From: Candidatus Thalassarchaeaceae archaeon
GTDB lineage: Archaea > Thermoplasmatota > Poseidoniia > Poseidoniales > Thalassarchaeaceae
DNA: 64,000 bases
Direction of reading: 5' to 3'
NCBI GenBank assembly: GCA_023268715.1
Contig: JALRLV010000003.1
Span: 84,636-148,635, forward strand
The stretch's first letter is position 1, and every line of letters starts with the position of its first letter. Positions 1-64,000 of the stretch are shown piece after piece. The notes beneath the pieces are model-generated. The model was not told where the DNA came from, did not search any database, and worked only from the letters and a program-made list of their open reading frames with translations. A program made the position numbers and the translations under genes.

Positions 1-281
1 GAAGTCCTCAGTTCACCACGTGAATTGCCATTTTCCCATATATTAGACAAATTTAGGCTAGAAATTCTTGCCAATCTCATTTCTGCTTCTAGCCAAATTC
101 CAATCCAATAATCCCCCAAGTTAGTTGAGTGAGTTATCGTTGAGGGGAATGGAATAGAATGGTCTTCAATCAATTTACCATCATTATCCAGTTTTGCTAT
201 TTCACCAAGACTTCCTATAACGACATAATTCTCTCCACAATCATCCACTCGAGTGGGAGTGAAGGGGACAGTTCGTTCCAC
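1..281 (-). CDS. hypothetical protein, partial (runs off the window start)
   Basis: Hand translation from GTG at 281 (MERTVPFTPTRVDDCGENYVVIGSLGEIAKLD...) stays open to position 1; purine-rich SD-like GAGGGGTGGAG upstream. Confidence 0.65.
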   Translation of the reverse strand, partial: MERTVPFTPTRVDDCGENYVVIGSLGEIAKLDNDGKLIEDHSIPFPSTITHSTNLGDYWIGIWLEAEMRLARISSLNLSNIWENGNSRGELRT

Positions 282-386
282 GACTCCACCCCTCGGTTCT
301 TGTGTTTGAACCTGTGGTGTGACTGACTCTGGTTATTCAGTTCCTGATTGGATGGGTTGAAGTTAGCAGGCTTTTTCCATTATCAT

Positions 387-1319
387 ATGGTGACACTTCT
401 GCTAGCATCCAAAGCAGATAACGCATCTGTGAATCTCCATGAAGCAGTTATCAGTCTTGGAGGTTGGGGTACACCTGAAATATTGCCTCATGGATTATTG
501 GTTAGACACTCAACTCAACCAGTTCATCTACTATTAATCGAAAAGTTACACATTTATGCGAATCGTATTGATATAATTCACGAAAAAGAGACTGCAGAGA
601 CAGTAGATGAAGTGCTAGTACTTTCCCGCCACGCTGCCAAAAGTGGCCTCCCTTCACTTACCGTTCATGCAATAGGTGTTCCCGGTGAAATACCTCATGG
701 AGAAGAAGGATTTGCTGGTGGCATAAAGGGCATTGCGGTGCCTCCATCGCCGAGATTTTCAGCCATATATTCGGCCCTGAGGGAAGAATCCTCGAGATCA
801 GAATTAGCAGATGAATTTGAGGTCAGTTTAGAAACAACTCACCATGGTCCAGTTCTTACCAAACCTACACTTTACCTAGAGATAGGGTCTACAGAATCAG
901 AGTGGATTCGCAAAGATGCCGCAATGCTTTGGGCAGCAGTGATTTCTAGGGTACTAGGGTTATCTGATGCATCTCCGGAAGGTGAATGGTTTGGTGAAGG
1001 AGATGTTATGATTGGCCTTGGAGGCGGCCATTATGCTCCCCGTCATTCGGATATTGCAATTCGAAGTGGTTTGCCATTTGGTCACTTACTGGCAAATTAT
1101 GCATTAATTTTTGATGAGGAAAACAAAGAATTTCCAACTGGTCCTTGGCGACATAGTTTGTTCGAAGCAATTGAAAAAACCCGTATTGCATTTCCCGGTG
1201 GAACCATATTTGCGCATCTTGACCGTAAATCGTTCAAAGCCTGGCAACGAAATGCAATCATTACAGAATTATCCTCCCTTGATGTTGAAGTTCGCCGAGG
1301 GAAGGAGATTATTCCTTGA
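387..1319 (+). CDS. dtdA: archaeal D-aminoacyl-tRNA deacylase (DTD2 type)
   Basis: Motifs LSRHAAKSG.PSLTVH, ETTHHGP, LEIGSTE.EW and GGGHYAP; start moved to ATG 387. Confidence 0.9.
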   Translation: MVTLLLASKADNASVNLHEAVISLGGWGTPEILPHGLLVRHSTQPVHLLLIEKLHIYANRIDIIHEKETAETVDEVLVLSRHAAKSGLPSLTVHAIGVPGEIPHGEEGFAGGIKGIAVPPSPRFSAIYSALREESSRSELADEFEVSLETTHHGPVLTKPTLYLEIGSTESEWIRKDAAMLWAAVISRVLGLSDASPEGEWFGEGDVMIGLGGGHYAPRHSDIAIRSGLPFGHLLANYALIFDEENKEFPTGPWRHSLFEAIEKTRIAFPGGTIFAHLDRKSFKAWQRNAIITELSSLDVEVRRGKEIIP

Positions 1320-1356
1320 GCAAGCGTGAAAGTGTTCCTGTCACACGGCCTTCGAT

Positions 1357-2331
1357 ATGGGGGCACTCGGCCGTCTCGTCATGCTGATGATGCCAATCAC
1401 TCCAAGATTCGTCGTGGGGTGGGTCGCAAAGAGGTATGTTGCAGGCCCTGATTTAGGGAGCGCATTGCAGGTAATGCGCTCAATGAAATCTCAGGGAGCT
1501 TGTTTTACTCTAGACGTACTGGGAGAAGAGATAACTAGCTTAGAAGAAGTGAACTTTTTCGTCAACGAATATCATAGGGCGTTGGATGCAATAATTGCAG
1601 AAGATATGGATGCAAATATTTCTCTCAAACCAACCGCTTTTGGATTATTAATTGATGAAAAGCAAGCATTAGACAACATTGAAAAAATTACTAGAATTGC
1701 TTCAAATAACAATATCTTCGTAAGGTTGGATATGGAAGATAACCGAGTTACTCAGTCCACAATTGACATTGTAATTGAGATGCATAATCGTGGATTAACC
1801 AACATTGGCACAGTCCTACAATCTAGGTTGTTTAGAACTGGAGAGGACATCACTTCACTTTCGTCGAAATTGGGTGGCCATTCCGATGTTAGAATTTGTA
1901 AGGGAATTTACCTTGAACCGGAAGATATTGCTCACACGAAATATCATGATATTGTCCTAGCAACAAATAAGGCGATTGACGACTTATTAGATGCAGGAGC
2001 ATACACTGCGATTGCATCTCATGACATACCTGTAATAGACCATTCAATAGCGGCATTAGAAAACAGGGGCATGGGTCCATCAATTGATGATCCAAGAGGA
2101 AATGCAGGTCCAGTAAGAAGTGGTAAGGGACCGGGGTATGAGTTTCAATTCCTTCTTGGAGTCAGAGGCAATATACGAAGAAAGTTGGCAAAAGAAGGTC
2201 ATCGAACACGTGTATACATCCCCTATGGAAGTAGATGGTACGAGTATAGTATGCGCCGATTAAGAGAGAACCCCGATGTGGCTTGGCACGTAGCAAAGAG
2301 CATAATTATGCCATGGACAAATAGACGATAA
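1357..2331 (+). CDS. proline dehydrogenase (monofunctional)
   Basis: RYVAG, DVLGE, SLKPT, RLDMED, R.CKG.Y.E, ASHD and RVYIPYG..WY.YSMRRL.E motifs. Confidence 0.92.
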   Translation: MGALGRLVMLMMPITPRFVVGWVAKRYVAGPDLGSALQVMRSMKSQGACFTLDVLGEEITSLEEVNFFVNEYHRALDAIIAEDMDANISLKPTAFGLLIDEKQALDNIEKITRIASNNNIFVRLDMEDNRVTQSTIDIVIEMHNRGLTNIGTVLQSRLFRTGEDITSLSSKLGGHSDVRICKGIYLEPEDIAHTKYHDIVLATNKAIDDLLDAGAYTAIASHDIPVIDHSIAALENRGMGPSIDDPRGNAGPVRSGKGPGYEFQFLLGVRGNIRRKLAKEGHRTRVYIPYGSRWYEYSMRRLRENPDVAWHVAKSIIMPWTNRR

Positions 2332-2964
2332 TCATCGCCTATTTTGTCTTAGGTCATCTCTAGGATTGTATGGAGGATGGAGATAAATTCGCCGAAGGTC
2401 AACTGCATGCCGCTTACCTCGAAGGGTCCTACCCTTTCCGGTATGGAGTGCCCGAATTCTCCAACGGACTCCTTCTATTTCCATAATTGTACCACACGAA
2501 AACACTTCGTCAGGAGAACATTCAATAGTTTTTGAACTACTTTCTTCACCATCAGTCATTGTTAATCGAACTTTGCATTTATCACAGCGAACAGCCCAGA
2601 GTGTTGAGATTTCTCTGGCTACCAAAGTTTGTTTGGATCTAGTGTCCGAATCATCTATTCTTGTAACCCTGTATAGTATTCCATCTTCGTCAAAAACATC
2701 ACCAACAGAAATCAATTCATCATCATCCGATTCAATAGAATGTGTTTGACTTTCTGCTCCATCGGAAAGTATTGAAGTAATCTTGATCGCTTTCCCAGGT
2801 CTCAAGTGAAGGGTTTGCACCTCATTGCAATCAACACACTGGATCAGTAGGTCCTCTCCTTCTCCCTTGTTGACTTTTCGAAGTATTCGATGCTCTGTGA
2901 AATCTTCACAATTAGAACATTCTGAGACGTCAACCGTCTCCTCATCATCTAGCCCTTGGTTCAC
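2332..2964 (-). CDS. archaeal Zn-finger protein (HVO_0476/COG1326-like)
   Basis: N-terminal CSNC...H..L...C.DC ribbon followed by two repeated S-DG..S...VGD beta domains. Confidence 0.75.
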   Translation of the reverse strand: MNQGLDDEETVDVSECSNCEDFTEHRILRKVNKGEGEDLLIQCVDCNEVQTLHLRPGKAIKITSILSDGAESQTHSIESDDDELISVGDVFDEDGILYRVTRIDDSDTRSKQTLVAREISTLWAVRCDKCKVRLTMTDGEESSSKTIECSPDEVFSCGTIMEIEGVRWRIRALHTGKGRTLRGKRHAVDLRRIYLHPPYNPRDDLRQNRR

Positions 2965-3042
2965 ATCTGGGCGGCTGAACTACCGTTCTTGAAGCCATCC
3001 GCGCGTGGGATGGTTCAAGAGAGAGCCATTCGAGGCGCTATT

Positions 3043-3837
3043 ATGAGTGAGATAGGGGGTGGATTTGGACTTCCAACTATGTCTCAAAGGGAGATGTTCG
3101 AGCAACTTCTTGGTGATGATGAATCAAGAAGTGGTTCTGAACCTGAAATCGCTGCTGCGATCGGCGAGCAAATGATTCACATGGATTTGAGGCCATTACC
3201 TCGCTCTATTCGAAAAAGGATACGTGATATAGCGGGTCGAATTCCTGCCAAAAATGTAGTAATTATCGGAGGAGGAATCGGCCATCTTACCGCTTGGATG
3301 ATGGATTTATGGTGCGGAGATCCTGCTATAGAAGATTCTGAGGGAAGTAACCGTCCTGAGACACTTCGTGTCATTGAGGAAGGTGGAAAATTTGGAGTAA
3401 TCATCGATAGATTACTTCGCCGATATGATGCTTCTAACTGGGCACAGGTGATTTCAGACCCTTGGAGTGAAATTGCTGCTGAGACTGAATCTTGGAATGC
3501 AGCGAATGCCACACTTCCCGATGTTGCAAGAAGTGCTCCTCTCCCTCAACCAATAGATCTCGTAATCATCGATTTACCAGAGATAGAGAGAGTTCGAGCT
3601 GCAACTCTGGCATTCAATCTACTAGCGCCTGGCGGAGTAGTAATGGCCCTGGAACCACAAGTGCCAACAGGAGATGTTGGTGAGTCTGTAAAAGGCGTGG
3701 AAATGACTCCCGCACAACGGGTCGTATCTTCATTCAATGAATGGATTGAATTTGTTCAATCGGTCAACTCCAACCACTCTGCCGCCTTCGTTGAACTCGC
3801 AGGAGGAACGCTAGGGGTCTTCCTTCGCTCTGCCTGA
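3043..3837 (+). CDS. putative SAM-dependent methyltransferase-fold protein
   Basis: IIGGGIGH Gly-rich loop, DLVIID and LAPGGV elements; start placed at ATG 3043. Confidence 0.55.
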   Translation: MSEIGGGFGLPTMSQREMFEQLLGDDESRSGSEPEIAAAIGEQMIHMDLRPLPRSIRKRIRDIAGRIPAKNVVIIGGGIGHLTAWMMDLWCGDPAIEDSEGSNRPETLRVIEEGGKFGVIIDRLLRRYDASNWAQVISDPWSEIAAETESWNAANATLPDVARSAPLPQPIDLVIIDLPEIERVRAATLAFNLLAPGGVVMALEPQVPTGDVGESVKGVEMTPAQRVVSSFNEWIEFVQSVNSNHSAAFVELAGGTLGVFLRSA

Positions 3838-5402
3838 TTTGAATAGTTAATGTCGATGTGTTGTAGATAACTAGATGAGTATTCCGCCTCTTCTTCTGAA
3901 CTCGAATTGCTCAATGCCTCTAACATCAAATCAATTCTAAATATTCCATAACCAAACTTGTCATCATGTTCAGATTGTCCATTGTCCATTTGTGAATTTT
4001 GGCTCAATTGTGTCTTGATAAATTCAATTGCATTTGGGCCACCTGAAGAACCCTCTCTTTGCAGCTCAGGGTGGGCTTCGAGAATTATTGCCAATCCTCC
4101 CGAGACCCAAGCGGTAGCAGCTGAGGTTCCACTTGCCCAACCCCACCATGCGCCATCTCCTGCGCCTCCCGCAAATAGAATGGGGACTTCCGCTCCGGGA
4201 GCCAAAATTTCGGGTTTCATATCTGGATCCGAACGAGGTAACATTGGAGGCCAAAGCCTACCATCATTATCTCCCTGTGAACTTCCTCTCCAAACGTTGC
4301 CTAGCCTAGTCGCTCCACCAACACATATCACATCCTCTACTGAGCCAGGTGAGGACACGTCTCCATCATCGTCCTGTCCATCATTTCCCGCTGCCGCAAT
4401 CACGAATATTCCTTGATCAATAGCGTCTTGAACCGCGCTTTCCAGTTGGTCAGTAGTAATTCCAGCAAAACCAATCCCTCCTTCGCCGCCTAGGCTCAAT
4501 GAGATAATGTCGGCCTGATTATCGGCGCACCAATCCACCGCCTCAGCTATTCCGGTATCTGTGCCTTCTCCATTGGAATCTATTGCCTTTGCAACCAATA
4601 AATCAACACCTTGAGCATTTCCGCTGAGCCCATTTTTCGCAACAATAATTCCTGCCATTGCGGTTCCATGACCTTCGTCATCATATGGCTCATTTTGGCC
4701 ATTAATTACATCTAACCAACCGGCTAATGCAAGGTGCTGTAAATCGGGATGACTCATTTCGATGCCAGAATCTACTACACAAACTACAACACCACTTCCA
4801 TCTAATCCTGATATTTCGTCGAATCCTGTCAATTCTTGGTAAGATTGCTCCCATCCGGTCAAGGTTGGTGGAGGTCCTCCAATCAATATCTCATCTGCCA
4901 CAGATCTAAGCCAAAGGAAAATGACTGAAGCCACTAGGATAAATGCTAATGTAGAAACTGAGCCGATCAACCATGGCAATGCGCTGGTGTCGTTTGTTGG
5001 GTTGTTAACTTCAGATGGATTTTCGATTGTTGGCTCTATTCTATATTCACTATCCTGATATTGATTAGAATTCTCATTCACCATACTACCTCTGATTTCT
5101 GACCAAGAGTGTTCATGGTCATAATCATACAGGCTTCTTGATTGCCACACAGAAAACCATCCCGTGATAAAGGAAAATCCCACTAAACAACAAATACCCC
5201 CGCCAAGAAAAAGTATCGCATTTCCCAGTCCAGAGAAACCAGACTGCGGTTCAGAAGTAGTGTATCCAATAACAATTGCAATAACCCCTAAAAGAAGTAG
5301 AGTCCAACCTAAATATTTGAAACTTTTAATCAAAAAATCCCTATTTTTCTTTGGAAAGAATTCTAGAATAATTTCGATGATAAATCCGATATACCATCCC
5401 AT
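3756..5402 (-). CDS. membrane-anchored S8 (subtilisin-family) serine peptidase
   Basis: Catalytic VVDSGI, GHGT and SGTSAAT motifs plus oxyanion AAGN; about 3 N-terminal hydrophobic helices. Confidence 0.9.
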   Translation of the reverse strand: MGWYIGFIIEIILEFFPKKNRDFLIKSFKYLGWTLLLLGVIAIVIGYTTSEPQSGFSGLGNAILFLGGGICCLVGFSFITGWFSVWQSRSLYDYDHEHSWSEIRGSMVNENSNQYQDSEYRIEPTIENPSEVNNPTNDTSALPWLIGSVSTLAFILVASVIFLWLRSVADEILIGGPPPTLTGWEQSYQELTGFDEISGLDGSGVVVCVVDSGIEMSHPDLQHLALAGWLDVINGQNEPYDDEGHGTAMAGIIVAKNGLSGNAQGVDLLVAKAIDSNGEGTDTGIAEAVDWCADNQADIISLSLGGEGGIGFAGITTDQLESAVQDAIDQGIFVIAAAGNDGQDDDGDVSSPGSVEDVICVGGATRLGNVWRGSSQGDNDGRLWPPMLPRSDPDMKPEILAPGAEVPILFAGGAGDGAWWGWASGTSAATAWVSGGLAIILEAHPELQREGSSGGPNAIEFIKTQLSQNSQMDNGQSEHDDKFGYGIFRIDLMLEALSNSSSEEEAEYSSSYLQHIDINYSNQAERRKTPSVPPASSTKAAEWLELTD

Positions 5403-5426
5403 CCTAGATCACTCCAAATTGTGAAA

Positions 5427-6581
5427 TTACCAGGCATCAGATCGTGAAAAGTGACTCATTACAGTGGTGCTTGAACCACACTCCCTACAAGATATTCTTG
5501 CTGGTATTATTGTATTGCATTCCGTGCAAGCCGTACCCGGAGCACCATTTCCATCACAATTCGAACACGGCACCTGAATACTACCATCCTGATTTCTGAT
5601 AGCAACGGAATCGGCACTACAAATTGGACAAGATCCTTGGCTCCGGCTTGCCTTCTTAGGAACAAATTCGCCCGCAACTTCCCTTGCTCGAACGGATTGA
5701 ATACGATCTCCTGCTGCGCCTAACATAAATTGTGGATACCACAATACATGGACGAGCAAAGCCATAGAAATAATTCCAAACAACGCATAAATTACCACAT
5801 ACAGAGTCATATCATTTTCAATTGGTGGACGAGGAGAAACCGCATGAGCTCCAGCCCAAGATGAAATATTCAGGAATATCATCCATGTTGCCAAATTCAA
5901 GCTCCATGCTTTCAGACTATGATCTCTCCATGCCTTCTGAACCACCCTCGGGTCAGGATGCGTATGCCGCTCTTCGACATGTATATCTCTAGTTTCGATT
6001 ACTGCTCTGTGTACAACAATTACCGCAAGGAAAATTAGAACTAGATTTCCTATAGCAAAACCTGCCCAATTTCCGGCACTTGTGCCGAATGGGAAGTCAG
6101 TGGCTGATGAATGGCTGACCACAAATCCAAGTTGGACTGCTAATGTTGCTATCATCAACCAGACAAGATTTTCTCTCATGAGTGGGAATCTTGTCCAAAG
6201 CAAAGCAAAGAAGCCAATCCAGGCAATTATTGAAAGTAAAGCCAACATAAGTGAGAAATCATTGACGTGTAGAAATCCTGCTTCATCTCCGTAAAGACCC
6301 CATCTGTTGTAATCACCTCCAGATGCTATTTCGCCAATACCTAGATCCCAAGCGCCGAGGATTATTGATAGAGTGCCAATGCCAATAACCATGGCTTCAG
6401 TAACTCCCCATTGTTGAAATATCATCTTTCCATGAAAGGTGTATTCTTGGATTAGTGAATCCAAAGGGGCTAATCTAGAATTACGTTCTTCTAACTTGAA
6501 AGGAAGTTCTACATCACTCAGTCGAACTTGGCTTGCATCAGCCAAATCCTCATCGATTGTATCGACCTCAACTTCCTCCAC
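5427..6581 (-). CDS. multi-pass membrane protein with C-terminal Zn-ribbon (four CxxC)
   Basis: About 6 hydrophobic segments; CPIC, CSNC, CTEC and CREC at the C-terminus. Confidence 0.7.
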   Translation of the reverse strand: MEEVEVDTIDEDLADASQVRLSDVELPFKLEERNSRLAPLDSLIQEYTFHGKMIFQQWGVTEAMVIGIGTLSIILGAWDLGIGEIASGGDYNRWGLYGDEAGFLHVNDFSLMLALLSIIAWIGFFALLWTRFPLMRENLVWLMIATLAVQLGFVVSHSSATDFPFGTSAGNWAGFAIGNLVLIFLAVIVVHRAVIETRDIHVEERHTHPDPRVVQKAWRDHSLKAWSLNLATWMIFLNISSWAGAHAVSPRPPIENDMTLYVVIYALFGIISMALLVHVLWYPQFMLGAAGDRIQSVRAREVAGEFVPKKASRSQGSCPICSADSVAIRNQDGSIQVPCSNCDGNGAPGTACTECNTIIPARISCRECGSSTTVMSHFSRSDAW

Positions 6582-6676
6582 GCATCACACCGCGAAGAAT
6601 CACCCATAAGAAATACACTTGAGTCTGGGATTGCTAAATGGCAATCTAAACCCTTTACAGAGGGGTTGAGTTTGAG

Positions 6677-6762
6677 TGGCGCCGAGAGGGAGATTTGAAC
6701 TCCCGAGGGTAGAACCCACATGATTTCCAGTCATGCGCAATACCAGGCTATGCGACCTCGGC
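6677..6762 (-). tRNA. tRNA-Ser(GGA)
   Basis: GCCGAGG acceptor stem, anticodon arm CATGA-CTGGAAA-TCATG, long variable arm, TTCAAAT T-loop, encoded CCA. Confidence 0.95.
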
Positions 6763-6888
6763 CTGTATCCTTCGAGATACGAACTTGACTTTAGTCTGAC
6801 GCAGTATATCTTTGCAACCTTGATGGGTCTCAAATTGCCTACTCCATCCCGCAGTCGTTAAATCGGTTATCTCGGTGGCGCGCTCACT

Positions 6889-6963
6889 GCCACTGTGGCT
6901 TAGGGGTATAGCGTCGCCTTGGTAAGGCGAAGGTCGGGGGTTCAATTCCCCCCAGTGGCTCCA
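6889..6963 (+). tRNA. tRNA-Thr(GGT)
   Basis: GCCACTG/CAGTGGC acceptor stem, TCGCC-TTGGTAA-GGCGA anticodon arm, encoded CCA. Confidence 0.95.
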
Positions 6964-7082
6964 TTGTAGTTATTTTTCTCCAAAATTAGTTATTGCACAA
7001 ATTGTGCAATTTTCCCTCCATTTCCTCCTGTTCGTAGAACAGGGACCGAGTTGTATATAATCTCAACATGCTTGTTAGGGCC

Positions 7083-10000
7083 ATGCCCGCCAGCCGCCGC
7101 AGACTAGCAACCGCCCTTGTTTTGTTAATGATATTCGCTCCATTAGCCAGTGCAGGAGTTACAAATTGGACTATTACCACGCCAATTAATCCTGATGATG
7201 ATGGGGTAACCACGAATGCCTTCAGCGTTCCAAGTAACGAAACTATTGTTGATGGCTGGATTTCAGTAAATAGCAATCCAATGGCTTCGTCTAACCTTGA
7301 CTCGATTTCAATAAGCGGTGATGATTTCGACAACGGGACGTATGACGGGGCGACTGGTTCAGTGTTGGACGACAACTTGACAATGTATGACGACGGAAGT
7401 ACATCGTCCGTGTGGAACTTTGATGATAATGGCAATTTCACAATTGCAATGGCGGATGATTATCACTCAGGTCCAGGTGAACATCTTTGGCAAGTAGAAA
7501 ACCCAATCGCACCTTCGACTGAATGTGGGGATTTACTTCTTTACAATCTATCTTCGGGTTTCGATCTAGACTTTGACCTCACCCTAGATGATGATGAAAT
7601 CACTTCCACAGAAAACCTATGCCAGACAAATATGACAATCGAAAATGGAACAGGACAACCTCCAGCTGGAGACGTTAATGGTACCGTCCAAAATAGTACT
7701 GTAACTGTTATGGATTATACACTCACAACTGGGGACTCAAATTGTCCCTATGGAGGGACACATATTATTTGGGGGAACGATTTTTCAATTTATTACGATA
7801 AAAATACCTCTCTAAATGCTTCTGAAATCGAAGGAGAATTCTATTTCTGTAACGGACAAGAAGTTTGGTTTGCTTCCTTGCTTGATTTAGGCGGAACCAT
7901 TGTCGGTGATCAACAACAATTAGCTCATGGTGTTGTTCCATCTGCTCCCTCCGAAGGAGAAGTAGTAGTAGGTACTTTACCAGGTCAAGCATTAGACCCT
8001 GGCACAGATGCTTGGTTACTTTTACCATCCTCTGACATTCCCGCAAACCCAGATACTCACGTGAATTACTCGTTTTCTTTTGACCACTGGTATGACGTAG
8101 AATCTGGTGACGGCCTTTGGGTTGAACATAGATTGAGAAATGGCTCAGCAGGCTGGGGTGGTTGGACATGGACTGATTTAGAGTCAGGATACACTCATTC
8201 AATTTCGATGGGTGACCTTGATGTATCCGGCACACCCTCTTCAAGCACAATTCCAGTTTTCGGCGGCGATGCGGTTAGTGGTTGGGTTTCCTCATTCACA
8301 AATTTATCAAACATCTCTGACATTACTACCTTTACCGAAATTCAATTCAGATTTAGGGTAGTAACTGCATTAACTTCAACCGGCTCAGCGGGCTGGTTCC
8401 TTGATAACATAAATTATCACAATGATGGTGATAATAGCGGGGCGTGGCATCACGGGTGTGATGTGAATGGATACGCTGCATACATGTACACAGGTTACTG
8501 TTACTACGGGCACAACAAATTGGGTTATCTCACATACTCTGGCTTAGATTTGACAGGCGCTACAGACATTGAATTCGATCTTCATTGGGATTTAGAAGGT
8601 TCGGGCTGGGATAATGCCTGCATAGAACTTTCAAACAATAATGGCGGCAACTGGATTGACATTACTTCGACAAGTAGCAGTACTACGACTCAATGTCGAT
8701 CTAGATCAGGAGCCATCCCAGGTTATGGATACTCAGACATGGATGGTAACAGTTACGGAGATGACAGTGGTGGGCTTGTTACCATTAAGCCAGACGTGCC
8801 AACTGCTTACCAAGTTGCTAACATAACTATTCGATTTGTAGTCCAGACAGACAGTAGTGTAGGATATGGCTCTCCAGGAGGTACTTCGGACCCAGATGGT
8901 AGAGAGGGTCTGACAGTCTTCGGTTTTAGACCGGTCGACTCAACTGGAGCAACTCTATACAGCGTTTATTTGGATGCAACCACTCCAACTACACCAACTG
9001 GAAATGAGTGGAGGTTCCTTACTCTAAATTCGGGTTTCATAGACAATCAGCATGGCTTTGAGGACTCAGCTGTTACAGAGCCTGAATCTGACGATATGGA
9101 TGGTTTTACCAGAACAAGCACCAACACTTGTTCAAACTCACCAACATGCGGCTGGGATTTGACTCCGATAATCTCGGATGATTTTGGTCCTAGTGAAGCT
9201 GCTTCCTTCCCTTATCTATATGCCATTGGAGCTGGAGGTTCATTCCAAGGTGGTGTGCAAGAGGCAAGCCTAATCACCCCTAATATTTCAGTACCTGAAT
9301 CGGGAATATCTTTCTTCACATTCGAGATGTGGATGTGCTGGTCATACAGCAACTGGCAAGGTAACATGCACGGTGGAGCTTTGATGGTTCAGGTTGATGG
9401 AGGGGCTTGGGAACTTGTGAATCCGGGATGGTACTCAGAAACTATGTCGAGTTACTCTTCATTCTCTTACATCCAAACTAATCTTGACGGTATGCCAATT
9501 TGGACTGATGAGAGTTGTGGCGATACTGACTTCACCTCATATGAGGTGTCGATGGCTGAATGGGCAGGTAGTGATGTAAAATTCAAATTCATAGCCGCGG
9601 ATAAGTACGGCTACGGATACTCTGGCCAACAAGGATGGTTCATCGACAACGTTGGAGTTAGGCAGGGGCATTTCAGTAGCCCTGGTGATTGGATGAGTCA
9701 ACCAATTGAATTGAATGGTTTAGATTCTTTCAACTTGGGTATAGTTGAAATTGAGGGTAAAATAGATGAAAATTCGACAGTGACCGGTTCGATTATTGAT
9801 GCTGTTACCGAAGAGCCAATAATCGGTTTTGAATCGCTTGATTTCCCTATTAATTTGGCAGGTCTAGATTCTGAAACCCACCCGACTGTTAAGGTAAGAT
9901 TAGAATTGTCTTCATCAAGTACTATTTCCACTCCAATCATCAGGCATGTCGAGGTTGGAGGCCCAAGGATTCTTTCCGCTGAATTATTCGATTTCAACGG

Positions 10001-13000
10001 CTGGAATATTCCATCTGGAGTTGAGGTGATTGATGATTTGCTTAACGCAACAGCCGTTACGAGTACAATCACATCCGAGTACTTAGATTCGGTCAGGCCA
10101 ATTAAGAGAATTAACTTCCTTGGAAATGCCTCAAACAATGTTCTTGTAGCGATTTTGGATGAAAATGGAAACGATATCGCGAATAATACTCAGGGAGGTT
10201 ATGTTTCCTTCACTAATCCTATCGACGGATATGGGATTCGAGTAACTCTGCCTCCGAATGGATTCATCGATGAGATGTGGATTACACCGGTTTATGCCGA
10301 GCCCGCGAGAGATGTTGCAATTGATGTTGCGGAAGACCAGACAGACGATTGGGATTTCCCATACTCCAATGGACGCGGGCATCTCGGCTGGCAGACTACA
10401 ATGTTAGCGGAAGAAGCAAGTTCTAACCCCAATCAAATGGGATCCACTTCATTAGAATTATCACTCACTTCGGGAGTGCAGGAGAGTTTGACAATCCTAA
10501 TTCCGGATGGCGCTATTGCCCATTCAGGACTGTTGGCTATCACATCTGATGCTGATGGCTTCGATAGTTCAATAAACATAGGAATTAATGGATATCAAAA
10601 ATATACATCTTCTTCAGATCAATATCTGACTTACTTCACATTCTCTCCAAATCAGGTTGCATCCATATCAGCCATGGGTAGTTCATGGACCGATACGAAT
10701 GCCAATTCGCGAGATTGGAAAGAAGTTGATGTTACATTGGAGAGTTCTACAACCCAAACAGTTACTCTATCTAGGTTAGCAATATCTTACTCATTGTATG
10801 AGACAGTTTCAGATTTGACTAATTCTCTAGCAGCTTACCATACTACAGCTGCCGCGGATAACCCGGGTGCTGTGAATATTAACATTCCAACAAATATCAC
10901 CGCACCTGCTGGGCAGATATCGATTAATGGGCAGATAGAGCATGAATTAATGATTAAGAACAAGGATTTCAACGTACCACAAGTTTTCTATCCTGATGGT
11001 ACGATGTATGAGATAGTGACAATTCACCGACATTTGTATGATAATTCTGAATTGCAAACCATACTATTGGACGGTCACGCATCGGATGGAGAAACTGTTT
11101 CCTTTGAGGTGAGTAACTCTGACGATGATTCATGGGGAATGACTTCTGGTTCAGTTACATTCTCTCAGACATCTGGTTCTCAGTTGATGTCTCTCGATAC
11201 ATCTGCTAGTGAAGTATCGGTTGTTGATGGGGGAGATGGTTGGATGGAAGTTCAGGTAACTTGGAAATTTGATATTTCTTGGAACTGGAATGATGTTGAT
11301 CGAATCAATTGGATTGCCCAAGCATTAGACAGCGATGGAGCTTCTATATGGCCCGCTAATTCCGTAAGTGGTATTTTCGGAAATGCGGTAGAAAATGATT
11401 TACAAATTGATTCATTTGAAATTCGTGACCAGTTTGGACGTCTGGTGTCAAATCAGTTCTCGACCTTTTACCCCTTCCCAATTTTGGAGGGTAGTGACAT
11501 TAACATCACAGGATCAGTCAGATTCCAGAATTCCTTGGATACCAGGCCAACTGCATCTGATTTCCAAGTTCGACTTAATCTATCGGGGTCCCTCTTCCTC
11601 TTGGATTCCTTTGACGATGGAGTGTTCTCTGGAACATTCAGCACTCCAATGGGACTATCCGAAATCTCAGCATCTCCTGAACTATTTAGAATTGGCCCAC
11701 TATCTGGTTCTATAGGCGGCGAAGACACATCTGGCCAACCACCGATTGTGGTTATGGTCAATGACTACACCCCTCCAACTGCAGGACCGCTTCAGGTAAT
11801 GACTCCGTCTGGTTTGCAAAATGCTAACGGTGCGGTCTGGGATCCGTCTCAATCACTCAGCCTGTATGTGACTGTAGAAGAGCCAGAGGCTAGAGGTGAA
11901 ACACTAACCATGCATTACTGGAGAGCAGACATGGACGATCTAAACTCAAATGGTATTGCTGAAGTCGAAGAATATCTTTCTCAGGTTCAATTACTTTCCA
12001 CTGGAATGACAGGAGAGCAACAAGTAAGTTTCGCAGGAATCGACGTTTCAGGACAATCTTTCAATGGTGAGGTTCACATCTATCTCGAAGGAACAGATTG
12101 GGCTGGCTTGACTTATCAAGAAGGAGGGACTGGCGGTGGACCAGGTGCGGACAACTCTTGGGCTAGTGTAATAGTAGCCACTGATGAGCCGACTGAAATC
12201 GTGAACAATGGATTCAATCTAGACAGGAAAACCGGATATCTTTTGGCCGGTGTCCCTCATACTTTTACGATGCAAATAAGCGAACCTAATGGTTTGCAAA
12301 CCTTGGATAATATCACCATAATGCTATGCGGCGATCGCCTCGATGATAATCTAGGCGAAGTATCCTACAATCCCGGGACCGGTGAAATATGGACTGCAGA
12401 CGACTCTATGGTGTCTCCACTTACAGTACAGACCACTCAAATCACCCAATCGGTAATAGAACTTGCAATGACATTCGAATTGTCTTGGGAATATCCATGG
12501 GAAGAAGGCCAATTTGGATGCAAGCCAAGTGTCAGTATTATTGACGATATTACAGAAGTCGCCTATCTGAATAACATTGGAGACTTAACTTGGGTACTGG
12601 ATAACTCGCTCGTTGCCGTAGCTTCCGGTATGTCTGATTTGACACCACCTATAGTCGCCACAGACGATACTCACCTCTTCTTGAGACAAGGTGATGAATT
12701 CGGAATGACCGGTGGTGTATTCTTTGCTGGTTCTGGAGAAATATTCACAGAAGTGCCAGATGACTTGCAAGTAGAGATGACTTTAATTTACGGAACACAG
12801 GAACTCAGTTCGATTGCTGATGTTAATAATGATGGTCAGTGGTACGCTACTTTGACACTTCCAGGTATACCACCATACAATCCTACAATGAATGTCACCA
12901 CAACCGTGCTTAATGTGCCCGGAAGCGGAACTACATCGACAAATACTAACGGTCATATCACAGTAGACAGTAAATCGCCAACCGTCTTGTTTGACCAAAT

Positions 13001-13898
13001 TAATTATCCGGATTCCTCGCTGACAGTGCTTGAATCTGATCTCCTTGAAGAAGTTCTAGTTTCGTTGATTATTGTGGATGAAATCGGTATGCCTGATTCT
13101 GATCTTGAAGTCGCATGGGTATACCTGAGAGATAACCAGATGGTTGCAGGAACAGAAGATACCGGAACTCTAGCCTTATTGCTATCTGAAGAAGGAAGGG
13201 AAGTATTCCAAGGAAAGCTGGACCTTACACCAATGCTCGAGGGACATAAAATTCAAAATGGGGATAGGATATTATTCTGGGTGACATCAACCGATAAGTC
13301 AGGAAATGAAATCCAGGGCTTGGGTAGTCAACAATCTCCAAGAGCCGTTGCCCTGAGAGTTATGGAGTTCAATCCATCTCTTGACAACGTTGTTGTTACT
13401 CCAAAAGACCCTCTCCAAGATACAACGGTTGTGATCGAAACATATTGGTCCAACAGTGGTAAGAGAGATGGAACAATAGAGATTAACCTATACGAACTCA
13501 CCGAAGATGGAAAGTGGGTGACTGAACAGGCGAGTGTAGACCTAGAATTGTCGGCGGAAACATCATCGGTATATGCTAAGTTTGAGTGGGTTGCAGGAGC
13601 TCCAGGACAACCTGTGTTGTACATCATTGTTGACGATGATTTTGACAACCCTGCACACCCAGTAAGTGGATTAGTTGTTCAAGCACCAATCGTCGACGAA
13701 GGTGCCAGTGAAGATACAATGGTATACCTCATTATGGGAGGGGTTTTCCTTGTCGCAGTAGCAATGGTAGGATTCTTTGTTAGCAGGTCAAGAAGTGGTG
13801 ATGACGAATACTATTACGACGATGAGGACTCATATTATGAGGAAGACTACGAAGAAGATGAGTATGAAGAAGATGAGTATGAAGAAGATGATAACTAA
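7083..13898 (+). CDS. giant secreted, membrane-anchored surface protein (beta-sandwich repeats, CARDB-like C-terminus)
   Basis: Signal peptide RRRLATALVLLMIFAPLASA; repeated GW(F)xDN(I/V) jelly-roll motifs; C-terminal TM and acidic tail; D/T/S/G-rich. Confidence 0.85.
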   Translation: MPASRRRLATALVLLMIFAPLASAGVTNWTITTPINPDDDGVTTNAFSVPSNETIVDGWISVNSNPMASSNLDSISISGDDFDNGTYDGATGSVLDDNLTMYDDGSTSSVWNFDDNGNFTIAMADDYHSGPGEHLWQVENPIAPSTECGDLLLYNLSSGFDLDFDLTLDDDEITSTENLCQTNMTIENGTGQPPAGDVNGTVQNSTVTVMDYTLTTGDSNCPYGGTHIIWGNDFSIYYDKNTSLNASEIEGEFYFCNGQEVWFASLLDLGGTIVGDQQQLAHGVVPSAPSEGEVVVGTLPGQALDPGTDAWLLLPSSDIPANPDTHVNYSFSFDHWYDVESGDGLWVEHRLRNGSAGWGGWTWTDLESGYTHSISMGDLDVSGTPSSSTIPVFGGDAVSGWVSSFTNLSNISDITTFTEIQFRFRVVTALTSTGSAGWFLDNINYHNDGDNSGAWHHGCDVNGYAAYMYTGYCYYGHNKLGYLTYSGLDLTGATDIEFDLHWDLEGSGWDNACIELSNNNGGNWIDITSTSSSTTTQCRSRSGAIPGYGYSDMDGNSYGDDSGGLVTIKPDVPTAYQVANITIRFVVQTDSSVGYGSPGGTSDPDGREGLTVFGFRPVDSTGATLYSVYLDATTPTTPTGNEWRFLTLNSGFIDNQHGFEDSAVTEPESDDMDGFTRTSTNTCSNSPTCGWDLTPIISDDFGPSEAASFPYLYAIGAGGSFQGGVQEASLITPNISVPESGISFFTFEMWMCWSYSNWQGNMHGGALMVQVDGGAWELVNPGWYSETMSSYSSFSYIQTNLDGMPIWTDESCGDTDFTSYEVSMAEWAGSDVKFKFIAADKYGYGYSGQQGWFIDNVGVRQGHFSSPGDWMSQPIELNGLDSFNLGIVEIEGKIDENSTVTGSIIDAVTEEPIIGFESLDFPINLAGLDSETHPTVKVRLELSSSSTISTPIIRHVEVGGPRILSAELFDFNGWNIPSGVEVIDDLLNATAVTSTITSEYLDSVRPIKRINFLGNASNNVLVAILDENGNDIANNTQGGYVSFTNPIDGYGIRVTLPPNGFIDEMWITPVYAEPARDVAIDVAEDQTDDWDFPYSNGRGHLGWQTTMLAEEASSNPNQMGSTSLELSLTSGVQESLTILIPDGAIAHSGLLAITSDADGFDSSINIGINGYQKYTSSSDQYLTYFTFSPNQVASISAMGSSWTDTNANSRDWKEVDVTLESSTTQTVTLSRLAISYSLYETVSDLTNSLAAYHTTAAADNPGAVNINIPTNITAPAGQISINGQIEHELMIKNKDFNVPQVFYPDGTMYEIVTIHRHLYDNSELQTILLDGHASDGETVSFEVSNSDDDSWGMTSGSVTFSQTSGSQLMSLDTSASEVSVVDGGDGWMEVQVTWKFDISWNWNDVDRINWIAQALDSDGASIWPANSVSGIFGNAVENDLQIDSFEIRDQFGRLVSNQFSTFYPFPILEGSDINITGSVRFQNSLDTRPTASDFQVRLNLSGSLFLLDSFDDGVFSGTFSTPMGLSEISASPELFRIGPLSGSIGGEDTSGQPPIVVMVNDYTPPTAGPLQVMTPSGLQNANGAVWDPSQSLSLYVTVEEPEARGETLTMHYWRADMDDLNSNGIAEVEEYLSQVQLLSTGMTGEQQVSFAGIDVSGQSFNGEVHIYLEGTDWAGLTYQEGGTGGGPGADNSWASVIVATDEPTEIVNNGFNLDRKTGYLLAGVPHTFTMQISEPNGLQTLDNITIMLCGDRLDDNLGEVSYNPGTGEIWTADDSMVSPLTVQTTQITQSVIELAMTFELSWEYPWEEGQFGCKPSVSIIDDITEVAYLNNIGDLTWVLDNSLVAVASGMSDLTPPIVATDDTHLFLRQGDEFGMTGGVFFAGSGEIFTEVPDDLQVEMTLIYGTQELSSIADVNNDGQWYATLTLPGIPPYNPTMNVTTTVLNVPGSGTTSTNTNGHITVDSKSPTVLFDQINYPDSSLTVLESDLLEEVLVSLIIVDEIGMPDSDLEVAWVYLRDNQMVAGTEDTGTLALLLSEEGREVFQGKLDLTPMLEGHKIQNGDRILFWVTSTDKSGNEIQGLGSQQSPRAVALRVMEFNPSLDNVVVTPKDPLQDTTVVIETYWSNSGKRDGTIEINLYELTEDGKWVTEQASVDLELSAETSSVYAKFEWVAGAPGQPVLYIIVDDDFDNPAHPVSGLVVQAPIVDEGASEDTMVYLIMGGVFLVAVAMVGFFVSRSRSGDDEYYYDDEDSYYEEDYEEDEYEEDEYEEDDN
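13851..13890 (+). repeat. 15-bp tandem repeat GAAGAAGATGAGTAT (about 2.7 copies) encoding EEDEY
   Basis: Directly visible in the 3' end of the giant ORF. Confidence 0.85.
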
Positions 13899-14048
13899 TG
13901 AATTCATGCGACACTCATAGATTCGAAATACGTCTGAACTATATGTGAAACCCAATTTAGTCCTTATGCTAACCTGTTGAGTTTATAGACCCTAGAATTC
14001 CGAACTTTTGTTTGGGGAGATGAATTCTCCTCGATGGGGGATGGGGAT

Positions 14049-14219
14049 ATGGACCAGCATAGCGATGAGGTTACTGTAGAAGAATTGAGGGGCGAATTAG
14101 AGGATTTGAGGACACTAGTTCATACCCTTCTTACGATAATTATGGAGGAAGCGGATGGAGTTCAATCCGGCAATACTCCTCATATTCCAAACCAACCAAA
14201 ACGCGGATATTCGATGTGA
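14049..14219 (+). CDS. small hypothetical protein (coiled-coil-like)
   Basis: ORF filling the intergenic gap; amphipathic helix VEELRGELEDLRTLVHTLLTII; TTTATA box upstream. Confidence 0.55.
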   Translation: MDQHSDEVTVEELRGELEDLRTLVHTLLTIIMEEADGVQSGNTPHIPNQPKRGYSM

Positions 14220-14220
14220 A

Positions 14221-14874
14221 TCAGTATTCCACCGGTTCTGGATCTATTGATCTCCAAATGTACCAGACGCCCAGAGTGCGGTATGGTTTCCAATTTTCAG
14301 AAATATCATATAACTGAGGTTTTTCCAATGTTTTTCCCGAATTGTATAATTTTTCCATTCCTCTGATTAATCCAATATCATCAATTGGGAAAACATCTTG
14401 ACGTAACAAGGCAAAGATTAGCAGCATTTGAACTGTCCACCGTCCAACACCGCGTAATTTTACAAGTTCCTCGATTACTTCTTCGTCGCTCATTATATCC
14501 CAATCGATTTCACCAAATCCGTTTATCCAAGCCTCGGCAATTCCTACTATATATTCCACCTTTCTGTTTGACAGACCTACTTGCCTGAGTTCTTCGTGGG
14601 TTTTTGCAAGTATAGATTCTGGATTTACTTCGCCAACAAGGTCAAACAATCTAGACCAAACTGCAGAAGCTGCGATTACGGAAATTTGTTGCCCAACGAT
14701 TGATTTGATTAATGTCGCAAACAAATCTCCTCGGCTGCTTAACCGAGGCTCTTCAAATTCTTCGATTACACCATTTAGCAAAGTATCTGAGGCCGAAATT
14801 GCTTGTTTTGCAGAATCCCACCATTCAGGTGTCGAACCCGCATCCACCACAAACTTCCTCAGGATATCATTCAT
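14221..14874 (-). CDS. alkA: DNA-3-methyladenine glycosylase II (AlkA/HhH-GPD family)
   Basis: SIVGQQIS, GLS.RK..Y, HhH L.GVG.WT..M, D.FP.DD.G and W.PYRT motifs. Confidence 0.9.
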   Translation of the reverse strand: MNDILRKFVVDAGSTPEWWDSAKQAISASDTLLNGVIEEFEEPRLSSRGDLFATLIKSIVGQQISVIAASAVWSRLFDLVGEVNPESILAKTHEELRQVGLSNRKVEYIVGIAEAWINGFGEIDWDIMSDEEVIEELVKLRGVGRWTVQMLLIFALLRQDVFPIDDIGLIRGMEKLYNSGKTLEKPQLYDISENWKPYRTLGVWYIWRSIDPEPVEY

Positions 14875-14898
14875 TATGGCTTGACCGGTCGGCAGGTC

Positions 14899-15396
14899 AT
14901 GGATCAAGCGCAAGTAGTCCTCGCAGCAGGCTTATTCTGTACCATAGCATTTGCAGGTGTTGTTTTACTAGATTCTGAATCAAGCACTGATGGAATCCCG
15001 GATTGGGAGGTTTTGGAAGTCTGTCTAGCAGACCATAGTGGAAGTATTTCTCACATTCATGCAACTGTTTCAATAACCATTAATGGAAATAACATTCTAA
15101 TCCCGGAAGATATTGGGATTACAGATCAAGTCTGCCCGAATGGTATGCGTGGAGTACATACACATGACGATACTGGAAGGCTACACATAGAAACTCCGGG
15201 AGCTATGGAGGCGCCAGTTGGTGCTTTCTTTTCTATTTGGGGGGAACAATTCGATGACACACATATCCTGAATAAAGTTGCAAACGACAATAACGAAGTT
15301 GTAATGTTCGTAAACGGTCAACAGAATTTCGAATATGAAAATTACCTCATGGAAGACGGCGATGTCATAGAAATTGAATATCGTGAAAAACAGTGA
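14899..15396 (+). CDS. membrane-anchored His-rich putative metal-binding protein
   Basis: N-terminal TM; HIH and HTHD..G.LH.E motifs. Confidence 0.7.
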   Translation: MDQAQVVLAAGLFCTIAFAGVVLLDSESSTDGIPDWEVLEVCLADHSGSISHIHATVSITINGNNILIPEDIGITDQVCPNGMRGVHTHDDTGRLHIETPGAMEAPVGAFFSIWGEQFDDTHILNKVANDNNEVVMFVNGQQNFEYENYLMEDGDVIEIEYREKQ

Positions 15397-15402
15397 TATT
15401 TT

Positions 15403-16875
15403 TCATCCTTTAATTACAGCGAATGGCCTTAGTCTGGCAACAGGTCTAGCTAGGTTTGCGGCATTTGTAAGAGCGATTACCTCGTCCACATCTTTGTACG
15501 CTTCAGGCGCTTCTTCGGCAAGCACATTCGGAGTTTTCGCTCGGACATGAATTCCCGAGGCCTCAAGTCTTTCTCTAAGGGCTAATGAATCGACGGATTT
15601 CCTTGCTGCAGTTCTAGACAACTGTCTTCCTGCTCCGTGGCAAGACGAAGAAAATGCATCATTAGCCCCTTTCTTTGGCCCAGCTAAAACCCACGAGGCA
15701 GTCCCCATGTCTCCTGGTACCAAAACAGGTTGTCCAACACTCGAGAATTTACTTGCAAGTTCTGGATGATCTCCACCAAGTGCTCGAGTTGCCCCCTTTC
15801 TATGTACACAACATTTGCAAGATTTACCATGGACAATATGGTCCTCAACTTTCGCTATGTTGTGACTAACGTCGTATACAACATCTAATTCACCGTCCGA
15901 GCCTAGTTGATTTCTGAGCGTATTTCTCAACCTTTGTGTTAGTACAGAACGGTTTGCAAAGGCGTAATTTCCGGCAGCTCGCATCGCATCAAGGTAGGCT
16001 GTTCCTTCCCTACTGTAAATCGGTGCCGCTGCGAGTTGTCTATCGCGTAAACGATAATCCCAAGCTTGAGCAACCCAGTGGTCTCCATCGCGTTGATATT
16101 TACTTTCTATTTTCGCCACATGTTCACTACATACCTGATGGCCGAGTCCTCTTGATCCTGTGTGAATCATGGCGGTGACTTGACCTTCTCGCAAACCGTA
16201 GGCCTCCGCTGCAACCGGGTCTTCTATTCTATCTACTACTTGCAATTCAAGGAAGTGATTGCCTGAACCTAATGTTCCCAGAGCCTTCATTCCACGTTTC
16301 TGAGCTCTTTCCCCCACATTTCTCTCAGTACTCTCCAGTAATCCATTGGATTCTATTGCCAGTAAGTCTTCTGATTCACCCCACCCTATGTCAATTGCAG
16401 CTTTTGCCCCCTCAGAAAGCACAGAAGCCATAGTCGTCTCATCTAGTTGAAGTCCACCTTTGCTAGTAGCGCCAGCGGGGATTTGATTTGCAAGAGTACG
16501 AACTAACGACTTTGAATCAATGTCTGAAATCTCTACATCCATGGAACATAGTCGAACTCCACAATTAATGTCGAATCCAACTCCTCCCGGGGAAATTGCA
16601 CCACCTAATTCACCTGTATTTACGTCCGTAGCCACTACCCCTCCTATTGGAAAGCCATAGCCAAAATGCCAATCAGCCATTGCCCAGGCATCACCTACAA
16701 TTCCTGGCATACCAGCAGTGTTACAGAGTTGCTCGGGGGAACGGTCATCACTGTGAGCGTGCATATGCTTTTCATCTGAAATTAATATTGCATCAGTGAG
16801 CATAGAACCATGTTTGGAGATGCGCATTCGCCCGTCTCCATCACTGTCAAGATGCTCACGCCAAGCAGCGCTCAT
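15403..16875 (-). CDS. rtcB: RNA-splicing ligase RtcB
   Basis: GVGFDINCG, GTLGSGNHF.E, HTGSRG.G, DVSHN, HRKGAT, SCHGAGR and EEAP.AYK motifs. Confidence 0.97.
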   Translation of the reverse strand: MSAAWREHLDSDGDGRMRISKHGSMLTDAILISDEKHMHAHSDDRSPEQLCNTAGMPGIVGDAWAMADWHFGYGFPIGGVVATDVNTGELGGAISPGGVGFDINCGVRLCSMDVEISDIDSKSLVRTLANQIPAGATSKGGLQLDETTMASVLSEGAKAAIDIGWGESEDLLAIESNGLLESTERNVGERAQKRGMKALGTLGSGNHFLELQVVDRIEDPVAAEAYGLREGQVTAMIHTGSRGLGHQVCSEHVAKIESKYQRDGDHWVAQAWDYRLRDRQLAAAPIYSREGTAYLDAMRAAGNYAFANRSVLTQRLRNTLRNQLGSDGELDVVYDVSHNIAKVEDHIVHGKSCKCCVHRKGATRALGGDHPELASKFSSVGQPVLVPGDMGTASWVLAGPKKGANDAFSSSCHGAGRQLSRTAARKSVDSLALRERLEASGIHVRAKTPNVLAEEAPEAYKDVDEVIALTNAANLARPVARLRPFAVIKG

Positions 16876-16973
16876 GACAACTCGTGAAGCACAATTGATT
16901 TCAACGCGACGCAGCATAATGAACAATTGCTTTCAAGACGACTTGTCCGATGGGTAGACTGTAGGGAGGGGCA

Positions 16974-19835
16974 GTGATGAAGTTCGGAGAGACCAATATT
17001 CCCTTCTGGGAAGAGTCAGGTCACTCATGCAGAGTTTGTTCTGTCACTGGTCTCCGGTTTTGGTCACGAGACGAAAATCGTACAACTTCTGGTGATACGG
17101 TTGAAGACTCATACACATTTATTGGCAACCCGATAATCAAGGGATTTCCTATGCGTGGAAAAGAATTGAAAGATGCCATGCGTGAGACCTTCCTCGATTA
17201 CTTTGAGCAGAGAGGACATGCTAGAATCGACCCTTATCCAGTATTGGCTCGATGGCGAGATGATATTCACTTGACCATAGCCTCAATCGCTGATTTCCAA
17301 CCGCATGTAACTAGTGGATTAGTGCCTCCACCTGCAAATCCTCTGGGGATTAGCCAGCCCTGTATTCGATTAACCGATGTAGCAGCAGTAGGCCGTTCTG
17401 GTAGGCATTTAACCACCTTTGAAATGATGGCCCATCATGCCTTTAATCGACCAGATGATGGTGCTGTGGTTTACTGGATCGACCAATGTGTTCGATATTG
17501 TGATGATATGCTGGTTAACACATTTGGAATAGAGCCTGCTGATATCACCTATATCGAAAATCCCTGGTCCGGAGGCGGAAATGCAGGTCCGGCTCTGGAA
17601 GTCATTGTCGGTGGGCTGGAGTTAGCTACTTTGGTTTTCATGAATCTCGAGGAGCATGAAGACGGAGATGTCGAAATCAAAGGACTTCGATACAGAGAAA
17701 TGCCCCTGCAGATTATTGACACGGGATATGGTTTGGAGAGGTTTTGTTGGGCTGCGGCAGGGACCTCTACAATTTACGAAGCAATCTATCCGGAGTCTGT
17801 AGAATGGCTGAAACAAATCGCCGGTTTTGATTCGATGGTGGAAGGATTAGGGTTGGGTGTCGACACAGATGACTTACTTGCAGAATTATCTCAACTTGCT
17901 GGAATTCTCAATATTGATGTTGGAACCGATGTCGACTCATTGTACCAGAGACTCGTCGAAAGATTGGGAGACGGGGGTGTGGACATATCGGTTTCCGACT
18001 TAAAACGCGTCACTGAACCTCTTTCATCGATTTATGCAATCCCTGATCATATGCACGCAATTAGCAATATGTTAGGTGATGGCTTAGTGCCCAGTAATGC
18101 AAAGGCGGGTTATCTTGTTAGAATGATGGCGCGTAGAGTTTGTAGAATGAAGGGAGATTTAGGAATCGATGTCCCCCTACGAGATTTGGCTGCACATCAC
18201 ATCGACACTCACCTCGATATGATTGGATTTGTCCAGAGTAGGGAAGGAATTCTGACCATTCTAGACTTAGAAGAGGCTCGCTATCATGAGATGTTGAGAA
18301 AGGGTGAAGCTGCGGTTAGAACTGCACTTAGAGAACTTCCACAAGATGCTCATAATGCACCAGACGAAATACTATTTCGTTTAGCAGAAGAAAGAGGTCT
18401 AAATCCGGAAATGGTAGTTTCAATAGCAAGAAAATTAGGTTGGGAGAATCTCTCTGTTAGAGTGGGTTTCGCAGCAGATATGGCGGCTAGAAATGCAGAG
18501 AGAACAAAGGCCGCTGCAAAGGGGAACGAAAAAGGGCAAATTTTCCAAACTAACTTCCCTCCTACTCGACAAGATTACTATTCTGACACAAGTAAAACTG
18601 AATTCAGTGCAGCGGTTCTAGGTTGCAAGCCATTATCTAAAACACAAATCGACTCACTAAATCTATCATCAGAGGTTGTGGAACCGCCTACTCATTCTGT
18701 AGTTCTGGACAGTACTCTATTCTATCCCGAGGGAGGCGGTCAACTGGGCGACCAGGGACATTTAGGAACCGCAAGAGTGGTTGATACTAGAATAGAAAGT
18801 GGAGTAATATATCACCTAACTAATTGCTCTGTTGAAGAAGGAGAAATTTCAGGTAAAATAGACTGGAAAAGAAGACGGCAACTAATGGATCACCACACTG
18901 CGGTCCACATCGTAGGCGGTAGTGCTCGTGCGATACTAGGCCCACATATATGGCAAGCCGGTTCGAACAAGGGTGAGCGCTATGCAAGAATTGACTTAAC
19001 TCACTACTCCCGAATTTCTCGGAATGATTTGGATAAGATTGAAGATCATGCAAATGACATAATCGAACAGAATCCTGTTGTAGAAAAATTAGTCCTAGAT
19101 AGAGCAGAAGCTGACGTGCAATTCGGCTTTGAATTATACCAGGGTGGCCCACCTAAACATAGTCAAATTAGAATAATCAAAATCGGCGACCACGATGTGC
19201 AGGCTTGTGGAGGAACGCATCACGACAATACCGGTGAAGTTTCTGAACTTCGCATCATCCGGTCTAGTCAAGTCCAAGACGGGGTCGAGCGTCTGCAAAT
19301 CGTGGCAGGGGAGACGGCACGCGAGCACGCGCGAATTCAGGAACGCCTCTTGAACGAATCAAGCGAAGTCCTTGGGGTATCTCCAGATGACCTTCCAAGT
19401 GCGGTCTCACGTTTCTTTGATGAGTGGAAATCTCAGCAGAAGAAGATTGAATCGTTGGAAGCCGAAATCGTAAGACTGCGGACCAGTGGGGGCGGCGATG
19501 GCGCCATAGAAAAAGAAGGAATTCGCTATGCCATTATGGAAGTTGGTGGCGACATGAAAGCAGTTATGTCTATGCTAAGCCAATTAACACGGGATCCTCA
19601 AAATCCGACTCTAGCGGTTCTTGGAACTAGAGATGGAGGCGGGAAACTAATCGTCGCCATCACTGAAGGTTCACTCGCGGCTGAGAAACATGACGCCACA
19701 GAGATTCTTGCCGCCATAGCCGGACACATAAACGGAGGAGGGGGTGGGCGTCCGACAATGGCTCAAGGCGGTGGTTCAAACTCGGATGGTATACCCGATG
19801 CATTGGAAGCTGCTCGTAATATTCTCGGGTTGTGA
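16974..19835 (+). CDS. alaS: alanine--tRNA ligase (archaeal type)
   Basis: ARWRDD, QPCIR, GRH.T.FEM, IDTGYGLER, editing HHT.VH and CGGTH, C-terminal GGGGG DHHA1. Confidence 0.97.
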   Translation: MMKFGETNIPFWEESGHSCRVCSVTGLRFWSRDENRTTSGDTVEDSYTFIGNPIIKGFPMRGKELKDAMRETFLDYFEQRGHARIDPYPVLARWRDDIHLTIASIADFQPHVTSGLVPPPANPLGISQPCIRLTDVAAVGRSGRHLTTFEMMAHHAFNRPDDGAVVYWIDQCVRYCDDMLVNTFGIEPADITYIENPWSGGGNAGPALEVIVGGLELATLVFMNLEEHEDGDVEIKGLRYREMPLQIIDTGYGLERFCWAAAGTSTIYEAIYPESVEWLKQIAGFDSMVEGLGLGVDTDDLLAELSQLAGILNIDVGTDVDSLYQRLVERLGDGGVDISVSDLKRVTEPLSSIYAIPDHMHAISNMLGDGLVPSNAKAGYLVRMMARRVCRMKGDLGIDVPLRDLAAHHIDTHLDMIGFVQSREGILTILDLEEARYHEMLRKGEAAVRTALRELPQDAHNAPDEILFRLAEERGLNPEMVVSIARKLGWENLSVRVGFAADMAARNAERTKAAAKGNEKGQIFQTNFPPTRQDYYSDTSKTEFSAAVLGCKPLSKTQIDSLNLSSEVVEPPTHSVVLDSTLFYPEGGGQLGDQGHLGTARVVDTRIESGVIYHLTNCSVEEGEISGKIDWKRRRQLMDHHTAVHIVGGSARAILGPHIWQAGSNKGERYARIDLTHYSRISRNDLDKIEDHANDIIEQNPVVEKLVLDRAEADVQFGFELYQGGPPKHSQIRIIKIGDHDVQACGGTHHDNTGEVSELRIIRSSQVQDGVERLQIVAGETAREHARIQERLLNESSEVLGVSPDDLPSAVSRFFDEWKSQQKKIESLEAEIVRLRTSGGGDGAIEKEGIRYAIMEVGGDMKAVMSMLSQLTRDPQNPTLAVLGTRDGGGKLIVAITEGSLAAEKHDATEILAAIAGHINGGGGGRPTMAQGGGSNSDGIPDALEAARNILGL

Positions 19836-21040
19836 AAGAAATGGTCGAACAAGTTGATGTTTCTGAGCGTGCCGCTGCAATCGAATATGCGATTAGAGAT
19901 GTTGTTGTTCCTGCCGTTGAGTTAGAGAAGCAAGGGCATGAAATTATTCGGCTAAACATTGGAGACCCATTGGCATACGAAGGATTACCAACCCCTGAAC
20001 ATATGATTACTGCCTACAAACATGCATTGGATTCTCAGGACAATGGCTACGGACCTTCGTACGGAATCCCATCTCTTAGGCAGGCTATCGCCAAAGCTGA
20101 ATCCGGCAAAGGCTGGAATTGTTCAGAAGATGATGTGTATGTTACACACGGAGTTACCGAAGCCTTGCAATTAATCTTCGCTGCATTTCTAGAAGAGGGG
20201 ACAAAAGTACTTGCCCCCGGTCCTCATTATCCTCCTTACATGGCTTATCCTCAGATGTATGGCGCAAGCACAATTGAATATCGCCTCAATCCGAAGGATG
20301 GCTGGCGAATTGATCTGGAAGATATCAAAGCCAAGATGGACGATAGTGTTCGTCTATTGGTAATAATTAATCCAAATAATCCTACAGGAAATGTAGTCAC
20401 TTCCTCTGAAATAGATACCTTACTAGAGATCACCAATGAATATCCCAAGTGCACCATTATTGCTGATGAAATCTACGATGCACTTGATTTCACAGGCAAA
20501 CTTTGCTCCATAGCCTCAAGATCGAAATCCACTCCAATAATCGTTCTAAATGGGGTTTCTAAGGTATACTTTGCTCCGGGCTGGCGCATTGGCTACATGG
20601 CATGGCATGACCCTGAAGGTCGCCTAGAGTTGGTTCGCGATGGAGTTGAGAGACTATTGAGAAGTCGGTTGTGTGCTTCTACTCCTGCACAACATGGATA
20701 CTTGGCTGGATTAACTGATGAACACGATTGGCTAGAAGGCCATCGTTCTAGAGTAAAGCAAAGATTGGATTATTGTAAGGATAGAATTTCACAGATAGAT
20801 GGATTGGATTGCGAAGCACCAGGAGGTGCTTTCTACCTATTTGTTAGGATTACAGATGAATCAGTAACTTCAGACAAACAATGGGTTCTAGATCTTCTCC
20901 ACCAACAACATGTATTGGTTGTACATGGCTCGGGATTCTCTCCTGAATTCGGTTCAGGACATTTTCGTATGGTCTGCTTGCCTCCCATCGAAGTATTATC
21001 AACAGCCTTCGACCGAATTGACAAATTCATCAATGGATGA
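19832..21040 (+). CDS. class I/II PLP aminotransferase (alanine aminotransferase-like)
   Basis: YAIRD, LNIGDP, NPNNPTG, DEIY and SK.Y..PGWR.GY motifs; GTGA overlap with the alaS stop. Confidence 0.9.
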   Translation: MKEMVEQVDVSERAAAIEYAIRDVVVPAVELEKQGHEIIRLNIGDPLAYEGLPTPEHMITAYKHALDSQDNGYGPSYGIPSLRQAIAKAESGKGWNCSEDDVYVTHGVTEALQLIFAAFLEEGTKVLAPGPHYPPYMAYPQMYGASTIEYRLNPKDGWRIDLEDIKAKMDDSVRLLVIINPNNPTGNVVTSSEIDTLLEITNEYPKCTIIADEIYDALDFTGKLCSIASRSKSTPIIVLNGVSKVYFAPGWRIGYMAWHDPEGRLELVRDGVERLLRSRLCASTPAQHGYLAGLTDEHDWLEGHRSRVKQRLDYCKDRISQIDGLDCEAPGGAFYLFVRITDESVTSDKQWVLDLLHQQHVLVVHGSGFSPEFGSGHFRMVCLPPIEVLSTAFDRIDKFING

Positions 21041-21044
21041 TCGC

Positions 21045-22151
21045 ATGGGTTTTTTTGATTTCTTCAATCGAAAAAAATCCACATCTGACCCTTTGGAAAG
21101 CATAAAACAACGATGGTTATACCTTTCTAATGGATTGATAAAAGACAATTTTTCCTCAAAAATCAATCATTACGGCGCTAGATTCTCCACCCATGGATTT
21201 GAGACATGGTTCTTGGGTTTAGAACAGAGGCTAGATCAGAGTTTAGGCCGTAGATTAGCCCATGCGGCTTTAGAACATCAGGAATTTTTCATGAAAAATT
21301 CTGGGGTTAAAATCCCATCTAGTAGAGATCCTAATAATTGGACGGAAAATTTACTAGATTGGCAAACAAGAGGCCTTGGAGTGTATAGAAAAATAGACGA
21401 TGAGGACGAAATTAGGTTGCTTGTTGAAAATCCCGCCTCATCCCCGATATGCTCTGGTTTACTTACATCAGCATGGGAAATTGCTACAGCAAAACGTCAC
21501 CGTTTTGTTTGGTCTCAGAGTTCCCAAGAAGGCCTAGTTGTTAGTTTGAATCTTGACCATAAGGACTTACCAAACCCTACCGAACAAGTCCTCATCTGGC
21601 CAAATTCGGATAATGAATTTGTAAATTACGAATTGACAGAGGACTCTTGGGAGGACCTAAGGGTAGGATCTCCTGGAGTGTGGTCATTAATGAATGAAAG
21701 AAAATTTATTATTCACAGAGACCTGATTTTAAGATTTGAAGAGTTTTGCCTTCCATATATTTCCACCATTGAATCGGGAAGGCAAGATATCGAATGGCCA
21801 ATTGCAGATGAGGAGCGTAAGTTATGGTGGACCTCAGCGGCTGATTCAATGAGGCAAATGCATTTTGATTCGGGCTTACATATTTTAATTTCAAAGCCAG
21901 ATGATTGGATTGGAATAGGACGTAGACATCTGTCGATGAATGGTCTAGGAGCGGTTGAATCTGCGGAGTCATTTGACGGACACGGAGGTGTAAAAATTAC
22001 CCTAAAAAATACATTTCATCCAGCAATTTCAGGAGGCGTATTATTGGCTTGCTGGGAACGTGCTCACGGAAGGCGTGGAAAACTAAAGTGTAGATTTAAC
22101 AGTGGCTCAGTAGACTTATTTTTGTCCTCATCTGTTGATATAGCAGACTGA
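21045..22151 (+). CDS. hypothetical protein with two tandem V4R-like domains
   Basis: Internal duplication W..RGLG...L.VENP....CSG.L..AWE and MNGLG...ITLKN....SGG.L.ACWE. Confidence 0.6.
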   Translation: MGFFDFFNRKKSTSDPLESIKQRWLYLSNGLIKDNFSSKINHYGARFSTHGFETWFLGLEQRLDQSLGRRLAHAALEHQEFFMKNSGVKIPSSRDPNNWTENLLDWQTRGLGVYRKIDDEDEIRLLVENPASSPICSGLLTSAWEIATAKRHRFVWSQSSQEGLVVSLNLDHKDLPNPTEQVLIWPNSDNEFVNYELTEDSWEDLRVGSPGVWSLMNERKFIIHRDLILRFEEFCLPYISTIESGRQDIEWPIADEERKLWWTSAADSMRQMHFDSGLHILISKPDDWIGIGRRHLSMNGLGAVESAESFDGHGGVKITLKNTFHPAISGGVLLACWERAHGRRGKLKCRFNSGSVDLFLSSSVDIAD

Positions 22152-22224
22152 GGTTTGAGATGCGTTATCGCTGAAACATTATATCCATGACTTAAGTCAA
22201 CATAGCAACCCCGTTAGGGGTTGG

Positions 22225-25200
22225 GTGAGAATTTTGGCTTTGAATCACAATCAATACGCAGTTGCGGCGATTGCCGTGACACTATGTCTAGCAGGGTTCT
22301 ACACGATTATCGACGCAGGACTTTCGACTACCGAATCTGGTGGATTTGAGCCAGCGGGTTCAGATGTCATATCCTCAGATGCTGAGGCGCAACAGGCCGG
22401 AAGAGATTCGGATGGAGACGGCCTTCCGGATAGGATGGAGCAGACTCTGTACGGTACGGATGATAATAATCCCGATACCGATGGAGACGGGTTAGAAGAC
22501 GGCTGGGAGGTCGCTAACGGATTGGATCCATTGGACAGCGGGGAGCCAGACGAACGCGATATCGAAAATACGAATGCCGATGGAGAAGATGCTGGTGAAC
22601 AAAATGAAACCTTCCCAGACCCGGACAACGGCCCCTACGGCGACCCAGATCGCGATGGCCTGACTAATGAGCAGGAAGCAGCTATTGGTACAAACCCGAC
22701 AGCTAGCGATAGTGACGGCGATGGCTTGAATGATCGCTGGGAATCACTATACACTGAAACTGTGCAAACACCCCAAGGTCCTGTGACTTTACTAGACCCA
22801 TTAAATCCAAACTGGGGATGCCCTTTACTTTCACCTCAAGTTGAGGCTGAAATGCGGTTAATCATAGGGACTAGCACATGGAATTCCCTACCGGTTGGCC
22901 CAAATGGAGATCATTCCTGTGATTCAGTTTTAGATATCGACAGGCAGGGTCCAGATTCGCTACCGAATTATCTTGAGGAAATATACGACACCAATCCACT
23001 GGAGGAAGACAGCGATGGAGATTTAATTCCAGACAGAATCGAAGTCGGTTTTGGTTCCCAAGACCTACAAGTTCACTGCGGCGTACCTCAATTCGGAACA
23101 ATACGATTGGACGCACCATACACTGATTTAATGAGTGGGGTTGGCGATTTAACCTGGTTTAATGAAGACATGGATGGAGATGGACGTCTGAATGGACCAG
23201 GTGATTGGGACACAGATGGCGATGGGATGCCTGACGGGTTCGAGTATTGTTACAACACCCTACTAAACCCCGCAAATTCCACCGATGCCTACGGCGATGT
23301 TGATGAAGATGGCTTGAACAATGTAGAGGAATATGAGGTGGCTTACACCTGGGGGGCAGTCAACTTCACGAATCCCTTAGTCGCCGATACCGACAGCGAT
23401 GGTATGCCAGATGGATGGGAGTACAATAGCGGCATCCATCCTAACGACGGTAGCAACGCGGAGGAAGACCCTGATTTCGATGGCTATGATGCAGATGGTG
23501 ATGGAGCCGTTCGCTACACTGATTTGGTTGGTATCTCCACAGTACACAGCATTGTTGTGGAAATCGGAGATTTTGTACAGGTTAATCGCACTGTAATGTG
23601 GGTCAGAACTGTTCAGGACAGCCAATATGTAAACATCCCCGTCAAAACCCCAACCGAAGGATATGTTTACGCTATCAACATCGAAGTGGGTCAGGAAGTA
23701 ATTAGTCGTCTACAAGACCTTGCAATCGTTGTTGAAGATCATGAGCGATTTACCAACCTAGATGAATATCGTGCCAAGTTTAGCCCTGACACAGATTTTA
23801 ATCAGCCAGAAGAAGATTGGGCAATATTGGGACGTTCAACTGACCCACTAGTTCAGGACACTGACGGCGATGGTCTCATCGATGGTATCGAGGTAATCGG
23901 CTGGACCATCAGAGTCGTGGATATGGGAGTTCGAGATGTTACTGTCTATTCAGACCCTGGAGTTTACGACACAGATAGAGATGGGTTGTCAGATTCTGTT
24001 GAATATTTTGAAACGTTCACAAACGCTAGTGATAGAGATACAGATAGTGATGGATTGGAAGATTTCACCGAAGCGGTAGACGGATTTATGTGGAATGGAT
24101 CAGTTTACTTCACGAATGCCTCAATGTTTGATACAGATAACGATGGTTTGAATGACGGAGAAGAGGTAATCAATGGTCAAGACCAGTACATCACTAATGC
24201 AAACAATCCAGATACTGATGATGATGGGCTTTCAGATGGAGGAGAGGTCCTGTATATTCCTCGACCTTGGCAATCTGCCACAAATCCACTGGACAATGAC
24301 ACCGATGACGATGGTCAACCGGATGGTTGGGAGATGCAGGTCTTTTCAGTTCAGCAGAATACAAATTCCCACAGTCTTTGGGTAACCACTCAAAATTGGT
24401 TACCATTCGGGTGTACTAGTATGATCGAATGTGGACTTGGTCCTGGCGGATGGGTTTGGGATAGTTACCTCAAGGGTTTCCAAACATCGGGGGATAGGAA
24501 TGGCGATGGTATTCTTGATCCTAAATATTTCATTCACGAGATGAATTTAACAGGATTCACAATTCCTAATGATGGAAGATGGGCATTAGATCCGTCATTC
24601 GGTTCTATGCCAGACTCTAATTTTGATATCGATAATGACACCCTTCTCAACGCTCTAGAAGCCCCAGATAGGTGGGACACAAATCCTGTTGACGATGACA
24701 CAGATGGTGATTTACTAGCTGATGGTTGGGAAGTATCTGCATCCGAGAGAGCGATTAGCTTGGGTCTGGTTGACAACAATACACTCGATGCTCTTGGTGC
24801 AAGAGGGCCAATGGACCCCAGAATGCCCGATTCGGATTTAGATGGTATAGATGACGGCTCCGAAGATTTTGATGATGATGGTCTGAATCGCACGCATTTA
24901 CTGAATAGGTATTGCCCAGGTTGGGACGATCCACAAAATGCTGAATGTCACATCGACCCAACCACCGATAAGGGAGGTCGCTTCTATGATGATTTGGAGA
25001 ATTATACAAATTACGAAGAATTCCAAAATAAGACCGACCCTGTATTAGCCGATTCCGACGGAGATGGATGGGCTGACGGGTCTGAGGTTTACCACCAAGA
25101 TCATGACAATGATGGAATGTGGTCTGGATGGGAATTTTACTTCGATTTCGACCCATTCGATGCTGCAGATGCTTTCGTTGATTCAGATGGTGATGGCTAC

Positions 25201-25287
25201 AATAACAAATGTGAAAATAAATGGAATACAAATCCAAAAGACCCTACTAGTTTCCCCAGTCAAGGAGAATTGTGTACAAACGATTAG
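22225..25287 (+). CDS. secreted/anchored Ca-binding repeat protein (D-x-D-x-D-G-x-x-D-x-x-E, TSP3-like repeats)
   Basis: N-terminal TM/signal; numerous DSDGDG.PD..E....T.P repeats. Confidence 0.85.
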   Translation: MRILALNHNQYAVAAIAVTLCLAGFYTIIDAGLSTTESGGFEPAGSDVISSDAEAQQAGRDSDGDGLPDRMEQTLYGTDDNNPDTDGDGLEDGWEVANGLDPLDSGEPDERDIENTNADGEDAGEQNETFPDPDNGPYGDPDRDGLTNEQEAAIGTNPTASDSDGDGLNDRWESLYTETVQTPQGPVTLLDPLNPNWGCPLLSPQVEAEMRLIIGTSTWNSLPVGPNGDHSCDSVLDIDRQGPDSLPNYLEEIYDTNPLEEDSDGDLIPDRIEVGFGSQDLQVHCGVPQFGTIRLDAPYTDLMSGVGDLTWFNEDMDGDGRLNGPGDWDTDGDGMPDGFEYCYNTLLNPANSTDAYGDVDEDGLNNVEEYEVAYTWGAVNFTNPLVADTDSDGMPDGWEYNSGIHPNDGSNAEEDPDFDGYDADGDGAVRYTDLVGISTVHSIVVEIGDFVQVNRTVMWVRTVQDSQYVNIPVKTPTEGYVYAINIEVGQEVISRLQDLAIVVEDHERFTNLDEYRAKFSPDTDFNQPEEDWAILGRSTDPLVQDTDGDGLIDGIEVIGWTIRVVDMGVRDVTVYSDPGVYDTDRDGLSDSVEYFETFTNASDRDTDSDGLEDFTEAVDGFMWNGSVYFTNASMFDTDNDGLNDGEEVINGQDQYITNANNPDTDDDGLSDGGEVLYIPRPWQSATNPLDNDTDDDGQPDGWEMQVFSVQQNTNSHSLWVTTQNWLPFGCTSMIECGLGPGGWVWDSYLKGFQTSGDRNGDGILDPKYFIHEMNLTGFTIPNDGRWALDPSFGSMPDSNFDIDNDTLLNALEAPDRWDTNPVDDDTDGDLLADGWEVSASERAISLGLVDNNTLDALGARGPMDPRMPDSDLDGIDDGSEDFDDDGLNRTHLLNRYCPGWDDPQNAECHIDPTTDKGGRFYDDLENYTNYEEFQNKTDPVLADSDGDGWADGSEVYHQDHDNDGMWSGWEFYFDFDPFDAADAFVDSDGDGYNNKCENKWNTNPKDPTSFPSQGELCTND

Positions 25288-25342
25288 TTCGTATGCCTTA
25301 GGTTTCATCACATAACACCCTCTCCGACGTATTGGTGAGAAT

Positions 25343-25816
25343 ATGTCTTGGTGGGTAATGCCTACTACTGCAGATATTGGGTTTAGGGCATTCTCAGATA
25401 GCCCAACAGGTATTCTTAGGGAATCTGCCTTTGCCTTGCAGGGGGTCCAACTTTCTGATAGAGGATTAGAATATCTAGACGGACACATACGCCACGTTGC
25501 TGAATGGAGTATACCGTTTGGTAGTGCAGATATTGAACGCACCCTCGTCAGATGGTTGGAAGAGGTATTGTACAATTCCTATGTCGAAGATAAATGGCTG
25601 GTAGAATCAGAATTATCGATTGACGAGGAGTATCTCCGAGCACAGGTTTTGTGGGTTGAATCTAGAGACGTTGAATTGGAAATTGAGGTCAAGGCAGTAA
25701 CTCTCCATGACCTTGTTGTGAGAGAAGTAGGTTTGGGAGAGATTGTCGATGGAGTTGACGGTGTGCCTTCGTTTGAAGGACCTGGTTGGATGGCACAAGT
25801 AGTATTGGACGTTTGA
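25343..25816 (+). CDS. archease
   Basis: TTADIG.RA, LV.WL.E.LY, EVKAVT.H.L and terminal V.LDV motifs. Confidence 0.85.
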   Translation: MSWWVMPTTADIGFRAFSDSPTGILRESAFALQGVQLSDRGLEYLDGHIRHVAEWSIPFGSADIERTLVRWLEEVLYNSYVEDKWLVESELSIDEEYLRAQVLWVESRDVELEIEVKAVTLHDLVVREVGLGEIVDGVDGVPSFEGPGWMAQVVLDV

Positions 25817-25821
25817 AACGA

Positions 25822-26553
25822 TTAAGCCAATCCTTCCCAGATATAGAATATGCCACTAGCAACTATTCCAATCATTACACCATTATGGATCGATGTCGAT
25901 TTCAAAGCCTTCAACCACTTTTTCCCAACCCTAACTCCAATTATTGCCGAGATGACTAGAACTAGCGTGATTTGGGAGTGTGCCAGTAGTTCCTCAGGCC
26001 TAAAAATAAGATATACAGGAATTCGTGAAAGGTCTACGCATAGTGCCAGAATACTCGCGGTCGCAGCATAAGCCATTTTGTCGGGTAGTCTGCGAGTAAG
26101 GAACATCGCACGCAGAGCTCCTTGGTGACCGGACAACCCACCCATGAATCCCGAACCAAATCCGCCGATACGGTCATTTGCTTCTGGAATACGATATCCA
26201 GTCCATTTTTCTGATACTGTCAGAATTGGCAGAAAAATCAAAAATAATCCGATTATTACCAATAAAGGATTTTGAGGCACCTCATTCTGTAAAATGGCAC
26301 CTAATACTGCACCAATAACTAACCAAATTCCATAATGCTTGAAGGCGGTCAAATCTACAGAATCCCACATACTCCAGCATTTTGCAGCGTTGTGTGCACC
26401 ATGTACAACTGCAACTACTGCAACAGCCTCATGAGGCGGCATTAGTAGCAAGGCGAATGGAGTAAGCATAGTCGAAAGCCCAAAACCGGCTGGAACCGTT
26501 AATGCAGCAGCAAAGAAGGAGCCAATAGCAGCGATTACTAGGATTTCATCCAC
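25822..26553 (-). CDS. TauE/SafE family (TSUP) membrane transporter
   Basis: GFG...LTP and G..SGF.GGLSG.QG..R repeat motifs; about 8 TM. Confidence 0.85.
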   Translation of the reverse strand: MDEILVIAAIGSFFAAALTVPAGFGLSTMLTPFALLLMPPHEAVAVVAVVHGAHNAAKCWSMWDSVDLTAFKHYGIWLVIGAVLGAILQNEVPQNPLLVIIGLFLIFLPILTVSEKWTGYRIPEANDRIGGFGSGFMGGLSGHQGALRAMFLTRRLPDKMAYAATASILALCVDLSRIPVYLIFRPEELLAHSQITLVLVISAIIGVRVGKKWLKALKSTSIHNGVMIGIVASGIFYIWEGLA

Positions 26554-26613
26554 ATCTATCTGTTGGTAATTTAGGATGTAGGCTTTTGCCCACTAGAATC
26601 TATGAAATATTGA

Positions 26614-27666
26614 TTATTCATCTACATTGAATCTCTGATATACTTCATTAGTAGTTTGAGTGACTCGTATGAATGTGGTACATTTTGGCAAGTCTTTGAT
26701 TCGCCGAGCGCCTACGTATGAGCATGCAGAGCGAACTCCTCCAAGGATAGCCTGAACTGTAATTTCCAAAGCCCCTCGGTAGGGGACTCGAACCTCTTTA
26801 CCTTCTGGTGCACGGTGCTTTGCAACTTCCCCATAGTGAGTTTCCATAGCCTTGGCGCTGGACATTCCGTAGAATGATTTGTACTGTTTCCCATTATCCC
26901 CAGTGACGAGTTCCCCACCCGATTCATCATGGCCAGCGAACATCCCGCCTAACATTACGAAGTCGGCTCCCGCAGCGAAGGCTTTGGCTACATCACCAGG
27001 ACTTGAACAACCTCCGTCGGCCATAACGTGTCCAGCCAAACCATGTGCGGCGTCTGCACATTCTGCAATTGCAGAAAGTTGAGGATAACCGACACCTGCT
27101 ACCTTCCGAGTTGTACATACTGAACCTGGTCCAATTCCAACTTTGACAATGTCTGCACCGGCTAGAATTAACGCTTCGGTCATTTCTCGGGTTGCAACAT
27201 TACCGGCGATAATTATAGAGGATGAGAATTCATTCCTGACCTTCTTTACGAAATCCAAAAACACCTCTCGATACCCGTTTGCAACATCAATACAAATCAA
27301 TTTCGTGGCGGAGTTTGTACTCATCTTTCGCTTTAGTAAATCGAACGAATTGTCGGTAGAGCCACAGGTAACAGCAACGTATTCTGGGTTAATTCCATCA
27401 TTCCAAGCAGCTGCATAATCCTTGGTTGAGTAGAATTTTTGCATACAAGTCATCATTTGGTATTTTTGTAATTCTGCAGCCACGCTGAATAGTCCTGTAG
27501 TATCCATATTCGCAGAAACGATTGGCACGCCGGTCCACGTAGCATCGGAATGTCGAAAAGTGAATTCACGAACCAAAGTAACATCCGATCGCGAAACCAG
27601 CGTACTGCGCTTAGGTCTAATCAATACATCATCAAAGGTAAGCTTCACGTCGTGTTCTACACGCAT
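26614..27666 (-). CDS. guaC: GMP reductase
   Basis: [43 protein letters not shown] and FYGMSS; no CBS domains. Confidence 0.95.
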
Positions 27667-27746
27667 CTGAACCTTACTACTCCAACGTAGGTCCATTTAA
27701 GACCGTTCTGACAGATTCTATCTCAATTGAATCTCAATTTGGTATA

Positions 27747-27824
27747 TGGTGCTCGTGCCGGGATTTGAACCCGGGTCGACGGATCGAGAGTCCGTCATGA
27801 TGGACCGAACTACACTACACGAGC
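27747..27824 (-). tRNA. tRNA-Glu(CTC)
   Basis: GCTCGTG/CACGAGC acceptor stem, ACGGA-CTCTCGA-TCCGT anticodon arm, encoded CCA. Confidence 0.95.
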
Positions 27825-27887
27825 GGGTAGCACGGCGACTGAGACTCTCTATTTGAAAACGATGGAGGTCATATTTTTACGGCAGAT

Positions 27888-27932
27888 ATTCACTTTCACT
27901 TTTACTTTGCACTCTTCTGTCTTCATTGATAT
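27888..27932 (+). promoter_or_regulatory. tandem ACTTTN hexamer element plus ATTGATAT box (putative DNA-damage response promoter)
   Basis: ATTCACTTTCACTTTTACTTTGC at 27888-27910, ATTGATAT at 27925, ATG at 27955. Confidence 0.6.
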
Positions 27933-27954
27933 GCTGATCGAGCGACATTGGCCC

Positions 27955-28230
27955 ATGAACCGAAGTCTTAACCGCGATACAGAACAAATTTACAGAAAGC
28001 GACCAGAACCCGTACGTGTAGTGCCATTTTCTAGCCTAAACAAGACAACTGGTAAATCTACCAGGCGTAATTCTGAGGTGTTGGTCAACTCATCCAATGG
28101 GAATGCTACAGAAGGTCTATGGCAACCTATGCCAAAACGTGCGATAGAGGTTAATGTTAGCCCTTCTAGTTGGAGTGGATTGCATTCCCGAGTTCTTGCA
28201 TCGAGAAAAGTCACAGTGGAGGTTATCTGA
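27955..28230 (+). CDS. small basic hypothetical protein
   Basis: ORF from ATG 27955; its stop overlaps the next start (TGATG), with a GGAGGT SD for the next gene at its 3' end. Confidence 0.55.
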   Translation: MNRSLNRDTEQIYRKRPEPVRVVPFSSLNKTTGKSTRRNSEVLVNSSNGNATEGLWQPMPKRAIEVNVSPSSWSGLHSRVLASRKVTVEVI

Positions 28231-28484
28231 TGTCTCGTACTCGAAGATTGCGAGAAGCCGTATTGGTGCTACTTGAAGAAAAAGGAACAGCCAATACGGT
28301 GGAGGTATTTGACCATCTAAATGAGAGATTTAGATGGGGTGCTACCATGAATCAAGTGGGGAATATTCTAGCTAAAGATCCTCGCTTTTCTAAAGTGGGC
28401 CATCAGAGAGGTCAATTCAGAGGCAGTGTTTACACAGTCTGCGTTTGGTCGTTGTCAACCGAACCCCTGATTCCAGCAGTTTAA
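28230..28484 (+). CDS. winged-helix putative nucleic-acid-binding protein (DUF3860-like)
   Basis: RLREAV..LL.EKG.ANT.EVFDHLN.R.RWGATMNQVGN.LAKD.RF.KVG...VW pattern. Confidence 0.75.
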   Translation: MSRTRRLREAVLVLLEEKGTANTVEVFDHLNERFRWGATMNQVGNILAKDPRFSKVGHQRGQFRGSVYTVCVWSLSTEPLIPAV

Positions 28485-28524
28485 GCGTGGAAGGAATGAA
28501 GACTGACATAGTCTTCCGTAAAGC

Positions 28525-29415
28525 GTGGGAATGGTTCGAGACTGGCTAGATTTATTCCGCGCGGGAAATTGTGTTACTGGATTTGTAGGAGTATTCCTCG
28601 GAGCAATTCTTACTCTAGAGGATATCCCGACAGGTGACAATCTCAAAATTACAACACTCTTGGCATTGTCAGTATATTCTTTCATGGCATCATGGAATGC
28701 ACTAAACGATTATCTTGATCTCGAAATAGATAAAATAAATCGACCAGATAGACCCTTACCTTCTGGTCGAATAAGTAAATCTTTATCCTTTACAGCAATA
28801 ATATTGACTTGCGCTATCTCCTTCATTTCACTATTCCTAGCAGGGCAAATTGCAAATGATATCACAGACAATTTTCAAGACTGGTATCCTACCATTTTCA
28901 TCTGGCTTATCGCATTAACTCTCCTAGTAAATTATGAAGATGACCGAATTTTATTAGGTTTGAAAAATAGGGGATTACCTGGAAATCTAGCCATATCAAT
29001 ATCAGTCGGATTAGTGGTTTTATTCGGCGCGGCGGGGTTGTTTGATCCACTTAATGAACGGGCAGTATCCTTGTTTTTCATCGGAACGCTGTATAATTTA
29101 TCTCGTGAGATAATCAAGGATGTCGAAGATATGGATGGTGATGAAGGGCGAAATACCTACGCAATGAGAGCAGGTGCTGAAAATGCTAGATTAGCATCTT
29201 GGGTAATCTTGCTAATCACTTTAGTAGCTTTACTTACTCCCTTTGCCTTAGGGATTTTTGATCTAATCCACATAATTTTCATAGCACCTGGTTTATTTAC
29301 ATTGATGAGTGTAAAGAAACATATCTATTTGGCAGAAGACTCTGCTGCATCGAGATTGATTAAAATCTCAATGACCCTAACAATGATTGGTCTAATTTTA
29401 GCAGCGTTGATGTAA
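28525..29415 (+). CDS. digeranylgeranylglyceryl phosphate synthase (UbiA prenyltransferase family)
   Basis: R..N, NDY.D.EID.INRPDRPLPSG and REI.KD.ED..GD motifs; multi-TM. Confidence 0.9.
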   Translation: MGMVRDWLDLFRAGNCVTGFVGVFLGAILTLEDIPTGDNLKITTLLALSVYSFMASWNALNDYLDLEIDKINRPDRPLPSGRISKSLSFTAIILTCAISFISLFLAGQIANDITDNFQDWYPTIFIWLIALTLLVNYEDDRILLGLKNRGLPGNLAISISVGLVVLFGAAGLFDPLNERAVSLFFIGTLYNLSREIIKDVEDMDGDEGRNTYAMRAGAENARLASWVILLITLVALLTPFALGIFDLIHIIFIAPGLFTLMSVKKHIYLAEDSAASRLIKISMTLTMIGLILAALM

Positions 29416-30366
29416 CTACATCTCATTGTAGGCGTGCCAAGCATCATTATTGCATAGATAAGTAAGAATTGACATTTGGGCCCACATTCTATTCTCCGCT
29501 TGGTCCAAAACTATGCTATTCCGAGAGTCAATCACGGCATCAGTAACTTCCTCACCCCTATGTGCCGGCAAACAATGCATGAATACATAATCATGATGAG
29601 CATGCGCTACTAATTCCTCATTTACTTGAAACCCTTCAAAGGCAGAAAACTTGTCAGTCATGTGTTCTTCACCCATAGAAACGAAAATGTCAGTATAGAT
29701 TACTGCGGCATTTTTCACGGCCTCAATTGGGTCATTAGTGCCAATGATTTTCGCCCCAGTCTTGGAGGCAATCTCCTCACATCGGGAAAGTACTTTTGAG
29801 TCTGGCTCCATCCCAACTGGAGTAGCATATTTCACATCATAACCTAGTGCTAAACCTGCAAGAGCTAGATCGTGAAATACATTGTTACCATCGCCAACCC
29901 AAGCGATGTGACCATCTGAATTAGCATGCTCGCGTATAGCCATTAAATCAGCTGCAGATTGACAAGGGTGGTGTAAATCAGATAGTGCATTGATTACAGG
30001 AACAGTAGCCGTTCTCGCCAATTCCTCTACATCTGCATGTCCAAAACACCGGTAGGTAATCCCATCCAAGAAGCGGGATAATACGGCCGCAGTATCCCCA
30101 ATTGATTCTGATTTTCCTAATTGAATATCATTGGCAAGTAGAGTCAAGGGTTGTCCTCCGAGACGACTTACTCCAACTTCGAATGACACCCTAGTTCTGG
30201 TAGATGGTTTTTCATAAATTGACCCGATTGACATACCTTCTAGGGGTTTGAAATCCTGGTGAATGGATTCGTCATTTTTGTATTTGATTGCCCAATTAAT
30301 TATGTCGTCCAAATCATCAATCAAATCATCGATAGCTAGCAAATCCTTCTTCTCATTGTTGCTCAT
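29416..30366 (-). CDS. argF: ornithine carbamoyltransferase
   Basis: KPSTRTR.SFE, NAL...HPCQ, GDGNN, D..VSMG and HCLPAHRG.E motifs. Confidence 0.95.
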   Translation of the reverse strand: MSNNEKKDLLAIDDLIDDLDDIINWAIKYKNDESIHQDFKPLEGMSIGSIYEKPSTRTRVSFEVGVSRLGGQPLTLLANDIQLGKSESIGDTAAVLSRFLDGITYRCFGHADVEELARTATVPVINALSDLHHPCQSAADLMAIREHANSDGHIAWVGDGNNVFHDLALAGLALGYDVKYATPVGMEPDSKVLSRCEEIASKTGAKIIGTNDPIEAVKNAAVIYTDIFVSMGEEHMTDKFSAFEGFQVNEELVAHAHHDYVFMHCLPAHRGEEVTDAVIDSRNSIVLDQAENRMWAQMSILTYLCNNDAWHAYNEM

Positions 30367-31198
30367 GTTCAATATCTCCCGCAAATCCATCTCTCGTATC
30401 TGCCATTCCGCCAAAGATTGTTTGCGCGAAGGTTAACAAATCTGCTAAGCCTTCTTCCTCCTCGCTGGAAAGCGGGATAAGCCCAGGCTGAATTGCGGCA
30501 TGTTGCATCATCCTAAGTTGGCCAATGGCAAATTCGGCTCGCGATGTACTAGAATTTTGATCCATTGATTCGGCAGCTGATTCCTCGTATAGTGCAGCCT
30601 CTAAAACATCTAGATTCTCTCCCCATTCGAGAATTTTATCCAAAATTTCGGGATCTAGTAAATCTGCTTTTGAGAGAAAGTTTGCCGTTGGAAGCCCAAG
30701 TCTAAAGTGTACGATTGAGGAAAGAAGCATTTGAGATACAAAGCCACTTGGTGTTTGTGACAACATAGGGTCGAATAAGAAGGCGAGACAAGCCCGGCCT
30801 TGACCCAAAACCTCGACTAAATGGCTGCTTGCTTCGCGGAATGCGAATAACTCAACTTGCCCCGGGGTATCAATAACCAAAATATCTCCCGAAATACCTT
30901 CAATCTCATCAAAGACATCCAGTGCCTGCGAAGCTACTAGGTCGGCGGCAAGGATTTGGGCACCATTGGGTCCAAGGTCATACTCGTCCATAACATCGGA
31001 TAGAGAGACCAAATCTCTCACATCAAATTCGGGATCATAATGGACTCTTTCCGCGCCTGGGTCGAGATTAATCGTCAGCACATCAACTTGCAAAAATCTT
31101 GCCCAGCGTTGAAACGCCGTGACAAGACTACTCTTTCCAGCACCAGCAGTTCCAACGACGAATATTACAGGAGGAGTGGTTCCGTCTTGATTGCTCAC
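30353..31198 (-). CDS. GPN-loop GTPase
   Basis: GTAGAGKS, NLDPG, LGPNG and DTPGQ.E.F motifs; start placed at GTG 31198. Confidence 0.93.
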   Translation of the reverse strand: MSNQDGTTPPVIFVVGTAGAGKSSLVTAFQRWARFLQVDVLTINLDPGAERVHYDPEFDVRDLVSLSDVMDEYDLGPNGAQILAADLVASQALDVFDEIEGISGDILVIDTPGQVELFAFREASSHLVEVLGQGRACLAFLFDPMLSQTPSGFVSQMLLSSIVHFRLGLPTANFLSKADLLDPEILDKILEWGENLDVLEAALYEESAAESMDQNSSTSRAEFAIGQLRMMQHAAIQPGLIPLSSEEEEGLADLLTFAQTIFGGMADTRDGFAGDIEHEQQ

Positions 31199-31324
31199 GA
31201 GTCTTTGCTGAGAGGAGCAGTAATTCAACCATTCGTATTTTGCTTCAGTCCGAAGGACTGTGGTCGAGCAACGGTTAAACCAATCCAATGCACGTCAGGA
31301 CCTACCTTTGAGGGTGAATCCGCC

Positions 31325-34075
31325 GTGTCCGATACTCCACCACCACCTCCCGGAATGCCCCCTATACCTCCACCCCCCCCTCCTCCAGGCTTCAACCCGG
31401 ATAACAAAGAGGTAGAAGTCGGTCTTGCAATAGAGGACACGCTAGAAGATGATACAAAGATGGAAAATATCTCCCAATCCATAGATGAATTGGCTCCTTT
31501 AGATGATAGTGAATCACCTCCACCAATACCCGCAGTATTAGGCACGCCTCCGCCGCCTCCGCCCAACTTCGATACGCCCCCACCCCCTTCCGTTGGTTTC
31601 GATATCCCTCCTCCTCCTCCCCCCGGATTCCCAGCAATTGAAGTAGAGCATGAAGTAGATGGCGAAGAAGCATGGGATGTAGAGGAGCTCGACATTCAAT
31701 CATTCGATGACACCCTAACTTCTCTAGAAGAAATGGAGGAAGAAGATTCTGATGATGAATCTCAGGATGTTTCCGACTTAAGTACCGAAGATTGGAACAA
31801 TGCTCTTGATAGAGCATTTGCAGATGAAGACGAATCTAATCCGGAATCTGAGGATTTAGATGAACCTCAAATAGCCCTATCTAGTAATCTCCGACCAGCT
31901 GGGGAAGTTGATTCAATTCCTGGCGACAAATTGTATGTTACTCTAAAGGAGAAGGAAGAATCGGTACTCAATCCAGATGGTACAGTTAGACAACAATCCA
32001 TCGATGGCGAACTTATTCTAAGAAATTCTAGTCGAAAGGACCGCGCTTGGGACATTGAAGTCTTGCTGCAAAATACTGCCTCTACAGATATAGGAGGCGG
32101 CGCAATCACAGTACGTGAATTAGATGCGACACAAACCACCACCCTTCCATATACAGCATCAGGCCCTAGAATGATGGTTCTTAGGGAGCATATTGACACT
32201 GAACCAGAGCGCCCTCAGGAATCGAGTCTATCGATGGTTTATTCCGAACATGCACAAGAGGTGCTTATACGACTTAGTGTTGAAAATATAGCACCGGTTA
32301 GTTTGACCGATGTCATAGTTAGAAGAGCACTCCCTGATAATTTTGAATTATCAGATGGCCCTGAATATGACATAAAGGACAATGAATTGATTTGGCGGAT
32401 TGGCAGACTCCCAGTTGGCGATAGCGCATCCTTAGAAATTGTTCCAAGAGTCACTACTAGGACGATTCAACGCTTCGCAACTGGCACAGTTAGTGCTGCA
32501 TATTCTTGTGAAGCAACTGTCTCAAGGGCGCAATTTGATTCGGTTAATTCTAGAGCCCGTCAATTTGGCTATGTTTCACCTAAGGAAGATGACAGACCAG
32601 ATGTATTCCACTGCAAGTTAGTTGTAGAAAATCGGTCTTCTTTCGTTGTCAGCCTTTCTGGTGCAACTGTTTGGCTAGCGGGTCGTAGTGATCCATTCTT
32701 AGAAATGGAAGATATTCGAGAGGAGATACCCCCGGAAGGGCTTTGGGACTCGATAGAAAAGAGAATAGAAGCAATAGATAAGCCCAATTTTACACATGAA
32801 ATTACCTATTCGATATTACCAAGGGCCAATGTCGAATCCACTGGAATTTTAGAATTAAAAGAAAGGAGCTTCAAGGTCTTAGATGCTGAGGTCAACAAAC
32901 AGTACAGTATTTCCCGAATACGCTCCTATGTCGCATCGGACTTAGATTGTATAACGGTAATAGAAAACACCGGGTCTGCACCAATTAACGTGATGCGATT
33001 ACTCGATGATATTCCGGGTATTTTCCAAGCACCTGCTACTAATCAAATACGAATTGAAATGGAAGGCTCAGATCTTAACGAAAATCAATACAGAATAGAG
33101 GTGGTCGATGGCACCCAGTTAGAGGAACAATTGGTGTCTCCAGATTCACAAGGCCACGCCCTAAGAATCACAGTAGGAACATCAGCGCCTCTCGGTTTGC
33201 AACCTGGTAAATCACTGACCATCACTTATCCATTGCATGCCAATGACCCATCTCCTCAAAATAAAAAACTAGCAGCCCCTATTCGTGCAGATTTTAGTAT
33301 GGAAAGATTCGGACCAGTCGCCACCCGTCATTGTAACCGAACTCCATTAATTCGTGTAGTCCATCGCCGCAGAAGGTTCTCTACCGGAAAAGAAGTCTTT
33401 CCAGCAGCGGGTCCAGGCAGATATGAAATCCTCTTAATGTTCCAAAACGACTCAGATAGTGCCCTAGAAGATTTATCTCTTCACGATGTGGTCCCCGGTA
33501 CTTTCAATATCGAAAAATCTACTGTTCGCTCAAATCAATCCGGGGAGAGAGTTGTAGACTTTAGTAAGGAGTCTGCCAGAGAAGGCACGCATGTGACCTG
33601 GCCTATTGGTAGAATCGAAAAGGATGAGCGAATAGAGGTAGTTTTTGAAATTCAAGGAGACTCCGAAAGCGAATACAAAGTAGCAGATGCTCAAGACTAC
33701 CATGGAGCAACTTTCGGGGAGGAAGTGGATGAGGAACCGAACCTACCAGACTGGGTTGATGAGTCTACTAGAATCAATCTACAAATCCCTAATGTTGATC
33801 CTCAATCCGAGCTAGACTCAGATCCTCAACCTGAGGAAAATGGAGAAGAAGATGTTGACTCAAATTCAAATGTTGATGTTGACTTGTCCATACCGCAGGT
33901 CCAGAATGTAGAGCCGATGTCCGATGAAAGTGAAGAGGCCATAGAAGATTCAGATGACTATGAGGACAATTCGCCCCAAGTAACAATAGATGCTAATGAT
34001 GTTTGTCCTGTTTGTGGAACAGAGGCTTCAGTAGGTGCATCATCTTGCGAAACTTGTAGCTTTCAATTTAGTTAA
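31325..34075 (+). CDS. large acidic protein: polyproline N-terminus, Ig-like/DUF11-like beta domains, C-terminal Zn ribbon
   Basis: Start GTG 31325; several PPPPP runs; repeated V.V.N......V.D..P.F...W.IG.L patterns; terminal CPVC..CETC; no signal peptide or TM. Confidence 0.75.
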   Translation: MSDTPPPPPGMPPIPPPPPPPGFNPDNKEVEVGLAIEDTLEDDTKMENISQSIDELAPLDDSESPPPIPAVLGTPPPPPPNFDTPPPPSVGFDIPPPPPPGFPAIEVEHEVDGEEAWDVEELDIQSFDDTLTSLEEMEEEDSDDESQDVSDLSTEDWNNALDRAFADEDESNPESEDLDEPQIALSSNLRPAGEVDSIPGDKLYVTLKEKEESVLNPDGTVRQQSIDGELILRNSSRKDRAWDIEVLLQNTASTDIGGGAITVRELDATQTTTLPYTASGPRMMVLREHIDTEPERPQESSLSMVYSEHAQEVLIRLSVENIAPVSLTDVIVRRALPDNFELSDGPEYDIKDNELIWRIGRLPVGDSASLEIVPRVTTRTIQRFATGTVSAAYSCEATVSRAQFDSVNSRARQFGYVSPKEDDRPDVFHCKLVVENRSSFVVSLSGATVWLAGRSDPFLEMEDIREEIPPEGLWDSIEKRIEAIDKPNFTHEITYSILPRANVESTGILELKERSFKVLDAEVNKQYSISRIRSYVASDLDCITVIENTGSAPINVMRLLDDIPGIFQAPATNQIRIEMEGSDLNENQYRIEVVDGTQLEEQLVSPDSQGHALRITVGTSAPLGLQPGKSLTITYPLHANDPSPQNKKLAAPIRADFSMERFGPVATRHCNRTPLIRVVHRRRRFSTGKEVFPAAGPGRYEILLMFQNDSDSALEDLSLHDVVPGTFNIEKSTVRSNQSGERVVDFSKESAREGTHVTWPIGRIEKDERIEVVFEIQGDSESEYKVADAQDYHGATFGEEVDEEPNLPDWVDESTRINLQIPNVDPQSELDSDPQPEENGEEDVDSNSNVDVDLSIPQVQNVEPMSDESEEAIEDSDDYEDNSPQVTIDANDVCPVCGTEASVGASSCETCSFQFS

Positions 34076-34078
34076 TTT

Positions 34079-34101
34079 CGGCTCACATTATATGTGAGCC
34101 G
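34079..34101. terminator. perfect 10-bp inverted repeat CGGCTCACAT-TAT-ATGTGAGCCG
   Basis: Directly visible 3 nt after the stop of the upstream gene; terminator versus operator role unresolved. Confidence 0.5.
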
Positions 34102-34141
34102 CGCCGAATCCTTCAATTGAGAGTCTCAGAGAGGGAGACAC

Positions 34142-35056
34142 ATGACGGCACCTGCTGGACAAGGTGATGCACAGAGCCAAGCAGCTTTGGGCATGATGGG
34201 TCCTATGTTCGTTTTACTCGCTGTCATGCTACTGCTAACCTTTAATCCAGGACTTCGATTATTGATGGCAGATTCCGCAGCAAGTGTGATTGAACCTACT
34301 ATCCCATTTCACTCAGATTATTTCGTGCCCACCGTATTCCTCATCGGCTCATCAATAATGATAGTCAACACAGTAATTCGTGGTTTTTTCATGGATCCGA
34401 TTACCCAAGTTCATATTGGACATAGAAATAAACAGATTTCTAAACAACTGAGAGAAGCTCAAGCCGAAAGAGATACTGCGAGAGCAGACAAGATGCGTCG
34501 TCTTCAAATGGAGTTGATGCCAGACCAGATGGCTATGCAATCTTCAATGATGAAACCGATGATGTTTACAATCATCTTCATTATCGGTATTTTCAGTTGG
34601 ATGGCTGAATCTGCAGCAGGATTCCGAGTTGGCTACGTAAGCCTTCCTTGGCAACCGATGTGGGGTATGATGGACACAATCTGCTGGATTTTCCCTGCTT
34701 GGGTCATTACCTATATTGCAATGAGTGCTCCACTTGGAAGGATAATCGACCGTCATATCAAAATCATTCGATTCGGGAGACATCCATTAGTTTTGGAAGG
34801 TACTCCAATCCCCGAACCCCTGTTACATTTGTTAAAGGATGAAGAAAAGAAATCCTCGGCTACTACTCGCCGTAGTCAACGGCGTTCACGGGATGGCCCT
34901 AGGAAGAAAGGCAATACAGAATCTCGGCGTGGAGGTAACCTTCATTCCGCTCCTCCGCAAATTGGAACCACCTGTCCGGATTGTTCCTCGACGATGGTAA
35001 ATCGTACTAGTTCAGGCCGATTACGTTGCAACGTCTGCCGTAACGAATGGAGGTGA
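34142..35056 (+). CDS. DUF106 / EMC3-TMCO1 family membrane insertase (Oxa1 superfamily) with C-terminal Zn ribbon
   Basis: TM, coiled coil and M..MKPM.FT.I.II.IF.W ... W...Y pattern; conserved position upstream of cmk and cbf5. Confidence 0.85.
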   Translation: MTAPAGQGDAQSQAALGMMGPMFVLLAVMLLLTFNPGLRLLMADSAASVIEPTIPFHSDYFVPTVFLIGSSIMIVNTVIRGFFMDPITQVHIGHRNKQISKQLREAQAERDTARADKMRRLQMELMPDQMAMQSSMMKPMMFTIIFIIGIFSWMAESAAGFRVGYVSLPWQPMWGMMDTICWIFPAWVITYIAMSAPLGRIIDRHIKIIRFGRHPLVLEGTPIPEPLLHLLKDEEKKSSATTRRSQRRSRDGPRKKGNTESRRGGNLHSAPPQIGTTCPDCSSTMVNRTSSGRLRCNVCRNEWR

Positions 35057-35061
35057 GGTAA

Positions 35062-35598
35062 TTGCTCAGAGTTACTATTAGTGGGGCACCAGGAAGTGGG
35101 ACTTCGACATTGGTAGGGAAGATTAAGGCGTCCACTGGATGGAATTCCCTAAACGGAGGCGAGGTCTTTCGCACGGAAGCCAACCGTCGTAATCTCTCTG
35201 TTGTTGAATTTAGTGAATTATGCAAGCAAGATTTGGATGTAGATCGCTCACTAGACAAACTCCTGAAAGATGCGATGACCCAATCAGGGGGTCCTGAAAT
35301 CATTGAAAGTAGATTGGCAGGTTGGTGGGCCCATGAACTTGCAATAAATTGCCTAAGGGTTTGGATCAACACATCTGATGAAGAGAGGGCTCGTCGAGTT
35401 CAGACTCGCGAAGGTGGTAGTTTTGAACAAAGACTAAACGAATCGACGGCTAGACAAAGTGCAGACAAGGAAAGATACCGAGTCCTATACGATATCGATC
35501 TTGATGAAATGACTCCATACAATTTAGTTGTAAACGCTGACAATCTTACTGCTGATGAGGTATTTTCCATAGTAAACTCAGCAATCAATGGAGGCTGA
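35062..35598 (+). CDS. cmk: cytidylate kinase (archaeal type)
   Basis: TISG.PGSGTST, G..FR, D...D, ESRLAGW and RY...Y.ID motifs; GGAGGTGA SD and TTG start. Confidence 0.92.
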   Translation: MLRVTISGAPGSGTSTLVGKIKASTGWNSLNGGEVFRTEANRRNLSVVEFSELCKQDLDVDRSLDKLLKDAMTQSGGPEIIESRLAGWWAHELAINCLRVWINTSDEERARRVQTREGGSFEQRLNESTARQSADKERYRVLYDIDLDEMTPYNLVVNADNLTADEVFSIVNSAINGG

Positions 35599-35602
35599 TT
35601 AA

Positions 35603-36568
35603 TTGCTTGTTTTAGATAATTCAGCCAAGACTGATCCAAAATTTGGATGTAATCCAAAAGACAGGACTCTTGAATCACTATTGGATGCTGGCGTAATCTT
35701 AGTTGACAAACCCAGAGGTCCCTCGAGTCACCAATTAACCGCATGGGCTAGGGAAATGTTGGGGATACAAAGATTGGGCCATGGGGGTACTTTGGATCCT
35801 TTTGCTACAGGCCTGCTTACCATGCTTTGCGGGAAAGCTACAAGGTTAACTGAAATGGTCCTTACTGGGGATAAGAAATATATCGCTGTACTCAGATTAG
35901 GTAGAGAAGTTCCTTTACCTGAGTTAGAGGATTTACTTAATTCATTAAATGGCGAAATCTACAACGTGCCTCCACTAGAGTCGGCAGTCAAAGTACGCGT
36001 AAGAACTAGGATAATCCATGAAATGAAGGTCATTGAAGATGATTCAGAGGCTAATTTAGTGGCTTTGACAATTACCTGTAACGCAGGAACTTACATCAGG
36101 ACTTTAGCCCGAGATATCGGACTTCTTTTGGATACAAACTGTGAACTTATTGAATTACATAGAGACAGAACAGGTTCGTTCAATCAATCGAATGCCTGTA
36201 CTATGCAACAGTTAACCGATGCGGTATTTCTTTGGAAAGAACATGAAGATGATACAGCTCTGCGTAGACTCATCGCGCCAGTGGAATCGATTCTCGGGCA
36301 TTTCCCTCGAATCATAGTGAAGGATGGAGCTGCCGCTGCAATTGCACATGGCGCTGCTCTAGCAAGACCAGGGGTGGTAAGCATCGATGAAGGAATAGAA
36401 AGAGGCGAATTAGTAGTTATTGAGACACTTAAGGGGGAGGCGGTGGCGATTGCAGAGACCAACTCAGGAGTCGCCAAAATTCAATCAATGGAACACGGCG
36501 AAGTTGCTAGACCCAAGGTTGTTCTAATGCAGGCAGGAATTTATCCTCAAACATGGCAGAAGGGCTGA
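35603..36568 (+). CDS. cbf5: H/ACA pseudouridine synthase Cbf5 (TruB family)
   Basis: DKP.GPSSHQ, GHGGTLDP, PP..SAVK, GTYIR and PUA domain ...T.KGE. Confidence 0.95.
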   Translation: MLVLDNSAKTDPKFGCNPKDRTLESLLDAGVILVDKPRGPSSHQLTAWAREMLGIQRLGHGGTLDPFATGLLTMLCGKATRLTEMVLTGDKKYIAVLRLGREVPLPELEDLLNSLNGEIYNVPPLESAVKVRVRTRIIHEMKVIEDDSEANLVALTITCNAGTYIRTLARDIGLLLDTNCELIELHRDRTGSFNQSNACTMQQLTDAVFLWKEHEDDTALRRLIAPVESILGHFPRIIVKDGAAAAIAHGAALARPGVVSIDEGIERGELVVIETLKGEAVAIAETNSGVAKIQSMEHGEVARPKVVLMQAGIYPQTWQKG

Positions 36569-36638
36569 GATTAGTGCATCTCATGCTCTTCGTAAATCCA
36601 CTCTTCAGTCTCTATTCTGACCTTTAGTTTCATCATTG

Positions 36639-36782
36639 CAAACACACACCACCGGCTCGCTAGACGAGCGCGGTAGGCTTAATTGGCCGTCGATTATGGT
36701 ATAACTATTCCCTGATTTACAACGATTATCAGCCGTACGGAGGCCTTCAGGTACGGGTTTCCGAGTGTTGGGGTGTTGTTTG
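36639..36782. ncRNA. candidate structured non-coding RNA (unassigned)
   Basis: Closing stem CAAACACACACC/GGTGTTGTTTG enclosing several hairpins in a 220-bp convergent intergenic gap. Confidence 0.4.
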
Positions 36783-36788
36783 GATACC

Positions 36789-39164
36789 CTATCGCTTCCG
36801 ATATGGCTTTCTAATCCGCCCAGGTCCAAATTGTAATGCAGCTATTGAAATCGCAATTAATCCAATTGATAAGATAATAATTGCAGGGCCTCTATCTGCG
36901 GAATCTTTACCAGTTCCTGAATCTCGACCTTGCGAATTTACTGATATCTGGTACTCATTGTTGATTTCATTCGATTCTTCAATTGAGGCGGTGCCGTCTA
37001 CTAATCCCATAATTACAATGTCTCCAGAAGTAATTATCTGTGTGTCACATGTAGCAATAGACAAGCCTCCTGGCGCGACACTATCGAGAATAGTTGAGCC
37101 TACTAACATTCCATCAACCCAACATCGCACTTCGACTGTATTGGCAACACCTCTGCCTTCGTTTCGAACGTATATCTTGAGTTGAACTACATCGCCTTCT
37201 TCAACAGAGTCAACAATAACGTTTCCTTTCCAAATTTCCAAATTCTCTATCGTTAAATCCGGCTGAGCCGTGACTATCACTTCCAAATCTTGTACTTCGG
37301 AGTATGTGCCATCACTAACTGTGATTTCGACAATGTGGGTTCCCGGCTCAACAGGTGTCAAAATCAAATCTCCAAAGGAATCTACATTAGCCCAAGATCT
37401 TGATGTGGAAATTGATAATTCAGAAGAGTCGGGATCGTTGATTTCAATATCAATTACTTTACTATCTCCAAGGTTGATGTAGGTCAATACGGGCAATCCT
37501 GAAATTGTGGGTGCGTCTTCAACCGCAAGGACATTTACGCTAAATCTTCCATCCCACATATTCCCTGAATCGTCTATGACTTCTACATTTATCCACGCTT
37601 CTCCATTGGCATTAGTCAGAGGCTGGATTCTAATGTCTCCAGATGATGCAGACACGGCAAGGAGCTCAGTATTATCTGTCCATGCATTAACTTCTAGATC
37701 TTGCCAATCTGTTAGGTCGTCTTCACACCTACTTGCCATTGCAATGAGTATACCCCCTTCATCTTCAATCAATTCTTGGTGAGACGGGGCGGAGCATACT
37801 ACATCTCGGTCCCATTTTAAATTGTAGCCACCTTGTATAGAGATAGATTCAATGTGTACAACTGTTGTTTCTGCTACTCCGTTCGAAGACCACTGAAATC
37901 TTGAAGCCACACCGAATTCCAATTCATTTGTCCCTATGGGTAAGGCATAACCAATTGGGACTTCAAATGAAAATACGCCCGCCTCAATTGGCACTTCTTG
38001 GAGAAGTTGATTTCCAATTGCAAATCTAATATTGCTATATTCTTGAACTAAGCCTTGAGTTGAACCGGCTATTGAACCAACGACCACTAGTTTTGGGTCA
38101 TTAACATCTATCCTAGCCGAACTTACGCAACCGTCAAAAATTGTTATTCGGACTGAATTTGTATCGTCTCGATATTGTAGTAAATCTCCATTTGAATAGG
38201 TTTCATAATCTTCCATAGGTGAGGGACCTTGAGAAATTGCTTCTATTGTATAATTTCCTTCACCAAAGACATGAATTCTTCCTAATTCTTGGTCATAGGG
38301 AACTTCAACGTCGAAACTCCAGATACCTTCAACACCTTCTTCAGGAGTTAAGCCACAAGATTCAGTTAGCAATCCTGAAATTTCTCCATCATAAGGCCCA
38401 AAGTCGAGTACTGGCATACTAAGACCTGCAATTTCGTGAATTGCTTTAGCAGTCTCAAATGAGTACCATGGTTGGTGATATTTTACTCGAATTCCAACTG
38501 CATCTACTCTAATTTCTGAATCATCCGGGGCGCCGTCAGAGACATAGTCCACAGTTACATACGCATCTTCCAAATCACCCCAATTCCATTCTTGTAAATC
38601 GTCAATATTTTCCACCAATGGAGTTGTCATCCGATTAACCGGTCCAAACGTTCTTGCAATAGTTTTGACTAATTTCTCCGGGCCATTTGCCTCTATTGTT
38701 ATACGAATTTCATCTGAGGGTAATGAATCTGGAATTGATATGTGCATGACCAATGAAACATTTGCTAACACCTGACTTTCTAAACCAGGGAAAGAAAACC
38801 CTGACAAGGTAATATCAGGGCCAGTAGACCATGTATAGGAACCATCGGGATTTCCTAGTGAAAAGTTGGATTCAGTGGGGCTGAATGAGGCCCAAGAGGT
38901 ATGAGTTTGGAAATTATCTGGACGGTTGTGTGTGAATGACAACTCTCCATCAGCAATCATCCCCACAGTGTGGTCGGCTGGTTGTTCTGAAAAGGCGGCT
39001 TTGGTCGAAATAGTCCAATCACTAGCATCATCAAAAGATCCTGCTTCTAGTAGCTCTATTCTATTTGATTCGATGACCGTATCTCCTGTGGTTAAAGGGG
39101 ATAGAATTGCAATTATCGCTAGGGCTGTCAAACCAAAGCTTAGACCCTCGCAACGACTCATCAA
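36789..39164 (-). CDS. secreted surface protein with Ig/cadherin-like and CARDB domains and a C-terminal TM anchor
   Basis: Signal peptide; V.DAP, PDL.I...V.N.G and D....I.ESNE.NN CARDB motif; TM followed by basic tail. Confidence 0.85.
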   Translation of the reverse strand: MMSRCEGLSFGLTALAIIAILSPLTTGDTVIESNRIELLEAGSFDDASDWTISTKAAFSEQPADHTVGMIADGELSFTHNRPDNFQTHTSWASFSPTESNFSLGNPDGSYTWSTGPDITLSGFSFPGLESQVLANVSLVMHISIPDSLPSDEIRITIEANGPEKLVKTIARTFGPVNRMTTPLVENIDDLQEWNWGDLEDAYVTVDYVSDGAPDDSEIRVDAVGIRVKYHQPWYSFETAKAIHEIAGLSMPVLDFGPYDGEISGLLTESCGLTPEEGVEGIWSFDVEVPYDQELGRIHVFGEGNYTIEAISQGPSPMEDYETYSNGDLLQYRDDTNSVRITIFDGCVSSARIDVNDPKLVVVGSIAGSTQGLVQEYSNIRFAIGNQLLQEVPIEAGVFSFEVPIGYALPIGTNELEFGVASRFQWSSNGVAETTVVHIESISIQGGYNLKWDRDVVCSAPSHQELIEDEGGILIAMASRCEDDLTDWQDLEVNAWTDNTELLAVSASSGDIRIQPLTNANGEAWINVEVIDDSGNMWDGRFSVNVLAVEDAPTISGLPVLTYINLGDSKVIDIEINDPDSSELSISTSRSWANVDSFGDLILTPVEPGTHIVEITVSDGTYSEVQDLEVIVTAQPDLTIENLEIWKGNVIVDSVEEGDVVQLKIYVRNEGRGVANTVEVRCWVDGMLVGSTILDSVAPGGLSIATCDTQIITSGDIVIMGLVDGTASIEESNEINNEYQISVNSQGRDSGTGKDSADRGPAIIILSIGLIAISIAALQFGPGRIRKPYRKR

Positions 39165-39268
39165 TTAGCAACGGTAGAGAACTACGCTTCAATCCGTTGG
39201 TCTCTAGAGTCTGGGCTACTTCACGCGGAACGCTTGAAATATGGTCTGTCTGTCGAACATCCACATAC

Positions 39269-39344
39269 GGCTGTGGTAGTGTAGCGGTTAGCACGGTGGG
39301 TTGTGGTCCCGCCGGCCCGGGTTCAAGTCCCGGCCACGGCCCCA
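39269..39344 (+). tRNA. tRNA-His(GTG) with encoded G-1
   Basis: G+GCTGTGG/CCACGGC-C-CCA acceptor, GTGGG-TTGTGGT-CCCGC anticodon arm. Confidence 0.95.
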
Positions 39345-39378
39345 TAAATCATAATATGAGCAGATTTTGAAATTTGCA

Positions 39379-40017
39379 TTAAGACTCAAAATGGTCGTCC
39401 GAAATCGAATGCCCCATTCTTTTTACCTTCGTAGAAAGGTAATCTCGATTATCTTCGGTTACTCCTGCAATTAATGGCATTAGTTCGTGTACGTCTATAT
39501 CGTGATTTTGTAATTGAATAGCTTTGTCAGGATTATTGGTTAGCAGACAGACTCTTTCTACTCCCACTGCAGCCAATATCTTTGCAGCAATCCGATAATC
39601 CCTAGCATCTGCAGGGTGGCCTAGAAGTAAATTGGCGTCTAATGTATCAGCACCCTTATCTTGTAAATTATAGGCCTGAATTTTGGCGTGCAGGCCAATA
39701 CCCCTTCCTTCCTGTCTGAGGTATACCAAACACCCCCACCCAATTTCTTGTATACGTCTCAGAGCGGTGTCGAGTTGAGGGCCGCAGTCACAACGGAGAC
39801 TTCCAAATGCATCACCGGTTAGGCACTCTGAGTGTACTCGCACAAGGACGGGATTTGGCCCCTGCATGTCTCCGAGTGTTAGGGCTACATGATCTAGTCC
39901 TGTAGTGTCCTCTTGAAATACCCTAATTCGAAAATCCCCGTGCTCGGTCGGCAACCTTGCATCGGCAGGCACGTCCTGCAATTCTGTGAGGTCCACAGTC
40001 CCATTGGGTGCCGTCAT
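39379..40017 (-). CDS. ribA: GTP cyclohydrolase II
   Basis: LPT.HG.F, VRVHSECLTGD.FGS.RCDCG.QL, QEGRGIGL..K, D.RDY and LLTNNP.K motifs. Confidence 0.96.
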   Translation of the reverse strand: MTAPNGTVDLTELQDVPADARLPTEHGDFRIRVFQEDTTGLDHVALTLGDMQGPNPVLVRVHSECLTGDAFGSLRCDCGPQLDTALRRIQEIGWGCLVYLRQEGRGIGLHAKIQAYNLQDKGADTLDANLLLGHPADARDYRIAAKILAAVGVERVCLLTNNPDKAIQLQNHDIDVHELMPLIAGVTEDNRDYLSTKVKRMGHSISDDHFES

Positions 40018-40065
40018 TGATTTCACGACCTATTCTACTCTCAAGAACCCATCCGATTGGAAAAT

Positions 40066-40302
40066 TCATTTCTTAATCAGAAATCTATATTCTCCTGATT
40101 CTTCTTTAATGCTCAGAAGTTGGACTCCAATCCTAACGCATAGCGCCGGCATATCTTGGAGAGTTTCGGGATCGTCAGCGTGTACTTCGAGAAGTTCATC
40201 TTCTTGCATTTCATTGAGTGCCTTTCTTGTCTCGTGTACAGGTACTGGGCAAAAGAACCCCAATAAGTCAAGACGCCTATTTGGCGTCTCTGTTCGGTCC
40301 AT
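40066..40302 (-). CDS. tusA: TusA/SirA family sulfur carrier
   Basis: LD..G..CP.PV and L.V.ADDP....D motifs. Confidence 0.88.
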   Translation of the reverse strand: MDRTETPNRRLDLLGFFCPVPVHETRKALNEMQEDELLEVHADDPETLQDMPALCVRIGVQLLSIKEESGEYRFLIKK

Positions 40303-40311
40303 TCCAAGACC

Positions 40312-41736
40312 TCAAAATTCCACTATTGATGGATTCAACGCCACTCCATCAAATTCCCTTTTCTTGATGACATCAATTACATAGGACGCTTTCTCAACGT
40401 GTATTTGAACTGTTGAAGACGCATCACCCATCTGGATTTCACCCAATGCGATTTCGGGAATGCGTGCTTGGCCGACAATCCAATCTGCTAGCGCGCGCTT
40501 AGTTGCCTTCCCGCTACCTACCTCAAGTGCGACGCTGACCATACCGAAGGGGTCTGTGACATCGGACCAGTCCTCTCGCTTTCGTACAGGGTCCCTAGTC
40601 ATGCCATCCGGCAATTCAGGGGCTTCAACATATGGGATATCAAGATTCCAAGTATTTGCAATCTTATCAAGAGCAGCCATATCCTCCTTGGAAACAAGGG
40701 ACCATGCTTGCCCTGAACGTCCCATGCGACCAGTTCTACCTATGCGGTGGACATAGGATTCAGTGTCATCAGGAAGATCATAATTGACAACATAAGTAAT
40801 TCCGTCGACATCAATTCCACGTGCTGCTACATCGGTAGCGACAACAATTTTGGTTTTCCCTTCTTTGAGTGAATCGAGAATTTTCTCTCTTCGGTTCTGG
40901 GCTTTATCTCCATGCATCCCTGTTGCGCCCATCCCGAATTTACCCAGCCGGTCTTCTAGTAACTCAACCATACGTTTTGTATTGGTGAAAATTAGCATTT
41001 GGTCATCATCACCCATATTTGCGATTAGTCTTCCCAGTACCCATAGTTTGTTTGAGCGCCCAATTCTTACTGCAAATTGGTCGATTTCTGGGACCTCAAC
41101 TTCGAGATCATCACTCATCACGTAAACGGGCTCATTCATGAATTCCTCAGCAGCATCTAGTACTTCTTGTGGGAAAGTAGCGCTAAACAACAAGGTCTGC
41201 TGTCTTGCAGGCATTTGCTCAAAGATCCAAAGCACGTCTGGGAAGAATCCCATATCCAGCATTCTATCTGCTTCGTCTAGACAAAAATGAGAAATTTCTG
41301 ATAGATTTAGATGCCCTCGCTTGGACATATCAATAACGCGGCCGGGAGTTCCGACGATTATGTCGGAGCCAGATTGTAATTCTTTAGCCTGTTTTTCGAT
41401 GTCTGTTCCACCGTAAACGGTCTGAATCGACAATCCGCTTTCTCCTTGCAACCAAGTCAATTCCTCTGCGACCTGGACCGCTAATTCTCTTGTAGGACAT
41501 AGGATAATTGCTTGGGGTTGTCCTGAAGCACTAGTGGCTTCGATAATTGGAATTCCAAAAGCAGCAGTTTTACCACTGCCAGTTCGCGCTTGACCGACTA
41601 CATCTCGTCCTTGACGCGCAACCGGAATAGACTCAATTTGGATTTCAGTAGGATTTTTCCAACCTTTACTTGATATTGCATCTGCAATCATAGAATCAAG
41701 ATTCCAATCAGAAAATGCCTTTGCGGCAGGGCTCAT
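40312..41736 (-). CDS. DEAD-box RNA helicase with C-terminal DbpA-type RNA-binding domain
   Basis: Q motif, TGSGKT, PTRELA, DEAD, SAT, ARGID and HRIGRTGR. Confidence 0.95.
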   Translation of the reverse strand: MSPAAKAFSDWNLDSMIADAISSKGWKNPTEIQIESIPVARQGRDVVGQARTGSGKTAAFGIPIIEATSASGQPQAIILCPTRELAVQVAEELTWLQGESGLSIQTVYGGTDIEKQAKELQSGSDIIVGTPGRVIDMSKRGHLNLSEISHFCLDEADRMLDMGFFPDVLWIFEQMPARQQTLLFSATFPQEVLDAAEEFMNEPVYVMSDDLEVEVPEIDQFAVRIGRSNKLWVLGRLIANMGDDDQMLIFTNTKRMVELLEDRLGKFGMGATGMHGDKAQNRREKILDSLKEGKTKIVVATDVAARGIDVDGITYVVNYDLPDDTESYVHRIGRTGRMGRSGQAWSLVSKEDMAALDKIANTWNLDIPYVEAPELPDGMTRDPVRKREDWSDVTDPFGMVSVALEVGSGKATKRALADWIVGQARIPEIALGEIQMGDASSTVQIHVEKASYVIDVIKKREFDGVALNPSIVEF

Positions 41737-41745
41737 TTAATCGCC

Positions 41746-42030
41746 TCAGAAGGATTCGGATTCGCTAATCTCCTTCTGAAGTTCTCCCATCCAGTACTTA
41801 CGGCAGTTCTCCTTAGTGAGAAACTGATCCTTACTCGAGAAGCTGTGGTTGTAATGACCCTTATCAGCACTCGAGAATTGTTCCTTGCGCCTCTTGTGGT
41901 ACTTCTGAAGTACGTGTTGGCGCATGTACTGGCGGAACTTTAGGGACTTGGTACGATTAATCCCCTTCGGCGTCACGCCGTCCCAGAGTCGCTCGAATTG
42001 TTCGAGTTTCTCGTCAAAAGTCTCGCTCAT
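41746..42030 (-). CDS. small hypothetical protein
   Basis: ORF from ATG 42030 with GAGGA SD, overlapping the upstream HEAT gene; operon position. Confidence 0.7.
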   Translation of the reverse strand: MSETFDEKLEQFERLWDGVTPKGINRTKSLKFRQYMRQHVLQKYHKRRKEQFSSADKGHYNHSFSSKDQFLTKENCRKYWMGELQKEISESESF

Positions 42031-43318
42031 CTTGTTTCCTCGCGGCTCGCCGACCTGACTCTTCTTTATGACCTTCACGGATGGACTCTACCTCACCACT
42101 ACGTGGTGGGGCGGCATTATCTGTTGGTCCAACACCTTCTTTCTGTACTAAATCTTCAGTAATCGGCTTTATTCCGTCAATTTCAGGTAATTGCATCTCT
42201 GAGAACTCCTCCTGAACTTTATCGAGAGGCGCGAGTGATCGATTTTTCTCCTCTTCCGTACCTTCCCAATCTACATCTCGGGAGAGTCTTTCAAGTCTAG
42301 TTCTGAGTTCAGGTTTGGTTTCTTGACGAAGTAATTCTGCAGCCACCTCTCTCAATTTTTCCCCTGTTAATATAATTGACAGTTGATCGATACAGGCTTT
42401 GCGAAGAGCAGGATCTCTGTCTCTAGCTCCATCTTGTATCAATTGTGCCACCCTCGGATTCTGCATATCGAGAGTTTTCAGAGTTCTGATGATATTCTTC
42501 CTTACTCCAGAATCGTCGTCAAACATCGAAGCCTCAACTAATATCGCGGCAACTCGAGATTCTACATTTGCGAGTGTGGGAAGGCAAGCTGAAGCGGAAC
42601 GCCGAACCTGTGCATCCTCATCCTGTAAAGACCAAGAGATGAGGTCCCAGCCTGTAGCTCCACCTTTTGAGGTAATTGTCCGAAGAATTTTGGCACCCCT
42701 GCGACGCAAATCTACATCTTCCTCACGAATCAACTCATCTAGGTGTAAACAACCTGTTTCCACCCAGTTTTGAGAGGTATCGTGCAGGGTCGCAAAAGCA
42801 TCGTTTCTATGTTGTTTATTCTCATGTCTTAATTCGCGTCTTAGTATTTCTTCGCAACCTGAGGGGAAAACTGGTGCTAGCTTTCTAAGACATTCTCTCG
42901 CGGCCTTTCTAACATGCTCATTTTCTTCTAGTAATCTATCTGAAAGATACATGAATAAGTCATCGTGTTTTTTAATCGCAAATGAAGGCATGGCTTTCAG
43001 TCCTGCAACGCGGATAACTCCTTCATCATCATCCAATGCCTCACACAATGCAGCATGTGCATCAACTACCATAGCGGGAAGAACACGATGTAGTGCTAGA
43101 ATACCATCTATACGCCTAGCTAATCCTCCTCCTTCGGAAAGTGGTATTTCTACCATCTGTACTTGACCAGATGCCAGTGGAACAATGTCCCTTCGAGGAA
43201 TACGTTCCCATACACCAGAAGGAGGTAACATCGAACGGATATCTACTTGCTTTACAGCACGTCTTTGATTAATTGGACGCCCAGTTTTGGGGTCCCGAGC
43301 GATGTAGTCACGTGCCAT
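42014..43318 (-). CDS. HEAT-repeat (alpha-solenoid) protein
   Basis: About 7 repeats of L.D.D..VR..A...L. Confidence 0.85.
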   Translation of the reverse strand: MARDYIARDPKTGRPINQRRAVKQVDIRSMLPPSGVWERIPRRDIVPLASGQVQMVEIPLSEGGGLARRIDGILALHRVLPAMVVDAHAALCEALDDDEGVIRVAGLKAMPSFAIKKHDDLFMYLSDRLLEENEHVRKAARECLRKLAPVFPSGCEEILRRELRHENKQHRNDAFATLHDTSQNWVETGCLHLDELIREEDVDLRRRGAKILRTITSKGGATGWDLISWSLQDEDAQVRRSASACLPTLANVESRVAAILVEASMFDDDSGVRKNIIRTLKTLDMQNPRVAQLIQDGARDRDPALRKACIDQLSIILTGEKLREVAAELLRQETKPELRTRLERLSRDVDWEGTEEEKNRSLAPLDKVQEEFSEMQLPEIDGIKPITEDLVQKEGVGPTDNAAPPRSGEVESIREGHKEESGRRAARKQDERDF

Positions 43319-43437
43319 TTCGGGGGGGCGCGAGTGCACGGTGCTTATTCAACCGAATGATTACTAGTTCTCAATACCGGCAAATTCCAATCGCGCAAGC
43401 CTCAAGCGAGACAACTGCCGCAGCGTGAAAGAAGAGC

Positions 43438-44097
43438 ATGAGTGAGCAGACCGATATATCTCGCATACTCTTCACGATTTTTGATGGATTAGAACTTCAA
43501 GAAATTAACAAGGCGGATGTAGTGCGTCTATGGTCCCTAGAAATGCAATGGTTTTCTCCTGAAGAATCCCAAAGTGTAGTAGAGGCACTTACAAACTCTG
43601 GTTGGATTTCTATGGACGGAGAGATATTGCACCTAGTTGAGGGAGTCGAATTAGAAATTCCCAGTCTAGGCTGGAGACCGATGACTCGAAGGATGTTATC
43701 ACCTCCTACTTACAAACCATCGGCCAAAGAAGAAACTATGGAATCAACTTCGGATTTTTCTCAACCTAGGGTTAGTGTAAGAGAGGAGGTAAAAAGTGAA
43801 TCAAAAAATGGAGATCATTTCTCTCGCCCAAAGGTCAGTAGGTCAAGTCAAAATCCTCTCTCAGAATCTCCTAATGCATCGATGCCAATTGATCGTGCAG
43901 AGGGTAGCATCCCTACTCTAATCGAATTAATAGCTTCACAATCTGGATTGGCAAATAACGAGGTAGTCAGGCGCGCTCAACGAAAACGAAGAGCATTAGG
44001 TTGCGTTACTCTCTGGATGGCTCTAGCACTTGTTGCAAGAGAACAAGGTTTGGATATGCAAAGGGTGTCCTCAGCCATTGACAAAGCCGCAGAGTGA
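43438..44097 (+). CDS. DUF2240-like archaeal protein
   Basis: SL...WFSP.E...V......G N-terminus; C-terminal helical domain with ALAL.AR..G. Confidence 0.7.
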   Translation: MSEQTDISRILFTIFDGLELQEINKADVVRLWSLEMQWFSPEESQSVVEALTNSGWISMDGEILHLVEGVELEIPSLGWRPMTRRMLSPPTYKPSAKEETMESTSDFSQPRVSVREEVKSESKNGDHFSRPKVSRSSQNPLSESPNASMPIDRAEGSIPTLIELIASQSGLANNEVVRRAQRKRRALGCVTLWMALALVAREQGLDMQRVSSAIDKAAE

Positions 44098-44104
44098 ATT
44101 ATCC

Positions 44105-46669
44105 TCAATCTTCATTTGACCTTCGAACTTCTGCTGCCAGAAGTCCGGGGAGGACAATCAATGCCAGGATTAATGAGAAGGCTACAGAAATCGAACTCAC
44201 TAGCCCAAAGTCCTTGATCACAGGTACCGGAGATAGAATTAGCACCATGAACCCACAAATAGTGGTGCCTGCTGACATAATCAAGGCAGAACCCGTTGTA
44301 GCATACATGTCCCTCATCGATGCCCAAGTCCCCATTCCAGATTCTCTATTAGCCTCAAATTTTCTCCAAACATGTATGGAATAATCAATACCCAGACCGA
44401 TTGTTAGAGCGGTAATCATCACTGTCAATACATTCCAATTGATGCCTAAAACAGCCATCGCTCCAACCACCCAAGTCCCGGCTATTCCAACAGGTAGAAT
44501 TACCACCATCGAAGGCCCAAACCTTCGTGTAAGGGCCACTAATACGAATAGGGAAACTGCCAGGCTGAAAGCAGTTGACTGAACTTGAGAAATAACTAGA
44601 CCGGACAAGACATTATGGACAAGAATCAGGTCTCCACTCAGATGAACTCTAAATCCTGTAGCATCTTCTAAACTAATTTCAAATTCCTTGAATTGATTAG
44701 CCAATCCAGAAGATTCCTCGCTATTTCCAGCCGTAACATCGACTCGCATCCTGAGGTACCTAAGGGCGTTACCATCATCGGTTAATGCCACATAATTTGC
44801 AGTTCTTTCTCCCCATGTTTGGCCACGAATTGGTTCGCCAATTGTTTCGTTGGCTAGTAGGTAACCTACGGCTGAGGCCAAATCTCCTTCAGAAAATTCT
44901 CCAGTAACATCAACAGCACCGTCGAAGACACCTAAGTTATACATCTCTCCAAAGTTTTCATCGTTCTCTATTGCATCTCTTATAATCGGGTAGAGCCCAT
45001 CATAGGAGGGTCTAGATGTGCCCTCTGGGGTTACAACATTTGTCGTCCATACCAAATCCTCATCGAGTCGATTTAATTCCTTTAGCAGGTCTCTTTCTCC
45101 AGTAAGTGCCTCCATTCCAGAGGACGGCTCAATCAGTATGTCAACAGATTTCAAAGCCTCCACTTCATATGAATCATACATCGAGTTTCTAACTTCAATT
45201 ACTTCCATTTCCTCGCCTAAGAAGTCGGTCAACTCGAATTTGGTGTCTAACTGTCCGACAGAAACAACAACTGAGGAAAGGGTGAGTCCAACTACTGTTA
45301 GTAGTATTAGAGCCGTGTGCCTTCTCTGAATCTCAGTAGCAATCGTAGTAAATCCGGGTAATTCCATTGACCTGCGGGCACTGAATCGGTTGGTTTTCTC
45401 AACCAGTACGAGTAAGGCGCCGACAGTGACTGTGCTGGCTACAAAGGCAGATACAACACCCAAGGCTAATGTCAATCCAAAAGATTTCAAGGGTGGTAAA
45501 GGCGATAGGAAATTAGCAAGGAAAGCAAATGCGGTCGTTATCACAGATAGGGTGAGTGCTAGTCTAAGAATAGAAAACGATCTGACCCATGCCTGCGCGG
45601 GGCTAATGGAGGTCTCTCGTGCCTTCTCATAGGCGCGTTGCAAATGAATTGAATAATCGATACCTAAGCCCAATACGACAGGAGCAACTGCAACTTCTAG
45701 AATTGAAAATTCGGATCCCGCTAGTGCTCTAATACCGTATGTCCATACCAAAGCAGCCGTTAATCCAAGCAATGGAGCGGCCACCATCATTATCGATCTG
45801 AAAGCAAGTGCTAGGACTAGGACAACCACTAGGATAGAAAGGATAAGTAGCCAGAGCAGATTATCCAATGTAGATTCGTTGATATCATTGGTTACTAAGT
45901 CGTCTGAAACTACTCCATAATCCAACGCAGAGCCTTCTGCTTGAGACCTCTTTTCCAACAATTCCCGTAATTGAATCGCTTTTTGCAGCCTATCATCTGC
46001 ACCCAGGTCTCCTTCTATTTCGATAACCCACATTGTACTGGATGCTGTTGGCGTTGGATTACCTTCACCTCCATTTGCTAACCAATCACAAATTGGTTCG
46101 TAATCAAAATCGGAGTGGAGCATAACTGATCTGGCAAAAGAAGCCGTGGCAATCGCTCTCTCTTCTCCAATTGCATCTGTACATTCCTCATCCACAACGA
46201 TCGCTTCAAGCAACTCTTCCCAATTATTGAAGTCGGATAGATTCCGACTTTCCTCATCTCTTTCTTCAAGAGCCACTTGAATAATTTGAGCCGCATTTAT
46301 GTGAGAGGTGATAAAATCTCCATTTGATGCGGATAGAGAGTTTATTGCTTGAAAATCAGAGCGAAGTTGCTGAAGGGCCCCCATTTCTAATACATTTGCT
46401 CCTTCTTGTGTTGGTTCGATATGGACATAAATACGGTGTGGAGAGGGCGGCATCACCTCTTCCATTCTGTCAATTGCTGCATCAGCATCTGAATCTGGAG
46501 CGAATGCAGCAAGGTCTGTTTGAAATTCGGGCATTGGGCTTAAAGCAAGTCCCGTGACAATGGTTAGCAGTATGCTGATTACAACTATTGCAGGAGCCGA
46601 TTTTTCAAAGGTCTGGGCAACCCGAATCTCTAGTCCGGGCCGTGCAACCATTGGCATCCCCATCACCAA
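44105..46669 (-). CDS. RND/MMPL family transporter
   Basis: Two halves each carrying GLGIDYSIH; about 12 TM with two large loops. Confidence 0.92.
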   Translation of the reverse strand: MVMGMPMVARPGLEIRVAQTFEKSAPAIVVISILLTIVTGLALSPMPEFQTDLAAFAPDSDADAAIDRMEEVMPPSPHRIYVHIEPTQEGANVLEMGALQQLRSDFQAINSLSASNGDFITSHINAAQIIQVALEERDEESRNLSDFNNWEELLEAIVVDEECTDAIGEERAIATASFARSVMLHSDFDYEPICDWLANGGEGNPTPTASSTMWVIEIEGDLGADDRLQKAIQLRELLEKRSQAEGSALDYGVVSDDLVTNDINESTLDNLLWLLILSILVVVLVLALAFRSIMMVAAPLLGLTAALVWTYGIRALAGSEFSILEVAVAPVVLGLGIDYSIHLQRAYEKARETSISPAQAWVRSFSILRLALTLSVITTAFAFLANFLSPLPPLKSFGLTLALGVVSAFVASTVTVGALLVLVEKTNRFSARRSMELPGFTTIATEIQRRHTALILLTVVGLTLSSVVVSVGQLDTKFELTDFLGEEMEVIEVRNSMYDSYEVEALKSVDILIEPSSGMEALTGERDLLKELNRLDEDLVWTTNVVTPEGTSRPSYDGLYPIIRDAIENDENFGEMYNLGVFDGAVDVTGEFSEGDLASAVGYLLANETIGEPIRGQTWGERTANYVALTDDGNALRYLRMRVDVTAGNSEESSGLANQFKEFEISLEDATGFRVHLSGDLILVHNVLSGLVISQVQSTAFSLAVSLFVLVALTRRFGPSMVVILPVGIAGTWVVGAMAVLGINWNVLTVMITALTIGLGIDYSIHVWRKFEANRESGMGTWASMRDMYATTGSALIMSAGTTICGFMVLILSPVPVIKDFGLVSSISVAFSLILALIVLPGLLAAEVRRSNED

Positions 46670-46760
46670 TGGCTAAATAATTCAAGCAGTAAATTGGACC
46701 CTTAGGGTCCAGCAATCTGATGAAAGGCCTCAAAAGGGAAAGTCCGGTGGCGCGGTCGTC

Positions 46761-47018
46761 ATGCCAGTGAAGGTACTCAAGAATGAAGGGTCTGAAATCC
46801 GATTACGTCTGATTGGCGAAGACCATTCCACACTGCAATTGTTTAGGTCTCGCCTGAACGCTAATGACAAGGTCGAGTATGCGAATTTCTTCACCGGGCA
46901 CCCTGACCTTGACGAACCAGAACTCTATGTTAGAGTCAAGAAAGGAGCCAAGGCGGACAAGATTGTGAAGGATCTATGTTCCGACGTAGCGAAGGAATTT
47001 GCCGACCTCAGCTTCTGA
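46761..47018 (+). CDS. rpoL: DNA-directed RNA polymerase subunit L (Rpo11)
   Basis: GEDHS.L..L and A.....HP....P.L.V motifs. Confidence 0.88.
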   Translation: MPVKVLKNEGSEIRLRLIGEDHSTLQLFRSRLNANDKVEYANFFTGHPDLDEPELYVRVKKGAKADKIVKDLCSDVAKEFADLSF

Positions 47019-47031
47019 GGACGGTGGAATT

Positions 47032-48453
47032 TTGGCTAAAGCCACATTTGATTTAGGCAACACTGAGGATATTGAGAGGTATCTAGGTCTGGACCGTTGG
47101 GCGCACAAAGGCCCAGGTATCGGTGGGCTACTGAAGGTACGAATTGAGGACTTCAGGGTAGAGGAAGTATCTCGCACTCCTGCCTTAGACAAAAAGGGCC
47201 GATTTACAGTTGTAAGGGCGACCCTCCACAACTGGGAAACCAATCGTTACTTGCGAAGATTGGCCGGAGCATGTGGAATAAGTCGAAAGAGAATTTTCTC
47301 CTCAGGACTCAAAGATAAAAGGGCTGTAACAACCCAATTATTGGTTATCGACGCACCAAGGCATAAGGTGGAATCAGTCGAAATCCCAGATACGGAATTG
47401 GAAATCTTAGGCCGCACTCACCAGAAGGTGGGAATGAGTGATCACGACGGTAATCGTTTCACGATTACAGTGCGTGGATGTTGTGATGCTGACGGTTCTC
47501 CTCTCGATGCCAAAGAAGCGATGAGAAGAGTCTTGGAGATTAGACAGGGTATGGCTCAAAGGCTTGGTGATGATGCCTTTCCAAATTGGATAGGACCCCA
47601 AAGGTTCGGAGCAACAAGGCCTGTCACACCTAAGGTCGGTCGAGCGGTCGTGGAGGGTGATTATGAGAGGGCAGTAGACCTTTATCTCGGTATGCCCGGT
47701 ACAAGTATGACAGACGAGGTTAGCGCTTTTCGCAAAATGTGGTTGGATAGCAAGGACCCGGCAGCTTGTTTAGAACTGGCTCCCGATCACTTAGGTTATG
47801 AAAAGAGCATTCTAGAAACATTGGTTAAAAATCCTGAAAATTATCTCAAGGGGTTCAGAGCATTACCGTCTTCGCTACAATTGCTAACTATACATTCTCT
47901 ACAATCTCTCGCTTTCAATCACTCTTTGGCAGGACGATTAGAAGCGGGCTTGGACCTTCTCGAACCTGAGTTAGGTGATTTGGTTGCGCCCATACAGGCC
48001 AGTGGTAGAGTCGATGTCTCGAAGATGGCCTTGGTAACTGAAACTAATCTAGATAGGTGCAAAAGAAATTGTAAACTCGGCCGACTAGCAGTTACAGGAC
48101 CTCTGCCAGGACAAGATGCAAGTTTAGCAGGGGGGTTGCCAGGGGAAATTGAGGTCAAGGCACTTCAAAATACTGAATTGGAGAATCTCGACTGGCGAGT
48201 CAAAAAAATCCCAAACCTTTCAACCAATGGTACAAGGCGTCCTTTGAGTGTGGTATTTCGTGATTTCAACGTAGAAGAGGCAACATTGCTCTCCGAGGAT
48301 TCTTTTTCCGAACGTTGGGACAAAGGCCCAGATGAGGCAGACAGGTGGCATCCCGAAGGAGCAAATTTGCGAATTAGATTTACCCTTCCACCTGGCACTT
48401 ACGCAACTGTATTGATGCGTGAATTTATGCGGTCGCCATTAGACCACTATTAG
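47032..48453 (+). CDS. truD: tRNA pseudouridine(13) synthase TruD
   Basis: EDF.V.E, GLKDKRAVT.Q, GN.F.I, PN..G.QRFG and F.LP.G.YAT..REF motifs. Confidence 0.95.
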   Translation: MAKATFDLGNTEDIERYLGLDRWAHKGPGIGGLLKVRIEDFRVEEVSRTPALDKKGRFTVVRATLHNWETNRYLRRLAGACGISRKRIFSSGLKDKRAVTTQLLVIDAPRHKVESVEIPDTELEILGRTHQKVGMSDHDGNRFTITVRGCCDADGSPLDAKEAMRRVLEIRQGMAQRLGDDAFPNWIGPQRFGATRPVTPKVGRAVVEGDYERAVDLYLGMPGTSMTDEVSAFRKMWLDSKDPAACLELAPDHLGYEKSILETLVKNPENYLKGFRALPSSLQLLTIHSLQSLAFNHSLAGRLEAGLDLLEPELGDLVAPIQASGRVDVSKMALVTETNLDRCKRNCKLGRLAVTGPLPGQDASLAGGLPGEIEVKALQNTELENLDWRVKKIPNLSTNGTRRPLSVVFRDFNVEEATLLSEDSFSERWDKGPDEADRWHPEGANLRIRFTLPPGTYATVLMREFMRSPLDHY

Positions 48454-48473
48454 ACGTGATATGGGGCTCTATA

Positions 48474-48740
48474 TCAGAGTCGACCCATTTCTAGAGCTTC
48501 GATTTGTCCGACATTTTGGTCGATTTCTTTAACTCTTGATTCGAATCCGTCGACAATACCTTCTCCTTCTCCGAGAACGGCTTGAACTTCAATGAACATC
48601 ATGCCAAATGCTAGGGGTTTAATCTCACATGCTTGGACTTCTTCCATTGATGAAATGGTATTGGCAATACCCTCGTAGTCAGGACTTCCATCTTCTGGCT
48701 GGTCAATTGTGACCTTGTACTTTACAACAACATGACCCAT
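48474..48740 (-). CDS. ef1b: elongation factor 1-beta
   Basis: MG.V.V.Y...P and P.AFG...I.V motifs; GGTGA SD. Confidence 0.88.
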   Translation of the reverse strand: MGHVVVKYKVTIDQPEDGSPDYEGIANTISSMEEVQACEIKPLAFGMMFIEVQAVLGEGEGIVDGFESRVKEIDQNVGQIEALEMGRL

Positions 48741-48761
48741 GTAGATTCACCTAGTGAGGTA

Positions 48762-48929
48762 TCAGGGACCCTCAAAACCGCAATTTGGGCAAACATAGGT
48801 TACTGCCTGAACCCGACATCTCTCGCTACGTCCTATGGATTCTCCACACTCAGGGCATGGGAATGCAGTGCTATTGTTCTCCACCAATGGAAGACCGGAA
48901 GAGGTGCAGATGTCTGTTCTTGCTGCCAT
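48762..48929 (-). CDS. 55-aa Zn-finger protein (HVO_2753/DUF1610 family), absent from the ORF track
   Basis: Hand translation MAARTDICTSSGLPLVENNSTAFPCPECGESIGRSERCRVQAVTYVCPNCGFEGP; conserved position upstream of EF-1beta. Confidence 0.9.
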   Translation of the reverse strand: MAARTDICTSSGLPLVENNSTAFPCPECGESIGRSERCRVQAVTYVCPNCGFEGP

Positions 48930-49077
48930 TACGTTGTCCCTCAGCGAGGCGGGCGAGCCACCCCTCCCTTTTAGCGTTGACCGACGCCAAGATGGTAGTT
49001 ACATCTCCTCAGTATTCTCATTTCGAACTTGGAATGGGTTGAAATCAGCAAGCCTTTACGGAATCTCAGGAATAGCA

Positions 49078-49530
49078 ATGGACAAATCCGAACTTTCACT
49101 TACAGGCGAACAGGTTGACCTGTCGAAATATGTCGAGGATGCTGGCGGAATACATGGGTTGAGAGATATCGATAAGGTTCGTGGATGGAATAATATCGAA
49201 TATGGAGCGGGATTATCTGGGAAGAACACGCCAGCGACGAAGTTGTCTATGAACAAGGCCTTCATCCCTCCAGGGGGGGTTGCCGCTGCCCACATTCATG
49301 TCGATTTCGATGTCATGGTATTCCTCCTCAAAGGATCCGTGAGGCACGAATTTGGGCCCGGATGTCGAAAATCAGTAGTACATAGTGCTGGAGATATGTT
49401 CTATATCGAACCCGGACTTCCTCACGAGGTGTTCAATTGCTCGGATACAGATTGGGTTGAGGCAATAGTAGCTCGTTCAGATGCCTCTGAATGGCAAAAC
49501 ATTGTCCCATACGACAGAGATTCTGAGTAA
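49078..49530 (+). CDS. cupin-domain protein
   Basis: AHIH...(D)...L.G and GD..YI.PG.PH...N motifs; start placed at ATG 49078. Confidence 0.85.
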   Translation: MDKSELSLTGEQVDLSKYVEDAGGIHGLRDIDKVRGWNNIEYGAGLSGKNTPATKLSMNKAFIPPGGVAAAHIHVDFDVMVFLLKGSVRHEFGPGCRKSVVHSAGDMFYIEPGLPHEVFNCSDTDWVEAIVARSDASEWQNIVPYDRDSE

Positions 49531-49902
49531 TTATTCAATCACTCGAAGAGTACCATTTCTACCAGTTGAAACTACTCTTTCACCGAGCCTTTGTTTACAC
49601 CAACCATCTGTAATTTGAATAATATCTCCTGTAGCAACCTGTTCGATTTGTTCATCCCAAAGTACCAATCCTACAACTCCAGATTCATCACGTCCACAGG
49701 CAGCGGCGACCCGGCCTGTCCAATTTCTGCTAGAAACAACTCTAGGAGGATATCTACGTAAGACTAGAACTTCTAGATAGGATACAGGACTGCCTGCTTT
49801 CAATCGACTTACTTTCGTCTTACGTCTTCCACGATTTTGATCTTTGCTATTTCCTTTAGAATCAATCAAAATTTTCTTTTCTATATTGCTAAGTTTATTC
49901 AT
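49531..49902 (-). CDS. OB-fold single-stranded DNA-binding protein (SSB/RPA-like)
   Basis: KV..L..G, G.VA.A..DESG.V.LVLW.EQ...V..GD.I.I..GW....G...V.TGR.G pattern of single-OB archaeal SSB; start uncertain (49902 or 49926). Confidence 0.8.
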   Translation of the reverse strand: MNKLSNIEKKILIDSKGNSKDQNRGRRKTKVSRLKAGSPVSYLEVLVLRRYPPRVVSSRNWTGRVAAACGRDESGVVGLVLWDEQIEQVATGDIIQITDGWCKQRLGERVVSTGRNGTLRVIE

Positions 49903-49930
49903 TTGAATCGTTTGAACTAACCACATTACA

Positions 49931-49996
49931 ATATCAATCCCAATTAGGGGAGTAAAGTGAAACTGAAAGTCCCCTACGGAATAACTGAAAGTGAAC
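49931..49996 (-). promoter_or_regulatory. double tandem A(C/G)TTTC element plus ATTGATAT box upstream of the SSB-like gene
   Basis: Minus strand reads GTTCACTTTCAGTTATTCCGTAGGGGACTTTCAGTTTCACTTTAC...ATTGATAT. Confidence 0.65.
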
Positions 49997-50000
49997 GATT

Positions 50001-50750
50001 TCATTCCTCTTCTTTCTTGGTTAACCGTCGAAAACCGCTTACGATTTCTTGTTTATCGTCATCTTCCTCTACATTCACTCCAACTTCTGTCAGGTGTTTT
50101 TGAACCTGTGAATAAGCACTCTTACCCCGTGCTCCCTTGCGCGGTTTAGGCAAACGATTACGACAGACTAGGTAGGTCTCAGACGAGGCATTACGACTAG
50201 CCATAGGGGCAAAACGTTGGACATTAGCGAACCGATCTTTTGCAGCCAAAATTAAACCTTCAATTCCAACTCCTTGGAATATTTTGGTAACAAATGCGCC
50301 CCCTGGTGCTAACATTCCCATTGCTACATCCAGCGTCATAGTGGAGAGTTCTAGAGAAATGGCTTGGTCTGTATCATATCTTCCAGTCAATTTTGGAGAG
50401 ATATCCGACAAGACAACATTCAGTTCTCTCCCTTCTAGTAAGTCTTCAATTCTATCAATTGTCTCTTGTTGTGAAATATCTCCTTGAATGATACTTGCAC
50501 CTTCAACAGGAGATGTAGATTTCAAGTCAACACCAATTACTACTCCTTCTAACCCAGCCTCCTCAACAGAAACCTGCGTCCATCCACCTGGGTGACATCC
50601 TACGTCTAGAACAACATCGGATTCTCTGATCAGTTGAAACTTCTCTTGAATTTGTTTGAGTTTGTAGGCAGAACGAGCCCTGTATCCTTTGGACTTTGCT
50701 TGTCTACGCCACGGATCGCGCCGATTCTCTTGGTACCAGCGCTTACTCAT
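50001..50750 (-). CDS. rlmE: 23S rRNA 2'-O-methyltransferase RlmE/FtsJ
   Basis: GYRARSAYKL, D.G..PGGW, VLSD.SP, FV.K.FQG and SR..SSE.Y motifs. Confidence 0.95.
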   Translation of the reverse strand: MSKRWYQENRRDPWRRQAKSKGYRARSAYKLKQIQEKFQLIRESDVVLDVGCHPGGWTQVSVEEAGLEGVVIGVDLKSTSPVEGASIIQGDISQQETIDRIEDLLEGRELNVVLSDISPKLTGRYDTDQAISLELSTMTLDVAMGMLAPGGAFVTKIFQGVGIEGLILAAKDRFANVQRFAPMASRNASSETYLVCRNRLPKPRKGARGKSAYSQVQKHLTEVGVNVEEDDDKQEIVSGFRRLTKKEEE

Positions 50751-50812
50751 ATTCGCTCGTCAAGCCCATCAGTTATGAATCCGAGGCGCAGATTTAGCAA
50801 ATCGGGTTTATC

Positions 50813-51754
50813 TCACAGGCCGATTTCGTCAATCAGTGCCCTAGCGGTATGTCTGATTGCTGCCTCTGATTGCATAGTAGGTTCAAATCCGGTTGAAAAT
50901 AAATATTCGACATCTAGACTTGTCTTTGGAACATCACCAGCCCAACCTCGGTCGCCACCTGTGTATTCAATTGAAACACCCTCTAAACCGGACTCTTCAA
51001 CAACAATTTCAGCGATTCTTCTGACTGAGCAAGTATCGCCAGTACCTAGGTTGTACAGATTTATTGCATCATCGGTACCGTCTACAATGTGTACCATTGC
51101 TCTAACACAATCTTCTGCAGACATGTAGGACTTTTCTTGTAATCCATTACCTAAAACTTCCAATCTACTTGGGTCATTCTTCAATTTGTGAATAAAGTCG
51201 TAAATCACTCCATGAGTACCTCTTGGGCCGACGATATTTGCAAAGCGGTGAATCCAAGATTTAGCCCCGAATGTTCCACACCATGCGGTGATTAGTGCCT
51301 CGCTTGCCAACTTACTTGCTCCATAGAGTGAGATTGGCTTTACTGGCCCGTATGTTTCAGGCGTTGGCATTACATTCGCCTCTCCATAAATCGCGCTTGA
51401 TGAGGAAAATGAAATTCTCTTCACACCAGAATTTCTCATCGCTTCGAGTACATTGTAAGTTGCAACAGTACCTTGACGCAGGTCGGTATCGGTGACTTCT
51501 GTACCTAAACGAATATCGGGGTTTGCAGCTAAATGATGGACGGTTTCTATACCTTCCATAGCTGAATTTAATGAATCAAAATCAAGGAGATCACCTTTGA
51601 CGATTTCAACCATTCCAGAACCCTGATGGTGGTCTAGGAAATCTTCTCTTCCACTAGAAAAATTGTCAAACACTCGAACTCTTTTGCCTTGTGCGACCAA
51701 TGTATCGACTAGGTGAGAACCGATGAATCCTGCGCCTCCTGTGACTAGTTCCAT
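50813..51754 (-). CDS. NAD-dependent epimerase/dehydratase (GalE-like SDR)
   Basis: TGGAGFIGSH, HLAA, SSS..YG and YGASK motifs. Confidence 0.93.
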   Translation of the reverse strand: MELVTGGAGFIGSHLVDTLVAQGKRVRVFDNFSSGREDFLDHHQGSGMVEIVKGDLLDFDSLNSAMEGIETVHHLAANPDIRLGTEVTDTDLRQGTVATYNVLEAMRNSGVKRISFSSSSAIYGEANVMPTPETYGPVKPISLYGASKLASEALITAWCGTFGAKSWIHRFANIVGPRGTHGVIYDFIHKLKNDPSRLEVLGNGLQEKSYMSAEDCVRAMVHIVDGTDDAINLYNLGTGDTCSVRRIAEIVVEESGLEGVSIEYTGGDRGWAGDVPKTSLDVEYLFSTGFEPTMQSEAAIRHTARALIDEIGL

Positions 51755-51860
51755 GGTTGCGCCACTTACGCATCTACTTTGAGCCATTCGCCGTATTGAC
51801 AAATTAATAATCTAGGATAATTTAATGAAAAATTTTGAAAATCAGCTAATACCAGGCCCT

Positions 51861-51962
51861 CATTCAGTTTCAGTCATTCCGTCATCATATCCACAGCCAC
51901 AGCCTTAGGAAGTGTACCAGAGAAACCAGTTTCACTTTCATTCTCCTCTCATTTATTGTATT
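51861..51962 (+). promoter_or_regulatory. double tandem A(C/G)TTTC element (exact TTTCACTTTCA at 51930-51940) plus ATTGTATT box
   Basis: CATTCAGTTTCAGTCATTCCGT at 51861-51882, CAGTTTCACTTTCA ending at 51940, ATTGTATT at 51955. Confidence 0.65.
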
Positions 51963-52008
51963 CATATCTAGGTCCGCATTTCGGCCTTCAACTTGGAGGT
52001 AAGAAAAT

Positions 52009-52257
52009 ATGCCAAAGACATCAAGCAAAAATGAACAGCCCGAGAACGAACAGAACACCACCCTTGTTGGGTGGGCTAGGCAAAGTCAAGCCGGAGGTGC
52101 GCTAAAGATTAGTTTACATCGAGATGCAATTGATAACTGCCACACATACACGACCTCTGACGGAACCGAATATGTGCCCCTTGTGATTAGTACCGCCGCT
52201 CTACGCCGAGTATTAGAAGGGCAGCAGACTGTAACCACCGTAAGTCAGTTCTCATAG
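52009..52257 (+). CDS. small hypothetical protein (82 aa)
   Basis: GGAGGT SD before the ATG; LVGW.R.S.AGGALK.S...TSDG.EYV.L.I beta-rich core. Confidence 0.8.
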   Translation: MPKTSSKNEQPENEQNTTLVGWARQSQAGGALKISLHRDAIDNCHTYTTSDGTEYVPLVISTAALRRVLEGQQTVTTVSQFS

Positions 52258-52273
52258 AACTGAATTAAAATCA

Positions 52274-52323
52274 GCCTCCCACCGAGCGCTCATGCGATTG
52301 TTTCATGTGGGCTCGGTGGGGGC
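52274..52323. other. long GC-rich hairpin in intergenic gap
   Basis: GCCTCCCACCGAGC ... GCTCGGTGGGGGC stem with inner CATG/CATG pairing. Confidence 0.55.
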
Positions 52324-52332
52324 AACATCACC

Positions 52333-55300
52333 GTGCCCGATGACGAGCGCGATGATGAAGCGATTTTTTGGGAGCGCTTCTTTGAGCGAATGCAGCCCAT
52401 AAGGGAGGCTGGAGGGAAGGTAATCCAGAAAGTTGATTCTTCTCCAATAGGTGATGCGGTAGACTACGTAGATTCCTTGCTAAATGCCGGAGCAAAAAGA
52501 GGTCACGCAATTGCGCAGAGGCTTACTGAATTTTGGTATTCCGCAATTCTTCGTAGCCCTGGTCTAATTGTTGCTTTGCTTGTAATAGCAACAGTTTTGG
52601 TAGGTCAAAAATCTCTAGATTTCGGGCAACAGATAGACAAAGACGTGGAAATATACCTTCCCGATGACGCTGATTCCACCGATTTACTCAAACAGGTCCG
52701 GACTCAGTGGTCTACCGATATTATGATTCTCTATGTGCAGACAAATAACGCCATTTACGAGAGGTGCGAATCCGGCCCAGCAGATGATGGAGATTATGAT
52801 TGTAGAGGGACCGAAAACATAACCGATGTTGATATTTTAAAACAGTTATCTTGGTTAGAAGGCGATGACCTAAATTATGGAAATGGGGGTTATGGTTCAG
52901 GTCTGGATGAACATAAGGATGATCGCGGAGATCTCGACGGAGTCGTGTGGATACTATCTCCTGCACAGGTGATTAAGGAGGCAAATTCTTCCAGCTATCG
53001 CTTCAATTGTGCCGTGGAAAAATACGGGTTACCTACAGGTCAACGAGATGGGTGCTCAATTGCACAATTAAATCCATTCTATGGATACAGCATTCCGGAT
53101 AACCAAGATACTCTTGACAATCTAGTTTCTCAAACTGAAAGTTTGTTGTCTTCATTTGTTATGGATACCCAAGACCATCCTTTATTGGATGAGAATGGAG
53201 ATGGCAATTACAACAATGATGGAGATGGGATTTGGGATACAGGAGTGATTATTCTTGGCCTAAAGTATGACATGGAAGGAACTGATATCCCTGCCAGGCA
53301 GGATAATAGAGAAGGGCAGGTGCAAGACCATCAAGCCTTCATCCAGTTCACCAAGCAGCTAATTGAACGAGCTAATTCAGACGATTGCGAGATTTGTAAT
53401 CGTGTTTACAACGGAAATGTAATGTCCTCTTCAGTTAGTACCGAAATACATTCACTTTGGTTAGAAGAGGCAAGAAAGAAAGACCCCAATCTTCCATCAC
53501 GATCACCCGCGTTAGGCGTTACCCCTGAAATGATTTCAGAAGCGAAATCCATAGCCGAAGATCGTCCGGTTCGTAATGCTACCACCGTTACCGGACTTAC
53601 TCCTGTTGTCCAGGATGTTTCGAATGCTATTTATCTAGAATTAGTGACCAAAATGCTTCCTTTAGCAGGGTTATTGGTAGCAATTACAATGTTAATTTTG
53701 CATCGTAATCCTAAGGTCATAATTATCTGTGGTTTACCAATTGCAATGAGTTTAGCAATTACATTTGGAACCACCGTGATTGCGGATATTCCTTTGACTC
53801 CGATGATTATTTCGGCAGGCCCAATCCTAGTCGGTTTAGGAGTGGATTATTCCTTACACTTTACCAACAGAATTGAAGAGAATCGCAAAGAGTTACTTGA
53901 GGAACGTCTAGAAGAGTCTTGGAAAAGACAACGCGATGGATTCGCCTCAACGGAATTAGACCCTTGGGACCCTGTAATTAGCCTAACTGCAACTGTTAGA
54001 GCTGCTCAAACCACAGGCCATGCGATATTCCTATCGGCCATCACAACGATAATCGGATTCAGTGTTTTAACCTGGCAATATCTTGTGCCAATACATCCGA
54101 TGAGGACTGTCGGAGTAACCTTAGTATTGGGCATTTCTATTACCTTCCTACTATCTATGGTAATGGTGCCTGCATTGGTTCATATCTTCAGATATAGAAA
54201 GACGGATATTGGGTTTGAAATGCCTACTTTGCAAACTCTTCTAATTTCATCTTTAGTGGCTATTACAGCAGGAACGTTGCTCTACATTCAAGGGACTACA
54301 ACAGTTGGTAATGCAATATTCTTCGGCTGTTTCTTCGGTGGTACAATCCTTCTTGCTTTTGAATCTGATATTTGGATGAAAATAGCGGAAGTGCCAGTAA
54401 AGACAACCCTTGTTGTTCTACTTGTTGCAATGATTTCTACCGCTGGTGGCGTGGCAATCCTTGAGGAAGAGATGGGTAAGCCGCTTACTGGTTCCTCAGA
54501 TGAAGTTCCTCCAAATATACCGAGTTATGATGCATTAAGGGAATACAGTTTCGTTTTCCAAGGTGGACAAACGAATATGTTCATCGTTGACGCGGAGGTT
54601 AGAGGTTCAGTTAATTCAACAGCACCAATCCGAGATTTACCTATTCTCGATGCTATCGATCATATGCAGGAAAAGAAAATCAATAACGTCCCACAAACAT
54701 CTAGTATCAGCCTAGTCAACGTCCTGAAAGCGATCCACGTTGACGTTAACTTAACCGATCCGGTAACGGGAATTAGTCTGGAAGTCTACGATAGGAGTCT
54801 CTGGGAATTACTCCATGATGAGTGCTGGGATGAATCAACCAATCCATTCCGTCCCGAATGTTTGCCATATATTGTCAGTAGTAGAGAAGACATGGTCAAT
54901 ATCGCTCTTGATACATTGAGCCCTGAAATCCGTAGTATGCTGATGAATGCCGACCAAGATACATGTGGAGGTTCAACCCCCTGTGAAACCAAAACACTCG
55001 TCTACGTTACTCAACCATACATCAATTTGCAAGATGCAACCCCTCTTAGAAATGCTATTGACGATCACCTTGATGGAGATGGTAATTGTCCTGATGCTCT
55101 TTCATGCTCGGCTTTTGGAATTGAAGGCGTAATCAATTCAAAGCTAACAGGCGGTTTGCCTGTGAGTATTGATATTAACGAAGGAATCCAAAAGGCGCAG
55201 AGTGAAACTACAATCGCAACAATGCTTATTCTACTAATTACTATGATGATCTTATTCCGCTCGCCTAGATTAGCCATATTCACGATGGCAGCAGTTGCTG

Positions 55301-55746
55301 TTGTTGTATTATGGCAGCCATTATTGATGCGACAAGGTTCAGTCAATGTCAACTTCTTCACTGCCATGGTCGGCACACTCGTCTTTGGAATCGGGGTAGA
55401 TGATTCAATACACATAATTGACAGAATCAAAGACGAAGGTGAAACTCCTGCTGGAATAGTCAAATCTGTTTCAAGAACAGGTCAAACAATTTTTGAAACC
55501 ACTACAACAACTTGTGCGGGGCTTTCTGCAGGATTATTCGTAGAAATACCAGGATTGCAAAATTTCTTCATATTGATGATGTCACTTCTAATTCTCGCAC
55601 TAATTACCTCAAGCATCTTGTTACCAAGTTTCATCGTAGCATGGCATGAATTACGTTCGAGATTGCTGGGAAGAGGGCCTTGGTTGGATTACGAGGATAG
55701 TGGGGCTCTGGAAGCATCCAGTGTGCTTGAGGCCACCTTAGAATAG
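52333..55746 (+). CDS. RND/MMPL family transporter with large Cys-containing loops
   Basis: GLGVDYSLH and GIGVDDSIH motifs; two TM clusters. Confidence 0.9.
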   Translation: MPDDERDDEAIFWERFFERMQPIREAGGKVIQKVDSSPIGDAVDYVDSLLNAGAKRGHAIAQRLTEFWYSAILRSPGLIVALLVIATVLVGQKSLDFGQQIDKDVEIYLPDDADSTDLLKQVRTQWSTDIMILYVQTNNAIYERCESGPADDGDYDCRGTENITDVDILKQLSWLEGDDLNYGNGGYGSGLDEHKDDRGDLDGVVWILSPAQVIKEANSSSYRFNCAVEKYGLPTGQRDGCSIAQLNPFYGYSIPDNQDTLDNLVSQTESLLSSFVMDTQDHPLLDENGDGNYNNDGDGIWDTGVIILGLKYDMEGTDIPARQDNREGQVQDHQAFIQFTKQLIERANSDDCEICNRVYNGNVMSSSVSTEIHSLWLEEARKKDPNLPSRSPALGVTPEMISEAKSIAEDRPVRNATTVTGLTPVVQDVSNAIYLELVTKMLPLAGLLVAITMLILHRNPKVIIICGLPIAMSLAITFGTTVIADIPLTPMIISAGPILVGLGVDYSLHFTNRIEENRKELLEERLEESWKRQRDGFASTELDPWDPVISLTATVRAAQTTGHAIFLSAITTIIGFSVLTWQYLVPIHPMRTVGVTLVLGISITFLLSMVMVPALVHIFRYRKTDIGFEMPTLQTLLISSLVAITAGTLLYIQGTTTVGNAIFFGCFFGGTILLAFESDIWMKIAEVPVKTTLVVLLVAMISTAGGVAILEEEMGKPLTGSSDEVPPNIPSYDALREYSFVFQGGQTNMFIVDAEVRGSVNSTAPIRDLPILDAIDHMQEKKINNVPQTSSISLVNVLKAIHVDVNLTDPVTGISLEVYDRSLWELLHDECWDESTNPFRPECLPYIVSSREDMVNIALDTLSPEIRSMLMNADQDTCGGSTPCETKTLVYVTQPYINLQDATPLRNAIDDHLDGDGNCPDALSCSAFGIEGVINSKLTGGLPVSIDINEGIQKAQSETTIATMLILLITMMILFRSPRLAIFTMAAVAVVVLWQPLLMRQGSVNVNFFTAMVGTLVFGIGVDDSIHIIDRIKDEGETPAGIVKSVSRTGQTIFETTTTTCAGLSAGLFVEIPGLQNFFILMMSLLILALITSSILLPSFIVAWHELRSRLLGRGPWLDYEDSGALEASSVLEATLE

Positions 55747-55772
55747 CCTTGTTTTCACTGGTTATTGTAAAG

Positions 55773-56070
55773 TGAGGGTGCAGGGAGTAAGCCCCTTTCT
55801 GTTCACCTTTCAGCTGGTCGCATTCAACTATGCATCCTACCCGGCCCTGTCGATGCACTACGGGCCTGCTTGGACTTGCTCCAGCGGGGTTGCTCGTTCC
55901 AGCCGCGGTCAGGAAATCTCACCCTTTCGGGATCATCGTGCGCCTGGCGCGGGACGTTTCTGTTGCAGAGCCGGCCCTCCCGGACCTCCGGCTTGCACCG
56001 GACCGCTTGCATCTTGGAGAGGGGACTTTCCTCAGTGTCTGGCACTGTCAGCGACCCTCCTGCTCCCTCA
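55773..56070 (-). ncRNA. rnpB: RNase P RNA
   Basis: Minus strand has GAGGAAAGTCC, GCAACAGAAAC, GGAAC.AGCAACCCC..GGAGCAAG and AACAGAAAGGGGCTTA; terminal helix TGAGGG.GCAGG/CCTGCACCCTCA. Confidence 0.95.
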
Positions 56071-56190
56071 TCCTATCGGTATGGCACCGACGAATGAACC
56101 CAACGGTTTGCAATTGTTGTTAATTTTGACCTAATTTATTGTCTTCTTGGAAGGGTAAGCATCATGGCTGTCTATCATCTGCACCGCCAT

Positions 56191-56892
56191 GTGAGCGACG
56201 TTGAGGCGCTAAAGCAGCAAGCCGGAATCGCGGCTTGCGATTTTGTCAAAGACGGCATGAAAATAGGCCTTGGCACAGGTTCTACTGTTCGTTACACGGT
56301 GTTAGAATTAGGTCGCAGAATGCAAGAAGAAGGTCTCTCCGTAGTCGGGGTCCCAACCAGCGAAGCAACTAGAGAACTGGCAGAGAACCTAAACATCCCC
56401 CTAATGCCCCTATCAGAAGCTGGAGTTTTAGATTTGATAATTGATGGCGCGGATGAATTTGATTCCGATTTCGCTTTAATCAAAGGCGGAGGTGGAGCAT
56501 TGACTCGCGAAAAGATAGTCGCGCAGTCTAGTAAAGCTATGGTGGTGGTTGCTGACGACAGGAAACAAGTTGAAATCCTTGGTGATTTTGACCTACCTAT
56601 CGAAGTATTACCATTTGAATGGAAGCGAACCGCAGATAGGGTTGCCGAGATTTGTCTTGGGCCTGTTGTCAGAAGAGGTGGAGATGAGCCATTCATTAGC
56701 GATAATGGAGGTTACATCCTAGACTGTTCATTTGGCTCAACGATTACTAATCCAAATGAATTAGAATCCTCTTTATTGGAAATTGCTGGAGTTGTCGAAG
56801 TTGGCTTGTTTGTTGATATCTGCGATGCGGTTGTAATGGCCGCGAGTGGTGGAGTAGTGACTCTTGTCAAGCAAGGCGGCAGATTAGCCTGA
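56191..56892 (+). CDS. rpiA: ribose-5-phosphate isomerase A
   Basis: GLGTGST, DGADE, IKGGGGAL.REKIV, P.EV, SDNG.YI.D and GVVE.GLF motifs. Confidence 0.96.
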   Translation: MSDVEALKQQAGIAACDFVKDGMKIGLGTGSTVRYTVLELGRRMQEEGLSVVGVPTSEATRELAENLNIPLMPLSEAGVLDLIIDGADEFDSDFALIKGGGGALTREKIVAQSSKAMVVVADDRKQVEILGDFDLPIEVLPFEWKRTADRVAEICLGPVVRRGGDEPFISDNGGYILDCSFGSTITNPNELESSLLEIAGVVEVGLFVDICDAVVMAASGGVVTLVKQGGRLA

Positions 56893-56941
56893 TATTCTTC
56901 CAGACCGTTCCGATTAAAGAGGGGTGCCAAGTCGGCGGGCT

Positions 56942-57018
56942 GGGTCTGTAGCTTAGTCAGGTAGAGCACCCGGCTCTTAACCGGGCGGTCGCGGGTTCGA
57001 ACCCCGTCAGACCCGCCA
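56942..57018 (+). tRNA. tRNA-Lys(CTT)
   Basis: GGGTCTG/CAGACCC acceptor stem, CCCGG-CTCTTAA-CCGGG anticodon arm, encoded CCA. Confidence 0.95.
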
Positions 57019-57080
57019 AATCCAATCAGGCTAAGGCTTCGTTTGATATGTGGATGCCCCGCCCAAGGGCCGGGGTTAGT

Positions 57081-58409
57081 ATGACCAAAGAGACTTGGAT
57101 AGGAGATGTTCGAGCCGGAAAACATGACGGTTCGAAGGTTGAGTTGAAAGGGTGGGTTCACCGTTCCAGAGGTTCTAACAAAATTCGTTTCGTTGTCCTT
57201 AGGGACTCTACAGGAACCGTTCAATGTGTTGTCAAAAGGGACCTTATTGGAGACGAAGCTTTTGATGCGGTAAAGGATGCACTTATCGAATCCAGCCTAA
57301 TTATTCGTGGAAACGTCGAAGCAACCGACCGAGAACACGGTCACGAGATTCAGGTTTCAGATTTACAGGTTGTGGGGCCAGTCAATCCAGAAAACCCATT
57401 TCCAATTACAGAATCGGCTATGGAACAAGCCGATGGTGGAGAAACGGAATTCCTACTTGACAACCGACACCTCTACCTTAGAACTAGTCGAATGACTACT
57501 ATGCTGAAGATGCGTTCCACAGTATTCGGCGCCATCCATTCCTATTTCCGAGATCGAGACTTTACAGAATATCAAGCACCGAACTTCGTTGCCGGTGCCG
57601 TGGAAGGTGGAAGCACCTTATTCGAGGTGCCATACTTTGGACGCAAGGCATACTTGACCCAATCTTGGCAACTATATGCCGAGGCCGCAATGCCTGCATT
57701 GGAGCGCCTCTACACAATGGCGCCCTCATTCCGTGCAGAAAAATCTAGGACACGCCGCCACCTGACTGAATTTTGGCATGCTGAGATGGAAATCGCTTGG
57801 GCTTCAAATGATGATGTGATGGTCCATGGTGAAGGCGTGGTTCGCAACATAGCACGTACTTTGTTAGATGAGCATTCAGATGATTTGGCAAACATTGGTA
57901 GAGATTTGGATTTAATTTCCAGGTATGCGGACAATCCATACCCTCGAATGCGTTACGACGAGGCTGTTGAAACGCTTCAAGGAATGGATGTGGATATTGA
58001 ATGGGGCCAAGATTTAGACTACTCCAAGGAAAAGGTATTGACTCAAGATTTCGAAATCCCTCACTTCCTAACTCATTATCCTAGAATTGCCAAGCCATTC
58101 TATCATCGCCCAGATCCCGAGGACACCAATTATGTCCTTTGTCATGATTTGTTAGCACCAGAAGGATATGGTGAAATTATTGGTGGAGGGGAGCGAACTT
58201 GGTCTGAGCCGGAAATTCTCGATAGAATCGATGAAGAAGGTAATGACAGAGAGGCGTATGAATTCTATATCGACATTCGTCGTTATGGAGGGGTTCCACA
58301 CGGTGGATTTGGACTTGGAGTCGACCGTGTATGTGCTTGGCTGACTGGTGCTGATCACATCCGTGAAGTCATTCCATTTCCTCGAGACAGCCGTCGAGTA
58401 ACGCCATAA
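57081..58409 (+). CDS. asnS: asparagine--tRNA ligase
   Basis: OB-fold GWVHR.R, EGGSTLF, YLTQS.QLY, FRAEKSRTRRHL.EFWH.E, GEIIGG and PH.GFGLG motifs. Confidence 0.92.
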   Translation: MTKETWIGDVRAGKHDGSKVELKGWVHRSRGSNKIRFVVLRDSTGTVQCVVKRDLIGDEAFDAVKDALIESSLIIRGNVEATDREHGHEIQVSDLQVVGPVNPENPFPITESAMEQADGGETEFLLDNRHLYLRTSRMTTMLKMRSTVFGAIHSYFRDRDFTEYQAPNFVAGAVEGGSTLFEVPYFGRKAYLTQSWQLYAEAAMPALERLYTMAPSFRAEKSRTRRHLTEFWHAEMEIAWASNDDVMVHGEGVVRNIARTLLDEHSDDLANIGRDLDLISRYADNPYPRMRYDEAVETLQGMDVDIEWGQDLDYSKEKVLTQDFEIPHFLTHYPRIAKPFYHRPDPEDTNYVLCHDLLAPEGYGEIIGGGERTWSEPEILDRIDEEGNDREAYEFYIDIRRYGGVPHGGFGLGVDRVCAWLTGADHIREVIPFPRDSRRVTP

Positions 58410-58410
58410 C

Positions 58411-58427
58411 CGACACCTACGGTGTCG
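58411..58427 (+). terminator. short hairpin CGACACC-TAC-GGTGTCG after asnS
   Basis: Perfect 7-bp stem 1 nt after the stop codon. Confidence 0.4.
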
Positions 58428-58474
58428 TAGGGTAATTTGCTAAAACTCATACCACAGGTCTTGCTCGCCGAGGT

Positions 58475-59686
58475 ATGGCCGAGTGGGAGACTATCGATCT
58501 TGCAAACCCTACCGAAGAGCACAGAATGCTACGAGAGATGGTCCGCGATTTTGTTCGTGAAGAGGTTGAACCGCAAGCATTGGAATACGACCGCGAAGAG
58601 AAATTCAACCTAGATTTGTTTCGAAAATTAGGCGAATATGGATTGCTCGGTATTTCTGTTCCAGCTGAGTATGGTGGCTCTGGAATGGATGCTACTTCAG
58701 TCGCAATAATTAACGAAGAATTGAGTTACTCCGATCCTGCTTTTTGTCTTGCTTATCTAGCCCATTCACAATTGATGGTAAACAATCTCGCCTTCAATGG
58801 AACAGAGGAACAGAAGGCAAGAATTTTGCCCAAGGTCTGCAGTGGAGAATGGGTCGGTTGTATGGCGATGAGTGAGCCAGGATATGGAACTGATGTTCTA
58901 GGAATGCAGACCACTGCTCAACAGAATGCAGACGGAGACTGGGTAATTAACGGTCGAAAAATGTGGATTACAAATGGCTCGATTGACGAGGAAGGAACTC
59001 CCGCAGATGTTTGTTGGTTGTATGCAAGGACCGGAACGGATTCTAAGGGTCGTGCTGAAATTACTACCTTCCTAGTGGAAAAGGACATGCCAGGGTTCAG
59101 CGTAGGTCAGAAAATCTACGATAAATCAGGTATGAGGGCTTCGAATACAGCAGAATTGGTTTTCGATGATTGTGTTGTTCCGGCTGAAAACATTGTAGGT
59201 TCGCCAGGCGAATCTATGATTCACATGATGCGCAATTTAGAGTTGGAAAGAATAGGACTCGCAGCAATGGGATTAGGAATAGCCCGAAGGTCACTGGCTG
59301 CAATGAATCAATACGCTAGTGAGAGGGAAGCATTTGGCCAAGAAATCAGAGATTTTGGACAGATCCAGAGACATATTGGGGAATCATGGGCTGAATATCG
59401 TGCAATGCGTGCTTACATCTATGATACTGCGAGAAACACAGACCTCTCAAAGTCAGGCAATAGATTAGACACAGATGGTGTCAAATTGTTTGGTACCACA
59501 GCTGCAAAGAATATCGCCGATCGAGCAATCCAGGTCATGGGTGGTTACGGCTATGTCGGTGAATACACTGTTGAGAGACTTTGGAGAGATGCAAAGCTCC
59601 TCGAAATTGGTGGTGGTACTTTGGAATCTCATCAGAAAAACATCACTCGAGATTTGGCTCGAATGCCAGAAAAAATCGAAGAGTGA
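58475..59686 (+). CDS. acyl-CoA dehydrogenase (isovaleryl-CoA dehydrogenase-like)
   Basis: MSEPG.GTD, NG.KMWITNG, K.GMRAS.T.EL.F, R.AFG, GGYGY and RDAKL.EIGGGT motifs. Confidence 0.92.
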   Translation: MAEWETIDLANPTEEHRMLREMVRDFVREEVEPQALEYDREEKFNLDLFRKLGEYGLLGISVPAEYGGSGMDATSVAIINEELSYSDPAFCLAYLAHSQLMVNNLAFNGTEEQKARILPKVCSGEWVGCMAMSEPGYGTDVLGMQTTAQQNADGDWVINGRKMWITNGSIDEEGTPADVCWLYARTGTDSKGRAEITTFLVEKDMPGFSVGQKIYDKSGMRASNTAELVFDDCVVPAENIVGSPGESMIHMMRNLELERIGLAAMGLGIARRSLAAMNQYASEREAFGQEIRDFGQIQRHIGESWAEYRAMRAYIYDTARNTDLSKSGNRLDTDGVKLFGTTAAKNIADRAIQVMGGYGYVGEYTVERLWRDAKLLEIGGGTLESHQKNITRDLARMPEKIEE

Positions 59687-59700
59687 ACCCTCTTGATTGG

Positions 59701-59776
59701 TGGTAGTCCCGCCCGGATTTGAACCAGGGTCCCCAGGACCAAAACCTGAGATGATGGACCGCTACACTACGGGACT
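59701..59776 (-). tRNA. tRNA-Gln(TTG)
   Basis: AGTCCCG/CGGGACT acceptor stem, TCAGG-TTTTGGT-CCTGG anticodon arm, encoded CCA. Confidence 0.93.
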
Positions 59777-59863
59777 ATGGCCCCGCGTGCTAGTGTGACC
59801 GCTTTGGACTTGACGGGCCGTGAAACCGCAGACTACAATAGAGTTCGGGGTGCCAAAGGGAAC

Positions 59864-62800
59864 ATGCGCCAGCGTCTTGCGATGTCGTTGGTTATGTTGA
59901 TGTTGACATCTATGATGTCATATGGGATAGTCGATAGTCAGAACCATGGGGCTGAGTATTATCCCAGCGTAAACTCAGAAACAAGAGAATTCATTCAAGA
60001 TTCAAGAGATGTTTATGTCAATCCAAACCCTTGGATAGAACCTAGCCTTTGGGACCGAGTTTATTCTGGGCAAGAGGAAATTCGTGTGACAGTAATCAGT
60101 CATTCGTTGAGAGAACTAAATGCATGGCAACATAAACACGGACAAATTGAAACTCAAACAGCTGCATTCGATGGCCAACAATTAGTGGTGACCGACTCAC
60201 CGGATGGCGTAATCGATCATCGGACATTTTGGTTAGACTCAGATATGTTTCACAAATTACCAGGAGTTGCAGGAATAATCGGTATTTTAGACGCTGAAAA
60301 CTCACCAGAACCATACGACACAAATCCACTAAGTGATGGAGAAAACCAACCCGCTTCTGTTAGATCAGGAGAAATACACGGGGCAACTGATGCATGGGAT
60401 AGAGGCTATTCTGGCGAAGGCATAATCGTTGCAGTGGCAGATACTGGAATTGACTTCGCCCATCCTGATTTGGATGGCACTCAGGCTAGAATTCAGGATG
60501 GCAACCAACACGATGGGTGGCCGATGATGTTCGACCATAACTCGATGTATTACTGGCTAGTTAATGGTGAAGCATATCCAGATAGAAACACTTGGTATGC
60601 GGATACGTCGACACTCGATTACGACAACGATTCTGATGGTATTTTGGACAACTCAGGTCACATCATTTCAGGTCTCCCTAGCTCGACTTCAGGAGTCTAT
60701 CACTTAGGTGAACATCCAGACTCTACTTTGAGAAGTCAAATGGGAGGAGATGTGCCGATTTTAGTCATCGATTCTGTCAGTAACGGAACATATGATATTG
60801 TCATCCCTGACATCAATCGTAATGGTAATTTTAGCGATGATGAATGGATGGTAAAGGGGAATGAAACCGCCGGCTTGGATGAAGATGGAGATGGAATTAG
60901 GGATGTTTCTGCTGGTTTGTTATATTGGATATCCGATGGAGTAAATGGCGTACCATATGGATCGGTATACTCTGCAAGGCATGGTTATTCCGACCGCATT
61001 GCTGGTGCAGGTAACCTCACATTGTTTATGCTTGATTCTGGCAATCATGGAACGTTGTGCGCCTCTGCAGTAGCGGCTCAAGCTCAAGTAAATAATGGGG
61101 CAGTTCTAGGAATGGCTCCCAATGCTACAATCGCCAGTATTGGTAATCACTACTCCGGAGGTCATTCTCTTGACGGTTGGAGGTGGATAGCGGAAGGAAA
61201 CGACGGAGATCCCAGCACTTGGGATGACCAACCTCACATCGGTTCGTTCTCATTTGGTTATTCTGGTATTGACGACTCAGGTGCAGATTCATATTCTCTT
61301 TACCTCGATTGGTTAACTCGCATTTACAATAATCAGACACATTACGCGGTTGCAATTGGAAATGGAGGGCACGGCTACGGTACTGTGAAAGTACCAGGCG
61401 CGGCACAAGGAATATTCTCGGTTGGAGCATTTTCAAGCCGTTCAAATATGCTATGGGGGCAAAGTGCACCATGGAACAATCGTGGCCCTAATATCGTTGG
61501 TAGGATGGATCCAGATATCGTTGCAGTGGGTTGGTCTGCAACCGGTGATATACCCCTCAATACACGCAATAATGGCAATTCAGCAACCACTACTTGGGGC
61601 GGAACCAGTCTCGCTACGCCAATCGCAGCGGGTCTGATGGCCGTGGTTGAGGAGGCTTGGCTGATCAATCGCGGAGATTTTCCTAAATCTCAGGAATTTA
61701 GGGACTTTGTTTTAGCTACCGCAGACGACAGGGGTTACGATCCATTTGTTCAAGGAGGTGGATGGTTCAATGCAAGTAGGGCAACCGCAACCCTAGATGG
61801 AGAAAACGGAACTTGGTCAGTAACTCCAAGTCAATGGATGACTGGTACCTTTCAAGGTGAACATCGAGATGCAAATATCAACGTGATTTATCCAGGTGAA
61901 TCTCAGACAGTACCGCTTGAATTAACCAATCATGGAGAAAGTCCGATTGATTTTCTTATTTCTCCTGTTAAACACGAAGCACTGGCTCACGAGGTAGGCC
62001 AGTGGCTCAGTATTGGTGATGGTAGTAGCGGCGGGGAAAACAACACCTGGGACGGGTATCAAAGCAATAGGCCCGACTTATTAATTCCGATACATGTCAA
62101 TAATACGAGCTATCAATTGCCTGCTCAAACTAATCTTGTAAGAGGAAGAGCGGTCATTGAATACGCAGCTTTTGATGGTGATTTAGATCGTTCGTCAAAT
62201 GAACGAATTGAACTTACGCTATATCGTTGGAGTGACGATGATGGAGATGGAATTTGGGTTGGTGACGAAGATAATGATTCAATGGTAGATGAGGTGGATT
62301 GGACAGAATCCTCTGAATTCGATGCCTATGGCACATGGTATCACCATGGTCCCCAAGCAGAATTCCGAGTAGGATTACCATTCGAAGACATGCAAGATGG
62401 CTTATTTTTAGGCGTTTCAAGAAAGGACTCATCTTCCTCAGGTTTGGAAAATGTAAGCATAGAATGGGATTGGACAGCCTTCGGACCGGTAAGTGACAAT
62501 TGGATTAGCCCTCGTCCAACAGGACAGGGAGCGCCTACTTTTTGGACAATATTACCTAACTCAACAACCACCTACAATTTCACAGTAAACGTGCCTTTAG
62601 ATGCAGAACCGGGGCTATATCAACATGGTTTGGTAATCAGTAGCTTTGAATTTGGCAATTTGTCATCACCCTTACATCAGTGGACTCTACCAGTTATCAC
62701 CAACGTACCCTATACAGCACCTATCGACATTATAGCTCGCCCGTTGGATGGAAATGTATCGAATCAGACCTTGTACGATGAATCATGGATTTCAGGCGCT

Positions 62801-64000
62801 CAAAGGTGGAGTTGGAGAGCCGAATCAGGCGATTGGCGAATAATGACGGTTGATTGGCCCGAGGCTCTAAACACGGGTGGAACCGCGATAATCGACGTAG
62901 ATTGGGATGATAATCCATACACAGATATAGATGTCTTGTGGATGTCTCAAACCCCTCATGGTTATTTTGAAGATGACCCAGTCGCTTACGGAAACTCGAC
63001 TTTCTACATTGAGGAACGCTCGATAAATAATCATCGAGGCTCCGGACGTCATGATTGGGGTACTTACACTGGAGAATCTAGGGAGGTGTTTGCTGTTCCA
63101 GTGTCTCCCGGTATCCATCAGATGGCTCTTCACACAGCTCATCATGGTGTTACAACCAATGATAACCCACTGAACATCTCCGTTGGCTACGTAACAGCGG
63201 AACGTTCTGCGTTCAACAAAGTCGTTACAGATTGGTCGAAATCCAGTGGTACTGAAGACATCCATATGGTTTCTACTGTTCCAATACCACTGCAGAGTAT
63301 CGAATCCTATGGTTGGACTCAACCTATCATTTTCGATAACGAAACTGCATACCAAGATGATTCAGGAGATAAGATGAGTGCTTCATGGTGGCATAATTTC
63401 TCAATGCAAAACGCCACAGAATTGAGCATAACTATGGATGCATATGAAGAAGCAGATTTGGATCTATATTTATTCAGGGATAACGACGAGGATGGAGTGT
63501 TTGAGTCTAATGAAGAAATATCAAGGTCTTGGAGTAGTACCAGCGCTGAAAGTATCGTAAGAGATAGCCCAGAGGATGGCAACTACTCTATTGCTGTGCA
63601 CGGTTGGTCAGTGAGTGAAAGTGTACAATTCTGGATAGATGTAGAGATTATCGCTGGAACCGCATTAACAGTGCTAAATGCTACTACACTTAATCAAAGC
63701 CAGATTGTTTCACAATGGCCCAATGGTTCTGAGGCTCTCGCGGGTGGATTACCTGTGGGTGCACTGGAATTAGAATTAGAATACCAAAGCCCGCCTTCCG
63801 AAGGGTTCTGGCAGGGTCACATAGAAGTCACGCTAGAAGGGGGAATTCCCATTAGGATGCCATTCAACTATGAATTGGTAGATTTAGACCCAGAATTAGA
63901 ATTCGTTACGCCTGAAAACCTTACTCAAACTAATGTTGTATTGCCAATTTCGCTTCACGCAAAAGATATTGGTAGCGGATTTAGTTTGTCTGATTTTACA
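59864..64000 (+). CDS. large secreted S8 serine peptidase (pyrolysin-like), partial; absent from the ORF track
   Basis: Hand translation from ATG 59864 (MRQRLAMSLVMLML...); VADTGID near 60435, NHGT near 61045, GNGG, and GGTSLATP near 61600; no stop seen before the window end. Confidence 0.92.
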   Translation, partial: MRQRLAMSLVMLMLTSMMSYGIVDSQNHGAEYYPSVNSETREFIQDSRDVYVNPNPWIEPSLWDRVYSGQEEIRVTVISHSLRELNAWQHKHGQIETQTAAFDGQQLVVTDSPDGVIDHRTFWLDSDMFHKLPGVAGIIGILDAENSPEPYDTNPLSDGENQPASVRSGEIHGATDAWDRGYSGEGIIVAVADTGIDFAHPDLDGTQARIQDGNQHDGWPMMFDHNSMYYWLVNGEAYPDRNTWYADTSTLDYDNDSDGILDNSGHIISGLPSSTSGVYHLGEHPDSTLRSQMGGDVPILVIDSVSNGTYDIVIPDINRNGNFSDDEWMVKGNETAGLDEDGDGIRDVSAGLLYWISDGVNGVPYGSVYSARHGYSDRIAGAGNLTLFMLDSGNHGTLCASAVAAQAQVNNGAVLGMAPNATIASIGNHYSGGHSLDGWRWIAEGNDGDPSTWDDQPHIGSFSFGYSGIDDSGADSYSLYLDWLTRIYNNQTHYAVAIGNGGHGYGTVKVPGAAQGIFSVGAFSSRSNMLWGQSAPWNNRGPNIVGRMDPDIVAVGWSATGDIPLNTRNNGNSATTTWGGTSLATPIAAGLMAVVEEAWLINRGDFPKSQEFRDFVLATADDRGYDPFVQGGGWFNASRATATLDGENGTWSVTPSQWMTGTFQGEHRDANINVIYPGESQTVPLELTNHGESPIDFLISPVKHEALAHEVGQWLSIGDGSSGGENNTWDGYQSNRPDLLIPIHVNNTSYQLPAQTNLVRGRAVIEYAAFDGDLDRSSNERIELTLYRWSDDDGDGIWVGDEDNDSMVDEVDWTESSEFDAYGTWYHHGPQAEFRVGLPFEDMQDGLFLGVSRKDSSSSGLENVSIEWDWTAFGPVSDNWISPRPTGQGAPTFWTILPNSTTTYNFTVNVPLDAEPGLYQHGLVISSFEFGNLSSPLHQWTLPVITNVPYTAPIDIIARPLDGNVSNQTLYDESWISGAQRWSWRAESGDWRIMTVDWPEALNTGGTAIIDVDWDDNPYTDIDVLWMSQTPHGYFEDDPVAYGNSTFYIEERSINNHRGSGRHDWGTYTGESREVFAVPVSPGIHQMALHTAHHGVTTNDNPLNISVGYVTAERSAFNKVVTDWSKSSGTEDIHMVSTVPIPLQSIESYGWTQPIIFDNETAYQDDSGDKMSASWWHNFSMQNATELSITMDAYEEADLDLYLFRDNDEDGVFESNEEISRSWSSTSAESIVRDSPEDGNYSIAVHGWSVSESVQFWIDVEIIAGTALTVLNATTLNQSQIVSQWPNGSEALAGGLPVGALELELEYQSPPSEGFWQGHIEVTLEGGIPIRMPFNYELVDLDPELEFVTPENLTQTNVVLPISLHAKDIGSGFSLSDFT

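Follow-up and report, generated by a model that had tools for sequence, protein, structure and literature searches.

Architecture of the promoter regions

Three loci within the window (the whole 64,000-nt stretch of DNA that was analyzed) carry tandem A[CG]TTTC-type hexamers upstream of a TATA-like box: site A precedes the two-gene operon A1-A2, site B the SSB-like gene B and site C the small gene C (Table 1). This shared architecture had been proposed in a first-pass annotation of the sequence, and we found all three sites at the positions given there. The protein names and named loci correspond to Poseidoniales/Thalassarchaeaceae, in agreement with the MGII origin that had been suggested.

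Table 1. Genes, boxes and probable core promoter elements at sites A, B and C (positions within the window)
Feature	Position	Strand	Remarks
tRNA-Glu(CTC)	27747..27824	-	neighbours operon A, divergently oriented
Site A tandem boxes TTCACTTTCACTTTTACTTTG	27889..27909	+	three hexamers, 6-bp register
ATTGATAT, probable weak TATA box of operon A	27925..27932	+	putative TATA identity
Gene A1	27955..28230	+	91 aa, no family assigned
Gene A2	28230..28484	+	84 aa, DUF3860 (PF12976); start overlaps A1 stop
Gene B	49531..49902	-	123 aa, predicted single OB-fold ssDNA-binding-type protein, basic N-terminal tail
ATTGATAT, probable TATA box of gene B	49931..49938	-	14 nt past boxes, 28 nt before ATG 49902
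Site B proximal boxes ACTTTC AGTTTC ACTTTA	49953..49970	-	read 49970 to 49953
Site B distal box TTCACTTTCAG	49985..49995	-	immediately after stop of FtsJ/RrmJ gene
FtsJ/RrmJ gene (rrmJ)	50001-50750	-	upstream neighbour of site B distal box
Site C distal box TTCAGTTTCAG	51863..51873	+	missing from the first-pass list
Site C proximal boxes AGTTTC ACTTTC (ATTCTC)	51928..51945	+	first two hexamers 51928-51939
ATTCATAT, probable TATA box of gene C	51960..51967	+	re-aligned
Gene C	52009..52257	+	82 aa, conserved small protein, co-occurs with B in the same genomes

At site A, TTCACTTTCA (27889-27898, plus strand) overlaps the hexamers ACTTTC ACTTTT ACTTTG (27892-27909), which are followed by 15 nt, ATTGATAT, 22 nt and the start codon of A1. 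The boxes lie 46-66 nt before this ATG, and the TATA-like box, conserved as TT[GC]ATATGC in orthologues, is so close to it that the mRNA of operon A is probably leaderless. The corresponding distances are 51-95 nt for site B and 64-146 nt for site C. The proximal boxes of the latter contain an exact copy of the 11-mer TTTCACTTTCA (51930-51940, plus strand); their degenerate third hexamer, ATTCTC, is followed by 14 nt, ATTCATAT, the sequence GGAGGT (51995-52000) and the ATG. In the first-pass annotation, the TATA-like box of C had been set 5 nt too far upstream: ATTCATAT is preferred over ATTGTATT (51955-51962), because its register matches that of the genus-level C orthologues and of radA.

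The true start of gene B is the ATG at 49902, and a 157-aa ORF starting at 50004 was set aside. In its predicted structure (pLDDT 86) the gene B protein folds as an RPA/SSB-type OB domain; a Foldseek search returned 45 PDB chains at E ≤ 0.001, with OB-1 of P. abyssi Rpa1, Sulfolobus SSB and human SSB1 (hSSB1) as the top folds (E 2e-7 to 3e-6). Together with the similarity to the NCBIfam SSB model (E 1e-10, under the equivalog cut-off), these matches uphold the earlier description of the product as SSB-like; the match to Pfam OB (E 0.022) was also under its cut-off.

The model of the gene C protein (pLDDT 71) had no match in the PDB (best E 1.2), and its best BFVD matches were uncharacterised phage proteins (E 0.06-0.2). 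In the ESM Atlas it fell into unnamed clusters, one of them mostly viral, and the Enc34 ssDNA-binding family reached 0.77, below lead level. A complex prediction for the products of genes B and C gave a score of 0.00, which weighs neither for nor against a complex.

For A1, no match was obtained in Pfam, NCBIfam, PHROGs or the ESM Atlas. A2 scores above the Pfam gathering cut-off for DUF3860 (53.3 bits versus 27; E 2.8e-14) and resembles a hypothetical protein of known structure, PDB 2od5 (2od5_A, E 5e-10); DUF3860 and 2od5 presumably have a winged-helix-like fold. The A2 type of DUF3860 is a single-copy gene in nearly every genome of the Thalassarchaeaceae, and DUF3860 itself was found in 61/61 of them. 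In a sample of the phylum it was present in two families of the Poseidoniales (6/6 and 5/5 genomes) and in one further family (2/2), and was not found in the remaining 77 genomes; none of 14 control genomes, Haloferax included, had a match over the cut-off.

Four marine RNA runs contain the organism at at least 99% identity, in the form of assembled contigs without readable starts, strand or induction. These pieces cover a cupin gene, most of B, rrmJ, an epimerase gene and part of C, the uncovered parts being uninformative; piece X3 (49610-49941) extends past the TATA-like box of gene B, and piece X4 (52003-52154) covers the part of C.

Frequency of the boxes in the window and the genome

In the window, ASTTTCASTTTC with at most one mismatch was found 8 times versus 1.73 ± 1.27, a number reached in 0 of 100 shuffles. 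A search of both strands of the complete genome sequence gave two copies of the triple hexamer ASTTTNASTTTNASTTT, at A and B, versus 0.016 expected. The composite pattern (two or more A[CG]TTTN hexamers, 14-22 nt, ATT[CG]ATAT) is present at three loci, only A, B and C, versus 0.008 expected in this 1.55-Mb genome, which is 86% complete; the architecture thus exceeds chance. The 11-mer TTTCACTTTCA was seen 5 times (1.3-1.6 expected), and the 10-mer TTCACTTTCA is present at A, B-distal, C and radA. According to expectations computed analytically, neither the single hexamer ASTTTC (1931 seen, approx. 1930 expected) nor the double form ASTTTNASTTT (19 seen, 10-17 expected) is enriched genome-wide, which indicates that the signal consists of a few strong sites and does not reflect a large regulon.

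The sites share the boxes and the TATA-like box only, their flanks being different, and Rfam gave no match at them. Since the 6-mers generally enriched upstream of genes in this genome are TTATAT, TAAATA and TTAAAT, ATT[GC]ATAT represents a non-consensus box. We rejected it as a second motif in its own right: there are 146 occurrences in this genome, most of them in coding sequence, and it looks like a TATA variant.

The first-pass annotation had predicted that the motif would recur upstream of radA, orc1/cdc6 and other repair genes. The prediction held for radA, located on a separate contig (C2 of this genome, G000), where the TCACTTTCA box occurs twice upstream of a ATTCATAT box, as an inverted TGAAAGTGA and a forward ACACTTTCA, with the same register of three hexamers plus 14 nt as at site C. 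It failed for the two orc1/cdc6 genes, which are preceded by at most a lone ACTTTC hexamer. No gene of known repair function besides radA carries the box in this genome (rpa and tfb were not individually looked up, nor were mcm, pol and pcna among the replication genes). The remaining near-matches occupy coding or ambiguous non-promoter positions; most lie within or against coding regions, and two are on short contigs in which no long ORF could be placed.

The intergenic near-matches of this genome, situated ahead of a NifU-like gene and, at a distance of 240 nt, ahead of a GlnA-like gene, were treated as chance occurrences. We also rejected gyrB as a conserved member, as the tandem box 125 nt upstream of it is limited to the two closest genomes, and degenerate remnants occur in about 5 further genomes of 30. 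No LexA DNA-binding domain above the Pfam cut-off was detected in the genome, which agrees with the LexA independence proposed earlier.

Conservation of the boxes among relatives

To assess conservation, the regions upstream of orthologous genes from 60 relatives of the same family, representing 13 genera, were searched for the strict 9-mer TCA[CG]TTTCA. It was found upstream of radA in 28/29 family loci, of A1 in 11 of the 13 loci located by tblastn, of B and of C in 13/19 loci each and of gene D (see below) in 8/19, versus a background of 6 matches in 288,738 nt for the rest of the same loci; since the relatives are kin, these counts overstate independence. When orthologous A sites were anchored on A2 and compared by eye, TCACTTTCACTTTCA was present in 20/20 loci, and the order tRNA-Glu / box / A1-A2 was kept in all 20 relatives examined. 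Genes B and C are absent from approx. two-thirds of the genomes of the family.

The conservation of the radA box extends across the order. The comparison drew on 80 named radA loci of Poseidoniales, of which 76 included 200 nt of sequence ahead of the gene; the 9-mer was present in 70 of these 76 (background: 4 matches in 125,701 nt), and the six others bear one-letter variants. In the other family of the order, the box was found at radA in 3/5 loci. Orthologous promoters from 13 genera and two families have thus retained the boxes amid otherwise diverging sequence. Outside the order, 11 of 35 radA loci from further families of the phylum have a forward A[CG]TTTC within 160 nt (approx. 3 expected), often just ahead of a C-run and a TTTATA box, which is no more than suggestive of a radA box in other Thermoplasmatota.

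Gene D, a fifth member of the set that occurs in some genera, is weakly Rad51-paralogue-like, with weak similarity to Csm2 (E 6e-4) and RadA (E 0.05).

Relation to known systems

The literature findings given in the first-pass annotation proved accurate, both for the haloarchaeal motif (PMC2556686) and for the Sulfolobales element (PMC6061795). In Halobacterium sp. NRC-1, the 11-bp TTTCACTTTCA, in which TTTCA is repeated internally, precedes the TATA box of four UV-B-induced genes (radA1, top6B, vng17 and vng280), approx. 50 nt before the start codon, and is also described at radA of other haloarchaea and Methanospirillum; induction of the motif genes was only 1.5- to 10-fold (Boubriak et al. 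2008, PMC2556686). No regulator of this motif was identified in the literature searched. The MGII boxes resemble it in sequence (the identical 11-mer at site C and the 10-mer at A, B-distal and radA), in their location upstream of a probable TATA box, and in their presence at radA together with small hypothetical genes. They differ in often forming tandem arrays of 2-3 hexamers or distal and proximal pairs, and in their gene set, which includes the SSB-like gene, the DUF3860 operon and the Rad51-paralogue-like gene, and not top6B. Moreover, Halobacterium belongs to the Halobacteriota and its motif genes were induced by UV-B, whereas the MGII set belongs to the Thermoplasmatota and its induction is proposed.

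Sun et al. (2018, PMC6061795) describe the damage element of the Sulfolobales, ANTTTC, as bound by Orc1-2; it is a single hexamer, located between -23 and -55 relative to the ATG within a consensus of 20 bp. The A[CG]TTTC present at all MGII sites fits this A-N-TTTC of damage-gene promoters, and both systems appear independent of LexA and, presumably in MGII, work by activation. Unlike in Sulfolobus, the MGII repeat unit is 9-11 bp long and upstream of the TATA-like box, the gene set is centred on radA, and no Orc1-2-type paralogue was recognised among the two Orc1/Cdc6 genes. With the bacterial LexA/SOS system the MGII set shares a small size and a short box at recombinase, SSB-type and small uncharacterised genes; it differs in the lack of a LexA domain over the cut-off, in a box position that favours activation and in its archaeal TATA/TFB promoters.

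In S. solfataricus, Sta1 reportedly activates the radA paralogue sso0777. That promoter, like the one proposed here, is of a RadA-family gene with an upstream activator site, damage-inducible at sso0777 and proposed to be so in MGII; the protein family and the lineage differ. The Sta1 site at sso0777 includes one copy of the TTTCA unit, and no obvious Sta1 homologue is reported in Halobacterium (PMC2556686).

Proposed regulon and alternative explanations

On balance, we favour the view that the tandem TTCACTTTCA-type boxes are sites of one transcription factor governing a small, damage-responsive recombination/ssDNA-handling regulon in Poseidoniales. Its members here would be radA, the A1-A2 operon, gene B and gene C, joined by D in some genera. 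A sequence-specific factor would bind the boxes and help TBP/TFB onto a poor core promoter upon DNA damage or stalled replication. The boxes end 14-15 nt upstream of ATT[GC]ATAT, i.e. outside the BRE/TATA/start region and before a weak, non-consensus TATA box, and are therefore most likely upstream activating sites. Activation (as opposed to repression), damage induction and a single regulator are inferred. The functions of the members fit, B having an RPA/SSB-type OB fold and D a weak RadA similarity. As the box agrees with the Halobacterium UV-B motif in both sequence and position, it most likely belongs to an old euryarchaeal LexA-independent damage response and, by this analogy, is probably the mark of a set of DNA-damage genes that is old within the archaea. 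The damage-regulon interpretation of the first-pass annotation is thus supported in part. The candidate regulon is very small.

Two proposals name the regulator. One, suggested in the first-pass annotation and compatible with the favoured explanation, is a non-initiator Orc1/Cdc6 paralogue as in Sulfolobales, and seems unlikely. A[CG]TTTC fits the ANTTTC footprinted by Orc1-2, which activates damage genes (PMC6061795), and of the two Orc1/Cdc6 proteins of the genome one is clearly of Orc1-1 type (2v1u, E 8e-90; 2qby_A, E 6e-89), while the other (G000 C3:44204-45379) is divergent (best 1fnn, E 8e-34) and could be a non-initiator; yet the latter is not nearer to ORC2-type 1w5s (E 5e-16) than to initiators, neither gene carries an upstream box, whereas orc1-2 of Sulfolobus is strongly induced, and the Sulfolobus targets upsA, upsE, tfb3 and cedA1 form a different gene set (PMC6061795). 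The other proposal, that A2 binds the repeats and controls its own operon together with radA, B and C, seems very unlikely. The ubiquity of DUF3860 in the family and its presumed winged-helix-like fold would suit such a role. Self-control is common among regulators of this kind, and nowhere are the tandem boxes stronger or better conserved than at operon A (20/20 loci). Nevertheless, DUF3860 is confined to Poseidoniales and one further sampled family and has no match over the cut-off in the Haloferax control, whereas the box is described at haloarchaeal radA (PMC2556686) and is probably present in other Thermoplasmatota.

Other alternatives concern the mode of action or the trigger. The boxes could be operators of a repressor with LexA-like logic, bound in undamaged cells and released after damage: boxes usually come in pairs with a separation of 30-60 nt at the promoters of B, C and radA (distal and proximal, or an inverted pair at radA), and such pairs could loop DNA over the promoter; a small size and the inclusion of the recombinase are also features of LexA-type regulons. 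We consider this improbable. Repressors in archaea generally overlap the BRE/TATA region or the start, and sites further upstream mostly serve activation. No box reaches into the TATA-like box or the expected start, and the non-consensus core box is as expected of activator-dependent promoters. Rather less probable still is a regulon that follows the cell cycle or replication, providing recombinase and SSB in S phase, and does not respond to damage as such. The products of radA, the SSB-like gene, the Rad51-paralogue-like gene and, in the closest strains, gyrB are equally replication-fork proteins, and motif genes have been connected with stalled-fork recovery; however, the four Halobacterium genes rose after UV-B (both PMC2556686), and the orc1 genes here have no box. 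The probability that the boxes are chance similarities or functionless remnants of short mobile repeats is negligible: the lack of genome-wide enrichment of single and double hexamers would fit, but it is outweighed by the rarity of the composite, the unshared flanks and the conservation at orthologous promoters.

Significance

The box bears on how euryarchaea switch on their DNA repair genes; according to a 2017 review (PMC5626843), haloarchaea are believed to lack an SOS response. With the box present at radA across Poseidoniales, what had been observed in one species becomes a deeply conserved cis-element, whose site is now defined by many aligned promoters and which offers a route to the regulator via tractable haloarchaea and orthologue mapping. 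It is conceivable, though doubtful, that a factor recognising TTTCA repeats controls an SOS-like recombination regulon that predates the Thermoplasmatota/Halobacteriota split and is perhaps related to the Sulfolobales ANTTTC/Orc1-2 system, hence pan-archaeal. For ocean ecology, the set provides candidate markers by which UV or replication stress could be followed in MGII that have not been cultured. A1-A2, B, C and D form a shortlist of candidate co-regulated genes as possible repair factors; if the proposal is true, A1, A2 (DUF3860), B, C and D would be new ssDNA/recombination accessory factors in highly abundant archaea of the sunlit ocean.

Tandem-box promoters in the window

The tandem A[CG]TTTC hexamers and downstream TATA-like box described in the first-pass annotation at three promoters (sites A, B and C, upstream of genes A1-A2, B and C, respectively) are present at all three (see the table below). 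The exact TTTCACTTTCA noted at site C was also borne out, but the TATA-like box had been placed there at ATTGTATT, whereas ATTCATAT aligns better. The 157-aa version of gene B in the automatic ORF list was rejected as an over-extension engulfing the site B promoter. The A1 stop overlaps the A2 start. The site A mRNA would be leaderless or nearly so, as probably would that of site B, and Shine-Dalgarno leaders are found at C and at radA.

Features of the box promoters and neighboring elements (window positions, unless a contig of the source genome, C3, C22 or C77, is named)
Feature	Position	Strand	Remarks
tRNA-Glu	27747-27824		divergent from operon A
Site A boxes, TTCACTTTCACTTTTACTTTG	27889-27909	+	three hexamers, 6-bp register
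Site A TATA-like box, ATTGATAT	27925-27932	+	15 nt past boxes, 22 nt ahead of A1 ATG
A1 (91 aa)	27955-28230	+	
A2 (84 aa, DUF3860)	28230-28484	+	Pfam E 2.8e-14; PDB 2od5 E 5e-10
Site B distal box, TTCACTTTCAG	49995-49985	-	directly past stop of FtsJ/RrmJ gene
Site B proximal boxes, ACTTTC AGTTTC ACTTTA	49970-49953	-	
Site B TATA-like box, ATTGATAT	49938-49931	-	14 nt past boxes, 28 nt ahead of ATG
Gene B (123 aa)	49531-49902	-	ATG at 49902
Site C distal box, TTCAGTTTCAG	51863-51873	+	
Site C proximal boxes, AGTTTC ACTTTC	51928-51939	+	exact TTTCACTTTCA inside, 51930-51940
Site C TATA-like box, ATTCATAT	51960-51967	+	best-aligned; degenerate third hexamer and 14 nt ahead of box
Gene C	52009-52257	+	ATG at 52009; GGAGGT between TATA-like box and ATG
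Inverted repeat regions, B and C	49971-49984; 51874-51927		examples ggggcgtagcccc, ccgcgtagcgg, ctccccaaaggggag
Archaeal RNase P RNA	55776-56067	-	Rfam RF00373, 235.7 bits
Gene D (273 aa)	C77:64296-65114		C77:64222-65114 with its upstream box; weak Csm2/RadA similarity
gyrB hairpin, tgagggttcccc ttcg gggaaccctca	C3, about 26845-26890		gyrB ATG at 26901
DUF3860 tandem pair	C22:131630-132162; about 136240-137477	-; -	E 2.7e-40 and 1.8e-29; second with one in-frame TAA

In the genome used for the counts (1.546 Mb, 86% complete; the gene calls, made in this analysis, are crude), the bare hexamer is not enriched (1931 seen vs about 1930 expected) and double hexamers hardly so (19 vs 10-17). A triple hexamer occurs twice, at A and B (0.016 expected), TTTCACTTTCA five times (1.3-1.6 expected), and the composite of a double hexamer, N14-22 and ATT[CG]ATAT at three loci, exactly sites A, B and C (0.008 expected); within the window alone, allowing up to one mismatch, the 12-mer was matched 8 times vs 1.73 +/- 1.27. 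The words commonly enriched upstream of genes in this genome are TTATAT, TAAATA and TTAAAT; ATT[CG]ATAT is a non-consensus TATA-like box, and the box array is rare, specific and at a fixed distance upstream of this octamer. The likeness among the three sites is limited to the boxes and the octamer, and since the flanks differ, the sites do not represent a duplicated segment.

The box at radA and elsewhere in the genome

The motif had also been anticipated upstream of radA, which lies on another contig and is the sole Rad51-family gene of the genome (PF08423 finds radA only). Both inverted and forward boxes were indeed identified there: tRNA-Met is followed by inverted TGAAAGTGA, 40 nt further on by forward ACACTTTCA, and then, after 26 nt (room for two hexamers and 14 nt), by ATTCATAT, GGTGAG and the ATG. 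The recombinase gene therefore shares the architecture of sites A, B and C.

A genome-wide search with a 10-mer (at most one mismatch, deep coding sequence left out) yielded 21 sites, of which nine are assigned to five promoters (two each at radA, B and C, one each at A and D). Most of the others lie in or against coding regions, two are on short contigs without a placeable long ORF, and the leftover intergenic sites are far from a GlnA-like and a NifU-like gene. Gene D, the fifth box-bearing gene, has ATCACTTTCAC 74 nt ahead of its ATG, with a ATTGATAG box in between. Inspection by eye showed no Walker A motif in its product, whose similarity is weak both to Csm2, a Rad51 paralogue of the Shu complex (E 6e-4, under the cut-off), and to RadA (E 0.05). 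D, present in 20 of the 60 family relatives, may be a degenerate RadB-like mediator.

Upstream of gyrB (125 nt) we found ACTTTTACTTTC. Among 30 family loci, those of the two closest genomes alone retain the tandem box, and about 5 more show degenerate remnants of it; gyrB was therefore not counted as a member. A separate feature of this gene is a perfect hairpin 10-20 nt ahead of its start, recognized by eye in 30/30 family loci (L189-L218). In some genera, changes in its stem are compensated on both sides (aaagggcccc...ggggcccttt, cgaaggttccc...gggaaccttcg, agagggtatc...gataccctct), and the hairpin may be a conserved structure of the 5'-UTR that controls gyrase.

Conservation upstream of orthologous genes

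In order to score conservation, we used the strict 9-mer TCA[CG]TTTCA upstream of orthologues in 60 relatives from 13 genera of the family. It was present at 28/29 loci of radA, 11/13 of A1 (placed by tblastn), 13/19 of B, 13/19 of C and 8/19 of D, vs a background of 6 matches in 288,738 nt (the rest of those loci); as the genomes are kin, these counts, like the wider radA counts below, overstate independence. Even so, the boxes persist while neighboring bases have diverged.

The layout of operon A, anchored on A2 and compared by eye, recurs in 20/20 loci: about 70 nt from the divergent tRNA-Glu comes TCACTTTCACTTTCA, or else two boxes set apart, then TT[GC]ATATGC after about 15 nt and the ATG after about 20 nt more. 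A tRNA-Met precedes radA in nearly all family loci (e.g. L001, 959-1036), so the two best-conserved box promoters each adjoin a tRNA gene.

The B and C promoters usually contain one distal and one proximal box, with a short GC-rich inverted repeat usually between them, whose symmetry is kept while its sequence changes. In more distant genera, about 40 nt past the proximal box (ccc..gaaaatgatggtggacc..cgc) are common to both promoters of a given genome. The repeat or the shared stretch may form a structure or serve as a site for a second protein.

Named genomes, scanned separately, gave 80 radA loci, all Poseidoniales and including both Thalassarchaeaceae and Poseidoniaceae (the nearest, at 97%, being Candidatus Thalassarchaeum). 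The 9-mer occurs in 70 of the 76 loci with 200 nt upstream (background, 4 matches in 125,701 nt), and the remaining six carry one-letter variants. Beyond the order, 35 radA loci of the phylum's other families were examined over the 160 nt ahead of the match; a forward A[CG]TTTC was detected in 11, vs about 3 expected, often directly ahead of a C-run and a TTTATA box. This is only suggestive, given how little information a single hexamer holds.

Products of the box-bearing genes

The predicted structure of B is an OB barrel (17-row alignment, pLDDT 86), with Pyrococcus abyssi Rpa1 OB-1, Sulfolobus SSB and human SSB1 as best PDB matches (E 2e-7 to 3e-6, 22-28% identity). Together with the score against the NCBIfam archaeal SSB (E 1e-10, below cut-off), this upholds the earlier description of B as SSB-like. 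C is a conserved protein of 82-93 aa with 923 relatives, the named ones all being hypothetical proteins of Poseidoniales; no recognizable fold emerged from its predicted model and structure searches. Among the 60 relatives, 18 have both genes, 2 only B, 2 only C and 38 neither. Between B and C there are 2-6 kb, and in one genus (g4) they occur in a single genome (G028), both together; B and C behave like one accessory module.

No relatives of A1 were found in any library searched. DUF3860, the domain of A2, is present in 61/61 genomes of the family and, in the phylum sample, in both Poseidoniales families (11/11) and one further family (2/2), is lacking in the remaining 77 genomes of that sample, and exceeds the cut-off in 0/14 control genomes. 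Two further DUF3860 genes form a tandem pair, which recurs in many relatives; in this genome, the Orc1-1-type gene is about 4 kb away from it.

Comparison with known systems and the putative regulator

In the available text of Boubriak et al. 2008 (PMC2556686), TTTCACTTTCA is located upstream of the TATA box of radA1, top6B, vng17 and vng280, all of them genes that low doses of UV-B induce; related sequences are given at radA of four other haloarchaea and Methanospirillum, and a regulator binding site is proposed. Of the four features defining that motif, the MGII boxes, described here from sequence alone, match the sequence, the position and the presence at radA; the fourth is UV induction. 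The likeness to the Sulfolobus system is confined to the hexamer, as far as the accessible part of Sun et al. 2018 (PMC6061795) describes it: there, the induction of upsA, upsE, tfb3 and cedA1 depends on ANTTTC, which is footprinted by Orc1-2. A 2017 review (PMC5626843), in its available sections, describes an SOS response as presumably absent in haloarchaea and names no regulator, and the available part of a 2026 paper (PMC12890983) describes possible non-initiator Orc proteins in Haloferax with no tie to the box motif. Our searches for literature on the motif, or on radA, damage or promoters in Poseidoniales, retrieved no MGII paper.

The box is conserved at radA and four other transcription units, including those of the SSB-like B and the weakly Rad51-paralogue-like D. 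Their position outside the BRE/TATA/start region, together with the weakness of the core boxes, makes it most likely that the box arrays act as an upstream activating site, which would recruit or stabilize TBP/TFB. By analogy with Halobacterium, the signal would be DNA damage or stalled replication. One factor would serve all sites. In metatranscriptomes, the organism appears, only as contigs, in four marine runs.

An Orc1/Cdc6 paralogue had been suggested as this factor. The genome encodes two such proteins, (i) one plainly Orc1-1-like (2v1u, E 8e-90), and (ii) a divergent one, which resembles initiators at least as closely as it does the solved ORC2-type protein. This lack of specific likeness argues against the divergent paralogue as the regulator, as does the finding that neither orc1/cdc6 gene has the box expected upstream of it; we regard the suggestion as unsupported and rather unlikely. 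The DUF3860 protein A2 is a still less probable candidate for this role. The greater part of the probability falls to another factor, probably one that haloarchaea also have.

Tandem repeats of a similar kind are read by IRF proteins with a domain of the winged-helix type. An identical 11-mer features in mammalian IRF-1 binding-site papers. IRF could serve as an analogy for a small winged-helix protein reading 6-bp-spaced repeats, and is not evidence of relatedness.

The first-pass annotation, which proposed a LexA-independent damage regulon in MGII, was largely right as to the kind of system and the lineage, and its observation is confirmed and extended. The cis-element first seen in Halobacterium has a variant here, with new members and in a phylum new to it. 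Being so deeply conserved, it allows the missing euryarchaeal damage regulator to be sought directly.
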